Shown piece after piece: positions 1 to 64,000 of a DNA stretch of 64,000 nt. This DNA comes from an uncultured Chloroflexia bacterium (GTDB lineage Bacteria; Chloroflexota; Limnocylindria; Limnocylindrales; CSP1-4), in assembly GCA_963819655.1 (NCBI GenBank), contig CAWFXA010000002.1:1280001-1344000 (forward strand). Reading direction: 5' to 3'. The first letter of the stretch is position 1, and each line of letters begins with the position of its first letter. Under the pieces are notes generated by a model, which made no database searches, was not told the DNA's origin, and worked only from the letters and a program-made list of their open reading frames with translations. The translations under genes were made by a program, and so were the position numbers.

Positions 1-1
1 G

Positions 2-562
2 ATCGACGCGGCGCGCGAAGCCGGCCTGGACCCGATCAAGGTCAACATGGTCGTCCGACGCGGTGTCAACGAGTCGTCGGTCGTGCCGATGGCGCGCTGG
101 GCGCGCGACACAGGCGTCACGCTCCGGTTCATCGAGTACATGGATGTCGGCCATTCGAACGGCTGGCGGTTGGACGAGGTCGTGCCGGCGGCGGAGCTCA
201 TCGACACGGTGACCGGCGTCTGGCCCGCTGCGCCGGTCGACGCCGGCTATCGCGGTGAGGTCGCCGGCCGCTGGCGGTACGCGGATCTGCGCGGCGAGTT
301 CGGGATCATCTCGTCGGTCACGCGGCCGTTCTGCCGCGACTGCACGCGGGCCCGCCTGTCGGCCGACGGCAAGCTGTACACATGCCTGTTCGCCGTGAGC
401 GGGCGCGACGTCCGGGCGGTCCTCCGCGACGGCTCGTCCGACGAGGCGCTGGTGACGTTCCTCGCCGAGACATGGCGCGCCAGGGACGACCGCTACTCGG
501 AGCTGCGCGCACAGTCGACGTCCGATCTGCCGAAGATCGAGATGTTCGCGATGGGCGGCTGA
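2..562 (+). CDS. moaA: GTP 3',8-cyclase MoaA (5'-truncated by window edge)
   Basis: Open frame from position 2; RFIEYM motif, C-terminal CxxCx(13)C cluster (FCRDCTRARLSADGKLYTCLF) and terminal MFAMGG double-glycine. Confidence 0.95.
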   Translation: MDAAREAGLDPIKVNMVVRRGVNESSVVPMARWARDTGVTLRFIEYMDVGHSNGWRLDEVVPAAELIDTVTGVWPAAPVDAGYRGEVAGRWRYADLRGEFGIISSVTRPFCRDCTRARLSADGKLYTCLFAVSGRDVRAVLRDGSSDEALVTFLAETWRARDDRYSELRAQSTSDLPKIEMFAMGG

Positions 563-589
563 GCGCCGCCCGGCGCCCCCGACCCCCGT

Positions 590-676
590 TCATCCACAGG
601 GTTATCCACACGCCGGCCACAGCCCGGATATTCCCGTGGACAGCCGTCACGAGATCGGTCCGATGTTCGTGGATAA
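590..676. promoter_or_regulatory. DnaA-box cluster
   Basis: TTATCCACA 602-610 (perfect), TCATCCACA 590-598, reverse-strand TTATCCACG 668-676 and CTGTCCACG 635-643. Confidence 0.7.
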
Positions 677-681
677 GCGCG

Positions 682-711
682 TTGACCGTCGGTTGAGCCG
701 GCCGATACCGT
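682..711 (+). promoter_or_regulatory. Putative sigma70 promoter
   Basis: TTGACC (682-687), 18-nt spacer, TACCGT (706-711), ending about 7 nt before the structured region. Confidence 0.5.
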
Positions 712-718
712 AGGTCTT

Positions 719-906
719 GCCCGAAGGGGCCGACAGGACGCAGAAACCGAGATCACATCAAGGGCCTTCGTCCGCCGCCGGTCGCTTCGGGCGCTTCGTT
801 GCCCGCGGTCGCGCGGCCGTCTCACCGCGGCCCCGTCCACGGGAAGGCGCCCGACGGGACGCGATCGGCATCCCGGTGTCGATACTTCCGTCGGGCGCGA
901 CGAAGC
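719..906 (+). ncRNA. Putative structured RNA or 5' leader of unknown family
   Basis: Two adjacent closed domains (GCCCGAAG/CTTCGGGC 719-792; GCTTCGTTGC/GCGACGAAGC 793-906) with internal hairpins; non-canonical pairs are G-U on the plus strand. Confidence 0.5.
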
Positions 907-919
907 CTCCCCCCGTTCC

Positions 920-950
920 GGCCACCCCGGCCACCCCGGCCACCCCGGCC
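920..950 (+). repeat. 9-bp tandem repeat (GGCCACCCC) x3+
   Basis: Read directly from sequence. Confidence 0.85.
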
Positions 951-982
951 TGTCATGCTGGCCACCCATGCCGGAGGCCGCC

Positions 983-1876
983 ATGTCTGATGCCGCCACT
1001 GTGACCCTCGACCCCAGCCAGCCGATTCCCCCGAGCGCCCAACCAGAGCGCATCGCCGCGTTGGTCGCCGCCGTGCGTGACAGGACGAACGTCGTGCCGG
1101 ACGTCGGGATCGTGCTCGGGTCGGGATTGGGCGGCCTCGCGGACGAGCTGGAAGCGCCGGTGGCGATCCCGTTCGACGTCCTGCCGGGTTGGCCGGCGGC
1201 GACAGCCCCGGGGCACGTGGGCAGGCTCCTGGTCGGGCGCCTCGGCGGTCGCCCGGTGGTGATGCTTCAGGGCCGGTTCCACCTCTACGAGGGAAACGCT
1301 CCAGGCTTGGTCGTCCAGCCGGTGCTGCTCTTCCGCGCCCTTGGAGCCCGGATCGTGGTGCTGACGAACGCAGCCGGGGGGCTGGATCCGTCCTTCGGTC
1401 CCGGGACGCTCATGATCCTGAACGATCACATCAACCTGACCGGGCGGTCGCCGCTGATCGGCCGCAACGCCGACACACTCGGCCCGCGCTTCCCGGACAT
1501 GACCGAGGCCTGGAGCCCGCGGCTCCGGACACGCCTGCACGCCGCTGCGGCTGACGAGGGCGTCGACGTCCGCGAGGGCGTCTATGTCGGCCTCGCCGGC
1601 CCGAGCTACGAGACGCCGGCCGAGGTGCGGATGCTGGCCGCACTCGGGGGTGACGCGGTCGGCATGTCGACCGTCCTCGAATGCATCGCTGCCCGCTGGG
1701 TCGGCCTCGAGGTCTGCGGGGTGTCGCTGGTCACCAACGCCGGGGCGGGGTACAGCGGCGAGCTGCTGACCCATGAGGAGGTCCTCGAAGCGGGCTCTGT
1801 CGCCGGTCCCCGGCTCGCCCGCGTGATCCGCCGCTTCGTGACCGACCTGGGCGATGAGGCGGTGGGGGCCGGATGA
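983..1876 (+). CDS. punA: Purine-nucleoside phosphorylase (trimeric, PunA/XapA type)
   Basis: IVLGSGLG, GHVG, QGRFHLYEG, TNAAGG, GPSYET, VGMST motifs; GGAGG RBS before ATG 983. Confidence 0.92.
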   Translation: MSDAATVTLDPSQPIPPSAQPERIAALVAAVRDRTNVVPDVGIVLGSGLGGLADELEAPVAIPFDVLPGWPAATAPGHVGRLLVGRLGGRPVVMLQGRFHLYEGNAPGLVVQPVLLFRALGARIVVLTNAAGGLDPSFGPGTLMILNDHINLTGRSPLIGRNADTLGPRFPDMTEAWSPRLRTRLHAAAADEGVDVREGVYVGLAGPSYETPAEVRMLAALGGDAVGMSTVLECIAARWVGLEVCGVSLVTNAGAGYSGELLTHEEVLEAGSVAGPRLARVIRRFVTDLGDEAVGAG

Positions 1877-3003
1877 CGGCCCGAGGGTCGGCGCCGGTGC
1901 TCAGCCGGCGCGTCCTGAACAGGACGCTCCTGGCGCGACAGCTGCTGCTCGAGCGCGTCGATCGGCCGGTGGTGGAGGTGATCGAGCATCTCGTCGGGAT
2001 GCAGGCGCAGGAGCCGCCCGATCCGTACGTCGGCCTGTGGTCGCGCATCGCCGGCTTCGACCCGCAGGACCTGAGCCGCCTGATCGAGGAGCGCGGGGCC
2101 GTCCGGATGGGGCACCTGCGCGGCACGCTGCACCTCGTGACGGCGCGCGACGCCACGGCGCAGTACCCGATCCTCGCCGACGTCATGGCCCGCTCGTGGC
2201 GCAGCAGCCCGTTCGTGAAGCGACTCGTCGGCGTCGACATGGATGCGGTGATCGCGCGCGCGCGCGAAGTGCTGGAAGAACGGCCGCGGACGCCGAGTGA
2301 GCTCGGTGCGGCACTCGCGCCGGGATGGCCCGACCGCGATGCCACGTCGCTGGCGTACGCCGCCAGGTTCCTGCTGCCGCTCGTTCAGGTCACGCCCCGC
2401 GGCCTGTGGCAGAAGACGGGCCGACCGACCAACACCACTGCGGAGGCGTGGCTGGGCCGTGGGATGGACCCGACCCCGAGCGTCGATGGCCTCATCCTGC
2501 GCTACCTGGCGGCCTTCGGGCCGGCGACGGTGAGCGACATGCGGGTCTGGTCGTGGCTGACCGGCCTGCGCGAGGTCGTGGAGCGCCTGCGCCCGAGGCT
2601 GCGGACGTTCCAGGACGAGGGAGGCCGCGAGTTGTTCGACGTGCCGGACGGCCTGATCGCGGACGCGGGCCTGCCTGCCCCGGTCCGGTTCCTGCCCTTC
2701 TACGACAACGTCATCCTGTCGCACGACGACCGATCAAGGATCCTGACGGCAGGACTGACCATCAACGAGTTGACGTGGAAGGGCGGGGTCCTCGTCGACG
2801 GGTTCATTTGCGCGGGGTGGCGCGTGAACCGTGACGGCGGCGGCAAGGCCCGCGGCGGTCGCACCGCCACGAACATGGTGACACTGTACGCCCCGGTCAC
2901 GGGCGCCCAGCGTGCCGAGATCGAGGAGGAGGCCGGGCGCGTCCTGGCCTTCGTGGCGGGCGACGCGGAGAGCCGCCGGGTCGAGCTGGTCGACGCCGGC
3001 TAG
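1873..3003 (+). CDS. AlkZ/YcaQ-family (HTH_42) winged-helix DNA glycosylase
   Basis: LNRTLLARQLLL, QAQ catalytic motif, GLWSR, RGTLH, RYLAAFGPAT, RFLPFYDN. Confidence 0.85.
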   Translation: MTARGSAPVLSRRVLNRTLLARQLLLERVDRPVVEVIEHLVGMQAQEPPDPYVGLWSRIAGFDPQDLSRLIEERGAVRMGHLRGTLHLVTARDATAQYPILADVMARSWRSSPFVKRLVGVDMDAVIARAREVLEERPRTPSELGAALAPGWPDRDATSLAYAARFLLPLVQVTPRGLWQKTGRPTNTTAEAWLGRGMDPTPSVDGLILRYLAAFGPATVSDMRVWSWLTGLREVVERLRPRLRTFQDEGGRELFDVPDGLIADAGLPAPVRFLPFYDNVILSHDDRSRILTAGLTINELTWKGGVLVDGFICAGWRVNRDGGGKARGGRTATNMVTLYAPVTGAQRAEIEEEAGRVLAFVAGDAESRRVELVDAG

Positions 3004-3167
3004 TCCGATCCGTGACAGGGCGCGCGACGGCCTCGCGACGGCCGCGCGACGCCCGAGCGACGGCCGCGCCGACAGCCGCGCCGACCGCCGCGCCGACCTT
3101 TGGTTTTTGATGCCTACCGGCCGCATCAAACACAGCTTCCGGGTCCAGGATGGCGGCCATCGACTCC

Positions 3168-3358
3168 CGGGCGCCACGTTGATCGGTCGTCTGCGGCCAC
3201 CCTGATGCGGCCCATGCGCATCAACAGATGAACGTCGACGCCGGCGCAGAAGATGTGCATCGGGCGCCACGTTGATCGGACGTCTGCGGACTCCCTGATG
3301 CGGCCCATGCGCATCAACCGGTGAACGTCGACGCCGGCGCAGAAGATGTGCATCGGGC
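3168..3358. repeat. 93-bp tandem duplication with internal palindromes
   Basis: Units start at 3168 and 3261 (CGGGCGCCACGTTGATCGG...AGAAGATGTGCAT); located between convergent genes. Confidence 0.9.
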
Positions 3359-3380
3359 TCGTGTGCGTCGTGGCGCCTTT

Positions 3381-3440
3381 GCGCACGGCGCGCCGCCCTC
3401 GCGCACGGCGCGCCGCCCTCGCGCCCGGCGCGGCGCCGTC
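3381..3440. repeat. 20-bp tandem repeat x3
   Basis: GCGCACGGCGCGCCGCCCTC x2 plus one degenerate copy. Confidence 0.8.
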
Positions 3441-3458
3441 GCCCGCGGCGCGAAACCC

Positions 3459-4319
3459 TCAGGTCTGTGGCAGCTCCCTGCCGGCCGCGCGCGCAGCCGC
3501 CGCCTTCTCGGCCCACGCGCCAAGGACGCTGTCCTTGTGGGGCCGGATCGGGCAGTGCTCGTCGCGGTTGCCGAACTCGTCGCAGTACCCCAGCGGCACG
3601 CACTTCGGCGCCAGGAACGAGCCCAGGAACGGCGACACTGTGAAGATCTGCTGGCGGATCAACTGGAACAGTCTTCGGATCTCCCACTGCGCCATCGTGC
3701 ACAACCGCAAGCCCGACATGTGGATGAGCGCCCGCAGGTTCGCAGTCATGACCAGGTTCGTCCGCGTGGCGTTCGGGAAGACGAACCGCGCATCCTCGCC
3801 GGGCAGCCCAGCCTCAACCATCTCCCCATACAGGTCGAGGGCCCCCGACACCTGCTCCTCGTAGCGACCGCGCAACTCGGGGTCGGCCTCGGCGATCGAG
3901 TGCGGCAGCATGGTCGCGGCGCCCTTGAACTTGACGTAGCGCTGGCTCTGCTGGTCGAACGCGACGCCCGCCCGATGGCGCACGAGTTGGTGGGACAGCG
4001 TCCGCGACACGCCGGTGATCCCGAACGTGAACACGATGTGCTCGATGGTCGAGCCGTGGCCGGACTCGATGACCGACGCGATCAGCTTCTGCATCTTGGC
4101 CGGGTCGAATTCGCCGTCGACCGACTTCCGGAAGATCTCCTCGGGTGGCATCTCCGAGTAGCACGTCCGACACGCGGTGTAGATGATCGGGACGTAGAAC
4201 TTCTCGACGATCTCGCGGTCGGGGAAGAGCAACGTGGCCGTCATCCCGAGTTCGCGCCGCCCGGGGTTCTTGGGGATGCCCGTCTTCGGGCGGGGCGCTG
4301 GGATCGGCTCGGCGGTCAT
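3459..4319 (-). CDS. thyX: FAD-dependent thymidylate synthase ThyX
   Basis: GHGSTIEH, VSRTLSHQLVRHR...QQSQRY, RLC..AQWEIR motifs; start chosen at ATG 4319 behind a TAGACT -10. Confidence 0.95.
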   Translation of the reverse strand: MTAEPIPAPRPKTGIPKNPGRRELGMTATLLFPDREIVEKFYVPIIYTACRTCYSEMPPEEIFRKSVDGEFDPAKMQKLIASVIESGHGSTIEHIVFTFGITGVSRTLSHQLVRHRAGVAFDQQSQRYVKFKGAATMLPHSIAEADPELRGRYEEQVSGALDLYGEMVEAGLPGEDARFVFPNATRTNLVMTANLRALIHMSGLRLCTMAQWEIRRLFQLIRQQIFTVSPFLGSFLAPKCVPLGYCDEFGNRDEHCPIRPHKDSVLGAWAEKAAAARAAGRELPQT

Positions 4320-4368
4320 CGACGGCCAGTCTATCGGACTCAGTAGTAGTCCGAGCAGGATGACTCGA

Positions 4369-7116
4369 TCATGATCCGACCTCAAGGTGCGCCGCGGGCG
4401 GGACACCTTCGGAAACCCCAAGGGCATACGCGACGACCTCGTCGAGTGACATCGCCGCCCCTTCGGCGGCCAGGACCCCCAACTCCTCGGGCGAGAGGAC
4501 CTGTGGTGGGGTCGACACGCCGAAGAGCATCTGCGTGTGCTCGACGTAGTCGGCAAGCTCCGTGCCCGTCCGCCGCTGGAAGTGGCGGGCCGCGCCCCAC
4601 AGCCGTCCCGCCCGCTCGAAGTCCTCGAGACCCGTCGCGATGATCGACAGGTCGTCGAGGACGAGGATCACGCCAGAGACATCGCCGGCCTCGTAGAAAT
4701 GCTGAAGGGCCTGACGGGCCAACTCGGTCGCCTCCTCCCAACGGCGCTGACCGGTGACCGACAGGCCGAGCATGTGGAGCGACCACGCCTCCATCGTTCG
4801 GTTGCCGGCCACGCGATGCATCTCGAGGGCCTTGCGATACCAGTCCTCTGCCTGCGGCGCGTCGGCACCGAAGTAGTAGAAGCTGCCAAGGCCCCATACC
4901 ACGTTGGCCTCGCCATTGGCATCGCCGATCTCCCGGTAGAGCTCCAGCGCTGCCTCAAGTCGGGCCCGTCCCTCCCTGACCTTCGGCGTCGCCGGACCGC
5001 CACGCATGATCTCGATGGCATCGGCGTAGGAGCGGTTATACAAGGCATTCGCGATCTCGCCCTTGTCCCCGAGCTCACGCCAGATGTCGAGCGCTTCCTG
5101 GTACCAGCGTGTCGAAGCGACCTCGTCCGACTGCCAGTAGGCGATGCCACCGGTGGCCTCCGCGAACCGGGCGCGGTCGACCGGCTCGAGGTCCCAGCCC
5201 TGCGCCGCCATCGCCTCGATGCGGGACCGCCCCTCGTTGAGGTATCCGCGCTGTTGCCAGAAGCGCCACAGGGCGAATGCAAGGCGTGCCCCGAGGGTCG
5301 GTTCGGGGCGGGCCGTCGCCCAGTCGAGCGCCGCCCGAAGGTTGTCGTGCTCTCGTTCCAGTCGCTCCAGCCACACGCGCTGCTCCGCGCCCGACAGGTG
5401 GGGTGCCGCCAGCTGCGCCAGGTCCAGCATCGCCGCCGCGTGCCGTGCCGCCATAACATCGGACTCGCCCCGTTGCTGCAGCATCTCGGCGGCGTATTCA
5501 CGGATGGTCTCCAGCATCGCGAAGCGCGGTTCGTCGGTCGTCTCGTCGAGACGGACGAGGCTCTGGTCGAGAAGCTCGCCGATGAGCTCGACGACGTCGC
5601 CGCCGATCTCGTCCGACGGGCCGCACACTGTCTCGGCCATCTCCAGGTCGAAGCCGCCGCGAAAGACCGACAGCCGGTCGACCAGTCGCCGCGCTCCGTC
5701 GTCGAGCAGGTCGTAGCTCCAGGCGATCGCGCCGCGCAGCGTCTGCTGGCGTTCCGGGACGTCGCGGGATCCGACCGTCAGCAGCTCGAGGTGATGCTCG
5801 AGCCGCGCCAGGATCTGGTCCGGCGTCAGGAGCTTGACCCGCGCCGCGGCGAGCTCGATGGCCAGCGGCATGCCCTGCAGACGCGCCGCGATCCCGGCCA
5901 CCGCGGGCGCGTTGGCGTTCGTGACGGCGAAGGCCGGGCGGACGGCGGTCGCCCGCGTGATGAACAGCCGGACCGCCTCGAACTGGGTCAGTGCCTCGAG
6001 ATCGAACTCGCGCAGGGCGCGCGGCAGGTTCAAGCGTTCGACCGCGGACAGGCGGCTGGTGTCGGGCGGTGCGGGCATGCCCGGCACCGGGTACTCCTGC
6101 TCGCCCGAGATCCGGAGCGGGATGCGCGTTGTGACGAGACATCTCACGTTCGGGCAGCGCCGCAGGAGGTCGGCGACATCCGGGCCCGCCTCCGTCACCT
6201 GCTCGAAGTTGTCGAGGACGAGCAGGACCCGCCGATCGCCGATCTCGGCGGCGACACGGTCGACTGCGCTTTGCGATTGGTTGTCGGCGAGGCCGAGGGT
6301 CCGCGCGATCGACGGCGCAACCAACGTCGGGTCGCGCACCGCGTCGAGTGCCACGAACCAGATCCCGTCAGGGAAGTCATCCGCCGCTGACGCCGCGACG
6401 TGGAGCGACAGCCGGGTCTTGCCCGTGCCGCCCGGACCCGTAAGGCTCAACAGCCGCGTCGTGCGCAGCAGTCCAGCCGCCTCAGCGAGCTCGCGCTCGC
6501 GCCCGACGAAGGTCGTGAGTTGCGTCGGGAGGTTGTTGGGTCGCGCATCGAGCGACCGGAGAGCGGGGAAATCGCCTGGCAGGCCCTCGACGACGAGCTG
6601 GGTCAGCCGCTCGGGCTCGCGAAGGTCCTTGAGCCGGTGCGGGCCCATATCGCGCAGGCCGACGTCATCCGGCAGGACGTCCGTCACCAGGGCCCGCGTG
6701 GCGTCGCTGAGCAGGACCTGGCCACCGTGCGCCAGCGCGGCGATGCGAGCCGTCCGATTGATGGCGTAGCCGATGACGTCGCGCCCGATCGACTGTACCT
6801 CGCCCGTGTGGATACCCATCCGCACCCGGACCTCCGTCGCGTCGGCCCACGGCTCCGCCGCGAGCGCGAGCTGAGCATCGGCCGCCGCCGACACGCCATC
6901 GATGGCCCGCCGGAAGAGCACGAAGAACGAGTCTCCTTCGGTCGACTGCTCGTAGCCGTCATGCGCCCGGAACGCCTTGCGCAGGAGCACCCGATGTCGC
7001 TCGAGCACGTCGCGGTAGGGGCCGGTCCCAAGCGCCAGCTCGAGCTTGGTCGACCCTTCGATGTCGGAGAACAGGCACGTGACAGTGCCTGTCGGCGGTC
7101 CCGGGACCTCGCGCAT
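4369..7116 (-). CDS. Class III adenylate/guanylate cyclase - P-loop (STAND-like) ATPase - TPR protein
   Basis: FSDIEGST, EGDSFF, RMGIHTG, INRTARI; GPGGTGKT, LLVLDNFE, GMPLAIELAA; C-terminal TPR-like helices. Start uncertain (7116 or about 7140). Confidence 0.9.
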   Translation of the reverse strand: MREVPGPPTGTVTCLFSDIEGSTKLELALGTGPYRDVLERHRVLLRKAFRAHDGYEQSTEGDSFFVLFRRAIDGVSAAADAQLALAAEPWADATEVRVRMGIHTGEVQSIGRDVIGYAINRTARIAALAHGGQVLLSDATRALVTDVLPDDVGLRDMGPHRLKDLREPERLTQLVVEGLPGDFPALRSLDARPNNLPTQLTTFVGRERELAEAAGLLRTTRLLSLTGPGGTGKTRLSLHVAASAADDFPDGIWFVALDAVRDPTLVAPSIARTLGLADNQSQSAVDRVAAEIGDRRVLLVLDNFEQVTEAGPDVADLLRRCPNVRCLVTTRIPLRISGEQEYPVPGMPAPPDTSRLSAVERLNLPRALREFDLEALTQFEAVRLFITRATAVRPAFAVTNANAPAVAGIAARLQGMPLAIELAAARVKLLTPDQILARLEHHLELLTVGSRDVPERQQTLRGAIAWSYDLLDDGARRLVDRLSVFRGGFDLEMAETVCGPSDEIGGDVVELIGELLDQSLVRLDETTDEPRFAMLETIREYAAEMLQQRGESDVMAARHAAAMLDLAQLAAPHLSGAEQRVWLERLEREHDNLRAALDWATARPEPTLGARLAFALWRFWQQRGYLNEGRSRIEAMAAQGWDLEPVDRARFAEATGGIAYWQSDEVASTRWYQEALDIWRELGDKGEIANALYNRSYADAIEIMRGGPATPKVREGRARLEAALELYREIGDANGEANVVWGLGSFYYFGADAPQAEDWYRKALEMHRVAGNRTMEAWSLHMLGLSVTGQRRWEEATELARQALQHFYEAGDVSGVILVLDDLSIIATGLEDFERAGRLWGAARHFQRRTGTELADYVEHTQMLFGVSTPPQVLSPEELGVLAAEGAAMSLDEVVAYALGVSEGVPPAAHLEVGS

Positions 7117-7136
7117 CGGCGTGTCGGGTCGGGTGG

Positions 7137-7565
7137 TCAGTGTCGGTGGGCCTCGGTCAGCTCGCGGAGACGGCCGGCCAGCCCCCGGAGGATCGCGAGC
7201 GCGACCGTGGGTTGCTCCTTCACGACGGCCTCGAAGTCCCAACTCGCGAGAGCCAGACAGACCACCGGCTCGTCCGCGATGACCTGGGCGATCCGCGGCT
7301 GACCGTCGAGGACGGACAGTTCCCCGAAGAAGTCGCCCGGGCCGAGCTTCGCGATAGTCTCGCCGTCCCGCACGACGCGCACGCTGCCAGTCGCCACGAG
7401 GAAGAATCCCGTCCCGACATCGCCCTGCCGGGCGATGACATGGTCCTTCGGGAACTCGACCTCCACGACCCGGCCGGCGATCCGCGCGATGCCCTCGGAA
7501 TCGACGCCCGCAAACAGCGGTGCGCGCGCCAGCAGGTCGGTCCGGTGGTCGTGGGTGAGCGTCAT
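7137..7565 (-). CDS. Stand-alone cyclic nucleotide-binding domain protein
   Basis: PLF, IARQGD, GPGDFFGELSVLDGQPRIA; GGAG RBS. Confidence 0.9.
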   Translation of the reverse strand: MTLTHDHRTDLLARAPLFAGVDSEGIARIAGRVVEVEFPKDHVIARQGDVGTGFFLVATGSVRVVRDGETIAKLGPGDFFGELSVLDGQPRIAQVIADEPVVCLALASWDFEAVVKEQPTVALAILRGLAGRLRELTEAHRH

Positions 7566-7686
7566 CGCGGTCTCCATCGTGGATCGTGATGCTGCGCTGC
7601 GTGACGGCGGAGCGTCAAGGTCAAGCATGACCGGTCGATGACGCTGGCGCCTTCCGGAGGCGGCGCTCGCGTGGCACGATGCGCGC

Positions 7687-8109
7687 ATGGCTGACCGGGA
7701 TGAGCTGATCGACGCGATCTCCGGGTTCGGGCTGTTCTCCGACCTCACGGCGCCGCAGCTCGAGGCCATCATCCACATCTTCGATGAGCGGATGTTCGCC
7801 GAGGGCGAGACGATCCTGCATCAGGGCCTGTCGGGCTCGGGGTTCTACGTGATCGTCGACGGGGAGGCCGTGGTCACCATCGATGGCGCCGAGCGGGCGC
7901 GGCTCGGTCGGGGCGACTTCTTCGGCGAGGTGTCGATCCTGCTCGGCGTGCCATCGATCGCCGACGTGGTGGCCACGCGCCAGCTGTCGTGCCTCGTCCT
8001 CGCGGGGAGCCAGGTCGAGCCGTTCATGATCAGCCACCCCAAGGTCATGTTCCGGATGCTCCAGGCGCAGGCCCGGCGGCTCCGGGCGGCGAACCGATGG
8101 GGGGCGTGA
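7687..8109 (+). CDS. Stand-alone cyclic nucleotide-binding domain protein
   Basis: GLF, ILHQG, GRGDFFGEVSILLGVPSIA (cassette Arg replaced by Ser). Confidence 0.88.
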   Translation: MADRDELIDAISGFGLFSDLTAPQLEAIIHIFDERMFAEGETILHQGLSGSGFYVIVDGEAVVTIDGAERARLGRGDFFGEVSILLGVPSIADVVATRQLSCLVLAGSQVEPFMISHPKVMFRMLQAQARRLRAANRWGA

Positions 8110-9641
8110 CCGAGCCGACGCGTCCGTTCCCGCCCGGGACGTATCCGGTCGTGGTCATCGGCTCCGGCCCTGGCGGCCTGCAGGCGTCGTACGCGCTCCG
8201 CCGGGAGGGTATCGCTCACGCCCTGATCTCCGAGGATCCGGCGCCGGGCGGGATGTTCCGGCGCTGGCCCCATTTCCAACGGCTGTTGTCGTGGACCAAG
8301 CCCCACGCCCCAGCCGAGCGGGGTTCGCGCGCGTACGAGCGTTACGACTGGAACAGTCTGCTAGCCGACGAGCCCGAGGCACGGGCGCTCCAGCCCGACC
8401 TGATGGATGGCACCTCGTACTTCCCGTCGCGCCCGGAGATGGAGGCGAACCTCGGCCGCTTCGCCGAACGGGCGCACATCGACGTCCGCTACGAGTGCCG
8501 GTGGACCGGCACGCGCCGGGTCGACGACCCCGACGGCCCGGGTTTCGTCGTGTCGACGACCGACGGCGACTACCGCGCCCAGGCCCTGGTCGTGGCGGTC
8601 GGCGTCGCCCAGCCGTTCTCGCCGCCGGGGATCGGCATGGAGCTGACGCACCACTACGCTGCGGTCCGGCCGGCGGAGTCGTATGCCGGGCATCGGGTGC
8701 TGATGCTGGGCAAGCAGAACTCGGGCTTCGAGCTGGCGAACGGCCTGCTGCCGTGGGCTCGCGAGATCGTGCTGGTGTCGCCGTCGCCGGCCAAGTTCTC
8801 CGTGCAGACTCGGTCACTGGCCGGCGTCCGGGCGCGCTACGTCCAGCCCTACGAGGACCACGTCCTCGGCGGCGGTGTCGCGGTGCTCGACGCAGCGCTT
8901 GACCGGATCGAGCGGACCGAAGGAGGCGATGGCAGCCTGACCGTCCGACTGCGACGAACCGACACCGGCGACGAGCTCGCGCTCGAGGTCGACGACGTCA
9001 TCTCGGCGACCGGGTTCGTCACGCCGATCCTGGACCTGCCCGAGATCGGCTGCTCGATCAGCGGCCGTGCCCGGTTGCCGCTCGTCACGCCGTGGTGGGA
9101 GAGCACGACCCTCCCCGGCGTGTACTTCGCCGGCACGATCGGGCAGGCCGCCAAGGGCTTGGTGAAGCACGGGGTGCCCGCGAATTCCGGTGCGGTTCAT
9201 GGCGCCCGCTATAACGCGGTCGTGCTGGCGCGCCGGATGGCCGAGGTCCGTTTCGGCAAGCAGATCGACCGGCCCCCGATCGCCCCGGACGCTCTCGCGA
9301 CGACCATCGCGACCGAGCTATCGATCGCGCCGGAGCTGTGGCACCAGCGCGCGTATCTCGCGCGCGTCTTCACGCTCGATCCGGATGCCGGGATCGTCGA
9401 CGACGGCGTCGAACCCTTGACCCACTTCCTCGACGCGGGCGGGTCGAACGCGATCGCGGTCACTCTCGAGGCCGACGGCACGGGGGCGATCTACCCGGTC
9501 CTGTACACGCGGATGGCGGGTGAGATCCGCGAGAGGAACATGGAGCCCGACCCGTTGCTCCGGTACGACCGTCCCGAGGCGCGGCGCGCGATCGCGGGGA
9601 TCGTCCGCGACGTGGTCCCCGCCGTCCCGAAGGCCGGCTGA
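8106..9641 (+). CDS. FAD/NAD(P)-dependent oxidoreductase (pyridine nucleotide-disulfide/monooxygenase-like)
   Basis: GSGPGG, PGGMF, GKQNSG, SATG, PGVYFAG; GTGA overlap with upstream gene. Confidence 0.85.
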   Translation: MTEPTRPFPPGTYPVVVIGSGPGGLQASYALRREGIAHALISEDPAPGGMFRRWPHFQRLLSWTKPHAPAERGSRAYERYDWNSLLADEPEARALQPDLMDGTSYFPSRPEMEANLGRFAERAHIDVRYECRWTGTRRVDDPDGPGFVVSTTDGDYRAQALVVAVGVAQPFSPPGIGMELTHHYAAVRPAESYAGHRVLMLGKQNSGFELANGLLPWAREIVLVSPSPAKFSVQTRSLAGVRARYVQPYEDHVLGGGVAVLDAALDRIERTEGGDGSLTVRLRRTDTGDELALEVDDVISATGFVTPILDLPEIGCSISGRARLPLVTPWWESTTLPGVYFAGTIGQAAKGLVKHGVPANSGAVHGARYNAVVLARRMAEVRFGKQIDRPPIAPDALATTIATELSIAPELWHQRAYLARVFTLDPDAGIVDDGVEPLTHFLDAGGSNAIAVTLEADGTGAIYPVLYTRMAGEIRERNMEPDPLLRYDRPEARRAIAGIVRDVVPAVPKAG

Positions 9642-9677
9642 GGCCGCATCAGGCCGGTCAGGCCGCATGAGGCCGCG

Positions 9678-10841
9678 TCAGGCCAGCCGCGCCAGGCGCT
9701 CCGCGGCCGCCTCGAGCGTCTCGATCCTCTTCGGGAACGCGAAGCGCAGCTTCGTCCGCCCGAGCTCCGGTCGCGAGAAGAACGAGGACCCAGGCACGGC
9801 CGCCACACCCGGATCGCGGATCAGGCGATGGGCGAACGTGACGTCGTCCTCGCCCTCCCTGGCGAGGTCGCGGATGTCGGTCATCACGTAGTACGCCCCG
9901 CGTGGCTCGTGGACGCGGAAACCTGCCTCCCGGAGAGCCGGCACCAGGAGGTCACGCCGTTCGCGGTAGCCGGCGAGCAGGTCGCGGTAGTACGCGTCGG
10001 GGAAGCACAGCGCGGTGACGGCCGCTGCCTGGAGCGGCGCGGCTGCGCCGACGGTGAGGAAGTCGTGGACGCGGCGGATGCCCAGGGACAGTTCGGGCGC
10101 GGCGATCGTCCAGCCGATCCGCCAGCCGGTGACGGAGTACGTCTTGGACATCGAATGGATGCTGACGGTCCGCTCGGCCATGCCGGGGAGCGTCGCGAGT
10201 GGGATGTGCTCCCCGTCGTAAACCAGGTGCTCGTAGATGTCGTCGGTGAAGGCGATGACGTCGTGCTCGACGCACAGGCCGGCGATGAGCTCGAGCTCCG
10301 CGCGGGAGAACACCTTGCCGGTCGGGTTGTGCGGGGAATTGACGACGATCCCGCGCGTGCGTGGCCCGAACGCCCGGCGCAACTCGTCAGGATCGATCGA
10401 CCAGTCCGGCTCGTGCAGTGTGACGTAACTCGGGACGGCGCCCGACAGGATCGCGTCGGGTGCGTAGTTCTCGTAGTACGGCTCGAAGATCACGACCTCG
10501 TCGCCCGGGTCGAGCAGGCCGAGCATCGCGGCGATCATGGCCTCGGTCGCCCCACACGTCACGGTGACCTGTGTCTCGGGGTCGATGGCACCGAAGCCCG
10601 GGAAATGGCGCGGCGTCGACTCGGCGATCGCGTCGCGCAGCGGCTTCGAGCCCCAGGTGATCGCGTACTGGTTGATGTCGGCGTCGACGGCTTCGGCGAC
10701 GGCCCGCTTGAGCTCCGGCGGACACGCGAAGTCGGGAAAGCCTTGCGCCAGGCTGACCGCGCCGTGCGCGACGGCGACGCGGTTCATCTCGCGGATGACC
10801 GACTCGGTGAATGACTCGGCCTTCCGGCTGATGCGCAGCAC
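9678..10841 (-). CDS. Class I/II PLP-dependent aminotransferase
   Basis: LAQGFPDF, NSPHNPTG, DDIY, SKTYSVTGWRIG. Confidence 0.93.
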   Translation of the reverse strand: MLRISRKAESFTESVIREMNRVAVAHGAVSLAQGFPDFACPPELKRAVAEAVDADINQYAITWGSKPLRDAIAESTPRHFPGFGAIDPETQVTVTCGATEAMIAAMLGLLDPGDEVVIFEPYYENYAPDAILSGAVPSYVTLHEPDWSIDPDELRRAFGPRTRGIVVNSPHNPTGKVFSRAELELIAGLCVEHDVIAFTDDIYEHLVYDGEHIPLATLPGMAERTVSIHSMSKTYSVTGWRIGWTIAAPELSLGIRRVHDFLTVGAAAPLQAAAVTALCFPDAYYRDLLAGYRERRDLLVPALREAGFRVHEPRGAYYVMTDIRDLAREGEDDVTFAHRLIRDPGVAAVPGSSFFSRPELGRTKLRFAFPKRIETLEAAAERLARLA

Positions 10842-10879
10842 GGGGGCAGTCTAGCGGTCGCCCACCGCCGACCTAGTCC

Positions 10880-11338
10880 TCAGCTCACCGCCTTCTTCAC
10901 GAGCGCGCCGATCCGCTTCTCGTCGGCGGCGGTCAACCTGGTCAGGGCGAACGATGTCGGCCACATCGTGCCGTCGTCAAGGTTCGCGTCGTCGTTGAAG
11001 CCGAGCGTCGCGTATCGCGTCTTGAACTTATCCGCGCTTGTGAAGAAGCAGATGATCTTGCCGTCCTTGGCATATCCGGGCATCCCGTACCAGGTCTTCG
11101 GCGAGATGGCCGGTGCGCTGGCCGTGACGATCGCATGGAGCCGCTCGGCGATGACCCGATCCGGTTCGGGCATCTCGGCGATCTTCGCGAGCACGGCTTT
11201 TTCGTCATCCGCCTTGCTCGCGTTCGCCTTCAGCTCTTTGGCCCGCTCCTTCATCGCGTCTCGTTCCTCGTCCGAGAATCTCTTGGACGTCTTGCCGTTC
11301 GCAGCTGTGGTCTTGGGGGACTTCTGGGCGGCGTTCAT
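10880..11338 (-). CDS. DUF1801/YdhG-like protein
   Basis: [28 protein letters not shown]; GGAGG RBS before ATG 11338. Confidence 0.85.
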
Positions 11339-11433
11339 GGCAGGTTCCTCCGAAGGTGTCGTGGTGGGGACGACCCCCATGCTACGGGAGCCGTCGCGGC
11401 AGCTGCTTCTCCGAAACTGCTCGGTCGTGCCAG

Positions 11434-12390
11434 TCACAGGGCGTCGAAGAACTCCGTGAGGTGTCGCTCGTATTCCAGGGGCTCGAGCCACATCGCCTCC
11501 GTGTGGGCGGCACCCTGCACGATCCATGACGCCATGTCGACATCGGCGGCCCGGGACGCGGCGATCAGCGCCGACGAGTAGTCGACGCTCAGGCGTCCGT
11601 CGTCGGCGCCGTGCGTGATGAAGAGCCGACGGCCCGTCATCCGGCCGACCGCCGCGAGCGGGCTGCGTGTCGTCAGGTCGTCGCCGCTCAGCATCCGGGC
11701 CATCGCCAGGCCACCGGCCTCGAGGAACTGCGGGTAGCCGTTGCGGGTCAGCTCGGCCCGGATGGCGACGCCGATATCGGCGTAGCTCGAGTCCTCCCAG
11801 GTCGCCGCGACCCGCTGTTCCTCCCCGCTCGCGATGAGGACCGTCGCGGCGCCGAGCGAGATCCCCAGCAGGCCGATCCGCTCCTCGGGGATCGACCGGG
11901 CCGACTGGAGCCAATCCCATGCGCCGAGCACGTCGCGGTACTCCTCGGTTCCGCCCGCATAGCGACCATCCTCGTCGGTGGAGTCGCCGTGATCGCGCAG
12001 ATCGATCAGAAGGACCGAGAACCCATTCCGCTGCAGCATGCCGGCCGGGAGCAGGACGTCGTGGTCCCGCTTGCAGGCCGTATGCCCGTGGACGACGACG
12101 ATGGCCGGCGCATCAGGCTCCGCTGACGGGATCCACCAGCCACTGATCGTGATCCCCGTGTCGCGACTCGGGAAGCTGACATCCTCGGGATCGGGCATGG
12201 CATATGCCGCGGTGTCCACGTCGGGGTGGTCAGGATCGCTGAAGGTCGTCGGGTCGTTCGCCGCCCACTCCGGGTGGCAGTTCCCGTCCACCCTGGTCAG
12301 CCGGTCCCAGACGACCGCGCTGGCGGTCCCGTAGCCGAACACGACGACCACGACCACGGCGATGGCGAGGATGATGAGAGCGCGTCGCAC
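11434..12390 (-). CDS. Membrane-anchored alpha/beta hydrolase
   Basis: N-terminal [19 protein letters not shown] nucleophile, HGADD, GAAH. Confidence 0.88.
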
Positions 12391-12429
12391 GGGTGCGACG
12401 GTACGCCGCCAGCGTCAGACGGGCTCGCG

Positions 12430-14550
12430 TCAGACCAGCTGGCGCGGCATCGTTTCGTGCCAGTCGCGCTCGAAGAACCGGACGCCATCGACATCGACCT
12501 CGAGCCGGATCGCCAGGTCGAAGTCGGAGACCGTGCTGGTCTGCCGGGAGACGGCCCTGATCTCGATCTGGGTCAGGGCTCCCGGTCGGTCGGGATCGTC
12601 GCGCTCCTGCCAGCGGTAGACCACATCGGCATCGAGCTCGGCGCGCGCCGGCTCACGGTCCCACGCGGTCATGGTGAGCGTCTCGGCCGCGTACAGCCGG
12701 CGGCCATCCGGGACGACGTCCTCGCCGCCATCGTGGATCCGAACCGTGACCGAGCCGGTGAGGACGTCTTCCTCGATGCGCCATGCCGGCGGGTCGGTGA
12801 TGGCCGGGCCGCGTCCGTCGGCTGCCTCGGCGACCGGCCAGCGCAGCTCCGGGGGCTCGCGACGGAATGCCGGCACGGGCGCGTCACCTGCTCCGCCGGC
12901 CGGTGGGATGACCGGCAGTTCGAGGCGCGATGGTGTCGAGCCAGCGCGGTGGAGTGCGAACGACGCCGGATACGGCGACGGCCACAGCACCGGCCACAGC
13001 GACGACGCGATCGCGACGCGCACCCGATGCCCGGGCAGCCACCGGTATCCGGCTGTGCGCAGCGGGATCCGCACCTCCTCGACGACGCCGGGCCGGACGG
13101 CCAGCGGCGCATCGTGCGAGTGCCGGTGGGTGAGGTTCAGCACCCCGGCACTCACCAGCGCGGATGTGCCGTCCGGCGCGACGTCGGACAGGCGGACGGA
13201 CAGCGTGGCGACCGGCGCGTCGACCTGGACGTGCACGACGACGATCGGGACGCCGAGCACCTCGAGAGCCTCGTCCAGCGGTTCGGATGTGTAGGTCGGA
13301 CCGGCGGCCTCGTCCGGTCGGAGGTCGCGGGCGAGGCCGTTCGGGGATCCTCCGGCTCCCCATGACAGCGGGCCGCGCGTGCCGGTCGTCGGTCGGTGGC
13401 GGAATGTGTCGACCCCAGGCTCGCCGTCGAGGGTCTCGCTCAACACCCCGGCCCCGAAGCGCCAGGCGCGGGTGGCCATGCCCGGATGGGGATACGCCGG
13501 GGCCGCCCGCCAGCGGCCCGGCAGGGATGCCGGGAACGGCTCCGGTTCCGCGTACTCGTGCTCGAACCACACGATCGGCGGCTCGTCGTCCCATCCGTTG
13601 TCGACACCGTTGAGATGCCGATCGAAGAACCGGGCGATCTCGTGCAGCTCGTCGAGATTCGGCCCCGGCGACGCCGAATGCGGCCATGAGTGCACCCAGT
13701 TCCCGATCAGCGTGTGCGAGGGGGCCGGGCACAGCGCCTGCATCCGGAACGCCGGGTCGACGTACGAGTCGTGCCACCCGCCGACGTTGAAGATCGCCGC
13801 CTCGATCGCGTCGTAGGCCGGAGCGAGGGACCCCTGCCGCCAGTACGGCCCGTCGGCCTGGTGCCGCAGCCAGCTGAACAGCCACGGCGGTGTCGCGTCG
13901 AGCCGGGCACGCCATTCGTCGCGCCAGGCCGAGCCGCGGTACGACGCATCCGGGGGCATCGCATTCATCGCGACCTGGCTGACCGCGTACTGCGACAGCT
14001 CGCTGACGGTCACGCACCCGCCGCGGTAGTGGACGTCGTCGAGATAGCGGTCGTCGGTCGCCATGACCGGCACGATCGCGCGCAGGTGGGGCGGCCGGAG
14101 CGCCGCGACCTGGATCGACGTGAACCCGCCATACGAGATGCCCCACATCCCGACCGAGCCGCTGCACCACGGCTGGGACGCGAGCCATTCCACCGCGTCG
14201 TACCCGTCCCGTGTCTCGTCGGCTGTGTATTCGTCGAGCGCGACACCGCCCGATGACCCCGTCCCGCGAACGTCGACCCGGCAGAGCGCGAAACCACGGG
14301 CGGCGAGCCACTCGCCGCGCGTGACGTCCGCCGCCCGGCGCCAGTTGTCCTTGCCGTACGGGATCATCTCGAGGATCGCCGGGAACCGGCCGGCGTTCTC
14401 GCCGACCGCATCGCCGACGTCCTCGCCGGGATGCGGAGTGGGCCGCCAGATGTTGGCGGACAGCTCAACGCCGTCGCGCACGACGATGCGCGCGTCCCAG
14501 GCGACCGCGACGTCGAAGCGTGGCTCTGGCGCGGGACGCAGATCGGTCAC
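12430..14550 (-). CDS. CocE/NonD family hydrolase (peptidase S15)
   Basis: PYGK, DVRGTGSSGG, GISYGG, GGWHD, PepX_C-like C-terminus. Confidence 0.92.
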   Translation of the reverse strand: MTDLRPAPEPRFDVAVAWDARIVVRDGVELSANIWRPTPHPGEDVGDAVGENAGRFPAILEMIPYGKDNWRRAADVTRGEWLAARGFALCRVDVRGTGSSGGVALDEYTADETRDGYDAVEWLASQPWCSGSVGMWGISYGGFTSIQVAALRPPHLRAIVPVMATDDRYLDDVHYRGGCVTVSELSQYAVSQVAMNAMPPDASYRGSAWRDEWRARLDATPPWLFSWLRHQADGPYWRQGSLAPAYDAIEAAIFNVGGWHDSYVDPAFRMQALCPAPSHTLIGNWVHSWPHSASPGPNLDELHEIARFFDRHLNGVDNGWDDEPPIVWFEHEYAEPEPFPASLPGRWRAAPAYPHPGMATRAWRFGAGVLSETLDGEPGVDTFRHRPTTGTRGPLSWGAGGSPNGLARDLRPDEAAGPTYTSEPLDEALEVLGVPIVVVHVQVDAPVATLSVRLSDVAPDGTSALVSAGVLNLTHRHSHDAPLAVRPGVVEEVRIPLRTAGYRWLPGHRVRVAIASSLWPVLWPSPYPASFALHRAGSTPSRLELPVIPPAGGAGDAPVPAFRREPPELRWPVAEAADGRGPAITDPPAWRIEEDVLTGSVTVRIHDGGEDVVPDGRRLYAAETLTMTAWDREPARAELDADVVYRWQERDDPDRPGALTQIEIRAVSRQTSTVSDFDLAIRLEVDVDGVRFFERDWHETMPRQLV

Positions 14551-14617
14551 GGCGCGAGTCTACGAGGCGCCCCGGACGCCCCGACGACGCCGCTCGCGCC
14601 GTGCGACGATGCCGAGC

Positions 14618-15166
14618 ATGGACGGTCGGTTCGTGCGCAATTCCCGGCGGCTCGCATACGAGAACCCGTGGATCACCGTGTGGCACGACGAGGTGACGCG
14701 ACCGGATGGCAGCCCCGGCATCTACGGCGTCGTCCATTTCGAGAATCTCGCCGCGGGGGTCGTGGCATTCGACGATGAAGGCCGCATCGTCCTGGTCGGC
14801 CAGCACCGCTACACCCTCGATCGATATTCGTGGGAGATCCCGGAGGGCGGGGTGTCACCACGGGAGACCGCGCTCGCCGGCATCCAACGCGAGCTGCGTG
14901 AGGAGACTGGCCTCGAAGCCACCGACTGGCGCGAGCTGGGCCGGTTCGACCTGTCCAACTCCGTGACCGACGAGCAGGCGGTGCTCTTCGTGGCTTCTGG
15001 TCTCCGCCACGGCGTTGCCTCGCCGGAACCGACCGAATCGATCGCCCTCCGCTGGGTGCCCTTCGACGAAGCGCTTGCGATGACCATGGACGGGCGGATC
15101 ACCGACATGATGAGCGTCGTCGCGATCCAGCGACTGGCTCTCGAGCGCGCGGACGGCACACAATGA
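14618..15166 (+). CDS. NUDIX hydrolase (ADP-ribose pyrophosphatase-like)
   Basis: QHRY, WEIPEGG...RELREETGL Nudix box. Confidence 0.9.
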   Translation: MDGRFVRNSRRLAYENPWITVWHDEVTRPDGSPGIYGVVHFENLAAGVVAFDDEGRIVLVGQHRYTLDRYSWEIPEGGVSPRETALAGIQRELREETGLEATDWRELGRFDLSNSVTDEQAVLFVASGLRHGVASPEPTESIALRWVPFDEALAMTMDGRITDMMSVVAIQRLALERADGTQ

Positions 15167-16338
15167 AGCGACGGGACTGGAACGTCATCGTCGTCGGGCT
15201 CGGAGCGTTCGGATCGGCTGCAGCCTACTGGGCGTCGACGCGGCCTGGCGTCCGTGTCCTCGGCCTCGAGCGCTTCGAGCTCGGCCATGCGAACGGCGCC
15301 TCGGCCGATCACAGCCGGATCATCCGCCTGTCCTACCACCGCCCCGACTACGTGCGGCTCGCCAAGCGCGCGTACGAGACGTGGGCTGCCGTGGAGGCCG
15401 AGGCGGACGAGCGGATCGTGACGGTGACCGGCGGACTCGACCTGTGGCCGGCCGATCCGGCCATCCCGCAGATCGACTACACCGGCAGCCTTGCCGCCGA
15501 GGCTGTCCCGTTCGAGCTCCTCGGCGCCGGCGAGATCATGCGTCGCTGGCCTGCCTGGCGGCTGACCGACGACGTCACCGGTGTGTGGCAGGAGCAGGGC
15601 GGGATCGCCGACCCGAACCGCGGGAACGCCGCTCACCGGCGGCTCGCCACGTCGCGGGGCGCGACTCTGGTCGAGCGGGCGCCGGTCGATGCGATCCGGG
15701 AGGTCGGCGGAGCGTACGAGGTCGATGCCGGTGGCACGACGTACGGCGCGGGCCGCGTGGTCATCACGGCGGACGCCTGGACCAACGAGTTGCTCGCGAA
15801 CTTCGACCGGCGGCTGCCGCTGACCGTCACGAAGGAGCAGGTCACCTACTTCGCCACACCCGACCCCGCGCATTTCGCCCCCGACCGTTTCCCGGTCTGG
15901 ATCTGGATGGACGACCCGTCGTTCTACGGGTTCCCGATCTACGGCGAGCCCGGCCCGAAGGTCGCCCAGGACTGCGGTGGCCAGCCGACGACTCCCGACA
16001 CGCGGACGTTCGAGCCGGACGAGGCCATCCAGTCCCGCGTCCACGCGTTCCTCGCGGACCATCTCCCCGGAGCTATCGGACCGGACATCTACACCAAGAC
16101 CTGCCTCTACACGATGACCCCCGAGCGCGACTTCGTCGTCGACCGACTGCCCGATTCCACGGGCGTCGTCGTGGGGCTGGGTGCCGCGCACGGGTTCAAG
16201 TTCGCGTCGGTCATGGGCCGGATCCTCGTCGAGCTCGCGCTCGACGGCGCGAGCTCATCGGCCGGCGAATTGGGGGCGTTCCGGATCGACCGCCCATCGC
16301 TTCTCGCCGCCGACCCGCCGCTGCGGCCACTCGTCTAG
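15163..16338 (+). CDS. solA: N-methyl-L-tryptophan/monomeric sarcosine oxidase
   Basis: GLGAFG, GASADHSRIIR, CLYTMTP (covalent-FAD Cys), HGFKFAS. Confidence 0.85.
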   Translation: MKRRDWNVIVVGLGAFGSAAAYWASTRPGVRVLGLERFELGHANGASADHSRIIRLSYHRPDYVRLAKRAYETWAAVEAEADERIVTVTGGLDLWPADPAIPQIDYTGSLAAEAVPFELLGAGEIMRRWPAWRLTDDVTGVWQEQGGIADPNRGNAAHRRLATSRGATLVERAPVDAIREVGGAYEVDAGGTTYGAGRVVITADAWTNELLANFDRRLPLTVTKEQVTYFATPDPAHFAPDRFPVWIWMDDPSFYGFPIYGEPGPKVAQDCGGQPTTPDTRTFEPDEAIQSRVHAFLADHLPGAIGPDIYTKTCLYTMTPERDFVVDRLPDSTGVVVGLGAAHGFKFASVMGRILVELALDGASSSAGELGAFRIDRPSLLAADPPLRPLV

Positions 16339-16511
16339 GCAGTTCCCAGGGCACATCCGGGGCGGTTGCGGGCGCGTCCCGCGGACCCTTTCCTTGCACC
16401 CGAAGGCGGCGTGTGCGACGGTACCGCCCACTTCGGCCGGAGACGGCTGGGGAACGGTGACGTTGCGACGGTCCGCGGGGAGGGCAACGGATCGTCCTGG
16501 AGGAGGAGTCG

Positions 16512-18473
16512 ATGCGATCGACCACGCGCGCCCGGTTGGGGCGAGTCCTGGCTGCGGCAGGTCTGCTGGGGGCTGCGCTGCTCCCCGGCGCTTCGGTCAC
16601 GACCGCCGCGGACGAGGACAAGACGCTCCGGGTCGGGACGGCCCAGGAGTTCGACTCGATCAACCCGAACCTGTCGTACCTCGTCTCCTCGTACGAGGCC
16701 TTCATCCTCAACTACGACCTGCTGGTCGGGTTCGGGCCCGATCTCGAGTACGCGCCAACCGGATTCGCCGAGTCCTGGACCCAGGACGGGGCGTCGTGGA
16801 CGTTCAAGATCCGCGAAGGGATGACCTGGTCGGACGGCGAGCCGGCCGACGCCGGTGACGTCGCCTTCACGTACCAGTACCTGCTCGACAGCATGGATCC
16901 CGCATACAAGGGGCCATTGGCACCGGACGGCAACGACCTGCCGGCCGAAGGCGAGACCGCGGGTGATGGCGCTGCCGACAACCCGCTGTCGCTCTTCGGC
17001 GACTTCCTGGTCAGTACGGTCGAGCTGCAGAGCGTGGAGCTCGTCGACCCGACCACCGTGAAGATGACCACGGCCTTCCCGACCTCGCTGCTGCTGGGCG
17101 CCTACATCCCTGTGCTCCCTGAGCACATCTGGGGCACTGTGCCGTTCGCCTCCGCGGCGACCGACTTCCAGACCGATCCCCCGGTCGTCGGAACGGGGCC
17201 GTACCAGACGGTCGAATGGAAGCGCGGCGAGTTCGCCCGCTTCGAGCGCAACCCGCATTACTGGGGCAAGCAGCCCTTCGTCGAGGAGGTCATCTTCCAG
17301 TTCTACGCCGATCAGGATGCGATGGGCCAGGCGCTGAAGGCGGGAGAGGTCGACTACGTCCGGTCGATCCTGCCCGAGCAATTCGAATCGATCGACGCCG
17401 AGGCAGACATCGTCGGCATCAACGGCAACGGGCAGGGCTGGACCCAACTCGCCTTCAACACGTACGACAAGGACATCGACGGCGGCGGGGCATCGACCAC
17501 GGCCGTGCGCGATCCGAAGTTCCGCGACGCCCTCGGGTACGCCATCGACGGCCAGGAGCTCGTCGACCAGGTCCTGAGTGGCTACGGCCTACCAGGGACG
17601 ACCGTCGTCCCGCCGTTCCTCTCCCAGTTCCACATCGACCCCGCGACCCCACGGACATTCGACCTCGACGAGGCCAAGCGTCGACTTGACGCCGCCGGGT
17701 ACCTCGACGCGAACGGGAACGGGACGCGCGAGGACAAGGAGGGCAAGGAGATCAGCCTCCGGATCTACCACCCGACGACTGACGCGAAATACGCCAAGGC
17801 GGGCCAATTCGTGGCCGATTGGTGGCAACAGATCGGCATCGGGGCGACGATCCAGGGCTTCGAGTCGGACACCCTCACCGAGTTGCTCTACACACCTGAA
17901 GCGGGCGGGACCGCCGACTACGACATCGAGCTCTGGGGATGGGTCGGCGGCGCCGATCCGGACTTCCTGCTGTCGATCTTCATCACGTCGCAGATCGGCG
18001 TCTGGAGCGACAGCAACTACTCGAACCCTGCCTACGACGCGCTGTACGACCAGCAGAAGAAGGCCGCCACGTTCGATACCCGCAAACCGATCGTCGATGA
18101 GATGCAGAACCTCATCTACGACGAGGCGCCGTACCACGTCCTCTTCTACGACGCGGAGCTCCATGCTCATCGGACCGACAAGTTCGAAGGCTGGGTCCTG
18201 CAGCCGCGCGACGGCGGTGTGAGCCTGTTCGCCACGGGCGTCGAGACGTATCTCAACCTCGTCGCGGCGGGCAGCACCGCCACCCCATCACCGCCACCGG
18301 CCGCATCGGGCGGCGCGTCGGCAGCGCCGTCGGCAGCCCCGACGACCGACGCCGGCGGCACATCGTCGTCGACGCCGCTCCTGTTGGGCGTCGGAGCGGT
18401 CGTTGCGTTGGTCGCTGTCGGCCTCGTGTTGCTGCGGCGCGGTCGCGCGACCGCGACCGGCGAAGACGAGTAG
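16512..18473 (+). CDS. Peptide/nickel ABC transporter substrate-binding protein (family 5), C-terminally anchored
   Basis: IREGMTWSDGEP, VGTGPY, RNPHYW; signal peptide and C-terminal TM plus RRGR; GGAGG RBS. Confidence 0.92.
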   Translation: MRSTTRARLGRVLAAAGLLGAALLPGASVTTAADEDKTLRVGTAQEFDSINPNLSYLVSSYEAFILNYDLLVGFGPDLEYAPTGFAESWTQDGASWTFKIREGMTWSDGEPADAGDVAFTYQYLLDSMDPAYKGPLAPDGNDLPAEGETAGDGAADNPLSLFGDFLVSTVELQSVELVDPTTVKMTTAFPTSLLLGAYIPVLPEHIWGTVPFASAATDFQTDPPVVGTGPYQTVEWKRGEFARFERNPHYWGKQPFVEEVIFQFYADQDAMGQALKAGEVDYVRSILPEQFESIDAEADIVGINGNGQGWTQLAFNTYDKDIDGGGASTTAVRDPKFRDALGYAIDGQELVDQVLSGYGLPGTTVVPPFLSQFHIDPATPRTFDLDEAKRRLDAAGYLDANGNGTREDKEGKEISLRIYHPTTDAKYAKAGQFVADWWQQIGIGATIQGFESDTLTELLYTPEAGGTADYDIELWGWVGGADPDFLLSIFITSQIGVWSDSNYSNPAYDALYDQQKKAATFDTRKPIVDEMQNLIYDEAPYHVLFYDAELHAHRTDKFEGWVLQPRDGGVSLFATGVETYLNLVAAGSTATPSPPPAASGGASAAPSAAPTTDAGGTSSSTPLLLGVGAVVALVAVGLVLLRRGRATATGEDE

Positions 18474-18549
18474 CCGCCCGCGCTCGTCCGCATTCGCCAG
18501 ATGACGGGAAGAGGGGCGGCTGCCGGGAGGCGGCCCGCCCCGTCTGCCC

Positions 18550-19587
18550 GTGGGTAGCCGGTTCCTAGCCCAGCGGCTCGGCCAGGCCGTCCTCACGATC
18601 CTGTTCGTCCTCGTCGTCAATTTCATCCTGTTCCGCTCGCTGCCGGGGTCGCCGGAACGGATCCTGCTGCGCGGGACACGGATCTCCGCCCAGGCGCTCG
18701 AGATCCAGCGCGAGCGGTGGGGCCTCAATGACCCGCTCCTTCCGATCGAGCTGCAGATCGACGAGGGGGGGGTCACGCTGGTCGACTTCCCGGCGTCGCT
18801 CATCGACAACCAGCTGGTGGCATACATCGGGTCGCTGGCGCGGCTCGACCTCGGGCTGTCGTTCCAGTTCCGCGGCCGGGACGTGGCCGAGGTGATCGCG
18901 GAGAAGCTGCCACCGACCCTGCTGCTCTTCGGCATCGGCGAGATCATCGCCATCTTCCTCGGCCTCGGGCTCGGCGCCCTGGCCGGATGGCGACGTGGCA
19001 AACCGTCCGATTACGTCGGGACGAGCGTGTCGCTCGTCCTGTACTCGATGCCCTATTTCTGGCTGGGCATGATCCTGCTGATCATCTTCGCGGCGACCCT
19101 TCACTGGTTCCCGACGACCGGGATGGTCACCCCGGGTGCCGAATACGCCAGCCCGGTCGACCAGGTCGTGGACGTCGCCCGACACCTGGTGCTGCCGGTG
19201 ACGACGGTCGCGCTCGGGTTGATCGGCGCGTATTCACTGCTGATGCGCTCGGCCGTGACAGAGGTCCTGTCCGAGGATTACGTCCAGACTGCGCGTGCCA
19301 AGGGCCTCAAGGGCGACCGGATCCTGCGTGGGCACGTGCTGCCGAACGCGATGCTGCCGGCCGTGACGCTCGTGGCGATCAACCTCGGCTACATCGTCGC
19401 GGGAGCGATCACGGTCGAGCAGGTCTTCTCATGGCCGGGTCTGGGCACGCTCACGGTGGACGCGCTGCGGACCCGCGACTACCCGATGATGTCCGGGATC
19501 TTCCTCGTCCTGTCGATCAGCGTCGTGCTTGCCAACTTCGCGGCGGACCTACTCTACGGCGTGCTCGACCCGCGCGTGCGGACATGA
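18550..19587 (+). CDS. Peptide ABC permease (DppB/OppB-like)
   Basis: EDYVQTARAKG EAA loop, RDYP, DLLYGVLDPRV. Confidence 0.93.
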   Translation: MGSRFLAQRLGQAVLTILFVLVVNFILFRSLPGSPERILLRGTRISAQALEIQRERWGLNDPLLPIELQIDEGGVTLVDFPASLIDNQLVAYIGSLARLDLGLSFQFRGRDVAEVIAEKLPPTLLLFGIGEIIAIFLGLGLGALAGWRRGKPSDYVGTSVSLVLYSMPYFWLGMILLIIFAATLHWFPTTGMVTPGAEYASPVDQVVDVARHLVLPVTTVALGLIGAYSLLMRSAVTEVLSEDYVQTARAKGLKGDRILRGHVLPNAMLPAVTLVAINLGYIVAGAITVEQVFSWPGLGTLTVDALRTRDYPMMSGIFLVLSISVVLANFAADLLYGVLDPRVRT

Positions 19588-20561
19588 CCGCGCAGGCACC
19601 GATGACCGGCGAGGTCGCCGCCGAGGTCTTCACCCGCCGTGCGCGGGCCGAGCGCTGGCGCCTGCGCGCGCGACGGCTCAGGAGCGTCGTGCGCCAGTTC
19701 GCCAGGCAGCGCAGTGGCGTCATCGGCGTCCTGATCATCGGGCTGTTCACGTTCTGCGCGCTGTTCCCGGAGCAGCTCGTCGGGCCGTTCGAGACCGTCA
19801 CCCGCGCATCTGGGGAGAAGTTCGAGCCGCCGTCGCTGACCCACATCCTCGGGACGGACGAGCTCGGTCGGGACGTCCTGAATCTCGTCGTTCACGGAGC
19901 GCGCATCTCGATGTCCATCGGCCTGATGGCCACGATCATCACGGTCTTGATAGGCGCAGTCATCGGCATCGTCGCCGGGTTCGTCGGCGGTCGGCCCGAC
20001 ACGATCCTGATGCGCATCACCGATTTCTTCCTGATCCTGCCGACGTTCGTGCTGGCGCTCGTGCTGGCCCCTGTGCTGCGCGAGCTCCTCGGGGAGTCGT
20101 CGGAGTTCTTCGAGATCAGGGTGACGCTGCTCGTGATCATCGTGGTCATCGGCATCACGTCCTGGGCGTCGACCGCACGGATCATCAGGAGCCAGACGTT
20201 GTCGATCCGCGAGCGCGCCTACATCGACCGGGCTCGCGTGATCGGGGCGTCGGCCGGGCACATCATGCGGCGCCACATCCTGCCGAACGTCCTCTCGCTG
20301 ATCGTGGCGAACACCGTGCTCGTCTTCGCCGGAGCCGTCCTCATCGAGACGACACTCTCGTTCGTCGGTCTCGGCGACCAGCTCGCCCCATCGTGGGGCC
20401 AGATCCTCGCGTTCGCCCAGGCGTCGGGCGCACCGGGCATCGGGGCATGGTGGTACACGGCCTCGCCGGGCGTCGCCATCGTGCTCGTCGTGCTGTCGTT
20501 CACTCTCGTCGGCAACGCGCTCGACTCGATCCTCAACCCGAAGCTGGCCGGTCGCCGATGA
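19584..20561 (+). CDS. Peptide ABC permease (DppC/OppC-like)
   Basis: HILGTDELGRD, YIDRARVIG, LSFVGLG, PSWG; ATGA overlap. Confidence 0.93.
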   Translation: MTAQAPMTGEVAAEVFTRRARAERWRLRARRLRSVVRQFARQRSGVIGVLIIGLFTFCALFPEQLVGPFETVTRASGEKFEPPSLTHILGTDELGRDVLNLVVHGARISMSIGLMATIITVLIGAVIGIVAGFVGGRPDTILMRITDFFLILPTFVLALVLAPVLRELLGESSEFFEIRVTLLVIIVVIGITSWASTARIIRSQTLSIRERAYIDRARVIGASAGHIMRRHILPNVLSLIVANTVLVFAGAVLIETTLSFVGLGDQLAPSWGQILAFAQASGAPGIGAWWYTASPGVAIVLVVLSFTLVGNALDSILNPKLAGRR

Positions 20562-21730
20562 GCGCGGAGAACCCGGCCCTGGCGCGCATGGTCACCCGCG
20601 CCGGTCGGACCTTGCCGAAGCTCGCCGACCCCGGTGCACCTCTCCTCGAGGTGACCGACCTGCGCGTCCGGTTCTCGCTCGCAAAGGGCGGCCTGACCGC
20701 GGTCGACGGGGTCAGCTTCCGACTGGACGATGGCGAGGCGCTGGGGATCGCCGGCGAGTCCGGGTGTGGCAAGACGACGACCGCGCTATCGCTCCTCCAG
20801 CTCCTGCCGTCGAACGGGCGCATCGAGTCCGGTCGCGTCGAGCTGTACGGGATCGATCTCGCCCAGAAGTCCGAAGCCGCCATGACCCGCTACCGGTGGC
20901 GCGAGATCAGCATGGTGTTCCAGGGCGCCATGAACGCGCTCAACCCGGTCCGCCGGGTGCGCGACCAGATCGCCGAGCCGATCATCGTCCGCCTCGGGGT
21001 GCCGGAGGAGACGGCGCGGCGACGAGCACTCGAACTGCTCGATCTCGTCGGGATCCCGATGCAGCGCGGCGGCGCCTACCCCCACGAGCTCTCGGGCGGC
21101 ATGCGCCAGCGGGCGATGATCGCGATGGCACTCGCGTGCAATCCGGCCATCGTGATCGGCGACGAGCCGACGACCGCGCTCGATGTCATGGTCCAGGCGC
21201 AGATCCTCGCGTTGCTCGAGAGCCTGCGTTGGGAGCTTGGGTTGTCGATGATCCTCATCACGCACGATCTGTCGGTGATCGCTGAGACGTGCGACAAGGT
21301 CATGATCATGTACGCCGGCCGGGTCGCCGAGGAAGGACCTGTCTCGCGGGTCTTCACGGCGCCACGGCACCCGTACACGCAGGCGTTGCTTCGCGCGTTT
21401 CCCAACATCCGGGCTGACCGGCGGACCCTCGATGTCATCCCGGGCAACCTGCCGGACCTGCGCGACCCGCCGCCAGGCTGCCGATTCGCGCCGCGGTGCC
21501 CGTTCGCGATGGACGTCTGTCGGGTCGTGACGCCGCCGGAGGTGACGATGTCGGACGGTGTCCGAGTCGCCTGCCATCTCTATCCGACCCCCGATGCGGC
21601 GATCGTCGAGCCCGCGCCGATCGCCCAGGTCGGCGCGGATGCGCCGGTCGACGACGTGGTGCCCCCGGCCGATAACAGCAACCTGCGCGACGTCGACGAC
21701 GACACGCTCTCTGACGAGGTCCAGCCATGA
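20558..21730 (+). CDS. Peptide ABC ATPase (DppD/OppD-like)
   Basis: [24 protein letters not shown], Cys-rich oligo_HPY tail. Confidence 0.93.
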
Positions 21731-22791
21731 CCGACCTCGTCCGTCTCGAAGGGCTGGAAGTGCACTTCCCGATCCGGGGCGGAGTTCTCGATACGCTGCT
21801 GCGCCGGACCATTGGCGTCGTGCGCGCCGTCGATGGCATCGACCTGACGTTGCGCCGTGGCGAGGTGCTGGCCCTGGTCGGCGAATCCGGCAGCGGCAAG
21901 ACGACGACCGGCCGCGTCCTCGTGAAGCTCACCCGTCAGACCGGTGGCCGTGTCGAAGTCGATGGCGCCGATGTCAGCGACCTGTGGTCCGGGCCGCTGT
22001 TGCGCGCGTATCGCCGGCGGGTCCAGTTGATCTTCCAGGACCCGTACGAGACCCTGAACCCGAAGCAGACCATCCTCGACTTCGTCGCGGAGCCGTTGGT
22101 CGTGCACCGGATCGGCACCGAGGAGGAGCGCAGCGCGCGCGTTCTCGCTGCGCTCGATTCGGTCGGCCTGCGACCGGCCACGGATTACGCCCTGCGCTTC
22201 CCGCATGAGCTGTCGGGCGGCCAGCGGCAGCGCGTCGTGATCGCCGGCGCGCTCGTCATGGACCCCGAGATCATCGTCGCGGACGAGCCGGTCTCGATGC
22301 TCGACGTCTCGATCCGGACCGAGCTGCTCCGGCTCATGCTGGACCTCCGCGAGGAGCGCGGCCTGACCTACCTGTTCATCACCCACGACCTGTCGCTGGC
22401 CTGGGTGATCGCCGACCGGATCGCTGTGATGTACCTCGGGCGGATCATGGAGATCGGACCGGCCGAGGCGGTCATCCGCACGCCCCGCAATCCCTACACC
22501 GAAGCCTTGGTGTCGGTGTCGCCGTCGCCGGAGCCACCGACGCCGGGCAAACGCGCGCAGCGGACGATCCTCAAGGGCGAGACGCCCGATGCCGCGCACA
22601 TCCCGAGCGGCTGCCGGTTCCATCCGCGCTGTCCGAAGGCGTTCGATCGCTGCGTCGCGGAGTCGCCGCCGCTGTTCGACCTCGGGGGAGGGCACGCCGC
22701 GGCATGCTGGCTCGCGGAGCCCGGGATCGCGACCGGCGGTCGCGCGTTGCCCGTGGTCGAGGCCGCTCGAACGGGCGAGGTCGGCGCATGA
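21727..22791 (+). CDS. Peptide ABC ATPase (DppF/OppF-like)
   Basis: GESGSGKT, LSGGQRQR, DEPV, GCRFHPRC. Confidence 0.93.
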   Translation: MTDLVRLEGLEVHFPIRGGVLDTLLRRTIGVVRAVDGIDLTLRRGEVLALVGESGSGKTTTGRVLVKLTRQTGGRVEVDGADVSDLWSGPLLRAYRRRVQLIFQDPYETLNPKQTILDFVAEPLVVHRIGTEEERSARVLAALDSVGLRPATDYALRFPHELSGGQRQRVVIAGALVMDPEIIVADEPVSMLDVSIRTELLRLMLDLREERGLTYLFITHDLSLAWVIADRIAVMYLGRIMEIGPAEAVIRTPRNPYTEALVSVSPSPEPPTPGKRAQRTILKGETPDAAHIPSGCRFHPRCPKAFDRCVAESPPLFDLGGGHAAACWLAEPGIATGGRALPVVEAARTGEVGA

Positions 22792-23363
22792 CCGACAGGT
22801 CCGGACCAGAGATGCCGGCTGAGCCGCCTCTGGCGCTACCGACCATCGCCGACCTGCTCGCAGCGACCGCAGTGACCGTGGCAGAGGAGCTTCGCGCGCT
22901 GGGCGACGTCGCCGGCTGGCGACCCGAGCCGGGCGAGTGGAGCGCCAACGAATGCGTCGGCCACCTGATCGAGGCGGAACGTCGGGGGTTCGCTGGTCGG
23001 ATCAGGACGATCCTGGGCGCCGTGCGGACCGACGGGTCATTCGAGCCACCGATCCTCGAGACCTGGGACCCACCTGCCATCGCCGCGGCGCGCCGGGACC
23101 ACGAGCGGCCGGCAGCGGAACTGGCCGGCGAGTTCGCGGCGACGCGCGCCGACAGCGTCACGCTGGTCCGCTCGCTGACCGAGCGTGACCTGGGCCGTAG
23201 CGGGACACACCCCGAGGTCGGAGAGCTGCGGGTGGACGAGCTCCTCGCGGAATGGGTCCACCATGATCGGAACCACATCCGTCAGATGCTCGCGGTCACC
23301 CAGTCCCGGGTGTGGGGCCAGATGGGCAACGCCCGAACCTTCAGCGTCCTCGACCTCGAGTGA
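22788..23363 (+). CDS. DinB family protein
   Basis: GEWSANECVGHL, HHDRNH metal-binding His motif. Confidence 0.85.
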   Translation: MTDRSGPEMPAEPPLALPTIADLLAATAVTVAEELRALGDVAGWRPEPGEWSANECVGHLIEAERRGFAGRIRTILGAVRTDGSFEPPILETWDPPAIAAARRDHERPAAELAGEFAATRADSVTLVRSLTERDLGRSGTHPEVGELRVDELLAEWVHHDRNHIRQMLAVTQSRVWGQMGNARTFSVLDLE

Positions 23364-23370
23364 CGCTCAG

Positions 23371-23715
23371 CTAAAGCTGGCGCTGTGAGCGCGGCTCGAG
23401 GATCACGACGACGATCTCCCGGTCGGTCTTGCGCTTGTACGCCGCGTAATTGCGGAGTCCGGCGACGAACTGCGGCCAGAGACGGTCATCCTCGGCCCGC
23501 GTCGACCGCCGCGCACGGACCGGCCTGGTCTCCTTGCGGACGTCAATCTCGGCGTCTGGCTCCGCCTGCAGGTTGAGCCACCAGGCCGGTTCGCGGTCGC
23601 GTCCACCGTTCGACGTGACGATGGCGAGGTTATCGCCGTCCTCGACGTAGTACAGCGGCGTCCGCCGCGCGATGCCAGTACGCCGACCGACGGTTCGCAG
23701 GTGCAGCGTCAGCAC
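23371..23715 (-). CDS. Deazaflavin (F420H2)-dependent nitroreductase family protein, short N-terminus
   Basis: TVGRRTG..RRTPL, SNGG...PAWWLNL, Y...TDREI. Confidence 0.8.
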   Translation of the reverse strand: MLTLHLRTVGRRTGIARRTPLYYVEDGDNLAIVTSNGGRDREPAWWLNLQAEPDAEIDVRKETRPVRARRSTRAEDDRLWPQFVAGLRNYAAYKRKTDREIVVVILEPRSQRQL

Positions 23716-23745
23716 CGTCCGAGGCCAGCGACCCGATCGAGCTGC

Positions 23746-24408
23746 CTAGCCCGCGACCTCCTCGTCGACGTCCTCGAGGACCCGATAGATCGCCCAGGCG
23801 CCGAGCGCGCCGACGGTCGGACCCACGAGATAGATCCACAGCGCCGACAGGTCGGCCCCGATCAGGGCCGAGCCGATCGAACGGGCCGGGTTGACCGACG
23901 CTCCGGACAGGGACGCTGACGCGAAATGGATCGCGAGCAGCGTTAGTGGGATGGCGAGCGGCGCGAGCCCGGCGGCGCGTTTGGTCGATACGAGGATGAC
24001 CAGCACGAAGCCGGTGGTCATCACGATCTCGAGGATGAGCGCGCCGATGTCGGTGACGCCGGGACCCGGCTTGGTCACGCCGGCCGTGACGGCTGACTGG
24101 CCCACCACGACGAAGACGATGGCCGCAGCGGCGATCGCCCCGATGACTTGCGCCAGGATGTAGCCGATGGCGTCGGTCGTCTCGATCCGCTTGTCCAGCA
24201 CAGCCGCGACCGTGACGGCCGGGTTGAAGTGGCCGCCCGAGATGTGGCCCACCGCGAAGATCGCCGCCAAGAGGCCGAAGCCGAACGCGAAGGGCACCAC
24301 AAGCAGGGTCGGGACATCCGAAACCCCGAGCGCCGCGACCGACGAATAGCCGATCGTCAGGAACAGGAACGTGCCGACCAGCTCGGCTAGGTACTTGCGG
24401 GTTTCCAT
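23746..24408 (-). CDS. Aquaporin (MIP family)
   Basis: HISGGHFNPAVT and SVNPARS dual NPA motifs. Confidence 0.95.
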   Translation of the reverse strand: METRKYLAELVGTFLFLTIGYSSVAALGVSDVPTLLVVPFAFGFGLLAAIFAVGHISGGHFNPAVTVAAVLDKRIETTDAIGYILAQVIGAIAAAAIVFVVVGQSAVTAGVTKPGPGVTDIGALILEIVMTTGFVLVILVSTKRAAGLAPLAIPLTLLAIHFASASLSGASVNPARSIGSALIGADLSALWIYLVGPTVGALGAWAIYRVLEDVDEEVAG

Positions 24409-24462
24409 TGTCCCTCCACGTGGCTTCGTTGCCGTGCGGCAGCGGTCTGGGCGAAATCGATG

Positions 24463-25122
24463 CTACCCGGTCGGTCCAGCCCTTTGACGGTCCGATGAGC
24501 CCCGGTCGACCGTCGCGCGTGCCGCGCGGACCAACAGGCTGTCGCACCAGGTCCGGCACAGGACCTCGACGAGCTCGAGGCGATCGATGGCAGTCGCCAG
24601 GTCCGGCCCGACGGCCACCGCGCCGTGTCGTTCGAGGAGCACCACATCGGCGTAGGGCGCAGGCGCCGCGGTCAGCACCTCGGCGATCCGAGCTGCCAGG
24701 TCGTCGCTGCCCGGCTCCCCGAACGGCAGATAGGGCAGGCGCGGGATGAACAGCGCCGTCTCGGGCAGCGCGACCGGGTCCGGGATCTCCCCGGCGAGGG
24801 TGAGCGCCATCGACGCCGGCAGGTGGGCGTGGGCGACCGATGTGATGTCGGGTCGGGCCGCAAGCGCAGCCAGGTGGATCGCGAGGTCCGATGAGGGTTC
24901 GAGGCCCGATGCGGAGCGGGCTGCCGCTCGGGCGTCGCCGACCGCCATCACGACCACGTCCCGCTCGGCCAGCTCGTCCTTGCGCCGGCCGCGCGGCGTG
25001 ATCGCCAAACGGTCTCCGTCGAGCCGGATCGACAGGTTGCCCTCGCCGGCCGAGATGAGCCCGCGTGCACCGAGCCGCCGTCCGGCCGCGACGATCTGGG
25101 CGGCGGCCGAGCGTTCGTCCAT
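24463..25122 (-). CDS. Class II aldolase/adducin family protein
   Basis: EGNLSIR, PSSD..IH, AHAH, LERHG. Confidence 0.88.
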   Translation of the reverse strand: MDERSAAAQIVAAGRRLGARGLISAGEGNLSIRLDGDRLAITPRGRRKDELAERDVVVMAVGDARAAARSASGLEPSSDLAIHLAALAARPDITSVAHAHLPASMALTLAGEIPDPVALPETALFIPRLPYLPFGEPGSDDLAARIAEVLTAAPAPYADVVLLERHGAVAVGPDLATAIDRLELVEVLCRTWCDSLLVRAARATVDRGSSDRQRAGPTG

Positions 25123-25175
25123 GGCAGCGATCGTAGGGCACCCGACGGGGCCCGGCCCGCCCGTACCATCCGCTG

Positions 25176-26402
25176 GTGCCTGAGCCCGCCCCCCTGGGTC
25201 GCAATCACGATTTCCGTGTCCTGCTGACGTCGCAGGGCATCTCCGCTCTCGGCGACGCGGTGAGCTTCACGGCCCTGCCACTGCTCGTCCTGGCTCTGAC
25301 CGGGTCGGGGCTGATGATGGGCATCGTCGGTGCGCTTGAGATGCTGCCGGACCTCCTGTTCGGGATGGTCGCCGGCGCCCTTGCCGACCGGAGCGATCGC
25401 CGCCGCATGATGTTTCTGGCGGACCTCGGCCGGGCGGCTCTGACTGCCCTGATCCCGATCTCGGTCCTGCTCGGCGGGCCGACGTTGGCGGTGATCCTCA
25501 TCGTGACGGCGCCGATGAGTGTCCTCCGCTCGTTCTTCCTGGCCGGCTACACGGCCTCGGTGCCGGTGCTCGTCGGCCGGTCGCAGCTCGCCCGAGCGAA
25601 CTCGATCTTCGAGGCCGTCTACTCGTTCGGGTTCATCATCGGGCCGGCCATCGCCGGGATCCTGGCGGCGACGATCGGCGCGGGCCTGACGCTCGCCATC
25701 GACGCCGCGTCGTTCGCCCTGTCCAGCCTCGTGCTTGCGTTCATGGACCGCGACCTGCGGGCACCGACCGATCGGTTGCCCGCGAGCCTCGCCGCGGACA
25801 TCCGTGAGGGCATCGACTACATCGTCCGCCACCCGCTCCTGCGCTCGATGATCCTGTTCTGGGGCCTCGTCTCGATCACGACCGCGCCCCTCGTCACGGC
25901 GCTGGCCGTCCACGTCACGCGCGACCTCGGCTACGAGGAGACGATCCTCGGGCTGGTCCTGACGGCGTACGGCATCGGCACGGTCATCGGTGCGCTGGTC
26001 GCCGCTCGCGTGAGCCGCCGGCCCGTGGGGCCGTCTCTGCTCGGCGGGACGTTCCTCACAGGCGTGTTGCTCTTCGCGATCTCGCGCACGAGCGAGGTGC
26101 CCGTGATGCTGGGCGTCGCCGTGATCGCGGGCATGGCCCAGAGCGTGGTCCTCGTCACATACCTGACGACGCGTAGCAATCACGCACCCGACGCGCTCCT
26201 CGGCCGGGTCGGCAGCACGGCGCGCACGATCTCGCTGGGGCTCCAACCGATCGGCATGCTCGCGGGCGGCGTGCTCATCGATCTGAGCAGCGGCTCGGCG
26301 ACCATCGCCGTGATGGGTATCGGCCTGATCGTCCTGACACTGGCCTTCGTGCCGGTGCGCGCGCTGCGGCGCGCGAACGTCATGCCGGCCACGCCGCCGT
26401 AG
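25176..26402 (+). CDS. MFS transporter
   Basis: About 12 hydrophobic segments; GALADRSDRRR motif A. Confidence 0.9.
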   Translation: MPEPAPLGRNHDFRVLLTSQGISALGDAVSFTALPLLVLALTGSGLMMGIVGALEMLPDLLFGMVAGALADRSDRRRMMFLADLGRAALTALIPISVLLGGPTLAVILIVTAPMSVLRSFFLAGYTASVPVLVGRSQLARANSIFEAVYSFGFIIGPAIAGILAATIGAGLTLAIDAASFALSSLVLAFMDRDLRAPTDRLPASLAADIREGIDYIVRHPLLRSMILFWGLVSITTAPLVTALAVHVTRDLGYEETILGLVLTAYGIGTVIGALVAARVSRRPVGPSLLGGTFLTGVLLFAISRTSEVPVMLGVAVIAGMAQSVVLVTYLTTRSNHAPDALLGRVGSTARTISLGLQPIGMLAGGVLIDLSSGSATIAVMGIGLIVLTLAFVPVRALRRANVMPATPP

Positions 26403-26403
26403 C

Positions 26404-26541
26404 TCAGGCCGCTGCGTCGAGCGAGGTCGCCAGATCCGGCGCGATGTCGACCGTCACTCCGCAGCCGGCGCAGGTCATGTCCGAGAGGTTCTCGTCGGTC
26501 GTTGCCTCGCCCGCGCAGAGCGGGCAGTCGATCGTGATCAT
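26404..26541 (-). CDS. 45-aa zinc-ribbon microprotein (below ORF-track cutoff)
   Basis: Hand translation MITIDCPLCAGEATTDENLSDMTCAGCGVTVDIAPDLATSLDAAA; two CxxC, GGAG RBS, GC3-rich codons. Confidence 0.75.
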   Translation of the reverse strand: MITIDCPLCAGEATTDENLSDMTCAGCGVTVDIAPDLATSLDAAA

Positions 26542-26598
26542 GTGTCGATGACTCCGTGCACTGGTTTGTGGCCGGAGTCTCGGCGGGGCGTGTGACAG

Positions 26599-27189
26599 CT
26601 AGCGTGTCACGCCGTATCGGAAGCAGCCCGGCAGGTGATCGTCGACGAGCCCGACGCTCTGCATGAACGCGTAGACGATCGTCGTGCCGACGAACTTGAA
26701 GCCGCGCTTCCGCAGATCACGCGACAGCGCATCGGACACGGGTGTCGAGGCCGGGATCTCGCCGCCCTTCGTCCCGGCCGGCAGCGGTGCCGGCGGGCCG
26801 GGCACCATCGTCGCCAGGTAGGCATCGAACGACCCGAACTCGTCCGCCAGGGCCAGAACGCCGGCCGCGTTGCCGATCGTGGCGTCGATCTTGGCCCGAT
26901 TGCGGACGATCCCGGCATCGGCCATGAGGCGTGCCCGGTCGTCATCGTCGAAGGCCGCGACGACCCGCGGTTCGAAGTCCTTGAAGGCGGCCCGGAACGC
27001 CGGGCGCTTGTTCAGGATCGTCGACCAGGACAGTCCGGCCTGGAACGATTCGAGCGCGAGCCGCTCAAAGAGCTCTCGATCGTCGTGCGTCGGGACGGCC
27101 CATTCGGTGTCGTGGTAGTCGATCATCCGCGGGTCCGGCCGTGCGCTCTCGGCACCGGACCACCAACAACGCGCCAGCCTATCGGTCAT
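26599..27189 (-). CDS. tag: DNA-3-methyladenine glycosylase I
   Basis: YHDTEW, LESFQAGLSW, IVRNRAKI, GFKFVG, DDH...C. Confidence 0.95.
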   Translation of the reverse strand: MTDRLARCWWSGAESARPDPRMIDYHDTEWAVPTHDDRELFERLALESFQAGLSWSTILNKRPAFRAAFKDFEPRVVAAFDDDDRARLMADAGIVRNRAKIDATIGNAAGVLALADEFGSFDAYLATMVPGPPAPLPAGTKGGEIPASTPVSDALSRDLRKRGFKFVGTTIVYAFMQSVGLVDDHLPGCFRYGVTR

Positions 27190-27214
27190 GGCCGAAGGCT
27201 ACGCTACGGACGAC

Positions 27215-27739
27215 ATGGCTCTCCACTGCTATCTGGGACACGGCGCCTCCGGGACGTCGGCGAGCATGGCGCCGTTCGTCCATGGATTGCGCGCCCGTGG
27301 CATCGCCGCGACCGCCATCGACCTGCCGAAGCGCAAGGCCGAGGAGGCGCTCCCCGCGTTCCACAAGGTCGTGCCGAGCAAGCCGGATGTCGTCGTCGGC
27401 GGCCACTCGTACGGCGGCCGGGTCGCCAGCCTGGCCGCGGCGGAACCGGGCGCGCCCTACGCGGCGCTCGTGCTCTTCTCCTTCCCACTGCACCCGCCCG
27501 GTTCGCCGGACAGGACCGACGCCCGAACGGCGCATTTCGCGGCGATCCGTTGCCCGGTTCTGCTGCTCTCGGGCGAATCCGACCCGTTCGCCCGGATCGA
27601 ACTCCTGCGCGCGGCCGTGACCAGGTTCGGCGGTCCGGCCGAGCTGGTCACGTACCCGAAGCTCGGCCACGGCCTCAAGCCGGTCCTCGACGACGCCCTC
27701 GACCGGGTCGCGGCGTTCCTGGCGACGGTCAAGGCCTGA
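27215..27739 (+). CDS. Small alpha/beta hydrolase (KANL3/Tex30-like)
   Basis: GHGA, GGHSYGGR, FPLHPPG, GESDPF, GHGL. Confidence 0.85.
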   Translation: MALHCYLGHGASGTSASMAPFVHGLRARGIAATAIDLPKRKAEEALPAFHKVVPSKPDVVVGGHSYGGRVASLAAAEPGAPYAALVLFSFPLHPPGSPDRTDARTAHFAAIRCPVLLLSGESDPFARIELLRAAVTRFGGPAELVTYPKLGHGLKPVLDDALDRVAAFLATVKA

Positions 27740-27761
27740 CCGGACCCTCTGCCGGCACCCG

Positions 27762-28142
27762 TCAGCGAGTCGCGATGACCTCGATCTCGACCGCGTAGTC
27801 GGCCGCCAGTGCCGTGACGCCGACCGTCGCCCGCGTCGGCGGATCGTTCGGGAAGTACTCGCGGTAGACCCTGTTCATGGCCGCGAAGTCGCCGAAGTCC
27901 CGGAGATAGACCGTGGCTTTGACGACGTCCGCGAAGGTGAGCCCGGCGGCCGTGAGGAGCCGCCCGACGTTGTCGAGCATGGCCCGGGTCTCGGCCTCGA
28001 TGCCGCCCGGGACCGCGCCGTGCGATCCCGGCGCGTCGCCGACCTGGCCGGCAAGGAAGACGAACCCGTTCGCCTCGACGACCTGCGAGAAGGGGTATGG
28101 CCCAGGCTCGACACCGGGCAGCTTCGGGACGTGCTTCGGCAT
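27762..28142 (-). CDS. RidA/Rid family hydrolase
   Basis: PFSQ, FLAGQ, MNRVY, PPTRATV, VEIE. Confidence 0.93.
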   Translation of the reverse strand: MPKHVPKLPGVEPGPYPFSQVVEANGFVFLAGQVGDAPGSHGAVPGGIEAETRAMLDNVGRLLTAAGLTFADVVKATVYLRDFGDFAAMNRVYREYFPNDPPTRATVGVTALAADYAVEIEVIATR

Positions 28143-28169
28143 AGTCGCTTCTCCCTCGTGATCCGACCG

Positions 28170-29282
28170 TCAGAGCCGGCGATACGACGCGTCGACGGCT
28201 TGTTCACTCCACCACGCGAGGTCATCCGCGGCGCTGATCCCGGACGGTAGCTTCACGCCGGCCTCGGCGTCGAGGCCCTTGCGCCAGCCGCGCAGCAACA
28301 GGCCGACGATCCAGGTCAGGTCGCGCTGGAGGTCCCAATCGCCGGCAAGGCCGGCGAAGTCGCTGGGGGCACCCTCGGCCGCCCAGCGGCCACTGTCCCA
28401 CTCGAGTGCGTCCCGGTAGCGGCGCGTCACCTCGTCGGGCCCGACTGGCAGCGACCCGCTGTTCGAGACCAGGAACCAGCCCAGCTCCACGGCTATCGGC
28501 GCTCGCAGTGTCATCTGCCAGTCGATGAACCCCACTTGGTCTCCGGGGAGCAGCGCGACGTTGGCGAGTTTCAGGTCCCCGTGCAGCCCGACCCACGGCA
28601 GCACCTCGAGGGCCAGGACAAGCGGCGACGGATCGGCCGACAGCCGGTCCACGAGCTCCCAGGCAGTGGACGGGGCCCGACGCGCGAACGCCTCCCAGCC
28701 CGCCAGGAACCGGTTTCCGACGGGGTTGCCCTCAGCCTGGTAGCGGGCGGCGGACGTCGGGGTGAGCAGCGTCAGGCGCTCCGCCAGCGGACACCACGGC
28801 GGCGGTGGCTGGCCGTCGCGTTCGCCGGCCGACTCCAGGATCTTGCTCCACGGCACGGCATGGAGGCGCGCCATGGCCCGGAGCACGCGATCGAGCGTCG
28901 CCTCGTCGATGTCCGGGTCGTGACCCGGCCGCTCCCAGGCGATCAGCTCGTTCGAGAGGTCCGGCGTGAGGATCGCGACGCCGTCGCCATCGGAGGCGGC
29001 TCCGAGGTAGGGGGTCATGGCGCGCGGGATCCACGCCATCGCCCCCGGCGGGAGCGCGGCCAGCCAGGCTTCCCGGAGCGCGTCGTCGCGCGTGGCCCGG
29101 GCGATCCAATCGCGATCGAGCGAGGTGCGCTTCAGGACGTAGCGTCGGCCGAACCCATCGACGAGGCTCGTGAAGGTCGCCCCGGACCAACCGTCGTTCG
29201 GGAACTCGTGTTCCGGGAGCAGATCCAGGCCGTGCTCGGTCAGCAGGTCCAGCAGGGTGCGATCGCGCCAGCCGACGGTCAT
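28170..29282 (-). CDS. APH/choline-kinase-like phosphotransferase
   Basis: VLKR, MARLHA, LHGDLKLAN, FIDWQ. Confidence 0.85.
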   Translation of the reverse strand: MTVGWRDRTLLDLLTEHGLDLLPEHEFPNDGWSGATFTSLVDGFGRRYVLKRTSLDRDWIARATRDDALREAWLAALPPGAMAWIPRAMTPYLGAASDGDGVAILTPDLSNELIAWERPGHDPDIDEATLDRVLRAMARLHAVPWSKILESAGERDGQPPPPWCPLAERLTLLTPTSAARYQAEGNPVGNRFLAGWEAFARRAPSTAWELVDRLSADPSPLVLALEVLPWVGLHGDLKLANVALLPGDQVGFIDWQMTLRAPIAVELGWFLVSNSGSLPVGPDEVTRRYRDALEWDSGRWAAEGAPSDFAGLAGDWDLQRDLTWIVGLLLRGWRKGLDAEAGVKLPSGISAADDLAWWSEQAVDASYRRL

Positions 29283-29291
29283 CGTTCAGCC

Positions 29292-29708
29292 TCAGCAGGG
29301 AGCGGGCACGTCGTCGGCACCGTCCGGGCCGCCGTCGAGGTAGACCACGTGCGAATCGGGGCAGTTCCGTGTCAGCACGACGACCAGTGGCTCGGTCCCA
29401 CTCGCGTTCTCCTCGACGTGGATCTCGCCCGCCGGGATGTAGACGAAGTCGCCGGCCGATGCGGTCATCGCATCATCGAGGCCGGTCGGGCCCCACGTGT
29501 AGCGCGCGCTCCCGGAGACGATATAGATCGACGTCTCACAGTCGCCGTGATGGTGGATGCGGGTCTTGTCGCCCGGGGCTGTCGAGACGATCGATGAATA
29601 GAGTCGTTCCGAGCCGACCGTCGGTCGCGAGATCGCGATCGAGCGCTCCATCCCCGGGTGCTGGCCCACGCTGGTGACGCGATCGCCGGGCGTGATCAGT
29701 GTCGCCAT
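29292..29708 (-). CDS. Cupin domain protein
   Basis: HHHGDCETSIY, AGDFVYIPAGEIHVE. Confidence 0.88.
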   Translation of the reverse strand: MATLITPGDRVTSVGQHPGMERSIAISRPTVGSERLYSSIVSTAPGDKTRIHHHGDCETSIYIVSGSARYTWGPTGLDDAMTASAGDFVYIPAGEIHVEENASGTEPLVVVLTRNCPDSHVVYLDGGPDGADDVPAPC

Positions 29709-30166
29709 CAGCTTGCCGACTCCAGGCGCTCGACCACCCTGAACCACTCGCACACGACGACGGTCGACGCGGTGAGCTCGAACGAGGGGTCCCTGAGGCC
29801 CGTCCGCAGATCGTCGATGTAGCTGTTCCAGAAGCGTTCGTGTGCGGTTCGCCAGTCGGCGGCATCTGCGAAGCCCTCTCCTTCGGCACGGGCGAACTCG
29901 TCCCCGACCAGCCCGATCGTCGAGAGCTCGACACGGGTGATCTCGACGATCGCGATCGGCCGTCCGTTCGAGTCGAGCATGACCTCGCGGTCCCCGGCGC
30001 GCGGCGGCATGACGCCTTCGACGACGAAGTCCACCCCGAGGCTCGCCGTCGCGGTCTTCGTCCCATCGAGTGCGAGCGCGGTCAGTCGCTCGCGCAGCGC
30101 ACCCGGGAATGCGAATCCCCATGCGGGCATGCCGAGATGGGTCGTGGGCTCGACTGGCTCGGGCAT
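29708..30166 (-). CDS. ASCH domain protein
   Basis: GTKTATAS, FARAEGEG, WRTAHERFW, VVCEWF. Confidence 0.88.
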   Translation of the reverse strand: MPEPVEPTTHLGMPAWGFAFPGALRERLTALALDGTKTATASLGVDFVVEGVMPPRAGDREVMLDSNGRPIAIVEITRVELSTIGLVGDEFARAEGEGFADAADWRTAHERFWNSYIDDLRTGLRDPSFELTASTVVVCEWFRVVERLESAS

Positions 30167-30198
30167 ACGCCGATGATAGGTCGCTACCATCGGCGCCG

Positions 30199-31140
30199 AT
30201 GGCCTCCCCGCCCCGTTTCCCGCTCTTCGACGCGCCGTCGCCGCTCCACGCCCTGCCGCGCTTCAGCGCCGCGCTCGGTGGCCGGGTCGAGATCTGGACG
30301 AAGCGCGAGGATCTCCTGCCGTTGGCATTCGGCGGCAACAAGCTGCGCAACCTCGAATTCCTCGTCGGTGCGGCGCTGGCGGACGGCTGCGACACGCTGG
30401 TGACGAGCGGTCGGCGCTGGTCGAACCACGCCCGGCTCACGGCGGCGGCAGGGGCGCGGGCCGGCCTGGCCGTTCAACTCGTGCTGTCGGGACCGCAGGT
30501 GGATCCGCCCGGCCCCGGCATCCGGATGGCCCGCTCGTTCGGCGCGACGGTGCACCTCCTGGACGGCGCCGATCGTGACGAGCGGGAGGCTGCCGTCGCG
30601 CGCGTCGCACGCGAGGTGACAGCGGGCGGAGGACGGCCCTACGTGATCGGCGTCGGCGGCTCGGGCTCGGTCGGAGCGTTCGGGCAGGTGCTCGCCGCCC
30701 GCGAGCTCGTGGCACAGGCAGCGGACGAGGGCATCGCCATCGACCGCGTGGTGCTGGCGACCGCCACCGGTGGGACCCAGGCCGGCCTGATCGCCGGCCT
30801 GCCGACCTCGATCGCGGTGACGGGCGTCGTTGTCGCGCGGTCAGCGGCAGAGCTCCGGTCGTCGATCGGGGCGACGGTCGCCGAGCTGGGCGGGGCCGCC
30901 GACGCGGCGATCGAACTCGACGAGACGCACATCGGCGACGGATACGGTCGGCCGACTGTGGAGGCCACCGAGGCGGCGGCGATCCTGAGTCGGACCGAGG
31001 CGATCCTGGTCGACCCGATCTATACGGCCAAGGCGCTCGCCGGGCTCGTCGCGGGGGCGCGCTCCGGGGCGTGGGACGGCGAGCATGTGGTGTTCTGGCA
31101 CGCCGGGGGCTTGCCCGGGCTGTTCGAGCCGCTGGACTGA
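30199..31140 (+). CDS. D-cysteine desulfhydrase/ACC deaminase family PLP enzyme
   Basis: KRED..FGGNKLR, SNHAR, TGGTQAG, DPIYTAK. Confidence 0.9.
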   Translation: MASPPRFPLFDAPSPLHALPRFSAALGGRVEIWTKREDLLPLAFGGNKLRNLEFLVGAALADGCDTLVTSGRRWSNHARLTAAAGARAGLAVQLVLSGPQVDPPGPGIRMARSFGATVHLLDGADRDEREAAVARVAREVTAGGGRPYVIGVGGSGSVGAFGQVLAARELVAQAADEGIAIDRVVLATATGGTQAGLIAGLPTSIAVTGVVVARSAAELRSSIGATVAELGGAADAAIELDETHIGDGYGRPTVEATEAAAILSRTEAILVDPIYTAKALAGLVAGARSGAWDGEHVVFWHAGGLPGLFEPLD

Positions 31141-31152
31141 CGTCACGGAGGG

Positions 31153-32349
31153 CTACTCCCCGGCGGACCGCCAGGCGTCGCGAACCTTCATCCGCCCTGC
31201 GGTCTGTAGCACCGCGCCGGCGTAGACCCGCGCGCCGATCGCGAACAGGATCCAGATCGCGATGACGGTCACGAGGATGGCGACGGCCACCTCAACAGGT
31301 GAGATCGCGTCGAACGCTGCCCGGAGCGGCACGACGAACGGCGCCGAGGCGGGGATGAAGGTGGCCACCCGAGCGACGATCCCCTGCGGGTCGTTGATGA
31401 CGGCGAAGATCGCCACGAAGTAGCTGATCATCGCGATCATCGTCACCGGCGTCGACGCGTTCGACGCCTCCTCCAGCCGCGACGCGAGCGCACCCAGGAA
31501 ACCGAGCGCCGTCGAATACAGCGCGTAGCCGAGCACGAACCAGACGACCAGCAACGCGATGGCGGAGGGCGTCGTTTCGGGCAGGGCGAAGCGATTCGTC
31601 AAGATTGCGGCGCTGAGCGCCGCGACCACGAACACGAGCAACTGGACGACGCCGAGGATCCCGATGCCGAGCACCTTGCCCATCAGCAGGTCCCGTGCGC
31701 GGACCGTGGCGAGGACGACCTCCACCACCCGACTCTGCTTCTCTTCGACCACGCCGGTCAGCACCGTGAAGCCGAAGCTGAAGATCCCCACGAGGATCAG
31801 CACCGCGCCGATGTTGGCGAACAGGAAACGCGACTGATCGGCGTCCGTCTGCGGATCGAGTGACTCGACGCTCGGGACCCCTTGCGCGGCGATGAGCGCA
31901 CCCGGATCGACCCCGGCGTCGACCATGACGTCCTGCACCCGAAGCGCGATGACTGCCGCAGAGACCAGCTGCGTGACGAGCTGGTCGGGCTCCTTCGCGA
32001 ACACGATGGTTCCGGGCGCGGACAGGTCGCTCGGCACCTCGACGACCGCGTTGATCGATTCCTCTGTCAGGGCCGCATCCGCGGACGCGGCGCTATCGAA
32101 TGGGACGACCACGACGGCGCGTTCCAGCTGTTCGGCCGTGGCCCTGATCGCGAGCTCCAAGCCAGGGGGTGTCGGCTCCACGACCCCGATCCGGGTGGTC
32201 TCCTCGTCGCCGAACAGCAGTGTTGGCACGATGAACGACCCGACGACGAGGACCGTCGTGAACAGCACGGAGAAGACGAAGCCACGGCTGCGGCCACGCT
32301 CGAGGATCTCGCGCTTGGCGACGAGCCAGACGCTTCGCCAGCGGCTCAT
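31153..32349 (-). CDS. ABC-2 type permease (NatB-like)
   Basis: VAKRE, VVEEKQSRVVEV, MGKVLG. Confidence 0.9.
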   Translation of the reverse strand: MSRWRSVWLVAKREILERGRSRGFVFSVLFTTVLVVGSFIVPTLLFGDEETTRIGVVEPTPPGLELAIRATAEQLERAVVVVPFDSAASADAALTEESINAVVEVPSDLSAPGTIVFAKEPDQLVTQLVSAAVIALRVQDVMVDAGVDPGALIAAQGVPSVESLDPQTDADQSRFLFANIGAVLILVGIFSFGFTVLTGVVEEKQSRVVEVVLATVRARDLLMGKVLGIGILGVVQLLVFVVAALSAAILTNRFALPETTPSAIALLVVWFVLGYALYSTALGFLGALASRLEEASNASTPVTMIAMISYFVAIFAVINDPQGIVARVATFIPASAPFVVPLRAAFDAISPVEVAVAILVTVIAIWILFAIGARVYAGAVLQTAGRMKVRDAWRSAGE

Positions 32350-33269
32350 CGGTCCGCCTCCGGAACCGGGGTCGCGGCGGTCGGCGTGACCGCCTCCATG
32401 AACAGCTCCGACAGCTTGGGCGGCTGGTAGGCGAACGCGCGCACGTCACCGGCGGCACGCGCTCGCGCAAGCATCGCTTCGAGATCGACGTCATCCGCCA
32501 CCAGCAGCTTCACGCGATCGCCATCGCGCTCCAGGACCGTGAGCGAACCGTCGCCATCGAGCCACGCGCCGTCGGACCCGACGACCTCGACCTCGAGGTG
32601 ACGGCGGCCCGAGCGCGACTTCAGCTCATCGATCGCGCCCGCGGCGACGATCCTGCCCCGGGCGATGATGACCACGTCTTCGCAGACGTCCTCGACAAGG
32701 TCGAGCTGGTGGCTCGAGAACAGCACGCCGACTCCGGCGGCAGCCCGCTCGTGCACGACCTCGGTCATCGTGGCGATGCCGATCGGGTCGAGCCCGGAAA
32801 AGGGCTCATCGAGGACGAGCAGCTCCGGTTCGTGGGCGAGTGCCACGGCCAGCTGGATGCGCTGCTGGTTGCCGTGGGACAGCTCTTCCAGCTTCGACTT
32901 GGCGCGGTCGCCGAGACCCATCCGGTCGAGCCAGCGCGCGGCGGCAGCATCGGCGTCGCGGGCGCGCATCCCGTGCTGCTGCGCGAAGTAGCTCATCTGC
33001 TCGCCGACCCGCATCCGCGGATAGAGGCCGCGCTGTTCGGGCATGTAGCCGAAGCGGAGACGGGCCTCTCGATCGACCGGCTCGCCCTTCCAGCGGACCG
33101 TGCCGCGATCGGGTCGGGCGAGCCCGAAGATGCAGCGCATCGTCGTGGTCTTGCCGGCGCCATTCGGTCCGAGGAAGCCGACGACCCGCCCGGGTCGCGC
33201 GGTGAAGGTCGCGCCGTCGAGCGCCACGACCGGCCCGTAGCGCTTCGCCAGATCATCGATCTCGAGCAT
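32346..33269 (-). CDS. ABC ATP-binding protein (NatA-like)
   Basis: GPNGAGKT, LSHGNQQR, LDEPFSGLD. Confidence 0.92.
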   Translation of the reverse strand: MLEIDDLAKRYGPVVALDGATFTARPGRVVGFLGPNGAGKTTTMRCIFGLARPDRGTVRWKGEPVDREARLRFGYMPEQRGLYPRMRVGEQMSYFAQQHGMRARDADAAAARWLDRMGLGDRAKSKLEELSHGNQQRIQLAVALAHEPELLVLDEPFSGLDPIGIATMTEVVHERAAAGVGVLFSSHQLDLVEDVCEDVVIIARGRIVAAGAIDELKSRSGRRHLEVEVVGSDGAWLDGDGSLTVLERDGDRVKLLVADDVDLEAMLARARAAGDVRAFAYQPPKLSELFMEAVTPTAATPVPEADR

Positions 33270-33477
33270 GTGTCTCCCGGTGATCGTCGGTACGGCCTCG
33301 CTGAGCGCGACCGTGACGCGCGATTTGGCGGCGAAGCGTGACCGATTGGCCTCCTCGGCGCAATCGCGCGACTGATAACGCGGGACGGGCGCCAGCCAGC
33401 CGGAATGACTGGCTTGGACCCGAAAACGTGTCTGTCAGGCGCGCCCGCGTCACAGCCGCTCGAACCGCGGCGCGCGG

Positions 33478-33879
33478 CTACTCGGCGGCCAGCGTGCCGG
33501 TCATGTTCGGATGGACCTCGCACCAGAACGTGTACGAGCCCGCGGGGAGTGCCGGTACGGCGTTCGTCACCTTCTTGGACGAGACGATCTCACCCTTGAA
33601 CACCGTTGCGCCGGCCGCGTCCTTGATGGCGATGTTGTGCGGTTCGGACTCCTGGTTGTCGAGCACGATCTCGGTCGGGGTGTCGGCCTTGATCGACAGC
33701 GTGGTGGGCGAGAACGCGATGTCCTTCGCCACGACGACGATGCCGCTGCCGGCCGATGCCGAGGCGCCCGGGCTTCCTGGGGCCACCGAGGCCGGGGCCG
33801 GCGTCGAGCCGCCACCGGAACAGGCGACGGTGAGGACGGCGATGCCGGCGAGCGCCGCAGCCTGGAGGAAACGCTTCAT
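33478..33879 (-). CDS. Cupredoxin-domain lipoprotein
   Basis: Lipobox TVAC; type-1 Cu ligands H(N)...C-EV-H-PN-M; GGAG RBS. Confidence 0.88.
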   Translation of the reverse strand: MKRFLQAAALAGIAVLTVACSGGGSTPAPASVAPGSPGASASAGSGIVVVAKDIAFSPTTLSIKADTPTEIVLDNQESEPHNIAIKDAAGATVFKGEIVSSKKVTNAVPALPAGSYTFWCEVHPNMTGTLAAE

Positions 33880-34088
33880 GCGGGACTCCTTCGGGCCAAG
33901 GTCAAGCCGCGTCACGTGGACGCGGCTCGATCCCGGGGTATCGATCGGTGATGCGCGCTAACGGTAGCGCGGATCGCGGATCCTAGGCCTCGTCGCCAGC
34001 AGCCCAACGCCCGCGCCGGCTCGGCACCAGGAGCCGATGTGACCGACCCAGCCGCGATCCGGCGGCCTACGGTCAACCGCGCCAGCCG

Positions 34089-34485
34089 TTCTCATCATTT
34101 GCTCGTCCCAGCAGCACGGGACACGGTCGGCGCTCTGATGGGGGCACCAGGTAGGCCTCACGGAGCCTGATCGAGGGGTTTCCTCATCAGGTGTCAGCCT
34201 GGCCGAGCATTTGGCAAGAAAGTCGTCATCCGCTGCTGCCCTGACGCACATATGGGAAGAAATCTGGGGCGCAACGCCCAGCCGGCCCCCGCCCGGGCCC
34301 ACCCCGCCGCGGTTTCTGCCATTTGCTCACCACACGAGCACTCGTCACGGAGGGTCCGTTGAATGGCCCCGTCCCGGGCCGGGGAGGCCATCCACGCGCC
34401 GATTTCTTGCCATTTGCGCCACCAGCTGAGCATGTGACGAGGAAGTTCTCGACCAATGCTCGCCTGGGTGGACATCTGGCAAAGA
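34089..34485. repeat. Cluster of palindromic REP-like units (family A)
   Basis: At least 9 copies of a 16-bp arm (approx. TTCTTGYCANNTGCTC) in alternating orientation, mostly paired across 7-8-bp spacers. Confidence 0.7.
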
Positions 34486-34562
34486 TCCGGGCGCGCGAGC
34501 CGGTGGGGCGCCAGCCGGTGGAGCGCGGACCCGAGGTCCGCCCGCCGCGCGAACCCGGAACG

Positions 34563-35792
34563 CTAGTCGACCGCGATCACCCGGTACGTGACGCTCCCGC
34601 GGGGGGTCTGGATCAAGACCTCGTCACCGGCCTTCGCGCCGACCAGGCCGCGCCCCACGGGTGACACCGCCGACAGCCTGCCCGCCGACGGATCGGACTC
34701 GGCCGAGCCCACGAGCGTGTACGTGACCTCCGACCCGTCGATCTCCACCTTCACGGTCGACCCGATGTCCGCCCCGGAGCCGAGGCCTGGCACCTCGGCG
34801 ATGACCGCGTCGCGCAGTCGGGCCTCGAGCGCCTGGATGCGCCCCTCCAGGAAGGACTGCTCCTCCCGCGCCGCCGTGTAATCGGCGTTTTCCTTGAGAT
34901 CGCCGAGCTCCTTGGCCGTTCGGATCCGAGCGATCACCTCGGGACGTCGGACGTCGGTGAGTTCGGTCAGCTCGGCGCGCATGCGAGCCGCCCCGCTCGC
35001 GGTCAGCCGCCCGTCCGGCGCCGAGCCTTTCACCGGAGCGGGCCCCGCTGGGGACGATGCCGCGCTGGTCGGCGTCGCAACCGTCGCCACGGTCGCCACC
35101 TTCCCGCCTCCACTCCTGGACCGTGCCTTCCGTTCAGGCGGTTCGCCACGCGCTCCCTCGGCATCGCCATCGGGCAGTACGACGACGCGGGTCGGCGGTA
35201 GGGCGGGCTCCTGGACATCCGGCAGCAGCGAGCCGGCCAGACCCGAGGCGCGGCGCTCGCCCGTCGGCCGTCGCAGGTTTGCGAACGGCAGCACGACCGA
35301 CGGATCGTGGAGCGCAGCGACCTCGTCGGCCGGCACGCTCGCCGCGAAGACGTTGAGCAGCGCGTCCTCGTACTCCTCCGCGGCATCGGTCGCGGCCCAC
35401 CAGACCCGCATCGGTACCGAGGCCCGGAACGTGTGTAGCCAGTGTCCGCCCGAGTGGGGCCGGCGGTCGCCGAGCACCGTGCTCTGGAGCGCCGCGACGC
35501 GCCGGCCGATCGATGTCGTCGCCCCGACGTACAACACGACCTGGGACGGCAGCCAGAACTGGCCGAGCCGTGTGGCCACCGCACGCGAGCTGGGTCGGAC
35601 GCCATCAAGCGTCAGTGATGGGACGCGCTCGACCCACTTGCCGACGCGGGTCAGCTCGATCGGTGCCCGGGGCAGCGGTTCGCGCAGCTCGACGACGAAG
35701 ATGCCGGGCGCGCGGGCGGGAACCGGTCGGCCCCAGACGGTGGGGCCATCGGGCAGCAGCCCGACCTCGCGCAGCAGCTCGGCGGCGTTCAC
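34563..35792 (-). CDS. greA: GreA elongation factor with N-terminal GIY-YIG-like domain
   Basis: C-terminal RPEVIARI..AKELGDLKENADY..AREEQ and LSAVSPVGRGL; N-terminal PGIF..LYVG..R..E..LPFAN. Confidence 0.85.
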   Translation of the reverse strand: MNAAELLREVGLLPDGPTVWGRPVPARAPGIFVVELREPLPRAPIELTRVGKWVERVPSLTLDGVRPSSRAVATRLGQFWLPSQVVLYVGATTSIGRRVAALQSTVLGDRRPHSGGHWLHTFRASVPMRVWWAATDAAEEYEDALLNVFAASVPADEVAALHDPSVVLPFANLRRPTGERRASGLAGSLLPDVQEPALPPTRVVVLPDGDAEGARGEPPERKARSRSGGGKVATVATVATPTSAASSPAGPAPVKGSAPDGRLTASGAARMRAELTELTDVRRPEVIARIRTAKELGDLKENADYTAAREEQSFLEGRIQALEARLRDAVIAEVPGLGSGADIGSTVKVEIDGSEVTYTLVGSAESDPSAGRLSAVSPVGRGLVGAKAGDEVLIQTPRGSVTYRVIAVD

Positions 35793-35863
35793 GATCGCGG
35801 ACCACGGGAGCGGGGCACCCGGGGATGGTACCCGTCGGGGCTCCGCGGTATGGTGCGCGCTGC

Positions 35864-37393
35864 ATGGCCGCGTCCCGGGCGCGCCGGGCGGGGGTCCGGC
35901 ATGCCTTCCTCATCGTCCCCATCGCCGTTGCCGCAGCAGTCGGAACCGTGACTCTCGGTCCGATCCTGGCGACCCAGCGCGCCCCTGACCTGATCGGCGC
36001 CCTGATACCGGCGCCGACCGCGTCGCCGACCCCGATCCCGAGCCCGACGACCGCCCCCAGCCCGAGCCCGACCGCAACAGCATCGCCGGCACCGACCGCG
36101 ACCGCCACGCCACCGCCGATGCCGGCGAGCGCCACCGCGCTCCCGAGCGCGATGCCGTCAGGAGCCTCCCCTTCGTCCGCACCCAGCTCTCCGGCCGCCT
36201 CTGCACCGGCGGCCTCCGCACCGGCCGCGACCTCGCCCAGCCCGGGACCCGTGGCCGGCGCGCCGCCGACGGCCGAGCCGCCGATATCGATCACCCGACC
36301 ACGTTTGGCGCCGGCCACCCGCCTCGCGCTGCAGGCGCGCCTCGATCGACTGCGCGAGCGATACGCGATCCCGGGCATCTCGGTCGCGATCGAACTGCCC
36401 GACGGATCCACATGGCTCGGCGTCAGCGGGATGGCCGACGTCGCGGCCGAAACGCCGGTGACACGTTCGACGTCCTTCGCGATCGCGAGCGTCAGCAAGA
36501 CATTCACAGCCGCGCTGATCCTGGCCCTTGCCGAGGACGGCCGGATCGATCTCGACGCTCCGGTCCGGCGGTACCTGCCGGCCCTGAAGAAGATCTCGGT
36601 CAAAGTCAAGGTTCGCCACCTGCTCGATCACACGAGCGGGCTACGCGACTACTTCTTCCACGCGTCCATCGACAAGCTGCTGCTCTCCCGCCCGGACCGC
36701 CGGTGGGATGCGACACAGGCGATGAAGTACGTCGGCAAGGCCTACTTCGAGGCGGGCAAGGGATGGCACTACTCGAACACGAATTACCTGGTCCTCGGGA
36801 TGCTCGCCGAGGCCGTCGGCGAGGCCACACTGGCCGACCAGGTGCGGGCGCGGTTCCTTCGACCGCTCGATCTGGACCACACCTGGTATCAGCCGGAGGA
36901 CAAGGCTCCGGCCGACGTCGCTCACGGCTACCGCTTCGCGTCCTCGGCCCGGACGGCGCCCGCCATCGACCTGTCGGATGGCACTCCGCTCGTGCCGTTC
37001 ACCTCGGTCGTCACCGCGGCCGGCGGCGCCGGCGGCTTCGCGGCGAGCGCGAACGACCTCGCGCATTGGGCGCACGCTCTGTTCGGAGGTGAGGTCCTCA
37101 CGCCCGGCTATCTCGAGGCCATGGTCGACGTGGCGGGAACGGCGGCCGTCAAATCGGCGATCCCGTACGGCTACGGCGTACAGGCGATCGAGATCGACGG
37201 GAGACGAACGGTCGGTCACTCGGGCCGTCTGCTCGGCTTCAGGTCTGCGGTGCGCTATCTCCCCGATCAGGGTGTCTCGATCGCCGTGCTGACAAACCAG
37301 AGCCGGACCGATCCTGGCCCGATCCTGCGCTCGCTGCTCCGACTGGCTCTCACTCCGGTCGATGATCCATGTCGCTGCCGGGAGCACCGCTGA
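35864..37393 (+). CDS. Serine hydrolase, beta-lactamase/D-Ala-D-Ala peptidase family, with TM and Pro/Ser/Thr linker
   Basis: ASVSK (SxxK), LLDHTSG, YSN, GHSG. Confidence 0.9.
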   Translation: MAASRARRAGVRHAFLIVPIAVAAAVGTVTLGPILATQRAPDLIGALIPAPTASPTPIPSPTTAPSPSPTATASPAPTATATPPPMPASATALPSAMPSGASPSSAPSSPAASAPAASAPAATSPSPGPVAGAPPTAEPPISITRPRLAPATRLALQARLDRLRERYAIPGISVAIELPDGSTWLGVSGMADVAAETPVTRSTSFAIASVSKTFTAALILALAEDGRIDLDAPVRRYLPALKKISVKVKVRHLLDHTSGLRDYFFHASIDKLLLSRPDRRWDATQAMKYVGKAYFEAGKGWHYSNTNYLVLGMLAEAVGEATLADQVRARFLRPLDLDHTWYQPEDKAPADVAHGYRFASSARTAPAIDLSDGTPLVPFTSVVTAAGGAGGFAASANDLAHWAHALFGGEVLTPGYLEAMVDVAGTAAVKSAIPYGYGVQAIEIDGRRTVGHSGRLLGFRSAVRYLPDQGVSIAVLTNQSRTDPGPILRSLLRLALTPVDDPCRCREHR

Positions 37394-37496
37394 CCGCCCG
37401 ACGGCCGGACCACCGGATCGAGCTCGCCGGTACGCATGGGCTACTTGTCGCGCGCGCGTGAGGGGCCCACGGTTGCCGAACGTTCTCGGGGGACGC

Positions 37497-38027
37497 ATGC
37501 CTATCCGTGTCGATGCCTACATGGCTGGTGGAGTGGCCAGCGGCGTGCTCGCGCGCGTCGGGACCCTTCGCGAGGTCCTCGAAGTGGACGGCGTCCTCGC
37601 GCTGGAGCGGGTCCATTGGCAACCCCTCCACGGTCAGCCCGGACCCGCGCCAAACATGACGATCCCGATCGACGACGTGCTGATCGCCGTCGCCGATGAC
37701 GACCCGACGATCGCCGTCCATGCGTCGTGGCACGGCATCCGGCTCGACGTCGGTCCGTACACGATCGAGGGCGAGATGCCCACGATGCCGGGGTTCGATC
37801 CCGGTCGTGCCCTCACCCGACCGACCGGCGAGTTCGTCCTGCTCAAGGACGTCAGCATCGGACCACGCACCGATGTGGCGCCGGCGTCGGAGCTCACGCC
37901 TGTCGGCCACCACGCGCTCGTCAACCGCTACGTGGTCGAAAGCGTCGCCTGCGACCTGATGCTCGGGTTCTTCTTCCCGGGCGCGACCATCATCCAGGCC
38001 GACGTCGCCGAGTCCAGCGCGACCTGA
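37497..38027 (+). CDS. Hypothetical protein
   Basis: Clean high-GC3 ORF with GGGGGA RBS; no recognised catalytic motif. Confidence 0.7.
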   Translation: MPIRVDAYMAGGVASGVLARVGTLREVLEVDGVLALERVHWQPLHGQPGPAPNMTIPIDDVLIAVADDDPTIAVHASWHGIRLDVGPYTIEGEMPTMPGFDPGRALTRPTGEFVLLKDVSIGPRTDVAPASELTPVGHHALVNRYVVESVACDLMLGFFFPGATIIQADVAESSAT

Positions 38028-38028
38028 C

Positions 38029-39354
38029 CTAGCGGCGGTCCCGGGCTCCGGATCGCTCTGCGCGCCGGCCGTCACGCGGTGCACCTGAGACACCGGCGCC
38101 CGATCGCTGTCGGACGGGCTTTCGATGCGCATGGTGATCGCGACCGACCCGCGCGTGACCGGCCCGCATCCCGAGCGGCCGCGGCTCGGCGGAGCGATCG
38201 GGCACGAAGCCCTCCTCGACCGTCCACGGGATCGCTCTCTTCAGCATCCGCTGGATGCCGCGCAGCAGATCGACCTCGTCGATGCAGACCAGGCTGATCG
38301 CCTCGCCCGAGGCGCCCGCACGGCCGGTCCGGCCGATGCGATGGATGTAGTCCTGCGGGTTCCACGGCAGCTCGAAATTGACGACTACCGGGAGGTCCTC
38401 GATATCGAGACCTCGCGCCGCCACATCGGTGGCGACCAGGACCCGGATGTCGCCCGACTTGAAGCCCTCGAGCGCCCGGGTGCGTTCCGGCTGCGAGCGA
38501 TCGCTGTGGATCGCGACCGCATCGAGACCGTCGCGGTCAAGGCGTGAGGCGAGGCGTGATGCCGCGAGCTTGGTGCGCGTGAAGACGAGGACCTGGTGGA
38601 GGTCGTCGGCCCGGATGAGGTGGGCCAGCAGCTCCTCCTTGCGGTCGCGGTCGACCGGGTAGACGAGCTGATTGACGGCCTCGGCTGCCGTGTTGCGGGG
38701 CATGACCTCGACGGTCTCCGGGTCGCGCAGGATCGTCCCGGACAGGCGCCGGATGTCCTCCGAGAACGTCGCCGAGAACATCAGGTTCTGGCGGCGCTTC
38801 GGCAGGAGCTCGATGATCCGCTGGATATCGGGCAGGAAGCCCATGTCCAGCATGCGGTCGGCTTCATCGAGCACGAGCACTTCGACCTGGCCGAGATTGG
38901 CCACGCGTTGCCCGACGAGGTCGAGCAGCCGCCCGGGCGTGGCCGTGAGGATCTCGACACCGGCGCGCAGCGCCTTGATCTGCGGATCCATCGGGATGCC
39001 GCCGTAGACGACCGCGGAGCGCAACGGGACGGTCCGCCCGTACGTCCGCACGGACTCGTCGACCTGCATCGCGAGCTCGCGCGTCGGGACGAGGATCAGG
39101 ACGCGCACGGGGTGGCGCGCGGGTGAGAACGAATTGTTTGCGTGGCCGCGGAGTCGATCGAGGATCGGCAGGGTGAATGCGGCGGTCTTGCCGGTGCCGG
39201 TCTGGGCGGCGGCGAGGACGTCGCGGCCCTGGAGGACGAAGGGGATGGCGGCTGCCTGGACCGGTGTCGGGGTCGTATAGCCCTCGGCGGCCACGGTCGC
39301 GAGCAGATCGGCCGAAAGGCCGAGCGAGTCGAAGGTCAAATGTTGCTCCTGCAT
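38029..39354 (-). CDS. rhlE: DEAD-box RNA helicase (RhlE-like)
   Basis: AQTGTGKT, PTRELA, DEAD, SAT, ARGLD, HRIGRTGR. Confidence 0.9.
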   Translation of the reverse strand: MQEQHLTFDSLGLSADLLATVAAEGYTTPTPVQAAAIPFVLQGRDVLAAAQTGTGKTAAFTLPILDRLRGHANNSFSPARHPVRVLILVPTRELAMQVDESVRTYGRTVPLRSAVVYGGIPMDPQIKALRAGVEILTATPGRLLDLVGQRVANLGQVEVLVLDEADRMLDMGFLPDIQRIIELLPKRRQNLMFSATFSEDIRRLSGTILRDPETVEVMPRNTAAEAVNQLVYPVDRDRKEELLAHLIRADDLHQVLVFTRTKLAASRLASRLDRDGLDAVAIHSDRSQPERTRALEGFKSGDIRVLVATDVAARGLDIEDLPVVVNFELPWNPQDYIHRIGRTGRAGASGEAISLVCIDEVDLLRGIQRMLKRAIPWTVEEGFVPDRSAEPRPLGMRAGHARVGRDHHAHRKPVRQRSGAGVSGAPRDGRRAERSGARDRR

Positions 39355-39871
39355 GGGTCCCGTGCCGTCGCGGGCGGGGATCCGCGGGAGCGCGACGGCG
39401 GTGCCGGCCGTGCGCGCGATCGCGCAGCCGCACGTCGGCCGCCCGGAGCATAGCCGATATCGAGGCGAGGCAGTCGCCGCACGGTCGTCGGTGCCTAGCC
39501 GGCGCGGTGCACCCGGGCACCGGAAACGTCGCGGCATCACCCTGTCGCGGGCGTCATGGGACCTCTGGCTGCAGACAACCCGGAGGTGCCACTGCCATAC
39601 TCCCAGTCGACCCCCACGCGTCAACCCCGATAGACAGGCCCAACAGAAGACTCGCCGCCCCCCACGGCAGAAACCCTGTCACCCGTCGGGTATCGCACTC
39701 GACACCCGCGTTCCGGTTCATCCGGATCGTGGCCGCTATCGCTCCGCACGCTCACAGCGGATCGATCGCAAGCCGGCCTCATCCTCCCTCCGCGCTCCCC
39801 TGCCACGGGCGGCACCACTCACCGTCATCGCGTCCCCCACGCGATGTTCTGGCAGTGAGGAGGCAAGGACA

Positions 39872-40720
39872 TTGCCGGTTCGTCCCATCGGCGCCCAGCG
39901 GGCGTCCATCTCGCGCTCCCGGCGGATCTTCGTCGTCGGATTGCTGGCCGCCGTCGCCGGTAGCCTCGGCACCATGGCGGCGCCGCAGGAGACTCGCGCG
40001 GCGAGCATCAAGGTCGTCGTGGTCGTCGGACCGGCGGGGTCCAGTACGGCCAAGTACCGCGACAGTGCCCGCGTCTACGCCAACCTCGCCCGCTCCTATG
40101 GAGCGTCGGTCACCGAGCTCTACAGCCCGTACGCGACGTGGACGAGGGTCAGGTCCGCGGCACAAGGCGCGAACCTCCTCATCTATCTCGGCCATGGCAA
40201 CGGGTATCCCAGCCCGTACGGCTCGTTCCAGAAATACACCAAGGACGGGATGGGGCTGAACGCCACGTCCGGGAACGGCAACTCCAACACCAAATACTGG
40301 GGCGAGTACTACATCGATCGCTACATCCAGATGGCCCCCAACGCAGTGGTGATCCTCAATCGCCTCTGTTACGCGTCGGGCAACTCCGAGTGGGGTTCCG
40401 CCAACCCGACCAAGGCGACCGCCATCAAGCGTGTCGACAACTACGGCGCCGGGTTCCTGCGCACCGGCGCGAAGGTGGTCTTCGCCGAGGCGATCAACAG
40501 CGTGTCGCACCAGGTCCGGTCGCTGTTCACGACGAACTACTCGATGAACACGATCCTGATGACGCACCCGAGCGCCAGCAGCGCGCGCGACTTCTACTTC
40601 ACGTCGTCGCGTACGTACTGGGCGAAGGCCCATCTCGATCCGCCGCAGTCGGGGAAGTACTGGCGCGCGGCCATCGGCAATCTCAGTCTCACCGCAGCCC
40701 AGTGGCGAGCCGGCGGCTGA
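39872..40720 (+). CDS. Secreted protein with putative clan CD (caspase/gingipain-like) peptidase domain
   Basis: TTG start after GAGGAGG; signal peptide; LIYLGHG and LNRLCYASG. Confidence 0.65.
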   Translation: MPVRPIGAQRASISRSRRIFVVGLLAAVAGSLGTMAAPQETRAASIKVVVVVGPAGSSTAKYRDSARVYANLARSYGASVTELYSPYATWTRVRSAAQGANLLIYLGHGNGYPSPYGSFQKYTKDGMGLNATSGNGNSNTKYWGEYYIDRYIQMAPNAVVILNRLCYASGNSEWGSANPTKATAIKRVDNYGAGFLRTGAKVVFAEAINSVSHQVRSLFTTNYSMNTILMTHPSASSARDFYFTSSRTYWAKAHLDPPQSGKYWRAAIGNLSLTAAQWRAGG

Positions 40721-40833
40721 TGGTGGTGACGCGCTAACACCTTGAGGCCCGGCATCCGCCGGGCCTCATCGATTCGCGGCGAACGCCGGCGGCGCCGACG
40801 CGAGTCACACACCCAAGCCACTACCATGCCGTC

Positions 40834-41403
40834 ATGACCACGACGACCGATCGACTGCCGTTCACCGGTGACGACGAGGCCGACCGACTGCTCGTCGCCA
40901 GCCCGCTGGCCCTCCTGATCGGCTTCGCCCTGGACCAGCAGGTGACCGTCCAGAAGGCATTCAGCGGGCCGGCCGAGCTGCAGCGTCGCCTCGGACACCT
41001 TGACGCGGCCAAGATCGCGGCGACCGACCCAGCCAAACTCGACGCGGTCTTCCGCGAGCGACCCGCCCTGCACCGGTTCCCAGGCTCCATGGCCGGCAAG
41101 GTCCAGCAGCTCGCGGCAGCGGTCGCCCGCGACTACGACAACGATGCGAGCCTGATCTGGACCAAGGCCGTCGATGGCCGCGATCTCGAGCGACGTCTGC
41201 TCGGTCTGCCGGGCATCGGCGAGATGAAGGCGAAGAGCCTCATCGCGATCCTCGGCAAGCGACTCGGGGTCGACCTTCCGGGGATGGATGCCGTGATGCC
41301 GAAGCATCCGACCCTCGGCGATGTCGATTCCGCCGAGGCCCTGGCCGGATACCAGGCCGGCAAGCGGGCCCACAAGGCGTCGCTCCGCGCCGCCAAGGGC
41401 TGA
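40834..41403 (+). CDS. HhH-GPD-type base excision repair protein (actinobacterial type)
   Basis: PLALLIGFALDQQV, PALHRFPGSMA, LPGIGEMKAK HhH motif. Confidence 0.88.
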   Translation: MTTTTDRLPFTGDDEADRLLVASPLALLIGFALDQQVTVQKAFSGPAELQRRLGHLDAAKIAATDPAKLDAVFRERPALHRFPGSMAGKVQQLAAAVARDYDNDASLIWTKAVDGRDLERRLLGLPGIGEMKAKSLIAILGKRLGVDLPGMDAVMPKHPTLGDVDSAEALAGYQAGKRAHKASLRAAKG

Positions 41404-41416
41404 CCCCCGGACACGA

Positions 41417-41445
41417 AACGACCCCGGTGGAGAGCCGGGGTCGTT
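41417..41445. terminator. Hairpin terminator between convergent genes
   Basis: AACGACCCCGG-N7-CCGGGGTCGTT. Confidence 0.75.
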
Positions 41446-41469
41446 CGCCTGCGCGGAGAGTTTCTATGG

Positions 41470-41619
41470 TCAGCGGCCGATGAGCCAGGGTCGTCGGTCT
41501 TGATCCCCGACCCCGGGCCGTGAGTCGGCGCCGAAGCGGATCGCCGTCACGGCGAGCGCGACGAACGGTCCGATGAAGATGATCGCCGCAAGGGCGCCCA
41601 TCGCGGAGTCGATGATCAT
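41470..41619 (-). CDS. 49-aa single-TM microprotein with GADSR motif
   Basis: MIIDSAMGALAAIIFIGPFVALAVTAIRFGADSRPG...; strong AAAGGAAGGG RBS. Confidence 0.7.
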   Translation of the reverse strand: MIIDSAMGALAAIIFIGPFVALAVTAIRFGADSRPGVGDQDRRPWLIGR

Positions 41620-41642
41620 GTCCGTCGCCCTTCCTTTCCGGT

Positions 41643-41751
41643 CCAGTCGAACCAGTCCATCTGAGCATCCGGATTGACATTGGACTGATGTGGCGGCATA
41701 TTGGCACGCATGACGGACCAGTCCAATAGCCAATTCTCACCAAGTGGACTG
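41643..41751. promoter_or_regulatory. Putative MocR operator repeats and promoter
   Basis: CAGTCCA/TGGACTG at about 41653, 41681, 41719, 41745; TTGACA-N17-CATATT (41674-41702). Confidence 0.6.
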
Positions 41752-43269
41752 AAAAGGCAATCTATGGTCACGGCGGCGGCACTCGTCGACATGATCAGGC
41801 CCTGGGCGGACGGCGCGGATCCTCTCAATGAGCAGCTCGCCGACGCGCTGGCTCGCGCGATCGAGATCGGGATGCTGCCTGCGGGGACCAGGCTGCCGGC
41901 AGAGCGGGAGCTCGCTCGCGAGCTTGCGCTCAGTCGGACGACGATCGTGGCCGCCTACGATCGTCTGCGCCTGGCCGGTCTCGCACGGAGCCGGCAGGGC
42001 AGCGGGACCCGCGTCGCGACTCGCCGTCCGGGGCTGTTCGCCTTCACCCCGACCCGCGCGGAGGATACGGATACCGAGGCGCCGTTCCGGATCGCGCGCT
42101 CGTCGGCGAGGGACGGAGGTTCCCCGGACTGGCTCGTCCAGCACGATGCAAACGCGATCCAGTTCACGATCGGCGCGCTCCCGGCCGGTCCGGCTGTCGC
42201 GAGCTGCGTCGAGACCGCGATGCGTGACGACGTGCCGGCACTCCTCAACGAGATGGGCTACGACCCGTTCGGGTGGGCCCGGCTCCGCGCGGGGATCGCC
42301 GCCTACCTCGACCGGCTCGGCGTCCCGACCGACCCCGACCAGATCCTGGTCACGAACGGGGCGCAGCAGGCGGTCCACCTCATCGGCTCGCAGATCGGCG
42401 GTCCGGGTAGCGCGGTCGTCCTCGAGAACCCGACGTATATCGGCGCTATCGACGCGTTCCGGACGACCGGCAACCGCCTGTTGCCGATGCCGGTCGACCC
42501 CGACGGCCCTCGCGTCGACATGGCCGGACTCCTCGCGGCCAGCGCGCCCGTCCAGCTCGCCTACGTCGTGCCGACCTTCCACAACCCGACCGGCGCCACG
42601 ATGCCCGAGGCACGTCGCCGTGAGCTTGCTCGCGCGGCCGGCGAGTTCGGGTTCCAGGTGGTCGAGGACCTGACGCCCGACTGGACCCTCGGGGTGGATG
42701 CGCCGCCGCCGATCGCGGCGTTCGACCCCGGCGACCGTGTCATCACGATCGGATCGCTCAGCAAGCTGGCGTGGGGCGGCCTGCGCATCGGCTGGATCCG
42801 CGCCCCACGCGCCGACATCGACCGGCTCGTCGCCGGCAAGATCGTCGCGGATCATGCGACGAGCCTGATCACCCAAGCCATCGCGGCCCGGGTCCTCGAC
42901 CGGATCGACGAGGTGGTGGCCGGAACGGTCGCCGCTGCGGCCGAACGCCGCGCGATCGTGACCCGGGCCCTTGCCGAGCGGCTCCCCGAGTGGACCTGGA
43001 CGATGCCGGAGGGCGGCCTGTCGCTGTGGATCCGGCTGCCCGATGCCGACGCCGTGCAGTTCAGCCGGCTCGCCGCCAGACATGGCGTCATCGTCCGGCC
43101 TGGACCCCTGGCGTCCCCGGATGGCGGCTTCCGAGACCACATCCGGATCGCATACGGCGCGGATCCGGAACGGCTCGTCGAGGGCGTCGAACGGCTGGCC
43201 GCCGCGTGGGCCGAATACTCGCCTGCGACGCGACGGCTCGGCCGGCAGTCGGTGGCCATCAGCGTCTGA
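41710..43269 (+). CDS. MocR/GabR family (GntR HTH + PLP aminotransferase) regulator
   Basis: RLPAERELA..LSRTT..AY, GAQQA, PTFHNPTG, GSLSK..GGLRIGW. Confidence 0.92.
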   Translation: MTDQSNSQFSPSGLKRQSMVTAAALVDMIRPWADGADPLNEQLADALARAIEIGMLPAGTRLPAERELARELALSRTTIVAAYDRLRLAGLARSRQGSGTRVATRRPGLFAFTPTRAEDTDTEAPFRIARSSARDGGSPDWLVQHDANAIQFTIGALPAGPAVASCVETAMRDDVPALLNEMGYDPFGWARLRAGIAAYLDRLGVPTDPDQILVTNGAQQAVHLIGSQIGGPGSAVVLENPTYIGAIDAFRTTGNRLLPMPVDPDGPRVDMAGLLAASAPVQLAYVVPTFHNPTGATMPEARRRELARAAGEFGFQVVEDLTPDWTLGVDAPPPIAAFDPGDRVITIGSLSKLAWGGLRIGWIRAPRADIDRLVAGKIVADHATSLITQAIAARVLDRIDEVVAGTVAAAAERRAIVTRALAERLPEWTWTMPEGGLSLWIRLPDADAVQFSRLAARHGVIVRPGPLASPDGGFRDHIRIAYGADPERLVEGVERLAAAWAEYSPATRRLGRQSVAISV

Positions 43270-43330
43270 CGGCCGGCCTTAGAGGTCGTCGGCCCGATGG
43301 TCTGGGTCCGGCTAGACTGGGGACTCCCCC

Positions 43331-43939
43331 ATGTCCGAGCTGCCCGACGAGCCGCCGCCAGTGCGACGCCGCACGCCTCGAGGGCAGCGGCCGCGGTTCG
43401 TCATGCCGACCGAGCACCATGATGAGCGCGTCGGCGAGGTCATCGAGGCGTTCCTCGACGGACCTCGCCTCCGGGCGCGGATGGCTCCGCGGCCGCTACG
43501 TCGTCGCGATGCGCTGCGGGCGATACGCCAGCCGATCCCGCTCGACACGCGCCTGGATTGGGATGTCGCGCTCCGTCACGAGGACGCCCGGATACGGCGG
43601 TACGCACGGCCCGCATCGGTGCTGGTGATCCGCATCGACGCCCCAAGGCCGGAGATGGCGGAATACATGGCCGGGCGCATCGGCGATGTCGTCCGCGAGC
43701 ACGCGCGCGAGACCGACCGCGTGACCCGGGCCGCGACCGACCGCTACCACGTGCTGCTGCCCGAGACCGACGAGGTCCAGGCGGACGTCATGGCCGACCG
43801 CATCCGCGATGCCTGCAAGGATCGGATGCCGGGCCTGAACGGAAGCGAGCCGGAGGTGTACGTCGCACCGGCGAGCCCGGCCGAGGGCGAGACCCTGCAT
43901 GACGCTCTCCGCGCGGCACAAGTCGCCGTCGGCGCCTGA
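43331..43939 (+). CDS. Degenerate GGDEF-like domain protein
   Basis: E..R..RY.RP.SVL..., RETDRVTR....Y.VLLPET; A-site reads AATDR rather than GGDEF. Confidence 0.65.
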   Translation: MSELPDEPPPVRRRTPRGQRPRFVMPTEHHDERVGEVIEAFLDGPRLRARMAPRPLRRRDALRAIRQPIPLDTRLDWDVALRHEDARIRRYARPASVLVIRIDAPRPEMAEYMAGRIGDVVREHARETDRVTRAATDRYHVLLPETDEVQADVMADRIRDACKDRMPGLNGSEPEVYVAPASPAEGETLHDALRAAQVAVGA

Positions 43940-43944
43940 CGGGT

Positions 43945-44334
43945 TCAGCGGACCAGGTCGTCGACCAGGCGTTCGAGCTCGGCTGCGGGATCGTCGGTCA
44001 GGCCGGTGTGGACCGGCGACGGCTGGATGATCGTGCTGGCGGGGGACACGAGCCAGTGGAACCGCTCAGCGATCGACAGGCGCGCGATCGGCCCGCCGGC
44101 TGGGTCTCCCCGCGCGATCCGCTCGATCGCCTCGAGGTGCGGACGGATGGCGGCGGGATCGGCATCGGGCGCGATCGCCTTGAGGCGTGCGTCATCGAGC
44201 GCTGTCCGTGCCCCGATGAACGCCAGCGACCGACAGAGCAGCACGACGCCGGCGTTGATGCACTCGCCACGCTCGACGTGGGGCACAACGCGCACGATCG
44301 CGTACTGGTAGGGGTTACGCGGCTCGTCGGGCAC
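43945..44334 (-). CDS. DUF3037 family protein
   Basis: YQYAIVRVVPHVERGECINAGV, RFHWL.SP.STIIQPSPVHTG. Confidence 0.88.
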   Translation of the reverse strand: MPDEPRNPYQYAIVRVVPHVERGECINAGVVLLCRSLAFIGARTALDDARLKAIAPDADPAAIRPHLEAIERIARGDPAGGPIARLSIAERFHWLVSPASTIIQPSPVHTGLTDDPAAELERLVDDLVR

Positions 44335-45100
44335 GATCCGCCTCCTCGACGAACCGGGTGCGCGCCGCGAGCCGGCGCTCGAGGTAGTCGACGTACGCCG
44401 CACGCTGGGCATCCGCCCCGCCGATCACGCGATCGTCGGGCAGCCACGGATCTGGGATCGCGGCCGCGAGGCCGGTGAACAGCTCGGATCCAAGGCGCGG
44501 CGCAAGGCGCGCGTCCGCGGCCTCGAGCGGCTCCGCGAACGGCAGCAGCACATGATCGCGCACCCGCTCGAACGGCTGCTCCGCGTGGACCTCGGGATTC
44601 CGCCAGGTGTGGTGGATGTAGAGGGCTGCGCCGTGGTCGATCAGCCAGGTGCGCCCGTGCCAGTCGATGAGGTTGGGGTTCGCGACGGTCCTGTCCGGGT
44701 TCGTGACGAACGCGTCCAGCCAGACGACATCGGCCGCCATGGCCGGATCGGGGACGGGGGAGGCGGCCGGGTTGAACGCCAGCGCGCCGGGGAGGAAGTC
44801 GAGGCCGAGGTTGACGCCACCGCTCCGGTGGACGAGGTCCTGGAGCTCCTCGTCGGGCTCGGCGTCGCCGAGCCCGGGATCGACATCGATGAAGACAAGG
44901 TCCGGCACCGGCAGACCCAGCGCGCGGGCGATCTCGCCGGCCAGCCATTCCGCCACCAGGGCGCGTGGCCCCTGGCCGGCGCCGTGGAACTTCACGACGT
45001 ACAGGCCATCGTCGTCGGCCTCGACGAGACCAGGCAGTGAGCCGCCCTCACGCAACGGCGTCACATAGCGGGTCGCGGTCACGTGGCGCGGTTCGGGCAT
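44315..45100 (-). CDS. HipA-like kinase (HipA_2 type)
   Basis: PLREGGSLP, YVVKF, NPDRT..NPN, LIDHG. Confidence 0.88.
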   Translation of the reverse strand: MPEPRHVTATRYVTPLREGGSLPGLVEADDDGLYVVKFHGAGQGPRALVAEWLAGEIARALGLPVPDLVFIDVDPGLGDAEPDEELQDLVHRSGGVNLGLDFLPGALAFNPAASPVPDPAMAADVVWLDAFVTNPDRTVANPNLIDWHGRTWLIDHGAALYIHHTWRNPEVHAEQPFERVRDHVLLPFAEPLEAADARLAPRLGSELFTGLAAAIPDPWLPDDRVIGGADAQRAAYVDYLERRLAARTRFVEEADRARRAA

Positions 45101-45216
45101 CGCGCCGGAGTCTACCGTCCCGGCCGTCGTGTGCAGGAGCGCATCGGTCTCGGCGGCTGAGGGCACGGCCGCGGGTACGCTCACTGGGACACGCCAAACC
45201 GACCACAGGAGACCAT

Positions 45217-46194
45217 GTGACCGACACGGAACGCCGCCTCGAGCCGGGTGAGGCGCTCGACCATGCCGAGGCTATCGACGCCGATCGAGCGCTGCTCGTC
45301 GAGCTCGAGCCGGAGGCCGGGCGCCTGTTCGATCGGCACGTCAAGGTCGCGCAGGAGTGGTTCCCGCACGAGTACATCCCGTATCGACTCGGTCGGGACT
45401 TCGACAAGGAGCCGTGGACGCCCGACCAGCCCCGGTTGACCGGTGTCGCGCAGACGGCCTTCGAGATCGGCCTCCTCACCGAGGACAACCTGCCCTCGTA
45501 TCACCGGCTGATCCATGGGATGTTCGGCAAGGGCGACGGGGCGTGGATCAATTGGGTCGGCCGCTGGACGGCTGAGGAAGGGCGCCACGCGATCGTGCTG
45601 CGCGATTACCTGACCGTCACGCGGAACATCGATCCTGTCTTGCTGGAGCGCGGGCGGATGACCCAGCTCCAGCAGGGCTACGAGCACGAAGCGCCGAGCA
45701 CGCTTCGTGGGCTGGCCTACGTGGCGTTCCAGGAGCTGGCGACCCGGATCGCGCATCGGAACACGGGGCGCTATTCGTCCGACCCGGTGGCCGACAGGAT
45801 CATGGTCCGGATCGCCGCCGACGAGAACCTCCACATGGTGTTCTACCGCGACATCCTCGGGGCGGCGCTGAAGGTCCAGCCATCCGCTGCGGTGCGCGCG
45901 ATCGTCGACGAGGTCCTCGCGTTCGAGATGCCTGGCGCCGGCATCCCGGGCTTCATCCGCAAGGCCGCGCAGATCGCGAAGGCCGGCATCTACGACCTGC
46001 GCGTCCACCACGACGAGGTGATCATGCCGATTCTGCGCCACTGGCGGATCTTCGAGCTCGAGGGGCTCGACGCCGCCGCGGAGGACGCCCGGCGCCGGCT
46101 CGCGGAGCACCTGGCGGCACTCGACGAGGCGGCGCGCCGGTTCGAGGAGAAGGTCGCGGGGTCGAACGTGCCGCGGATCGCGTCCACGGGATAG
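45217..46194 (+). CDS. Soluble acyl-ACP desaturase (DesA1-like, di-iron)
   Basis: LLTEDNLPSY, WTAEEGRH, YVAFQE, ADENLH; AGGAG RBS before GTG. Confidence 0.92.
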   Translation: MTDTERRLEPGEALDHAEAIDADRALLVELEPEAGRLFDRHVKVAQEWFPHEYIPYRLGRDFDKEPWTPDQPRLTGVAQTAFEIGLLTEDNLPSYHRLIHGMFGKGDGAWINWVGRWTAEEGRHAIVLRDYLTVTRNIDPVLLERGRMTQLQQGYEHEAPSTLRGLAYVAFQELATRIAHRNTGRYSSDPVADRIMVRIAADENLHMVFYRDILGAALKVQPSAAVRAIVDEVLAFEMPGAGIPGFIRKAAQIAKAGIYDLRVHHDEVIMPILRHWRIFELEGLDAAAEDARRRLAEHLAALDEAARRFEEKVAGSNVPRIASTG

Positions 46195-46349
46195 CCGGAG
46201 GCGCGGCGATCGTCGACCTCACTCCGCGTCCACTCCACCGCGTCGGTGGCATCCTCGCCCGGCGGCCCGATCCGCGTCCAGGCGACCTCGATCCGTGCCT
46301 CCGCGCCCGCGACCCTTACCGCCGCCCGCGACCGTGGCCGGCTCGCAGA

Positions 46350-46522
46350 TCCCTGACAAATGTCCATCAGGCGAGCACTCGTCACCGGATCTTGGTCATT
46401 TGGGTCTCGTGGTGGAACAGCTGACAACGACGAGCTCGAATCAGGAGATCCGCGTGCGGGGAACCAGCAGCGTCGGGCCAGGGCATCCGACCAATGACCG
46501 CCTCATGAGCATTTGGCACGAT
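46350..46522. repeat. Second cluster of family-A palindromic units
   Basis: Three inverted arm pairs; GAGCACTCGTCAC and GAGCATTTGGCA are identical to copies at 34336 and 34205. Confidence 0.7.
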
Positions 46523-46560
46523 CGCGGCACGACCGAGGCGGCGACCGCCCACCGACGACC

Positions 46561-47061
46561 CTAGAGCTGGACTGACCCGAGCGCGCCGATGACCGCGCCG
46601 AGCGCAGTAACCGCGAGCAGCACGATCCCGACGACGAGCAACATCAGCCCCACGAAGAATGCCTGCTCGCCGCGGGTCGACGCAGCCGGGTCTAGCGCGT
46701 GCCGCCGGAAGAGGTCGAGATTCCGCCTGTTCGAACGGAAGGCCACGTCGTAGAGGTCGCCGAGTAGCGGGATCGCGCCGATGCCGAGATCGACGAGCAG
46801 GTTCGCGATCATCCGACCGAGCACCACCTTCGGGATGCCGAACCGCGAGGCCTCGAGGATGACCCAGGAGCCGATCACTGCGCCATATACATCGCCGGCG
46901 ACCGGGATGAGGCCGATCAGCGGGTCGAGGCCGACCTTGATCGGCGTTCCGGGCACGGACACGAGCTCGTCGAGAACCCGCGTGACGCGCCCGATGCGCT
47001 GCTCGGTCGCGGCGAATTGTTCCGCACGTGACCGCCCGATCACCTCTCCTGTCACGGCCAT
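46561..47061 (-). CDS. DUF4112 membrane protein
   Basis: LD....PGT...GLDPLIGLIPVAGD, RM..N, GAIPLLGD. Confidence 0.88.
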   Translation of the reverse strand: MAVTGEVIGRSRAEQFAATEQRIGRVTRVLDELVSVPGTPIKVGLDPLIGLIPVAGDVYGAVIGSWVILEASRFGIPKVVLGRMIANLLVDLGIGAIPLLGDLYDVAFRSNRRNLDLFRRHALDPAASTRGEQAFFVGLMLLVVGIVLLAVTALGAVIGALGSVQL

Positions 47062-47366
47062 GGCACGAGTATGGACGGATGTCCATACCGCTTCGTGACA
47101 GACGTCACGTGCCGCCTTGCATCCGCGTGCGTACCTTCATGCCAAGCTCGAAACGGACCGCCGGACATGAAGACCCTCGACCGGCGGCGCGTCGATCCTC
47201 CGGCGGGATGCCGGGCGACGGCGGAGCCGGCAATCCTGACCGACGGTGGTCCGCTACAACCGAATCGCCGCAGGCCGCAAACGCCTTGGGACGTTGGGCG
47301 GCCAAACCGTTTAGCCCATTGGTATTCATGACGAGTTCCGGCATGTACAGCGGCCAAACTGATCAC

Positions 47367-47543
47367 ATGATGAACATCGAACTCGCCCGCATCCTCCAGG
47401 CCGAACGAGAGCGCGAGATCGAGATGGAGCTCCGCAACCGCCGCCTCCTCCGGTCCGCCGAAACGACCAAGTCCATCCCCGAAACGTCGCGGTCGATGCG
47501 CCGGCATCAGCGTGCGACGTCGACCGGCGCGACCTCGCGGTAA
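47367..47543 (+). CDS. Small (~58 aa) basic helical protein
   Basis: MMNIELARILQAEREREIEMELRNRRLLRS...; GC3-biased; start could be 47343. Confidence 0.5.
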   Translation: MMNIELARILQAEREREIEMELRNRRLLRSAETTKSIPETSRSMRRHQRATSTGATSR

Positions 47544-48496
47544 CGGTCTGCGATCCGCGTCGCCAGCATGACGACCTTCTCGCGCACCTCGGGTGGTCCG
47601 ATGACCTCCAGGTTGGGGCCGACGGCGAGCAGCATGCCGGGCGCCTCGTTCGGATAGCTGAGCCGCAACCGCAAGCGCAACGTGCCCGGATGATCGTCCT
47701 CATCCACCCGCTCGGCCGCGGCGACCGTGCCGCGGCCGAAGACATGGTTGATGCGCCACTGCTGATCCTCGCGGACACGGACGTCGACGAGCACGGTTGG
47801 CGTCCCACGTTCGTACGCTGCACTCGACTCCGCCCAGTAGGTCGCCAGGTCGAAATCCTCGGGTCGATGGACCGGGTCGTCCAGGACCGTCGCCGTGACC
47901 ACGCGGGACGCCCGGTAGGTTCGGATCTGGCCGTCGGCGAGCGCGATCACGTACCAGATCCCACCTTTGAGGACGAGCCCGAGCGGCCCGAGCACGCGTT
48001 GGACCACGTCCTCGCCACGGTCGTATCCGACGGCCACCGCGCGCCCGTCCCACACGCCGGTCGATAGCGTCTCCAGGTGCGGAACCGGCTCATTCGCCTG
48101 GAACCAGCCGGCCGCGTCGAGATGGAAGCGCTGGACGAGGCGCGAAGCGCGTGACCGAAGTTCGGGCGGCAGTGCGGCCATCACCTTGAGCTGCGCGGCG
48201 GCGACGACCGTGCCGAGACCGAGTTGCGCCGCGGGACCCGACAGCCCCGACAGGAAGAGCGCCTCGGCCTCTTCCGCGGTCATGCCGGTCAGACGCGTCC
48301 GGTAACCGTCGACGAGGCGGATCCCGCCGAGTGGCCCGCGCTCCGCAAAGATCGGGACCCCGGCGGCACTGAGCTCTTCGACGTCGCGATGGATGGTCCG
48401 CACGGAGACTTCGAGCTCTCGCGCGAGCTCGGCGGCCGTCAGGCCGCCACGACTCTGGAGCAGGAGCAGGAGGTTGACCAGGCGGCTGGCTCGCAT
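47507..48496 (-). CDS. HTH-WYL transcriptional regulator (YafY/PafBC-like)
   Basis: MRASRL, LEVSVRTIHRD, GPLGLV..GIWYV, RTYRASR. Confidence 0.92.
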   Translation of the reverse strand: MRASRLVNLLLLLQSRGGLTAAELARELEVSVRTIHRDVEELSAAGVPIFAERGPLGGIRLVDGYRTRLTGMTAEEAEALFLSGLSGPAAQLGLGTVVAAAQLKVMAALPPELRSRASRLVQRFHLDAAGWFQANEPVPHLETLSTGVWDGRAVAVGYDRGEDVVQRVLGPLGLVLKGGIWYVIALADGQIRTYRASRVVTATVLDDPVHRPEDFDLATYWAESSAAYERGTPTVLVDVRVREDQQWRINHVFGRGTVAAAERVDEDDHPGTLRLRLRLSYPNEAPGMLLAVGPNLEVIGPPEVREKVVMLATRIADRYREVAPVDVAR

Positions 48497-48518
48497 CTGG
48501 GCAGCATACGCCCGAACC

Positions 48519-48533
48519 CGACAGGTTCTGTCA
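48519..48533. promoter_or_regulatory. Putative WYL-regulator operator
   Basis: GACAG-GTT-CTGTC palindrome just upstream of the WYL gene -10 (TATGCT). Confidence 0.55.
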
Positions 48534-48614
48534 TGTACCTCCGTACCATCGCGTCGGTCTAGCGGTCTGTGCGACGATGCCGCCGCCCAAGGTCAGACAT
48601 CGAGGGGGATCATC

Positions 48615-51023
48615 GTGCTGCTCTGCCCTCGTCGACCTGTCCTGCTCGTCATTGCCGGTCTGGCGATCGTCGCATACGCACTGCCCGTCGCCGCGCCGGA
48701 GGTCCGCGCGGTCGGCAGTCGGTTGCTCGCGTTCGCGGATCAGAACACGTACGGGGAGCTGGGCGACGGCACGACCGATCCACACTCATCGCCGATCGAG
48801 CTGAGCGGCATGAGCGGCATCGTCGCCGTCTCGGCTGGGGTCGAGCACAGCCTCGCGCTTCGCTCGGACGGCCGAGTCTTGGCGTGGGGCCGGAACCAAT
48901 TCGGTCAACTCGGTGATGGGACGACGACGATCCGGCGCCAGCCGAAACTCGTCCCCGGACTCAGCCACGTCGTCGAGATCAGGGCCGGCGGGTACTACAG
49001 TCTCGCTCGCCGGATCGACGGCAGCGTCTGGCAATGGGGCCAGCGAGGCACGGAGAATCCGGCCACGTGGTTGCCGAATCTCCTGACGCCAACCCTTGTC
49101 GAGGGCGTGGATGCCGTGGCACTAGGCCACGGTGTCGGCCATCGCGAGGTCGTGACGACCGACGGCGCGGCGATGGCGTGGGGATACAACGGCCACGGCC
49201 AGCTGTCCGACGGGACCACGGTCGATCGTTGGCCGCCAGCGCCCATGGAGCTGTCCGCTGGTGCGGCGCAGGTCGGGGGCGGATACGGACATTCCGTCAT
49301 CCGTCTAACCGGCGGCACGGTCAAGACGACCGGCATGAACGACCATGGCCAGCTCGGCGACGGGACCACGACGCCGCGCCTGACGTTCGCACCGGTCCCG
49401 GGTCTCACGGTGCAGCAGATCGCCGTTGGAGACATGCACGCGCTGGGTCTCCTCGCTGATGGGACGGTCGTATCCTGGGGGCACGGAGGCGCCGGGCAGC
49501 TCGGCTATCTCACTGCCGCGGAGGTCGCCGACCGGCTCTCGCCGGGACCCGTCCCGGATCTGACCGGCGTGACGGCGATCCGTGCCGGCAACTTCTCCAG
49601 CGCAGCGATCACCGCCGATGGCGTCTGGACTTGGGGTTGGTCCACCGGCGTCGAGGGCCAGGAGATCTGGGGTACACCGCTCCTGGTCGCCGGCACCGGG
49701 GGCGCGACGGACGTCGCGCTCGGCGGGCATCACGGGCTCTTCCTGATCGATGGCGTGCCGCTGGACCTTCCGGATCCTGTCGGGACGACCATGAGCGTCG
49801 CAAGCGATCCTGACCCCGCCTACGTCGGCGAGCCCGTGACGTTTACCGCCACGCTCGATCCTGCGCCGGACATGGGAATCGTCGAGATGGGCGTCGATGC
49901 CACCGGCACGACCCAGACCGCGCCGATCGATCCTGAGACCGGTGTCGTGCAGTTCACCGACACGTTCGCCTCCGCATCGGCCTCTCACCAGCGGTTCTTC
50001 CGGTTCGACGGTGTCCCGGGTTTCGAGGCGTCGCAAGCATCGATCACCCTGGCCGTCGAGCGTCGCCCCACGACGATCACCCTGACCGACCCGAGCGCGC
50101 GCACGATCGGGCGTACCCAGGGCCTGTCACTCGAAGCGATCGTCACGCCCGCGACCGCCGGCAACGCCCGGGCATTCGATGTGACCGACCCGTCGTCACC
50201 AGTCGCCCTCGGAGCGGATGTCGTGCTCGATCCGAGTGATGGCTCCGCGACCCTCCTCATCGAACCGCTGACGGTCGGTGACCACGAGCTCGAGATCCGC
50301 TACTTGGGCAGCGCGTCCCATCTGCCGTCCGTCTCGGCGGTCCTCGTGGTCACGGTCGTCGAGGGGCCTGTCGTCGGAGCTCCGGTCGCGCGGATCGTCG
50401 CTGGGACGCGAGCCGGGCTCGGAACGGTGCCTGTGAGCGTGACCTGGGATCCGATGGGCCTCACGGCAAACCATTACGAACTCGAGCATCGGGTCGATGG
50501 CGGATCGTGGTCATCGGTCTCGACCACGCTCACGAGCCCCTCGATCTCCCGAACGCTCGCCGTCTCACACACCTACGAGTACCGGGTCCGGGCGATCGAC
50601 ACCAGCGCGCACGTCGGGCCGTGGATCAATGCGGTGGCATTTCGGGCCTCGCTGACCGAGAACACGTCGGGCGCGCTCTGGTATCGGGGCACATGGACAT
50701 CGACGTCTCGATCGACCGCGTTCTCGGGTGGCTCGGCGCGGACCACGACCTCGCGCGATGGCCGGGTGACGCTCACCTTCACGGGCTCCGGCGTCAGCTG
50801 GCTGGCGGCCCTTGGCCCGACCCGCGGTCGGGTCACCATCTATCTCGATGGCGTCCTCATCAAGACGCAGGACCTGCGGGCGGCGGTCAACGACACGCGA
50901 CGCCTGGTCTTCGTCAAACGCTGGGCGACAGCGGGCCGGCACACGATCACGATCTCGAATCACGCGACTTCCGGGCGCCCGCGCTTCGATCTCGACGCGT
51001 TCCTGATCTGGACTGGCCCCTGA
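48615..51023 (+). CDS. Secreted RCC1-repeat protein with Ig-like and FN3-like domains
   Basis: Repeated AG..HSLAL..DG.V.AWG.N..GQLGDG; Big_3-like and YEYRVRA FN3 segments; N-terminal hydrophobic signal. Confidence 0.85.
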   Translation: MLLCPRRPVLLVIAGLAIVAYALPVAAPEVRAVGSRLLAFADQNTYGELGDGTTDPHSSPIELSGMSGIVAVSAGVEHSLALRSDGRVLAWGRNQFGQLGDGTTTIRRQPKLVPGLSHVVEIRAGGYYSLARRIDGSVWQWGQRGTENPATWLPNLLTPTLVEGVDAVALGHGVGHREVVTTDGAAMAWGYNGHGQLSDGTTVDRWPPAPMELSAGAAQVGGGYGHSVIRLTGGTVKTTGMNDHGQLGDGTTTPRLTFAPVPGLTVQQIAVGDMHALGLLADGTVVSWGHGGAGQLGYLTAAEVADRLSPGPVPDLTGVTAIRAGNFSSAAITADGVWTWGWSTGVEGQEIWGTPLLVAGTGGATDVALGGHHGLFLIDGVPLDLPDPVGTTMSVASDPDPAYVGEPVTFTATLDPAPDMGIVEMGVDATGTTQTAPIDPETGVVQFTDTFASASASHQRFFRFDGVPGFEASQASITLAVERRPTTITLTDPSARTIGRTQGLSLEAIVTPATAGNARAFDVTDPSSPVALGADVVLDPSDGSATLLIEPLTVGDHELEIRYLGSASHLPSVSAVLVVTVVEGPVVGAPVARIVAGTRAGLGTVPVSVTWDPMGLTANHYELEHRVDGGSWSSVSTTLTSPSISRTLAVSHTYEYRVRAIDTSAHVGPWINAVAFRASLTENTSGALWYRGTWTSTSRSTAFSGGSARTTTSRDGRVTLTFTGSGVSWLAALGPTRGRVTIYLDGVLIKTQDLRAAVNDTRRLVFVKRWATAGRHTITISNHATSGRPRFDLDAFLIWTGP

Positions 51024-51027
51024 CGAC

Positions 51028-51897
51028 TCAGCCCTGCGGACGTCCCTCGGTGCCGCCCTCGCGCAGGAAGCGCTCGATCTCGCCGATCAGGTCATCGCCT
51101 GAGGGAAGTCGCTGCTCATCGACCATCGACTCAAGCCGCTCGACGTAGGTGCGCGTCGTCTCCTCGAGCGCGGTCGCGGTATCGAGCCGCGTTCGCAGTT
51201 GCCCGCTCTCGTCGGCCAGGTCGCCGGTCGGCAGGTCGATCGCGAGGTGGCGGCCGAGCGCCTCCAGCAGCGCCAATGACGCCGCAGGATACGGACCCGA
51301 GACGTAATGGGGCACCTGCGCGAAGTAGCCCACCGCCGGGATACCGCCTTCGGCCATGGCCATCTCGAGGACGCTGATCGTCGCCGCCGGGACGCGCAGC
51401 AGCCCGGCCGGGCCGGGCTGGACGTTACCGCGCAGTCGACCGGATTCCGAGGTCGTGCCGAGGATCGGGACATCGCGTGTGTGCGGGACGGCGGCCGGGA
51501 TCGCCCCGAGACTGACCCACTCCACGACGCCGAGCCGGTGCGCCAGCTCGACGACGGCGGTGGCGAACGCCTGCCATCGATCGTCCGGCTCCGGGCCGGC
51601 CAGGACGAGCAGGTCCCGCTCCGAGAACGAGACGCGCCGGACGACGAGCTCCGGCCAGGTCAGCTCGGCGAGTCGGCCGTCGACGATCTGCAGTGTCGGC
51701 CGCCGCGCGCGGTAGTCGAACAGGGCATCCGGGTCGAACGTCGCAACGTCGACTGCGTCATCGAGGAGTCGTTCTAGCGCCGTGGTCGCGGCGCTGCCGG
51801 CGTCCACCCAGCCGTCGAACGCGGCCACGAACGTCGGAGCGATGAGGTCGCCGGGGTCGCCCGGGCTGCCGGGCCCTGCCAGCGAATAGAGGCTCAC
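51028..51897 (-). CDS. PAC2 (proteasome assembly chaperone) family protein
   Basis: AFDGWVDAG, DYRARRP, GPEPD.RW, PHTR, QVPHY. Confidence 0.88.
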   Translation of the reverse strand: MSLYSLAGPGSPGDPGDLIAPTFVAAFDGWVDAGSAATTALERLLDDAVDVATFDPDALFDYRARRPTLQIVDGRLAELTWPELVVRRVSFSERDLLVLAGPEPDDRWQAFATAVVELAHRLGVVEWVSLGAIPAAVPHTRDVPILGTTSESGRLRGNVQPGPAGLLRVPAATISVLEMAMAEGGIPAVGYFAQVPHYVSGPYPAASLALLEALGRHLAIDLPTGDLADESGQLRTRLDTATALEETTRTYVERLESMVDEQRLPSGDDLIGEIERFLREGGTEGRPQG

Positions 51898-52094
51898 GCC
51901 CGAAAGTCTACGCGGCAGCCGGTGCGACCCTGGTCGCGCCATTCCTTGCCCCGGGCGCCTCGCCAGAACGACGGCGGCGTGATTCAATAAACGAAATCAA
52001 CCGTGAATCGAACCGGGGTTGTATCGTCTCGCCCGACTTTGGCAGATTCGTCGGTGGTCCAGCCGACCCCCAGTCCGATACCAGGAGGGAAACC

Positions 52095-53276
52095 TTGCGC
52101 ACTAGGGTCGCGCGGCGTGCCCCCATCATGGCCGCGCTCGTCATCTCGTCACTTGGCCTCACCGCGTTCGCTCCCGTCGTCGGTGCGGCGAACGGTCTCG
52201 AGGTCACGACCCAGTTTCCGGCCGTCGTCGTGGCGCCCGGCAACAAGGTCAGCTTCGACCTCCGAGTCACATCGACGCGACAGGCCGACGTCGCGCTGTC
52301 TCTGACCGGTGTGCCGAGCGGATGGACCGCGAGCATCCTCGGCGGCGGGTACGTCGTCGATGCCGTCGCGGTTGCTCCCGGCACGGCCGGCGAAGTCCGG
52401 CTCGATGTGAGCGTGCCCGCCGATGCAGCGGCCGGGACGTCGACGATCCGCGTGAACGCCCGTGGCGGCGGCGCGGAGGACGTGCTGGCGGTCACGATCC
52501 GCGTGAATGCCGAGGCCGCCGGGACACTGACCCTGACGACCAACACGCCCGAGCTGACCGGCGCGTCCGACAAGGCCTTCAAGTTCGACCTCCAACTTCA
52601 GAACGACACGGCCCAGGACGTGACGGTGTCGGCCACCGCCACCGGCCCGACAGGCTGGACGATCGACACGGTGTTGACCGGGGCGACCGATGCGGCCTCG
52701 ACCGTGGTCAAGACGGGCGCGTCGCAGAGCATCAGCGTCAGCGTCACGCCTGCGGAAGGCACGCCCGCCGACACCTATCCGATCAAGGTGATCGCCACTG
52801 CCGGGGAACGTACGGTCGAAGCCGACCTCGCGATCTCCGTGACCGGCTCGTATTCGATGCAGTTGTCGACGCCCGGTGACGTGCTCTCGACGCGGGGGTC
52901 GGCTGGCTCCGCCACCACGCAGGACTTCGTGATCACGAACACGGGTACCGCGCCGATCACCAACGTCACCCTCGAAGCATCGCCCGCGCCGCCGCAGGGC
53001 TGGACCGTGACCGTGAACCCGGAGGCTGGGGTTCCGTCGATCGAGCCTGGTGCGACCGGCACCGTCACGGCGACCATCACGCCATCGGCCGACGCGGTGG
53101 CCGGTGACTACGTCGTGTCGTTCCAGGCGGTCTCGACCGAGAACACGACCGGCGAGACGGCGCAGATCCGGTTCACCGTCGAGACGTCCCCGATCTGGGC
53201 CCTCGTCGGCATCGCCCTGATCGCGCTGATCCTGGGCGGCCTGTTCTACGTCTTCCGGACCTACGGCCGGCGATGA
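52095..53276 (+). CDS. NEW3/NPCBM-associated Ig-like domain membrane protein
   Basis: Three beta-rich repeats (P.GW, NTG.AP..NV), signal peptide, C-terminal TM + YGRR; AGGAGG RBS before TTG. Confidence 0.8.
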   Translation: MRTRVARRAPIMAALVISSLGLTAFAPVVGAANGLEVTTQFPAVVVAPGNKVSFDLRVTSTRQADVALSLTGVPSGWTASILGGGYVVDAVAVAPGTAGEVRLDVSVPADAAAGTSTIRVNARGGGAEDVLAVTIRVNAEAAGTLTLTTNTPELTGASDKAFKFDLQLQNDTAQDVTVSATATGPTGWTIDTVLTGATDAASTVVKTGASQSISVSVTPAEGTPADTYPIKVIATAGERTVEADLAISVTGSYSMQLSTPGDVLSTRGSAGSATTQDFVITNTGTAPITNVTLEASPAPPQGWTVTVNPEAGVPSIEPGATGTVTATITPSADAVAGDYVVSFQAVSTENTTGETAQIRFTVETSPIWALVGIALIALILGGLFYVFRTYGRR

Positions 53277-54382
53277 GCACGAGTCCAGGACGGATCGCGT
53301 CCAAGCGTCGTCAGGCCAGGCGCGAGGGCCCGGCTGCCGCCGCGGACGGGGCTGCGCCGGGCCGGCCGATCCGGATCAAGACCCGCGGCCTGACCAAGAT
53401 GTACGACGACCTCGTGGCCGTCGACCACCTTGACCTCGACGTCCGCGCCGGGGAGATCTTCGGGCTCCTCGGTCAGAACGGCGCCGGCAAGACCACGACG
53501 ATCCTCATGCTGCTCGGGTTGACCGAGATCACCGAGGGCGCGGCGCGGGTGGTCGGGCTGGATCCATCGCGGGGTCCGCTCGAGGTCAAGCGCCGGGTCG
53601 GCTACCTGCCCGACAGCGTCGGCTTTTACGGGGATCTGACGGGTCGCGAGAACCTGCGCTACACGGCTCGGCTCAATCGGTTGGACCGTGATGAGGCCGA
53701 GACGACCATCGATTCGGTGCTCGAGCAGGTCGGCCTGACCGATCGAGCGGACGACCCCGTGGACGAGTACTCGCGCGGCATGATCCAGCGCCTGGGGATC
53801 GCCGACGCGCTCGTCAAGGATCCCGACGTGCTGATCCTCGACGAGCCGACGACCTCGATCGACCCGCTCGGCGTGACCGAGATCCTCGATCTCCTGCGTG
53901 GCCTTGTTCGCGACCACGGGATGGCGATCCTTCTCTCGAGCCACCTGCTCAACCAGGTCCAGTCGGTCTGCGACCGGATCGGCATCTTCGCCGCCGGAAG
54001 GCTGATCGGGCAGGGAACCATGGCGCAGCTGGCCGAGCGCTTCGGCGAGGGACCTCAGGAACTCGAGATCGGCATCGACGTGCACACGCCGGCAGAGGTC
54101 GAGCGAGCCCGGACGGTGCTCCGCGCCGTGCCGGGCGTCACCGCCCTCGGCGACAGCGCCCGGCCCGGCGATCCGTGGCGCATCTCGATCGCCCCGGACT
54201 CCGATCCGGCCAAGGTCCGGTCCGCGGTCCTGGCCGCCGTGGCGGCCGAGCAGCTCCCGCTGACGTCGATCCGGGCCATCGTCCCATCGCTCGAGGACAT
54301 CTATCGCCGCGCCGTCTCCGGCCCAAGCGACCAGGCTCGTCCGGCCCCCGACCGCCGAACCCCGCGGGAGGTGCCGGCATGA
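53273..54382 (+). CDS. ABC ATP-binding protein
   Basis: GQNGAGKT, YSRGMIQR, LDEPT, SSH. Confidence 0.92.
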   Translation: MSTSPGRIASKRRQARREGPAAAADGAAPGRPIRIKTRGLTKMYDDLVAVDHLDLDVRAGEIFGLLGQNGAGKTTTILMLLGLTEITEGAARVVGLDPSRGPLEVKRRVGYLPDSVGFYGDLTGRENLRYTARLNRLDRDEAETTIDSVLEQVGLTDRADDPVDEYSRGMIQRLGIADALVKDPDVLILDEPTTSIDPLGVTEILDLLRGLVRDHGMAILLSSHLLNQVQSVCDRIGIFAAGRLIGQGTMAQLAERFGEGPQELEIGIDVHTPAEVERARTVLRAVPGVTALGDSARPGDPWRISIAPDSDPAKVRSAVLAAVAAEQLPLTSIRAIVPSLEDIYRRAVSGPSDQARPAPDRRTPREVPA

Positions 54383-55434
54383 CCGCTACGACGACCACCG
54401 CTGACGGTGCCCCGACGCCCGCCGAGGGCTCGGCCCAGCCGGCTGAGCGCACACGGTCGATCCCGCGCGCCGGCTGGATGGTCATCGCCAACAAGGAGTT
54501 CGGCGATCACCTGCTGTCGTCGCGGTTCATCGTCCTGCTGCTGATCCTCGGACTGGCCGCCGGCATCCCGATCTTCCTTGCCACGGAACAGATCACGAGC
54601 ATCGCGTCCGAGGTGAGCGGGATCCCGGCCCTGTTCATCGCGCTGTTCATCGCGGGCGCCCAGGACGTCTCGATCCTGCAGCTCGACCTGACGGTCCAGT
54701 CGTTCATCGGGCTGGTTGCGCCGTTGCTCGGTCTGGCGTTCATGTTCGACTCGATCAACGGCGAGCGCTCGCAGGGGACGCTCCCGCGGCTACTGTCCCA
54801 GCCGATCCACCGCGACGATGTGATCAACGGCAAATTCGCCGCGGGTCTCGCGGTGATCAGCGTCGTCCTCATCACGGTGTGCGGGATCGTCGCCGCCTTC
54901 GGGATCCTCCGGCTGGGGATCGTCCCGGCGCCGTACGAGATCCTGCGGCTGCTGATCTGGATCCTGGCGACGATCCTCTACGTCGGCTTGTGGCTGGCTT
55001 TCGGGCTGCTGTTGTCGGTGGTGTTCCGTCGGGCCGCGACGTCGGCGCTGGTCGGGTTCGGGGCATGGCTCGTCCTGACCGTGTTCGGCCAGTTCCTGGC
55101 GCGCTTCGTGCTGGCGTTCCTGGTGCCGGTCTCGTCGGCCCTTTCGGAGGAGAACCTGCAGGCGGCGTCGACGCAATCCACGATCCTGCGGCTCCTGCCG
55201 ACCACCCTGTACAGCGACCTGTCGCTGGTGCTGCTCAGCCCGCGGATCACGGGGACCGGCGTCTCGGGCAGCATCGGCGAAGAGGTCCAGCGGCAGCTCC
55301 AGATCCAGTCGTTCCTGTCGATCGACCAGAGCCTTCTGCTGGTCTGGCCGCAGCTCGTGTTCCTCATCGCGATGATGGTCGCCTGCTTCGCGGCGGCCTA
55401 CGTCCTGTTCATGCGCCAGGAGGTGCGGGCCTAG
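54379..55434 (+). CDS. ABC-2 type permease (NosY-like)
   Basis: KEF, FDSINGERSQGTL..LLSQPI, GKF, FMRQEVR. Confidence 0.9.
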   Translation: MTATTTTADGAPTPAEGSAQPAERTRSIPRAGWMVIANKEFGDHLLSSRFIVLLLILGLAAGIPIFLATEQITSIASEVSGIPALFIALFIAGAQDVSILQLDLTVQSFIGLVAPLLGLAFMFDSINGERSQGTLPRLLSQPIHRDDVINGKFAAGLAVISVVLITVCGIVAAFGILRLGIVPAPYEILRLLIWILATILYVGLWLAFGLLLSVVFRRAATSALVGFGAWLVLTVFGQFLARFVLAFLVPVSSALSEENLQAASTQSTILRLLPTTLYSDLSLVLLSPRITGTGVSGSIGEEVQRQLQIQSFLSIDQSLLLVWPQLVFLIAMMVACFAAAYVLFMRQEVRA

Positions 55435-55492
55435 AGGGGCCTGGACCCCCGCGAGGGACACGCCGACTACAGCGCCCTGACAGCCGCCCGCG

Positions 55493-55656
55493 TTCTTGTC
55501 ATTTGCTCGTCAGGCCGACCAGCGACGACGTTTCCGAACCGACCCGGGACTGGACATCGCCTGCTCACGCATGATTGAGTCCCGCAAACGGCCCGTATCC
55601 GGGAAATACTGCCCGATCTCGAATCATCGGCTGACCATGCAGACATCTGACAAGAA
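55493..55656. repeat. Third family-A element with terminal inverted arms
   Basis: TTCTTGTCATTTGCTC (55493-55508) ... AGACATCTGACAAGAA (55641-55656). Confidence 0.65.
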
Positions 55657-55741
55657 ATTCGCCATCCGATGCGCGATCCGGCGCCCACCCCAACCGATCC
55701 GCTCCGCCTAGCGATCGGTCCGACAACGTCCGGCGAACCGC

Positions 55742-56344
55742 CTATCCCAGGGTTCCCGGCGCGAGCCCGAGCTCTCGTTCCGCGGCGGCCGTCGACCAGG
55801 CCACAACGTCCGGGCGCGAGATCGTCGTCCCGTGGGCGACGACCTGCAGCGCCAGCCCGTCGAGCAGCGACAGGATCCGCCACGCCGCGCCCCCAGGATC
55901 GGGGCATGAGAACGCCCCGGCCCGGACCCCTTCCTCGATGGTCCGCTCCAGGAGAGCCTGCCATTCCAGGTTGAGCCGCCGCGAGGTGGCCTGCACAGCC
56001 GGTCGGCGAGCCGCCTCGGCCCACGCATCCAGCCAGAGCTGGAACGCCCAGTCCTTGTCCGCCGGCGTGTAGGTCTCGAAGAAGATGCGCAACGCCTCGA
56101 CGGGCGATGTGGCCGCGGCCATCAGCCGCGCCGAGAGCTCGAGATCCTGGCTCGCGACGACCTCGAACGCCGCGGCGAGCACCTCATCCATCGACGCGAA
56201 GTAGTGGTGGATGAGGCCCGACGACGTCCCCATCTCGGCGGCCACGTCGCGTACGGTGGTCGACGCAAGCCCCTTGCGACGCGCCACATCGACCGTTGCC
56301 AACACGATCGCGTCGCGTCGTTCCGCCGGCGTCATCCGCTTCAC
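55742..56344 (-). CDS. TetR family regulator (BetI-like C-terminus)
   Basis: RRDAIV, TTVRDVAAEMGTSSGLIHHYF, LLDGL. Confidence 0.9.
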   Translation of the reverse strand: MKRMTPAERRDAIVLATVDVARRKGLASTTVRDVAAEMGTSSGLIHHYFASMDEVLAAAFEVVASQDLELSARLMAAATSPVEALRIFFETYTPADKDWAFQLWLDAWAEAARRPAVQATSRRLNLEWQALLERTIEEGVRAGAFSCPDPGGAAWRILSLLDGLALQVVAHGTTISRPDVVAWSTAAAERELGLAPGTLG

Positions 56345-56362
56345 GCCCGCAGGGTAGGACGA

Positions 56363-56382
56363 TATTGCGCAGGCGTCCAATA
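56363..56382. promoter_or_regulatory. Putative TetR/BetI-type operator
   Basis: TATTG-CGCAGGCGTC-CAATA between divergent -10 elements. Confidence 0.5.
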
Positions 56383-56401
56383 GCAGGTATCGTCGCGAAC
56401 G

Positions 56402-57604
56402 ATGGCGATTCGCGGCACCCCGTTCCACGAGCGGACCAACGCGCTCAACGAGACCCAGCTGTGGAGTCATTGGTCGGGTCACCTGGCGGCTGACCGGTAC
56501 CAGATGTCGGACAAGTTCGAGTACTTCGCTGTCCGCAACGCGGCCGGCATCTTCGACTCGAGCCCGCTGTTCAAGTACCGGATCACCGGCAGCGATGCCG
56601 AGAAGTTCCTGTCCGGCGTGCTCGCCCGCGACATCCGTGCATGTCCGCCGGGCCACGCCCAGTACACCTGCTGGCTCGACGATCGCGGCTTCGTCATCGA
56701 GGACGGCGTCATCCTGCGGCTCGGCAAGTCCGAGTTCCTGCTGACCTGCGCCGAACCGAACTTCGCCTACTTCGCCGACCGGATCGGGCGCGACGACGTG
56801 CACATCGAGGATGTCAGCCACGAGATGGGCACCCTCGCCGTCCAGGGCCCGCGCAGCCGCAACCTCCTGAAGAAGCTCGTGCCCCAGATGGAGAACATCC
56901 CGTACTTCGGGGTCGCCAAGGGCGAGATCGGCGGGGCAGGGGTGACCGTCAGCCGGACGGGCTACAGCGGCGACCTCGGCTACGAGATCTGGATCGACAC
57001 CCCTGACGCGCTGCACGTCTGGGACACGCTGTGGGAGTCGGTCGAGGGCCATGGCGTGCTGCCATTCGGTCTCGCGGCGCTGTACATGCTCCGCATCGAG
57101 GCGGGGCTCCTCCTGCTCGAGGCGGATTTCGACTCGAGTCGTTTCGCCTGGAACGACGCCCACCGGTCGACCCCGATCGAGCTTGGCTGGAGCTGGATGT
57201 TCAAGGACCTCAAGGCAGACGATCGCGCCTTCATCGGGCGCAAGGCCCTGGAGAGAGAGATCGCCGACAAGACCTCGCGCTGGGCGATGCGCGGCCTGAT
57301 CGTGGACTGGCGGGACTACGATCGTGTCTACAACGACGCGGGCCTGATCCCGCCCAAGGACCACGCCCCGGTGGTCGAGGACTGGATGCTCTACGACGAC
57401 GAGTACGAGCGCGTCGGCTACGCGACGAGCTTCATGTACTCACCGATGCTCCAGCGCCACATCGCGATCGCCCGCGTTCGCCCCGACTTCGCGAAGCTCG
57501 GGACGAAGGTCAACCTGGAGTTCACCGTCGACCACCATTACGAGCAGGTCGCCGCGCATGTCGCGCGGCTGCCGCTCTACAACCCGGAGCGAAAGACGGC
57601 CTGA
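56402..57604 (+). CDS. GcvT-family aminomethyltransferase/THF-dependent demethylase
   Basis: TPFH, EY.AVR, VIEDG, LAVQGP.S, SRTGYSGDLGYE, LRIEAG. Confidence 0.9.
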   Translation: MAIRGTPFHERTNALNETQLWSHWSGHLAADRYQMSDKFEYFAVRNAAGIFDSSPLFKYRITGSDAEKFLSGVLARDIRACPPGHAQYTCWLDDRGFVIEDGVILRLGKSEFLLTCAEPNFAYFADRIGRDDVHIEDVSHEMGTLAVQGPRSRNLLKKLVPQMENIPYFGVAKGEIGGAGVTVSRTGYSGDLGYEIWIDTPDALHVWDTLWESVEGHGVLPFGLAALYMLRIEAGLLLLEADFDSSRFAWNDAHRSTPIELGWSWMFKDLKADDRAFIGRKALEREIADKTSRWAMRGLIVDWRDYDRVYNDAGLIPPKDHAPVVEDWMLYDDEYERVGYATSFMYSPMLQRHIAIARVRPDFAKLGTKVNLEFTVDHHYEQVAAHVARLPLYNPERKTA

Positions 57605-57605
57605 T

Positions 57606-59294
57606 ATGACGATCACCGCGCCGAAGCCCCCGACAAGCAAGACCGGCCCTGCGAAGCCAAGGAGTGCCACCACCCGAGGCGACCGGACCTACGATGCCAT
57701 CGTCGTCGGGGGTGGACACAACGGCCTCGTGAACGGGGCGTACCTCGCCAAGGCCGGCCTCAGGACGCTGGTCCTCGAGCGGCGCAACATCGTTGGTGGC
57801 GCGGCCATCACCGAGGAGCTCCGACCGGGCTTCTGGTTCACGACGTTCTCGTACGCGCTGAGCCTGCTGCGACCGGAGATCATCCACGACCTCGAGCTGA
57901 CGAAGCACGGCTTCATGCCGCTGCTCATGTCGACCACGTTCGCGCCCGGGCTCGACGGCGAGTACCTGCTGTTCACTCAGGATCACGCCCAGAACCAGCA
58001 GGAGATCGCGCGGCATTCGAAGCACGACGCCGATGCCTACGACCAGTACAGCCACGACATGGAGATGGTCTGCCAGGCCATCAAGCCGTTGCTGGACATG
58101 GTCCCGCCGGACATCTTCAGCGACGACCCGGAAGAGCTCATCGCGCTCGCCAGCCTCGGGTCCCGCTTCAAGAAGATGGACAAGCGTGTGCTCCACAACG
58201 CGGTCCGGCTGCTGACGGGTAGCGCCGCCGATTTCCTCGATGACTACTTCGAGTCGGAGCTGCTCAAGGGCTACCTCGCCTCCTCGAGCATCATCGGCAC
58301 GAAGGTCGGTCCGCGGTCGCAGGGCTCCGGACTCGTACTGCTCTACCACTCGATCGGGGAGCACGACGGCGAGTTCGGCTCGTGGGCATTCCACAAGAAG
58401 GGCAACGGCGGGTTCACGCAGGTCCTCGCCCGGGCCGCTGAGTCGTTCGGCGCGGAGATCCGGCTGGAGTCGCCGGTCGAGGCGGTCATCACGAAGGATG
58501 GCCGGGCGACCGGTGTCGCTCTCGCGGACGGCACGGAGTTCTACGCCGAGACGGTCGTCTCGGCACTCGACCCGCGGCGGACGTTCCTCGAGCTCGTCAA
58601 CCCGCGCGAGCTGCCCGACGACCTCGTCGAGAACATCCAGCGCTTCCGGTTCCAGGGCACGTCATCGAAGGTGAACTTCGCCCTCGATGGCCTGCTCAAG
58701 TTCCCGGCGCTCGGCGATCGGGGCGACCAGTTCCGTGGGTTCACCAACATCGGTCCGTCGATGGACTACCTCGAGCGGGCGTTCGACGACGCCAAGTACG
58801 GCTGGTACTCGCAGAATCCCTACATCGACATGGCCATCCAGTCGACGATCGACGCCGACATGGCGCCTCCGGGCAAACACGTCCTGTCGTGCTTCATCCA
58901 GTACACGCCGTACAAGCTGCGCGAGAGCGACTGGGACAGCGAGAAGGAGAACCTCGGCGACACCGTCCAGCGGACGCTCGAGCGGTTCTTCCCGGGCTTC
59001 GGCGACCTCGTCCTCCAGCGCGAGGTGCGGACCCCGCTCGACATCGAGCGGACGGTCGGCCTGTCCGAGGGCAACATCTTCGCCGGCGAGTTCTTCGCGC
59101 CGCAGATGTTCTTCTTCCGCCCGGCGCCGGGTTGGTCGCAGTACCGCACCCCGATCGACGGTTACTACCAGTGCGGCTCGGGCACGCACCCAGGCGGCTG
59201 CGTGATGGGCGCGCCGGGCAAGCTCGCCGCCGGGCAGATCCTCAAGGACCGCGCGAGAGCCAGCTCGAAGGCGAAGGTGGCGGCCCGGGCCTAG
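57606..59294 (+). CDS. Phytoene-dehydrogenase-like FAD oxidoreductase (PYROXD2-like)
   Basis: GGGHNGL...YLA..G, GGAA.TEE, APPGKH, TPLDIE, GSGTHPGG. Confidence 0.9.
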   Translation: MTITAPKPPTSKTGPAKPRSATTRGDRTYDAIVVGGGHNGLVNGAYLAKAGLRTLVLERRNIVGGAAITEELRPGFWFTTFSYALSLLRPEIIHDLELTKHGFMPLLMSTTFAPGLDGEYLLFTQDHAQNQQEIARHSKHDADAYDQYSHDMEMVCQAIKPLLDMVPPDIFSDDPEELIALASLGSRFKKMDKRVLHNAVRLLTGSAADFLDDYFESELLKGYLASSSIIGTKVGPRSQGSGLVLLYHSIGEHDGEFGSWAFHKKGNGGFTQVLARAAESFGAEIRLESPVEAVITKDGRATGVALADGTEFYAETVVSALDPRRTFLELVNPRELPDDLVENIQRFRFQGTSSKVNFALDGLLKFPALGDRGDQFRGFTNIGPSMDYLERAFDDAKYGWYSQNPYIDMAIQSTIDADMAPPGKHVLSCFIQYTPYKLRESDWDSEKENLGDTVQRTLERFFPGFGDLVLQREVRTPLDIERTVGLSEGNIFAGEFFAPQMFFFRPAPGWSQYRTPIDGYYQCGSGTHPGGCVMGAPGKLAAGQILKDRARASSKAKVAARA

Positions 59295-59369
59295 AATCCC
59301 TCCAGCGGGACCGCGACGGCCCGCGAGGAGGTCGGTCGCGTCGTCCCGTCGGAACGGACGGGCCCGGCC

Positions 59370-60515
59370 ATGACCAGACTCCGCCACGACGTCGACTTCG
59401 TGACGACGATCGGACTCCTGGCGACCGTGGTCGCCACCGCGCTCACCGGCGTCATCGCCGATCTGTGGGACCTCAACGACTTCTGGTATCACACCGTGTC
59501 TGGCTACGCGATGGGCGCCTTCGCGGCAGCGCACGTGTGGTTCAACCGTGAGCAGTTGGTCGGCTATGCGCGATTCCGGTGGCGCTCGATGCGCCGTCCA
59601 GCCGGAGCGGTGGCGGTCCCGCGCGCGCCAACGCGCACTTCGGAGGTCGAGCCACTGGACTGGCCGTCGGCGTTCGGGCGATCGGTGCTCTCCCGGCGGG
59701 GCCTGTTCGGGCTGACGCTCGGCGGCGTCGGCGGCATCCTGCTCGGCCGGGGGCTGCGTCCCGCCCCACAGATCGAGGCCGGTGCGGACGTCGGTGTCAT
59801 CTACCACCAGTGGAGCAAGCCCGGCCTCATCGACGCGCTCGGATCGGTCGCAAACTGGGGCCCCCCGGTCACGTTGTACAAGGCGTATCCGGGCGCGGCG
59901 GTCGTGGGTCTACCCGCGCCGGATCTCGACGGCGGCCTGCCCACCGGCCGGGTGATCGCCGCCCGCCGCTCGACCCGCGATTACGTCCCGACGCCCATGT
60001 CGTCGGCCGAGTTGTCACGGCTGCTGTTCCTGACCAGCGGCATCGCGGCCGACAAGTACGGCAACGCGCGTCGGACGGCGCCGTCGTCCGGCGCGCTGTA
60101 TCCGATCGAGGTGTACGCGGTCGTCCATCGCGTGGATGGCATCGACCCCGGTGTCTACCACTACGCCTACCGCGAGCACGCGCTCGAGCGGATCCGCCAC
60201 GGCGACTTCCGCGCGAAGGTCGTCGAGCAGGCGATCGCCCAGGAGTTCCTCGGCGAGTGTGGCGTCGTCCTGTTCCTGACGATGATCATGCAGCGCATGC
60301 GGCCCAAGTACCAGGATCGGAGCTACCGCTACGGGCTGCTCGAGGCCGGCCATCTGGGCGAAAACGCCTATCTGGCGGCGACCTCGATGGGTCTCGGCGC
60401 GTGCGGCGTCGGGGCGTTCATGGACGACGCGATCAACGAGATGCTCGGTGTCGACGGGGTCGAGGAGGCTGCCGTCTACATGCTGGCGGCCGGCCGGGTC
60501 GCGGCAGCAGCCTGA
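59370..60515 (+). CDS. SagB/ThcOx-type nitroreductase with N-terminal membrane (DUF4405-like) domain
   Basis: RRSTRDY, APSSGALYPIE, LEAGHLGEN; N-terminal TG...H...H TM pair. Confidence 0.85.
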   Translation: MTRLRHDVDFVTTIGLLATVVATALTGVIADLWDLNDFWYHTVSGYAMGAFAAAHVWFNREQLVGYARFRWRSMRRPAGAVAVPRAPTRTSEVEPLDWPSAFGRSVLSRRGLFGLTLGGVGGILLGRGLRPAPQIEAGADVGVIYHQWSKPGLIDALGSVANWGPPVTLYKAYPGAAVVGLPAPDLDGGLPTGRVIAARRSTRDYVPTPMSSAELSRLLFLTSGIAADKYGNARRTAPSSGALYPIEVYAVVHRVDGIDPGVYHYAYREHALERIRHGDFRAKVVEQAIAQEFLGECGVVLFLTMIMQRMRPKYQDRSYRYGLLEAGHLGENAYLAATSMGLGACGVGAFMDDAINEMLGVDGVEEAAVYMLAAGRVAAAA

Positions 60516-60624
60516 GACCGACGATCGCATTTCGCCTCGCTCGCGCGAAATCGGAACTGGATCCGCGACGGCTCGCTCATAGGCTGTAGCACGACCACCC
60601 GGTCGTGCACCACCCGGAGGCCCG

Positions 60625-61179
60625 ATGGATCGGGATCTCGTGGAGCGAGCGATGGCGGGCGACCATGACGCGTTCAGTGAGCTGGCGCGCGTCTCGGCCG
60701 GCCGGCTCTACGCCGTCGCCCGCCTGATCCTCCGCGATGAGGGTCAGGCTGAGGATGCGACACAGGAGGCGCTCGTCGCCGCTTGGCGCCACATCCGGGC
60801 CCTGCGCGACCCCGATCGGTTCGACGCCTGGCTTCACCAGGTGCTGGTGCGGACGTGCTATCGCGAAGCACGTCGGCAGCGGCCGCTGCGAAGCCTCGAC
60901 GTCTCCGTCGGGCTGCTCGAACTCTCTGAACCGGATCGATCACTCGATCTCGCCGATCGTGACCAGCTCGAGCGGGGTTTTGCCCGGCTCGATGTCGATC
61001 AGCGATCGATCCTGGTCCTGCATTACTACCTCGGACTTCGCCTGGACGAGGTGGCCCAGGTCCTGGGCCACCCACCCGGCACGGTCCGATCGCGACTTCA
61101 CCGGGCGACGCAGGCGATGCGCGCTGCGCTCGAGGCGGACGCCCGTCCCGGAACACTCCCCGGAGGGAGGCTGGCATGA
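60625..61179 (+). CDS. ECF sigma factor
   Basis: AEDATQE, LRDPDRFDAWL, GTVRSRLHR. Confidence 0.93.
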   Translation: MDRDLVERAMAGDHDAFSELARVSAGRLYAVARLILRDEGQAEDATQEALVAAWRHIRALRDPDRFDAWLHQVLVRTCYREARRQRPLRSLDVSVGLLELSEPDRSLDLADRDQLERGFARLDVDQRSILVLHYYLGLRLDEVAQVLGHPPGTVRSRLHRATQAMRAALEADARPGTLPGGRLA

Positions 61180-62519
61180 CGACGAACGATCCCCGTTCGA
61201 CCGACGTCGGCGCCCTCCTCACCGCCTGGTTCGAGGCGGACGCCCAGACGCGCGAGCCCGATGGGCTCGTCGACGCCGCGCTTGCGCGGACTGATCGGGT
61301 CCGTCCTCTCCCGGCCTGGCGGCTCCCCGAAAGGTGGATCCCCGTGCAACTCACGATGCGGCGATCGACGCTCACAAACGCCGTCCCCATCCTCGTGGTT
61401 CTCGCACTTCTCATCGCCCTTGCGGTCGGGCTCCTGCTGATCGGCGTCGGTCGGCAATCTCCCTCGCTGCCGCTCCCGGACGGCCTTGCGGCCAACGGGC
61501 GGCTGGTCTATGTCGCGGGCGGAAACCTCGTCAGCGCCAACGACAGTGGGATCGACGCCCGACCGCTGATCGACAGCGACCGCGTCGTTGGTGAACCGAT
61601 CTGGTCCCACGACGGCACCAGGTTCGCCTACAAGGCCTACACCGACCCGGCGTCAAATCGGCAGGCGAGCGTCATCGTTGCGGATGCCGACGGCACCAAC
61701 CAAGTCACGATCGCGACCGACGTCTGGGATGCATCACCCCCGTCGTGGTCGCGGGACGATCGGAATGTCCTGCTTGGCTACAGCACCACTGGCGCCGATC
61801 TGTCGGAGCGGCTGTACGTGGCGCCGTCCGATGGCTCCACGCCGCCGGCCCGGCTCGCAAGGGATCCGGGCTTCGCGGTGGGCGCGAGCTATTCGCCGGA
61901 CGGCACGCTGATCGCCTGGGAAACCGGCACCGTGGAGGGCGCCCAGGCGCTGTGGCTCGCCAAGCCGGATGGCTCTGATGCGCGCCGATTGACCACTGGC
62001 CGCTATTACGACATCGGCGGAATCGAGCGCGGAAGCCCCGGCTTCGCGTGGAAGCCGGATGGGACCGCCATCCTCTTCGCCGCCGGCGATGAACAGGCCC
62101 ACGACCTCTATGTCATCGGCATCGCAATCGGGTCGCAGGACACTCCCGTCGCGGAGTCGCCGCTGAACGAATACGGCGCGACATATTCGCCCGACGGTCG
62201 ATCGATCTCGTATCTCGCTGCTCCGCGCTACCAACTTGCAACGCTCACGATCGCCAACGCCGATGGGTCCGACGCCCACCCGGCGGTTGCCGGCTCCTCG
62301 CAGAAGTTCGTGTTGTTCACGCCGCGCTGGTCACCGGACGCCAAGTTCGTCATCGCAACGACCGGTGCTCCGAACACGGATTTCCAGAACGAGATCTGGA
62401 TCATCGACGCCGCATCCCAGACCATCCACGCCAAGATCGCCATCCCGGCGTTCGCTGGGTCCGTCGACGGCGAACCGGGCAGGACCGATGTCGTCGGGCT
62501 CCAACGGGTCGCCCCTTGA
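61176..62519 (+). CDS. Putative anti-sigma factor with TM and TolB-like beta-propeller
   Basis: ATGA coupling to sigma; short cytoplasmic domain, TM, repeated W/YSPDG motifs. Confidence 0.8.
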   Translation: MTTNDPRSTDVGALLTAWFEADAQTREPDGLVDAALARTDRVRPLPAWRLPERWIPVQLTMRRSTLTNAVPILVVLALLIALAVGLLLIGVGRQSPSLPLPDGLAANGRLVYVAGGNLVSANDSGIDARPLIDSDRVVGEPIWSHDGTRFAYKAYTDPASNRQASVIVADADGTNQVTIATDVWDASPPSWSRDDRNVLLGYSTTGADLSERLYVAPSDGSTPPARLARDPGFAVGASYSPDGTLIAWETGTVEGAQALWLAKPDGSDARRLTTGRYYDIGGIERGSPGFAWKPDGTAILFAAGDEQAHDLYVIGIAIGSQDTPVAESPLNEYGATYSPDGRSISYLAAPRYQLATLTIANADGSDAHPAVAGSSQKFVLFTPRWSPDAKFVIATTGAPNTDFQNEIWIIDAASQTIHAKIAIPAFAGSVDGEPGRTDVVGLQRVAP

Positions 62520-62534
62520 CCTCAAGGGTGGCGA

Positions 62535-62567
62535 GCGAGACCGGCGGCTAACGGCCGCCGGTCTCGT
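62535..62567 (+). terminator. GC-rich terminator-like hairpin
   Basis: GCGAGACCGGCGGC-TAACG-GCCGCCGGTCTCGT. Confidence 0.7.
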
Positions 62568-62908
62568 GATTCGGGTTCCGACGCCCTCGCACGACCGCGG
62601 AGGTGGTACTCCCAGTTCCGGAATCGGAACGAACGAGCGTGGTCAGCCCCAAGATTCGACAGAACGTGTCGAATTTGTCGATGAGCCCTGAACGCTCATG
62701 CGGGATCCGGAACTGACAGTTCCACAGGGCTCGACACCCCCCGGGCCCGGTGCGTCCGCGCACCGGATCCCTCCGATATCCGCACACCTAAACCGGATTA
62801 GGCAACGAATATCGTGACAAGAGTCGTAGAATCAGTGGTGCATCCGTCACGACGCCGGGTGTGCTTCCGACGTCGCGCTCCGAGTGCTTATGCCAAGGAG
62901 CGTGCCGT

Positions 62909-64000
62909 ATGCCTGCGATCGAGCAGGTTTTTCCCGTTGCCGTGGCCATCGTGGCCGGCATCCTGGTTGCCCTTGCGATCCTCCTCGTCACGTGGGCGAC
63001 CCGATCGGTCCGCTACATCCCGAACAACCGCGTCGGGGTGGTCGAGAAGCTCTGGAGCCGGCGCGGTTCCGTCCCGCGACGGCCTGATCGCGCTCAACGG
63101 AGAGGCGGGGTTCCAGCCGGACGTGCTCCGTGGTGGACTCCACTTCTTCCGTCCGTTCCAGTACCGCATCCACAGCGTGCCGCTGGTCACGATCCCGCAG
63201 GGTCAGATCGGCTACGTCTTCGCGCGCGACGGCGAACCGCTGCCACCCACCCAGACGCTCGCCCGATCACCGATCGACGCCGACTACGGCGACGTCACCG
63301 CGTTCCTCGCGGGTCGCGGCCAGCGCGGACCGCAGCGCCGGATCCTGCGCGAGGGCACCTACGCGATCAACCTCGTGCAGTTCGTCGTGATCACCGCGGA
63401 CCGCGTCTACGCGCTCGCGCTCGAGAAGTCGGACGTCGCCCTGCTCGATGCGATGGCGAACCTCATCGCCGGACGCGACGGGTTCGAACCCGTCGTCCTG
63501 ACGGGTCACGATGACGTGCTCGGCGTGGTGACCATCCACGACGGCCCGTCGCTGGATCCCGGAGAGATCATCGCGCCGACTGTCGGGCACGACCCGGCGG
63601 ACACAGCGACGTACCACAACGACTTCCAGGACCCGGAGCGGTTCCTGGTCGCCGGCGGCCGGCGCGGCCGGCAGCTCCAGGTGCTCGTCGAGGGCACCTA
63701 CTACCTCAACCGGTTGTTCGCGACCGTCGAGTACGTCCCGAAGGCCGTCGTCGAGGTCGGCACCGTGGGCGTCGTCGTGTCGTACACCGGCGAGACCGGC
63801 ACCGACCTCTCGGGCGACACCTACGGCCACGGCGAGCTCGTCGAGCGCGGCGAGCGTGGCGTGTGGGCGGCCCCGCTGCTGCCCGGCAAGTACGCGTTCA
63901 ACACGTATGCCGGCAAGATCGTCATGGTCCCCACGACCAACTTCATCCTGAAGTGGAACAAATCGGAGACCGGTTCGCATCGGTTCGACGAGAACCTGTC
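62909..64000 (+). pseudogene. SPFH/flotillin-like protein with apparent +1 frameshift (or sequencing error); runs off window
   Basis: AAGGAG RBS; RYIPNNRVGVVEKLWS continues as RDGLIALNGEAGFQPDVLRGG... only after skipping one C at 63073-63075. Confidence 0.75.

Follow-up and report, generated by a model that had tools for sequence, protein, structure and literature searches.

Several regulon-wide leader-terminator systems are known, among them the T-box, PyrR, LicT/SacY RAT and ANTAR leaders. The locus described here resembles them in that unrelated genes of one genome carry a common leader module with a terminator-like end, in that gene-specific parts lie inside this module and in that short repeated hairpins are the likely recognition sites. 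It differs in that the cassettes found here have no sequence or Rfam match to these leaders. The cassette stem is also split, with the initial 13 nt of the RNA as its 5' arm and the entire leader body as its loop. Finally, the conserved cassette includes a promoter with a DnaA-type box. CsrB and RsmZ are multi-hairpin RNAs that titrate a protein through a GGA motif. Like them, the cassette RNAs can display the same short motif in several hairpin loops and in variable copy number. In contrast to them, the cassette motif is GAUYRCMUCAA, the RNAs stand in cis upstream of genes and a single copy is found in many members.

DnaA acts as a transcription factor at DnaA-box promoters, as in dnaA autoregulation and at nrdAB, guaBA and sda of Bacillus subtilis. 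Genes of purine and nucleotide metabolism are among its known targets. Boxes with at least 8 of 9 matching positions are likewise present at or just upstream of the cassette promoter. Unlike at those promoters, binding of DnaA is putative here, the distance of the proximal box is fixed in about 100 sampled cassettes, the array of four phased boxes before the gene for purine nucleoside phosphorylase (PNP) is conserved across genera and a structured RNA opens the unit. For the his operon of Escherichia coli, PMC10989985 proposes a DnaA-dependent attenuation in which DnaA binds box-like sequences of the leader RNA. Both cases would tie DnaA to attenuation in a leader with a stem-loop terminator, which is putative in the cassettes. 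They differ in that the boxes here are DNA sites upstream of the promoter, with no conserved box-like sequence in the RNA.

Positions 719-906 of the window, which is the whole 64,000-nt stretch of DNA that was analysed, hold a real, conserved, folded RNA. That this RNA is real, belongs to a family and is tied to PNP is, taken together, very probable. On balance, we read it as the 5' leader or attenuator RNA of a punA-alkZ operon under a DnaA-box promoter, with confidence a little above even. Attenuation as the mechanism is proposed more tentatively.

Genomic setting and conservation

The RNA lies in the intergenic gap at 563-982, between the 3' end of moaA, which was identified by TIGR02666 and stops at 562, and the PNP gene (Table 1). 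The start of PNP is positioned 77 nt past the second RNA domain and the gene is co-oriented with the RNA. A second in-frame ATG for PNP is present at 968. The genome also contains a dnaA gene. In the 3.49-Mb assembly the full 231 nt are single-copy, and recurrence is limited to the promoter and the initial 12 nt of the RNA, so that a repeat or mobile element was rejected. Secondary matches of the genus search had the same narrow extent.

Full-length counterparts (E ≤ 1e-56) were detected by DNA search in 21 of 24 same-genus genomes. Two of the remaining genomes showed weak partial matches only and one showed none. The same search matched none of the 16 genomes of a small-genome sister genus. 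A genus alignment of 20 sequences was built from the window and 19 of the 21 full-length counterparts. Identity was high from about 665 to 907 and fell off on either side. The conserved block opens with (C/G)GTGGATAA and TTGAC, followed after 18 nt by TA..GT, and its RNA part extends from GCCCGAAGG through GAAG(C/U).

Table 1. Features of the moaA-PNP intergenic region and the genes that follow (positions in the window).
Feature	Position	Strand	Remarks
DnaA-type box 1, TCATCCACA as read on the plus strand	590-598	-	Box of this orientation at about -79/-67 from the proximal box in 29 PNP-leader loci
DnaA-type box 2, TTATCCACA	602-610	-	9/9 to consensus
DnaA-type box 3, CGTGGACAG	635-643	+	GTGGA box in 29/29 loci, offset of -33 to -36 to the proximal box
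Proximal DnaA-type box, CGTGGATAA	668-676	+	5 nt upstream of -35; invariant in 20/20 genus sequences
Predicted promoter	682-711	+	-35 TTGACC at 682-687, 18-nt spacer, -10 TACCGT at 706-711
Domain 1, family-type leader module	719-792	+	Closed by 5' GCCCGAAGGGGCC with 3' GGUCGCUUCGGGC
Motif A hairpin	747-763	+	Displays GAUCACAUCAA; invariant or nearly so in the genus
T-rich tail of domain 1, GCUUCGUUGC	793-802	+	Doubles as 5' strand of domain 2 P1
Domain 2, PNP-specific three-way element	793-906	+	P1, variable P2 arm, long conserved P3
P3 hairpin	847-898	+	Top CGGCAUCC-CGGUGUCG; top helix invariant in 36 sequences of 9 genera
Spacer repeat, three copies of GGCCACCCC	920-950	+	Specific to this genome
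Shine-Dalgarno and likely PNP start	973-985	+	GGAGG at 973-977, ATG at 983-985
PNP gene, punA-type	983-1876	+	NCBIfam NF006054, 345 bits vs cut-off 218; Pfam PNP_UDP_1
AlkZ-like DNA glycosylase gene	1873-3003	+	Pfam PF06224, 249 bits; start overlaps PNP stop

Fold and covariation of the RNA

The plus strand of 719-906 folded into two adjacent domains with a minimum free energy (MFE) of -111 kcal/mol, compared with -88.1 ± 4.5 kcal/mol for 200 dinucleotide shuffles (RNAfold). This corresponds to a z-score of -5.09, and 0 of the 200 shuffles matched or beat the MFE. The minus strand reached a z-score of -1.91 with 8 of 200 shuffles as good. Across the same-genus alignment, 98.7% of the cells were paired and nine pairs changed on both sides. 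These pairing values were reached by none of 500 column shuffles, and slid controls were 32-48% paired. The two-domain structured RNA proposed in the earlier note was thus borne out by the fold and by pairs that covary, both in the genus (20 sequences) and, for domain 2, across genera (36 sequences).

Several details of that proposal were redrawn. A CCGCGGT/ACCGCGG hairpin had been assigned to domain 2. The comparative data instead back a GGCCGU/RCGGCC hairpin with an invariant loop, and double-sided changes occur at 4 of its 6 pairs among the 20 same-genus sequences. Across genera, the variable arm is seen by eye to have a CCCG/CGGG helix at its base. The closing stem of domain 1 has 13 positions, pairing 719-731 with 780-792, with one G.G mismatch in this copy. 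What had been taken for an A-rich loop in domain 1 is a small hairpin at 747-763.

The RNA had been called unrecognised, and it has no Rfam match at gathering or permissive thresholds. With Rfam 15 at the gathering threshold, the sole match in the whole window was ASdes at 45577-45644. The region 520-1050 gave four chance-level matches at E ≤ 10, the best with an E value of 0.98. Twenty other cassette loci returned nothing credible, with one sub-threshold match to sucA (30.3 bits vs 40). 6S RNA is a single long hairpin of about 185 nt with a central bubble. It was rejected as a candidate, with RF00013 matching nowhere in the genome and the fold consisting of two side-by-side domains. In the literature searched, no description of the cassette family was found.

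Domain 1 as a member of a cassette family

The sequence GCCCGRAGGGGC was found after GTGGATRA at five sites of the own genome: C2:63800, C2:1026679, the window, C3:551128 and C3:551360. The two sites on C3 form a tandem cassette pair and C2:1026679 is a 183-nt paralog. The cassette pattern GTGGATRA-N36-48-GCCCGRAGGGGC, which the window matches at 669-730, was searched in 200 other genomes sampled from the class. It was present in 53 of 60 other genomes of the own taxonomic family, f1, covering at least 17 genera, mostly with one to four copies each. Elsewhere it was found in one of seven genomes of f2, none of 66 of f3 and one of 66 of f4, the last match being probably spurious. A reversed control pattern gave no matches in the same genome sample. 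Judged by these sequence comparisons, domain 1 is one of at least five cassettes in its own genome and belongs to a lineage-specific family of the Chloroflexota class Limnocylindria.

A set of 97 cassette loci was obtained from 92 fetched matches and the five own-genome copies. The 3' word [CT]T[CT]CGGG[CT] follows 73-276 nt later in 90 of them. Positions 1-8 of the closing helix are paired by construction of the search, and the unconstrained positions 9-13 are paired in 77, 89, 88, 89 and 69 of the 90 loci, respectively. Position 6 is A-U in 62 loci, G-C in 11, G-U in 16 and A.C in one. Positions 10 and 11 are mostly G.U, so that only the plus strand fits. The tail has four to six T within its first 10 nt in 84 of the 90 loci, at a T fraction of 0.15 in the genome.

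The bodies of the cassettes differ by type, with hairpins being reused. Motif A is the loop GAUYRCMUCAA. It was detected by regular expression in 36 of the 90 RNAs with one to three copies (0-3 over all types), and PNP leaders hold up to four or five copies as counted by eye. It recurs in other leaders as well. A GGUG/CAUC stem with varied stable tetraloop caps makes up motif B. The earlier suggestion of a novel stand-alone small RNA overlooks the place of domain 1 in a multi-gene family of cassettes.

Genes behind the cassettes

Downstream open reading frames were chosen with a GC3 filter in this high-GC DNA. The first GC3-supported frame was co-oriented within 400 nt in 73 of the 97 loci and opposite in 10; the other 14 had none or another arrangement. 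Clustering of the downstream proteins showed that RNA types pair with their own gene family. PNP stands behind motif A RNAs of 73-222 nt, a protein without Pfam or NCBIfam match behind a 73-nt type, a GT2 glycosyltransferase behind a type of about 275 nt, an MFS transporter behind a type of about 183 nt and an inorganic pyrophosphatase behind a type of about 185 nt. Motif B types precede genes for Rce1-like, acyltransferase-3, PLP-dehydratase, MBL-fold and PMT_2 proteins.

PNP lies directly behind the RNA and co-oriented with it at 50 loci from 15 genera. These comprise 20 of 20 loci of the genus, 19 loci found by the pattern and 11 of the 12 loci found by the model of domain 2, the twelfth being cut by a contig end. 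Among 18 loci from other genera, moaA is adjacent upstream in 12, at least 1 kb away in three and not found within 1.5 kb in three. Since the linkage survives loss or displacement of moaA in 6 of the 18 loci, the RNA travels with PNP and not with moaA. The assignment as a leader of the PNP-AlkZ operon, also raised in the earlier note, is supported by this linkage.

Assembled metatranscriptome contigs were found on 709-958 from four runs of three studies, with a peak of the summed depth at 770-796. Ends, strand and expression level are not readable from such contigs, and carry-over of DNA is possible. Several contigs bridge the junction of the two domains, for example 709-804 (no differences), 776-892 and 743-896. 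This gives weak support to both domains being on one RNA that is read through at the end of domain 1. As contigs cross this end, the presumed terminator would be leaky at best. One contig ends at 906 with a loose end that resembles the platform sequence of a relative, and two contigs of low depth begin at 709, upstream of the predicted +1. No contigs were found on 581-688 or 959-1093, parts that were left out of the evidence, and depth was low on the coding part of PNP.

The foremost alternative is a stand-alone, trans-acting small RNA or protein-titrating decoy. The cassette would be a complete gene made of promoter, closed RNA and terminator, with a repeated loop motif that would sequester a protein or pair with target mRNAs. 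The PNP neighbourhood would then reflect co-regulation or synteny and not control in cis. We consider this unlikely. Several features speak for it. The RNA has its own promoter and a terminator-like end, and paired ends would suit a stable RNA. The one to three copies of the loop motif found by regular expression, and the higher counts by eye, recall multi-site decoy RNAs, and two cassettes stand in tandem at C3:551128 and C3:551360. A co-oriented gene within 400 nt is missing at 24 of the 97 loci, 10 of the 97 face a gene on the opposite strand and PNP has a possible separate promoter in genera g3 and g10. Contig depth was also higher on the RNA than on the coding part of PNP, although depth cannot rank genes. 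Against these points, co-oriented genes close behind the RNA far outnumber opposite ones (73 vs 10), and the pairing of RNA type and gene family is kept across genera despite changed upstream genes. Domain 2 and the helix that buries the Shine-Dalgarno sequence are contiguous with both the RNA and the start codon, and contigs read through the end of domain 1. The roles as small RNA or decoy and as cis-acting leader are not mutually exclusive.

Domain 2 and the expression platform

Among the 36 sequences from nine genera, P1 of domain 2 has double-sided changes at two of its 7 bp. In P3, the pairs 87/133, 91/129, 92/128, 93/127, 96/124 and 102/120 change on both sides, and its top holds invariant or near-invariant G.U pairs. 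The helices are conserved, and both length and sequence are variable in the junction strands and in the middle arm. R1, a covariance model built for domain 2, detected a single copy in each of 29 genomes out of the 44 other f1 genomes. It matched none of 106 genomes from four families outside f1 and none in the genera g4, g5 and g6. In g6 and g17, the PNP leader is without domain 2 and its tail runs almost straight into the gene. A weak P3 match at C2:862397 lies in an apparent coding sequence and was dismissed as chance; the genome holds no second copy of the P3 top.

In at least six genera (g1, g7, g9, g11, g12 and g14), many loci have an expression platform behind domain 2. As read by eye, it consists of GCGGGCCUC, a conserved ...CCGUC..CCCCUGGACG... 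and then CUGGAGGCCCGC-AUG. GCGGGCCUC is able to pair with the Shine-Dalgarno sequence and with the nucleotides between it and the start codon. Relatives have a conserved GCGGGCCUC...GGAGGCCCGC-AUG helix at the place of the threefold GGCCACCCC. In the sub-clade of the window, the platform is replaced by other sequence, including these repeats. By eye, GCCUCC at 905-910 could pair there with GGAGGC at 973-978; MFE and centroid structures of the 719-1000 fold disagree. Genera g3 and g10 have no Shine-Dalgarno sequence. Their PNP start is preceded at 5-8 nt by the -10-like TATCCT, so that PNP may have its own promoter and a leaderless mRNA in these genera. The RNA may be a separate unit there, which speaks against a purely cis-acting role in the two genera.

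Two pairings of motif A were considered and rejected. One with the start region of PNP (UGAUG) was seen in some genera and not in others. The other, a possible 8-bp helix with a single bulge that was noticed by eye between motif A and GGUGUCGAU in domain 2, was set aside as a mechanism because leaders that have no domain 2 carry motif A as well.

As an alternative, the RNA as a whole, or its domain 2 by itself, could be an aptamer for a purine, a nucleoside or a related metabolite that would gate PNP translation through the helix burying the Shine-Dalgarno sequence. The position directly upstream of a nucleoside-catabolic gene speaks for such a small-molecule riboswitch, as do the three-way junction with covarying helices next to a sequestering helix and the single-copy, gene-specific nature of domain 2. 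It is nevertheless improbable. Known riboswitch families in Rfam were not matched, and domain 1 is a generic scaffold common to unrelated genes. The copy number of motif A varies, PNP leaders of g6 and g17 do without domain 2 and the conserved nucleotides are helical, above all in the P3 top, with junction strands that vary. The nucleotide-sensing role put forward earlier is not supported either. Variable junctions beside conserved helices are the reverse of what a typical ligand pocket shows. A protein is more likely than a small molecule to be the sensor of the leader; recognition by a protein is favoured by the repeated loops and the invariant helix top with its fixed G.U pairs.

Promoter and DnaA-type boxes

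G719, the proposed 5' end of the RNA, lies 7 nt after the end of the -10-like TACCGT, as the earlier note had placed it. In the genus alignment, both promoter hexamers are conserved and the spacer is variable. Across the 97 cassette loci, the -10 retains TA...T and the -35 ranges from TTGACC to poor matches. A generic scan called neither a promoter nor a terminator at the locus, and the promoter assignment is therefore based on conservation.

DnaA boxes upstream of the RNA had also been noticed before, and four DnaA-type boxes were located (Table 1). They were scored against the DnaA-box consensus. The distance from the proximal box to the 5' end of the RNA is 41-42 nt in 85 of the 97 cassette loci. 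In total, 31 PNP loci were examined for the array, and the cassette pattern was located in 29 of them. Relative to the proximal box, boxes of opposite orientation lie at about -67 and -56 and boxes of the same orientation at -33 to -36. The window's own opposite-orientation boxes are found at -79 and -67. All 29 loci have at least two boxes of the same orientation, and 23 have at least two opposite boxes. With spacings of about 11, 22 and 33 bp, the boxes are kept on the same side of the helix. Variation among the box words, TTATCCACA, TTGTCCACA and TCGTCCACA, is limited to positions outside the TCCAC core. Extra boxes with at least 8 of 9 matches numbered 34 in 7,275 nt upstream, compared with one in 66,246 nt of downstream control. 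GTGGATAA occurs 14 times in the own genome, about half of them at cassette loci.

At the level of sequence, the earlier link to DnaA is supported by a phased four-box array conserved in 29 PNP loci. For the protein itself, we infer from the motif that DnaA would bind these boxes. The region upstream of dnaA showed no box cluster and oriC was not placed, so that the boxes could belong to another protein. The chromosomal sites datA and DARS titrate and recycle DnaA, respectively. A primary function in the DNA, with the phased four-box array as a datA- or DARS-like site and transcription of the RNA as secondary, has very little to recommend it: boxes 1, 2 and 4 do form the densest of three clusters of boxes with at least 8 of 9 matches in the whole assembly, the box positions are conserved and phased and the region upstream of dnaA is without a comparable cluster, but the fixed distance between the proximal box and the RNA 5' end, beside a variable -35, indicates promoter control, and a pure DNA site does not explain the strong structural and sequence constraint on the RNA.

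Proposed function of the leader

The reading as a cis-acting leader is based on the fixed promoter, the end-to-end helix with a T-rich tail, the co-oriented genes and the gene-specific bodies, and for PNP on the helix burying the Shine-Dalgarno sequence as well. DnaA, or another reader of TCCACA-core sites, would set the activity of the promoter from the box beside the variable -35. The closing helix and the tail would act as a leaky intrinsic terminator. Termination would yield a stable, closed small RNA and read-through the operon mRNA; the short product may be a stable by-product or have a second function. A trans-acting factor, most likely a protein, would recognise the invariant top of P3 as well as the loop motif with its repeats and tune read-through and translation. 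The terminator features comprise a GC-rich stem and a T-enriched tail, but not a clean U run. A conserved competitor for the 3' arm, as an antiterminator would form, was not found, the lone candidate seen by eye being a 4-bp self-hairpin of nt 1-12.

If this reading of the cassettes is right, at least nine kinds of genes, from nucleotide salvage to the cell envelope, would be under one promoter-plus-leader design in a group of uncultured bacteria that are globally common in soil and freshwater. The DNA part resembles a landing pad for DnaA, which would imply an unusually large and uniform DnaA regulon. The terminator stem made by the two ends of the transcript would be a new leader architecture. 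The cassettes would offer a clean system for studying how replication status is signalled to metabolism. Among them, the PNP copy lends itself best as a starting point, having the most elaborate box array, an extra conserved domain and a visible trap of the ribosome-binding site.

A resemblance of the loops to ribosomal RNA was also noted. The CCUC variant of motif A equals the first 9 nt of the own 16S 3' tail GATCACCTC, and the copy in the window matches at 8 of 9 positions. According to a review, the KH-domain GTPase Era recognises GAUCA together with the anti-Shine-Dalgarno sequence at the 16S tail. It is conceivable, at a slim chance, that the cassettes form a DnaA-commanded regulon in which phased arrays fire split-terminator leaders whose loops, GAUCACAUCAA here and GAUCACCUCAA in relatives, mimic the 16S 3' tail GGATCACCTCC. 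Such loops would be read by a tail-binding protein such as Era or pair with sequences like the Shine-Dalgarno. The leaders would then join the status of the replication initiator with that of ribosome assembly or translation, and the joined signals would set nucleotide salvage (PNP, pyrophosphatase) and envelope genes. The word GATCACATCAA is also present within the PNP coding sequence at 1424-1434, where it encodes part of NDHIN; it is exact at this spot in 1 of 20 loci of relatives and was thus regarded as a coincidence.

Motif A and the 73-nt cassettes

Motif A, the loop of the small hairpin in domain 1 of the PNP leader, reads GAUCACAUCAA in the window (751-761) and GAUCACCUCAA in relatives. 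This loop is similar to GGATCACCTCC, the 3' tail of the organism's own 16S rRNA (C2:1622082 in its assembly, G000). Based on this similarity, motif A could be a mimic of the anti-Shine-Dalgarno sequence or of the Era site. A single motif A loop was also present in a 73-nt cassette type with counterparts at L035, L037, L038, L042, L044, L048 and L097. The protein encoded behind it is conserved, measures roughly 250-310 aa and has no match in Pfam or NCBIfam.

Features located in the window and in its genome assembly (G000)
Feature	Location	Remark
73-nt cassette type	G000:C2:63800-63872	single motif A loop
GGCCACCCC x3 tandem repeat	window 920-950	between domain 2 and PNP start
Four-box DnaA-type cluster	G000:C3:98626-98850	box spacing 11-12 nt
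Pair of near-perfect, opposed DnaA boxes	G000:C3:935527-935569	directly upstream of parA/soj-like gene
RF01781 match	window 45577-45644, - strand	47.8 bits, threshold 40

DnaA-type boxes and Rfam matches elsewhere in the genome

Another four-box DnaA-type cluster was identified on contig C3, where the boxes are followed by a -10-like TAGGAT and then by about 130 nt closing with a hairpin and GGUUUCGUGGUG. The GCCCGRAGGGGC word is missing from this stretch. The search pattern probably captures just part of the regulon. The region upstream of dnaA (C2:469295-470596) held no box cluster.

The sole Rfam match at gathering level in the window was the ASdes TB sRNA (RF01781). In mycobacteria, ASdes RNAs lie antisense to a gene for a desaturase, and the match may thus be just conserved desaturase coding sequence. 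For 6S RNA (RF00013), no match at E <= 10 was obtained across the whole genome, the assembly of which is 91% complete.

Spacer and start region of the PNP gene

The GGCCACCCC repeat was found in this genome only, one of 20 aligned, and stands where relatives keep a conserved platform helix burying the PNP Shine-Dalgarno sequence. Loci of two genera, L161, L163 and L165 (g3) and L062-L064 (g10), showed no Shine-Dalgarno sequence before the PNP start and carried TATCCT 5-8 nt upstream of the start codon. In g3 and g10 this hexamer may be a promoter of its own from which PNP is transcribed as a leaderless mRNA.
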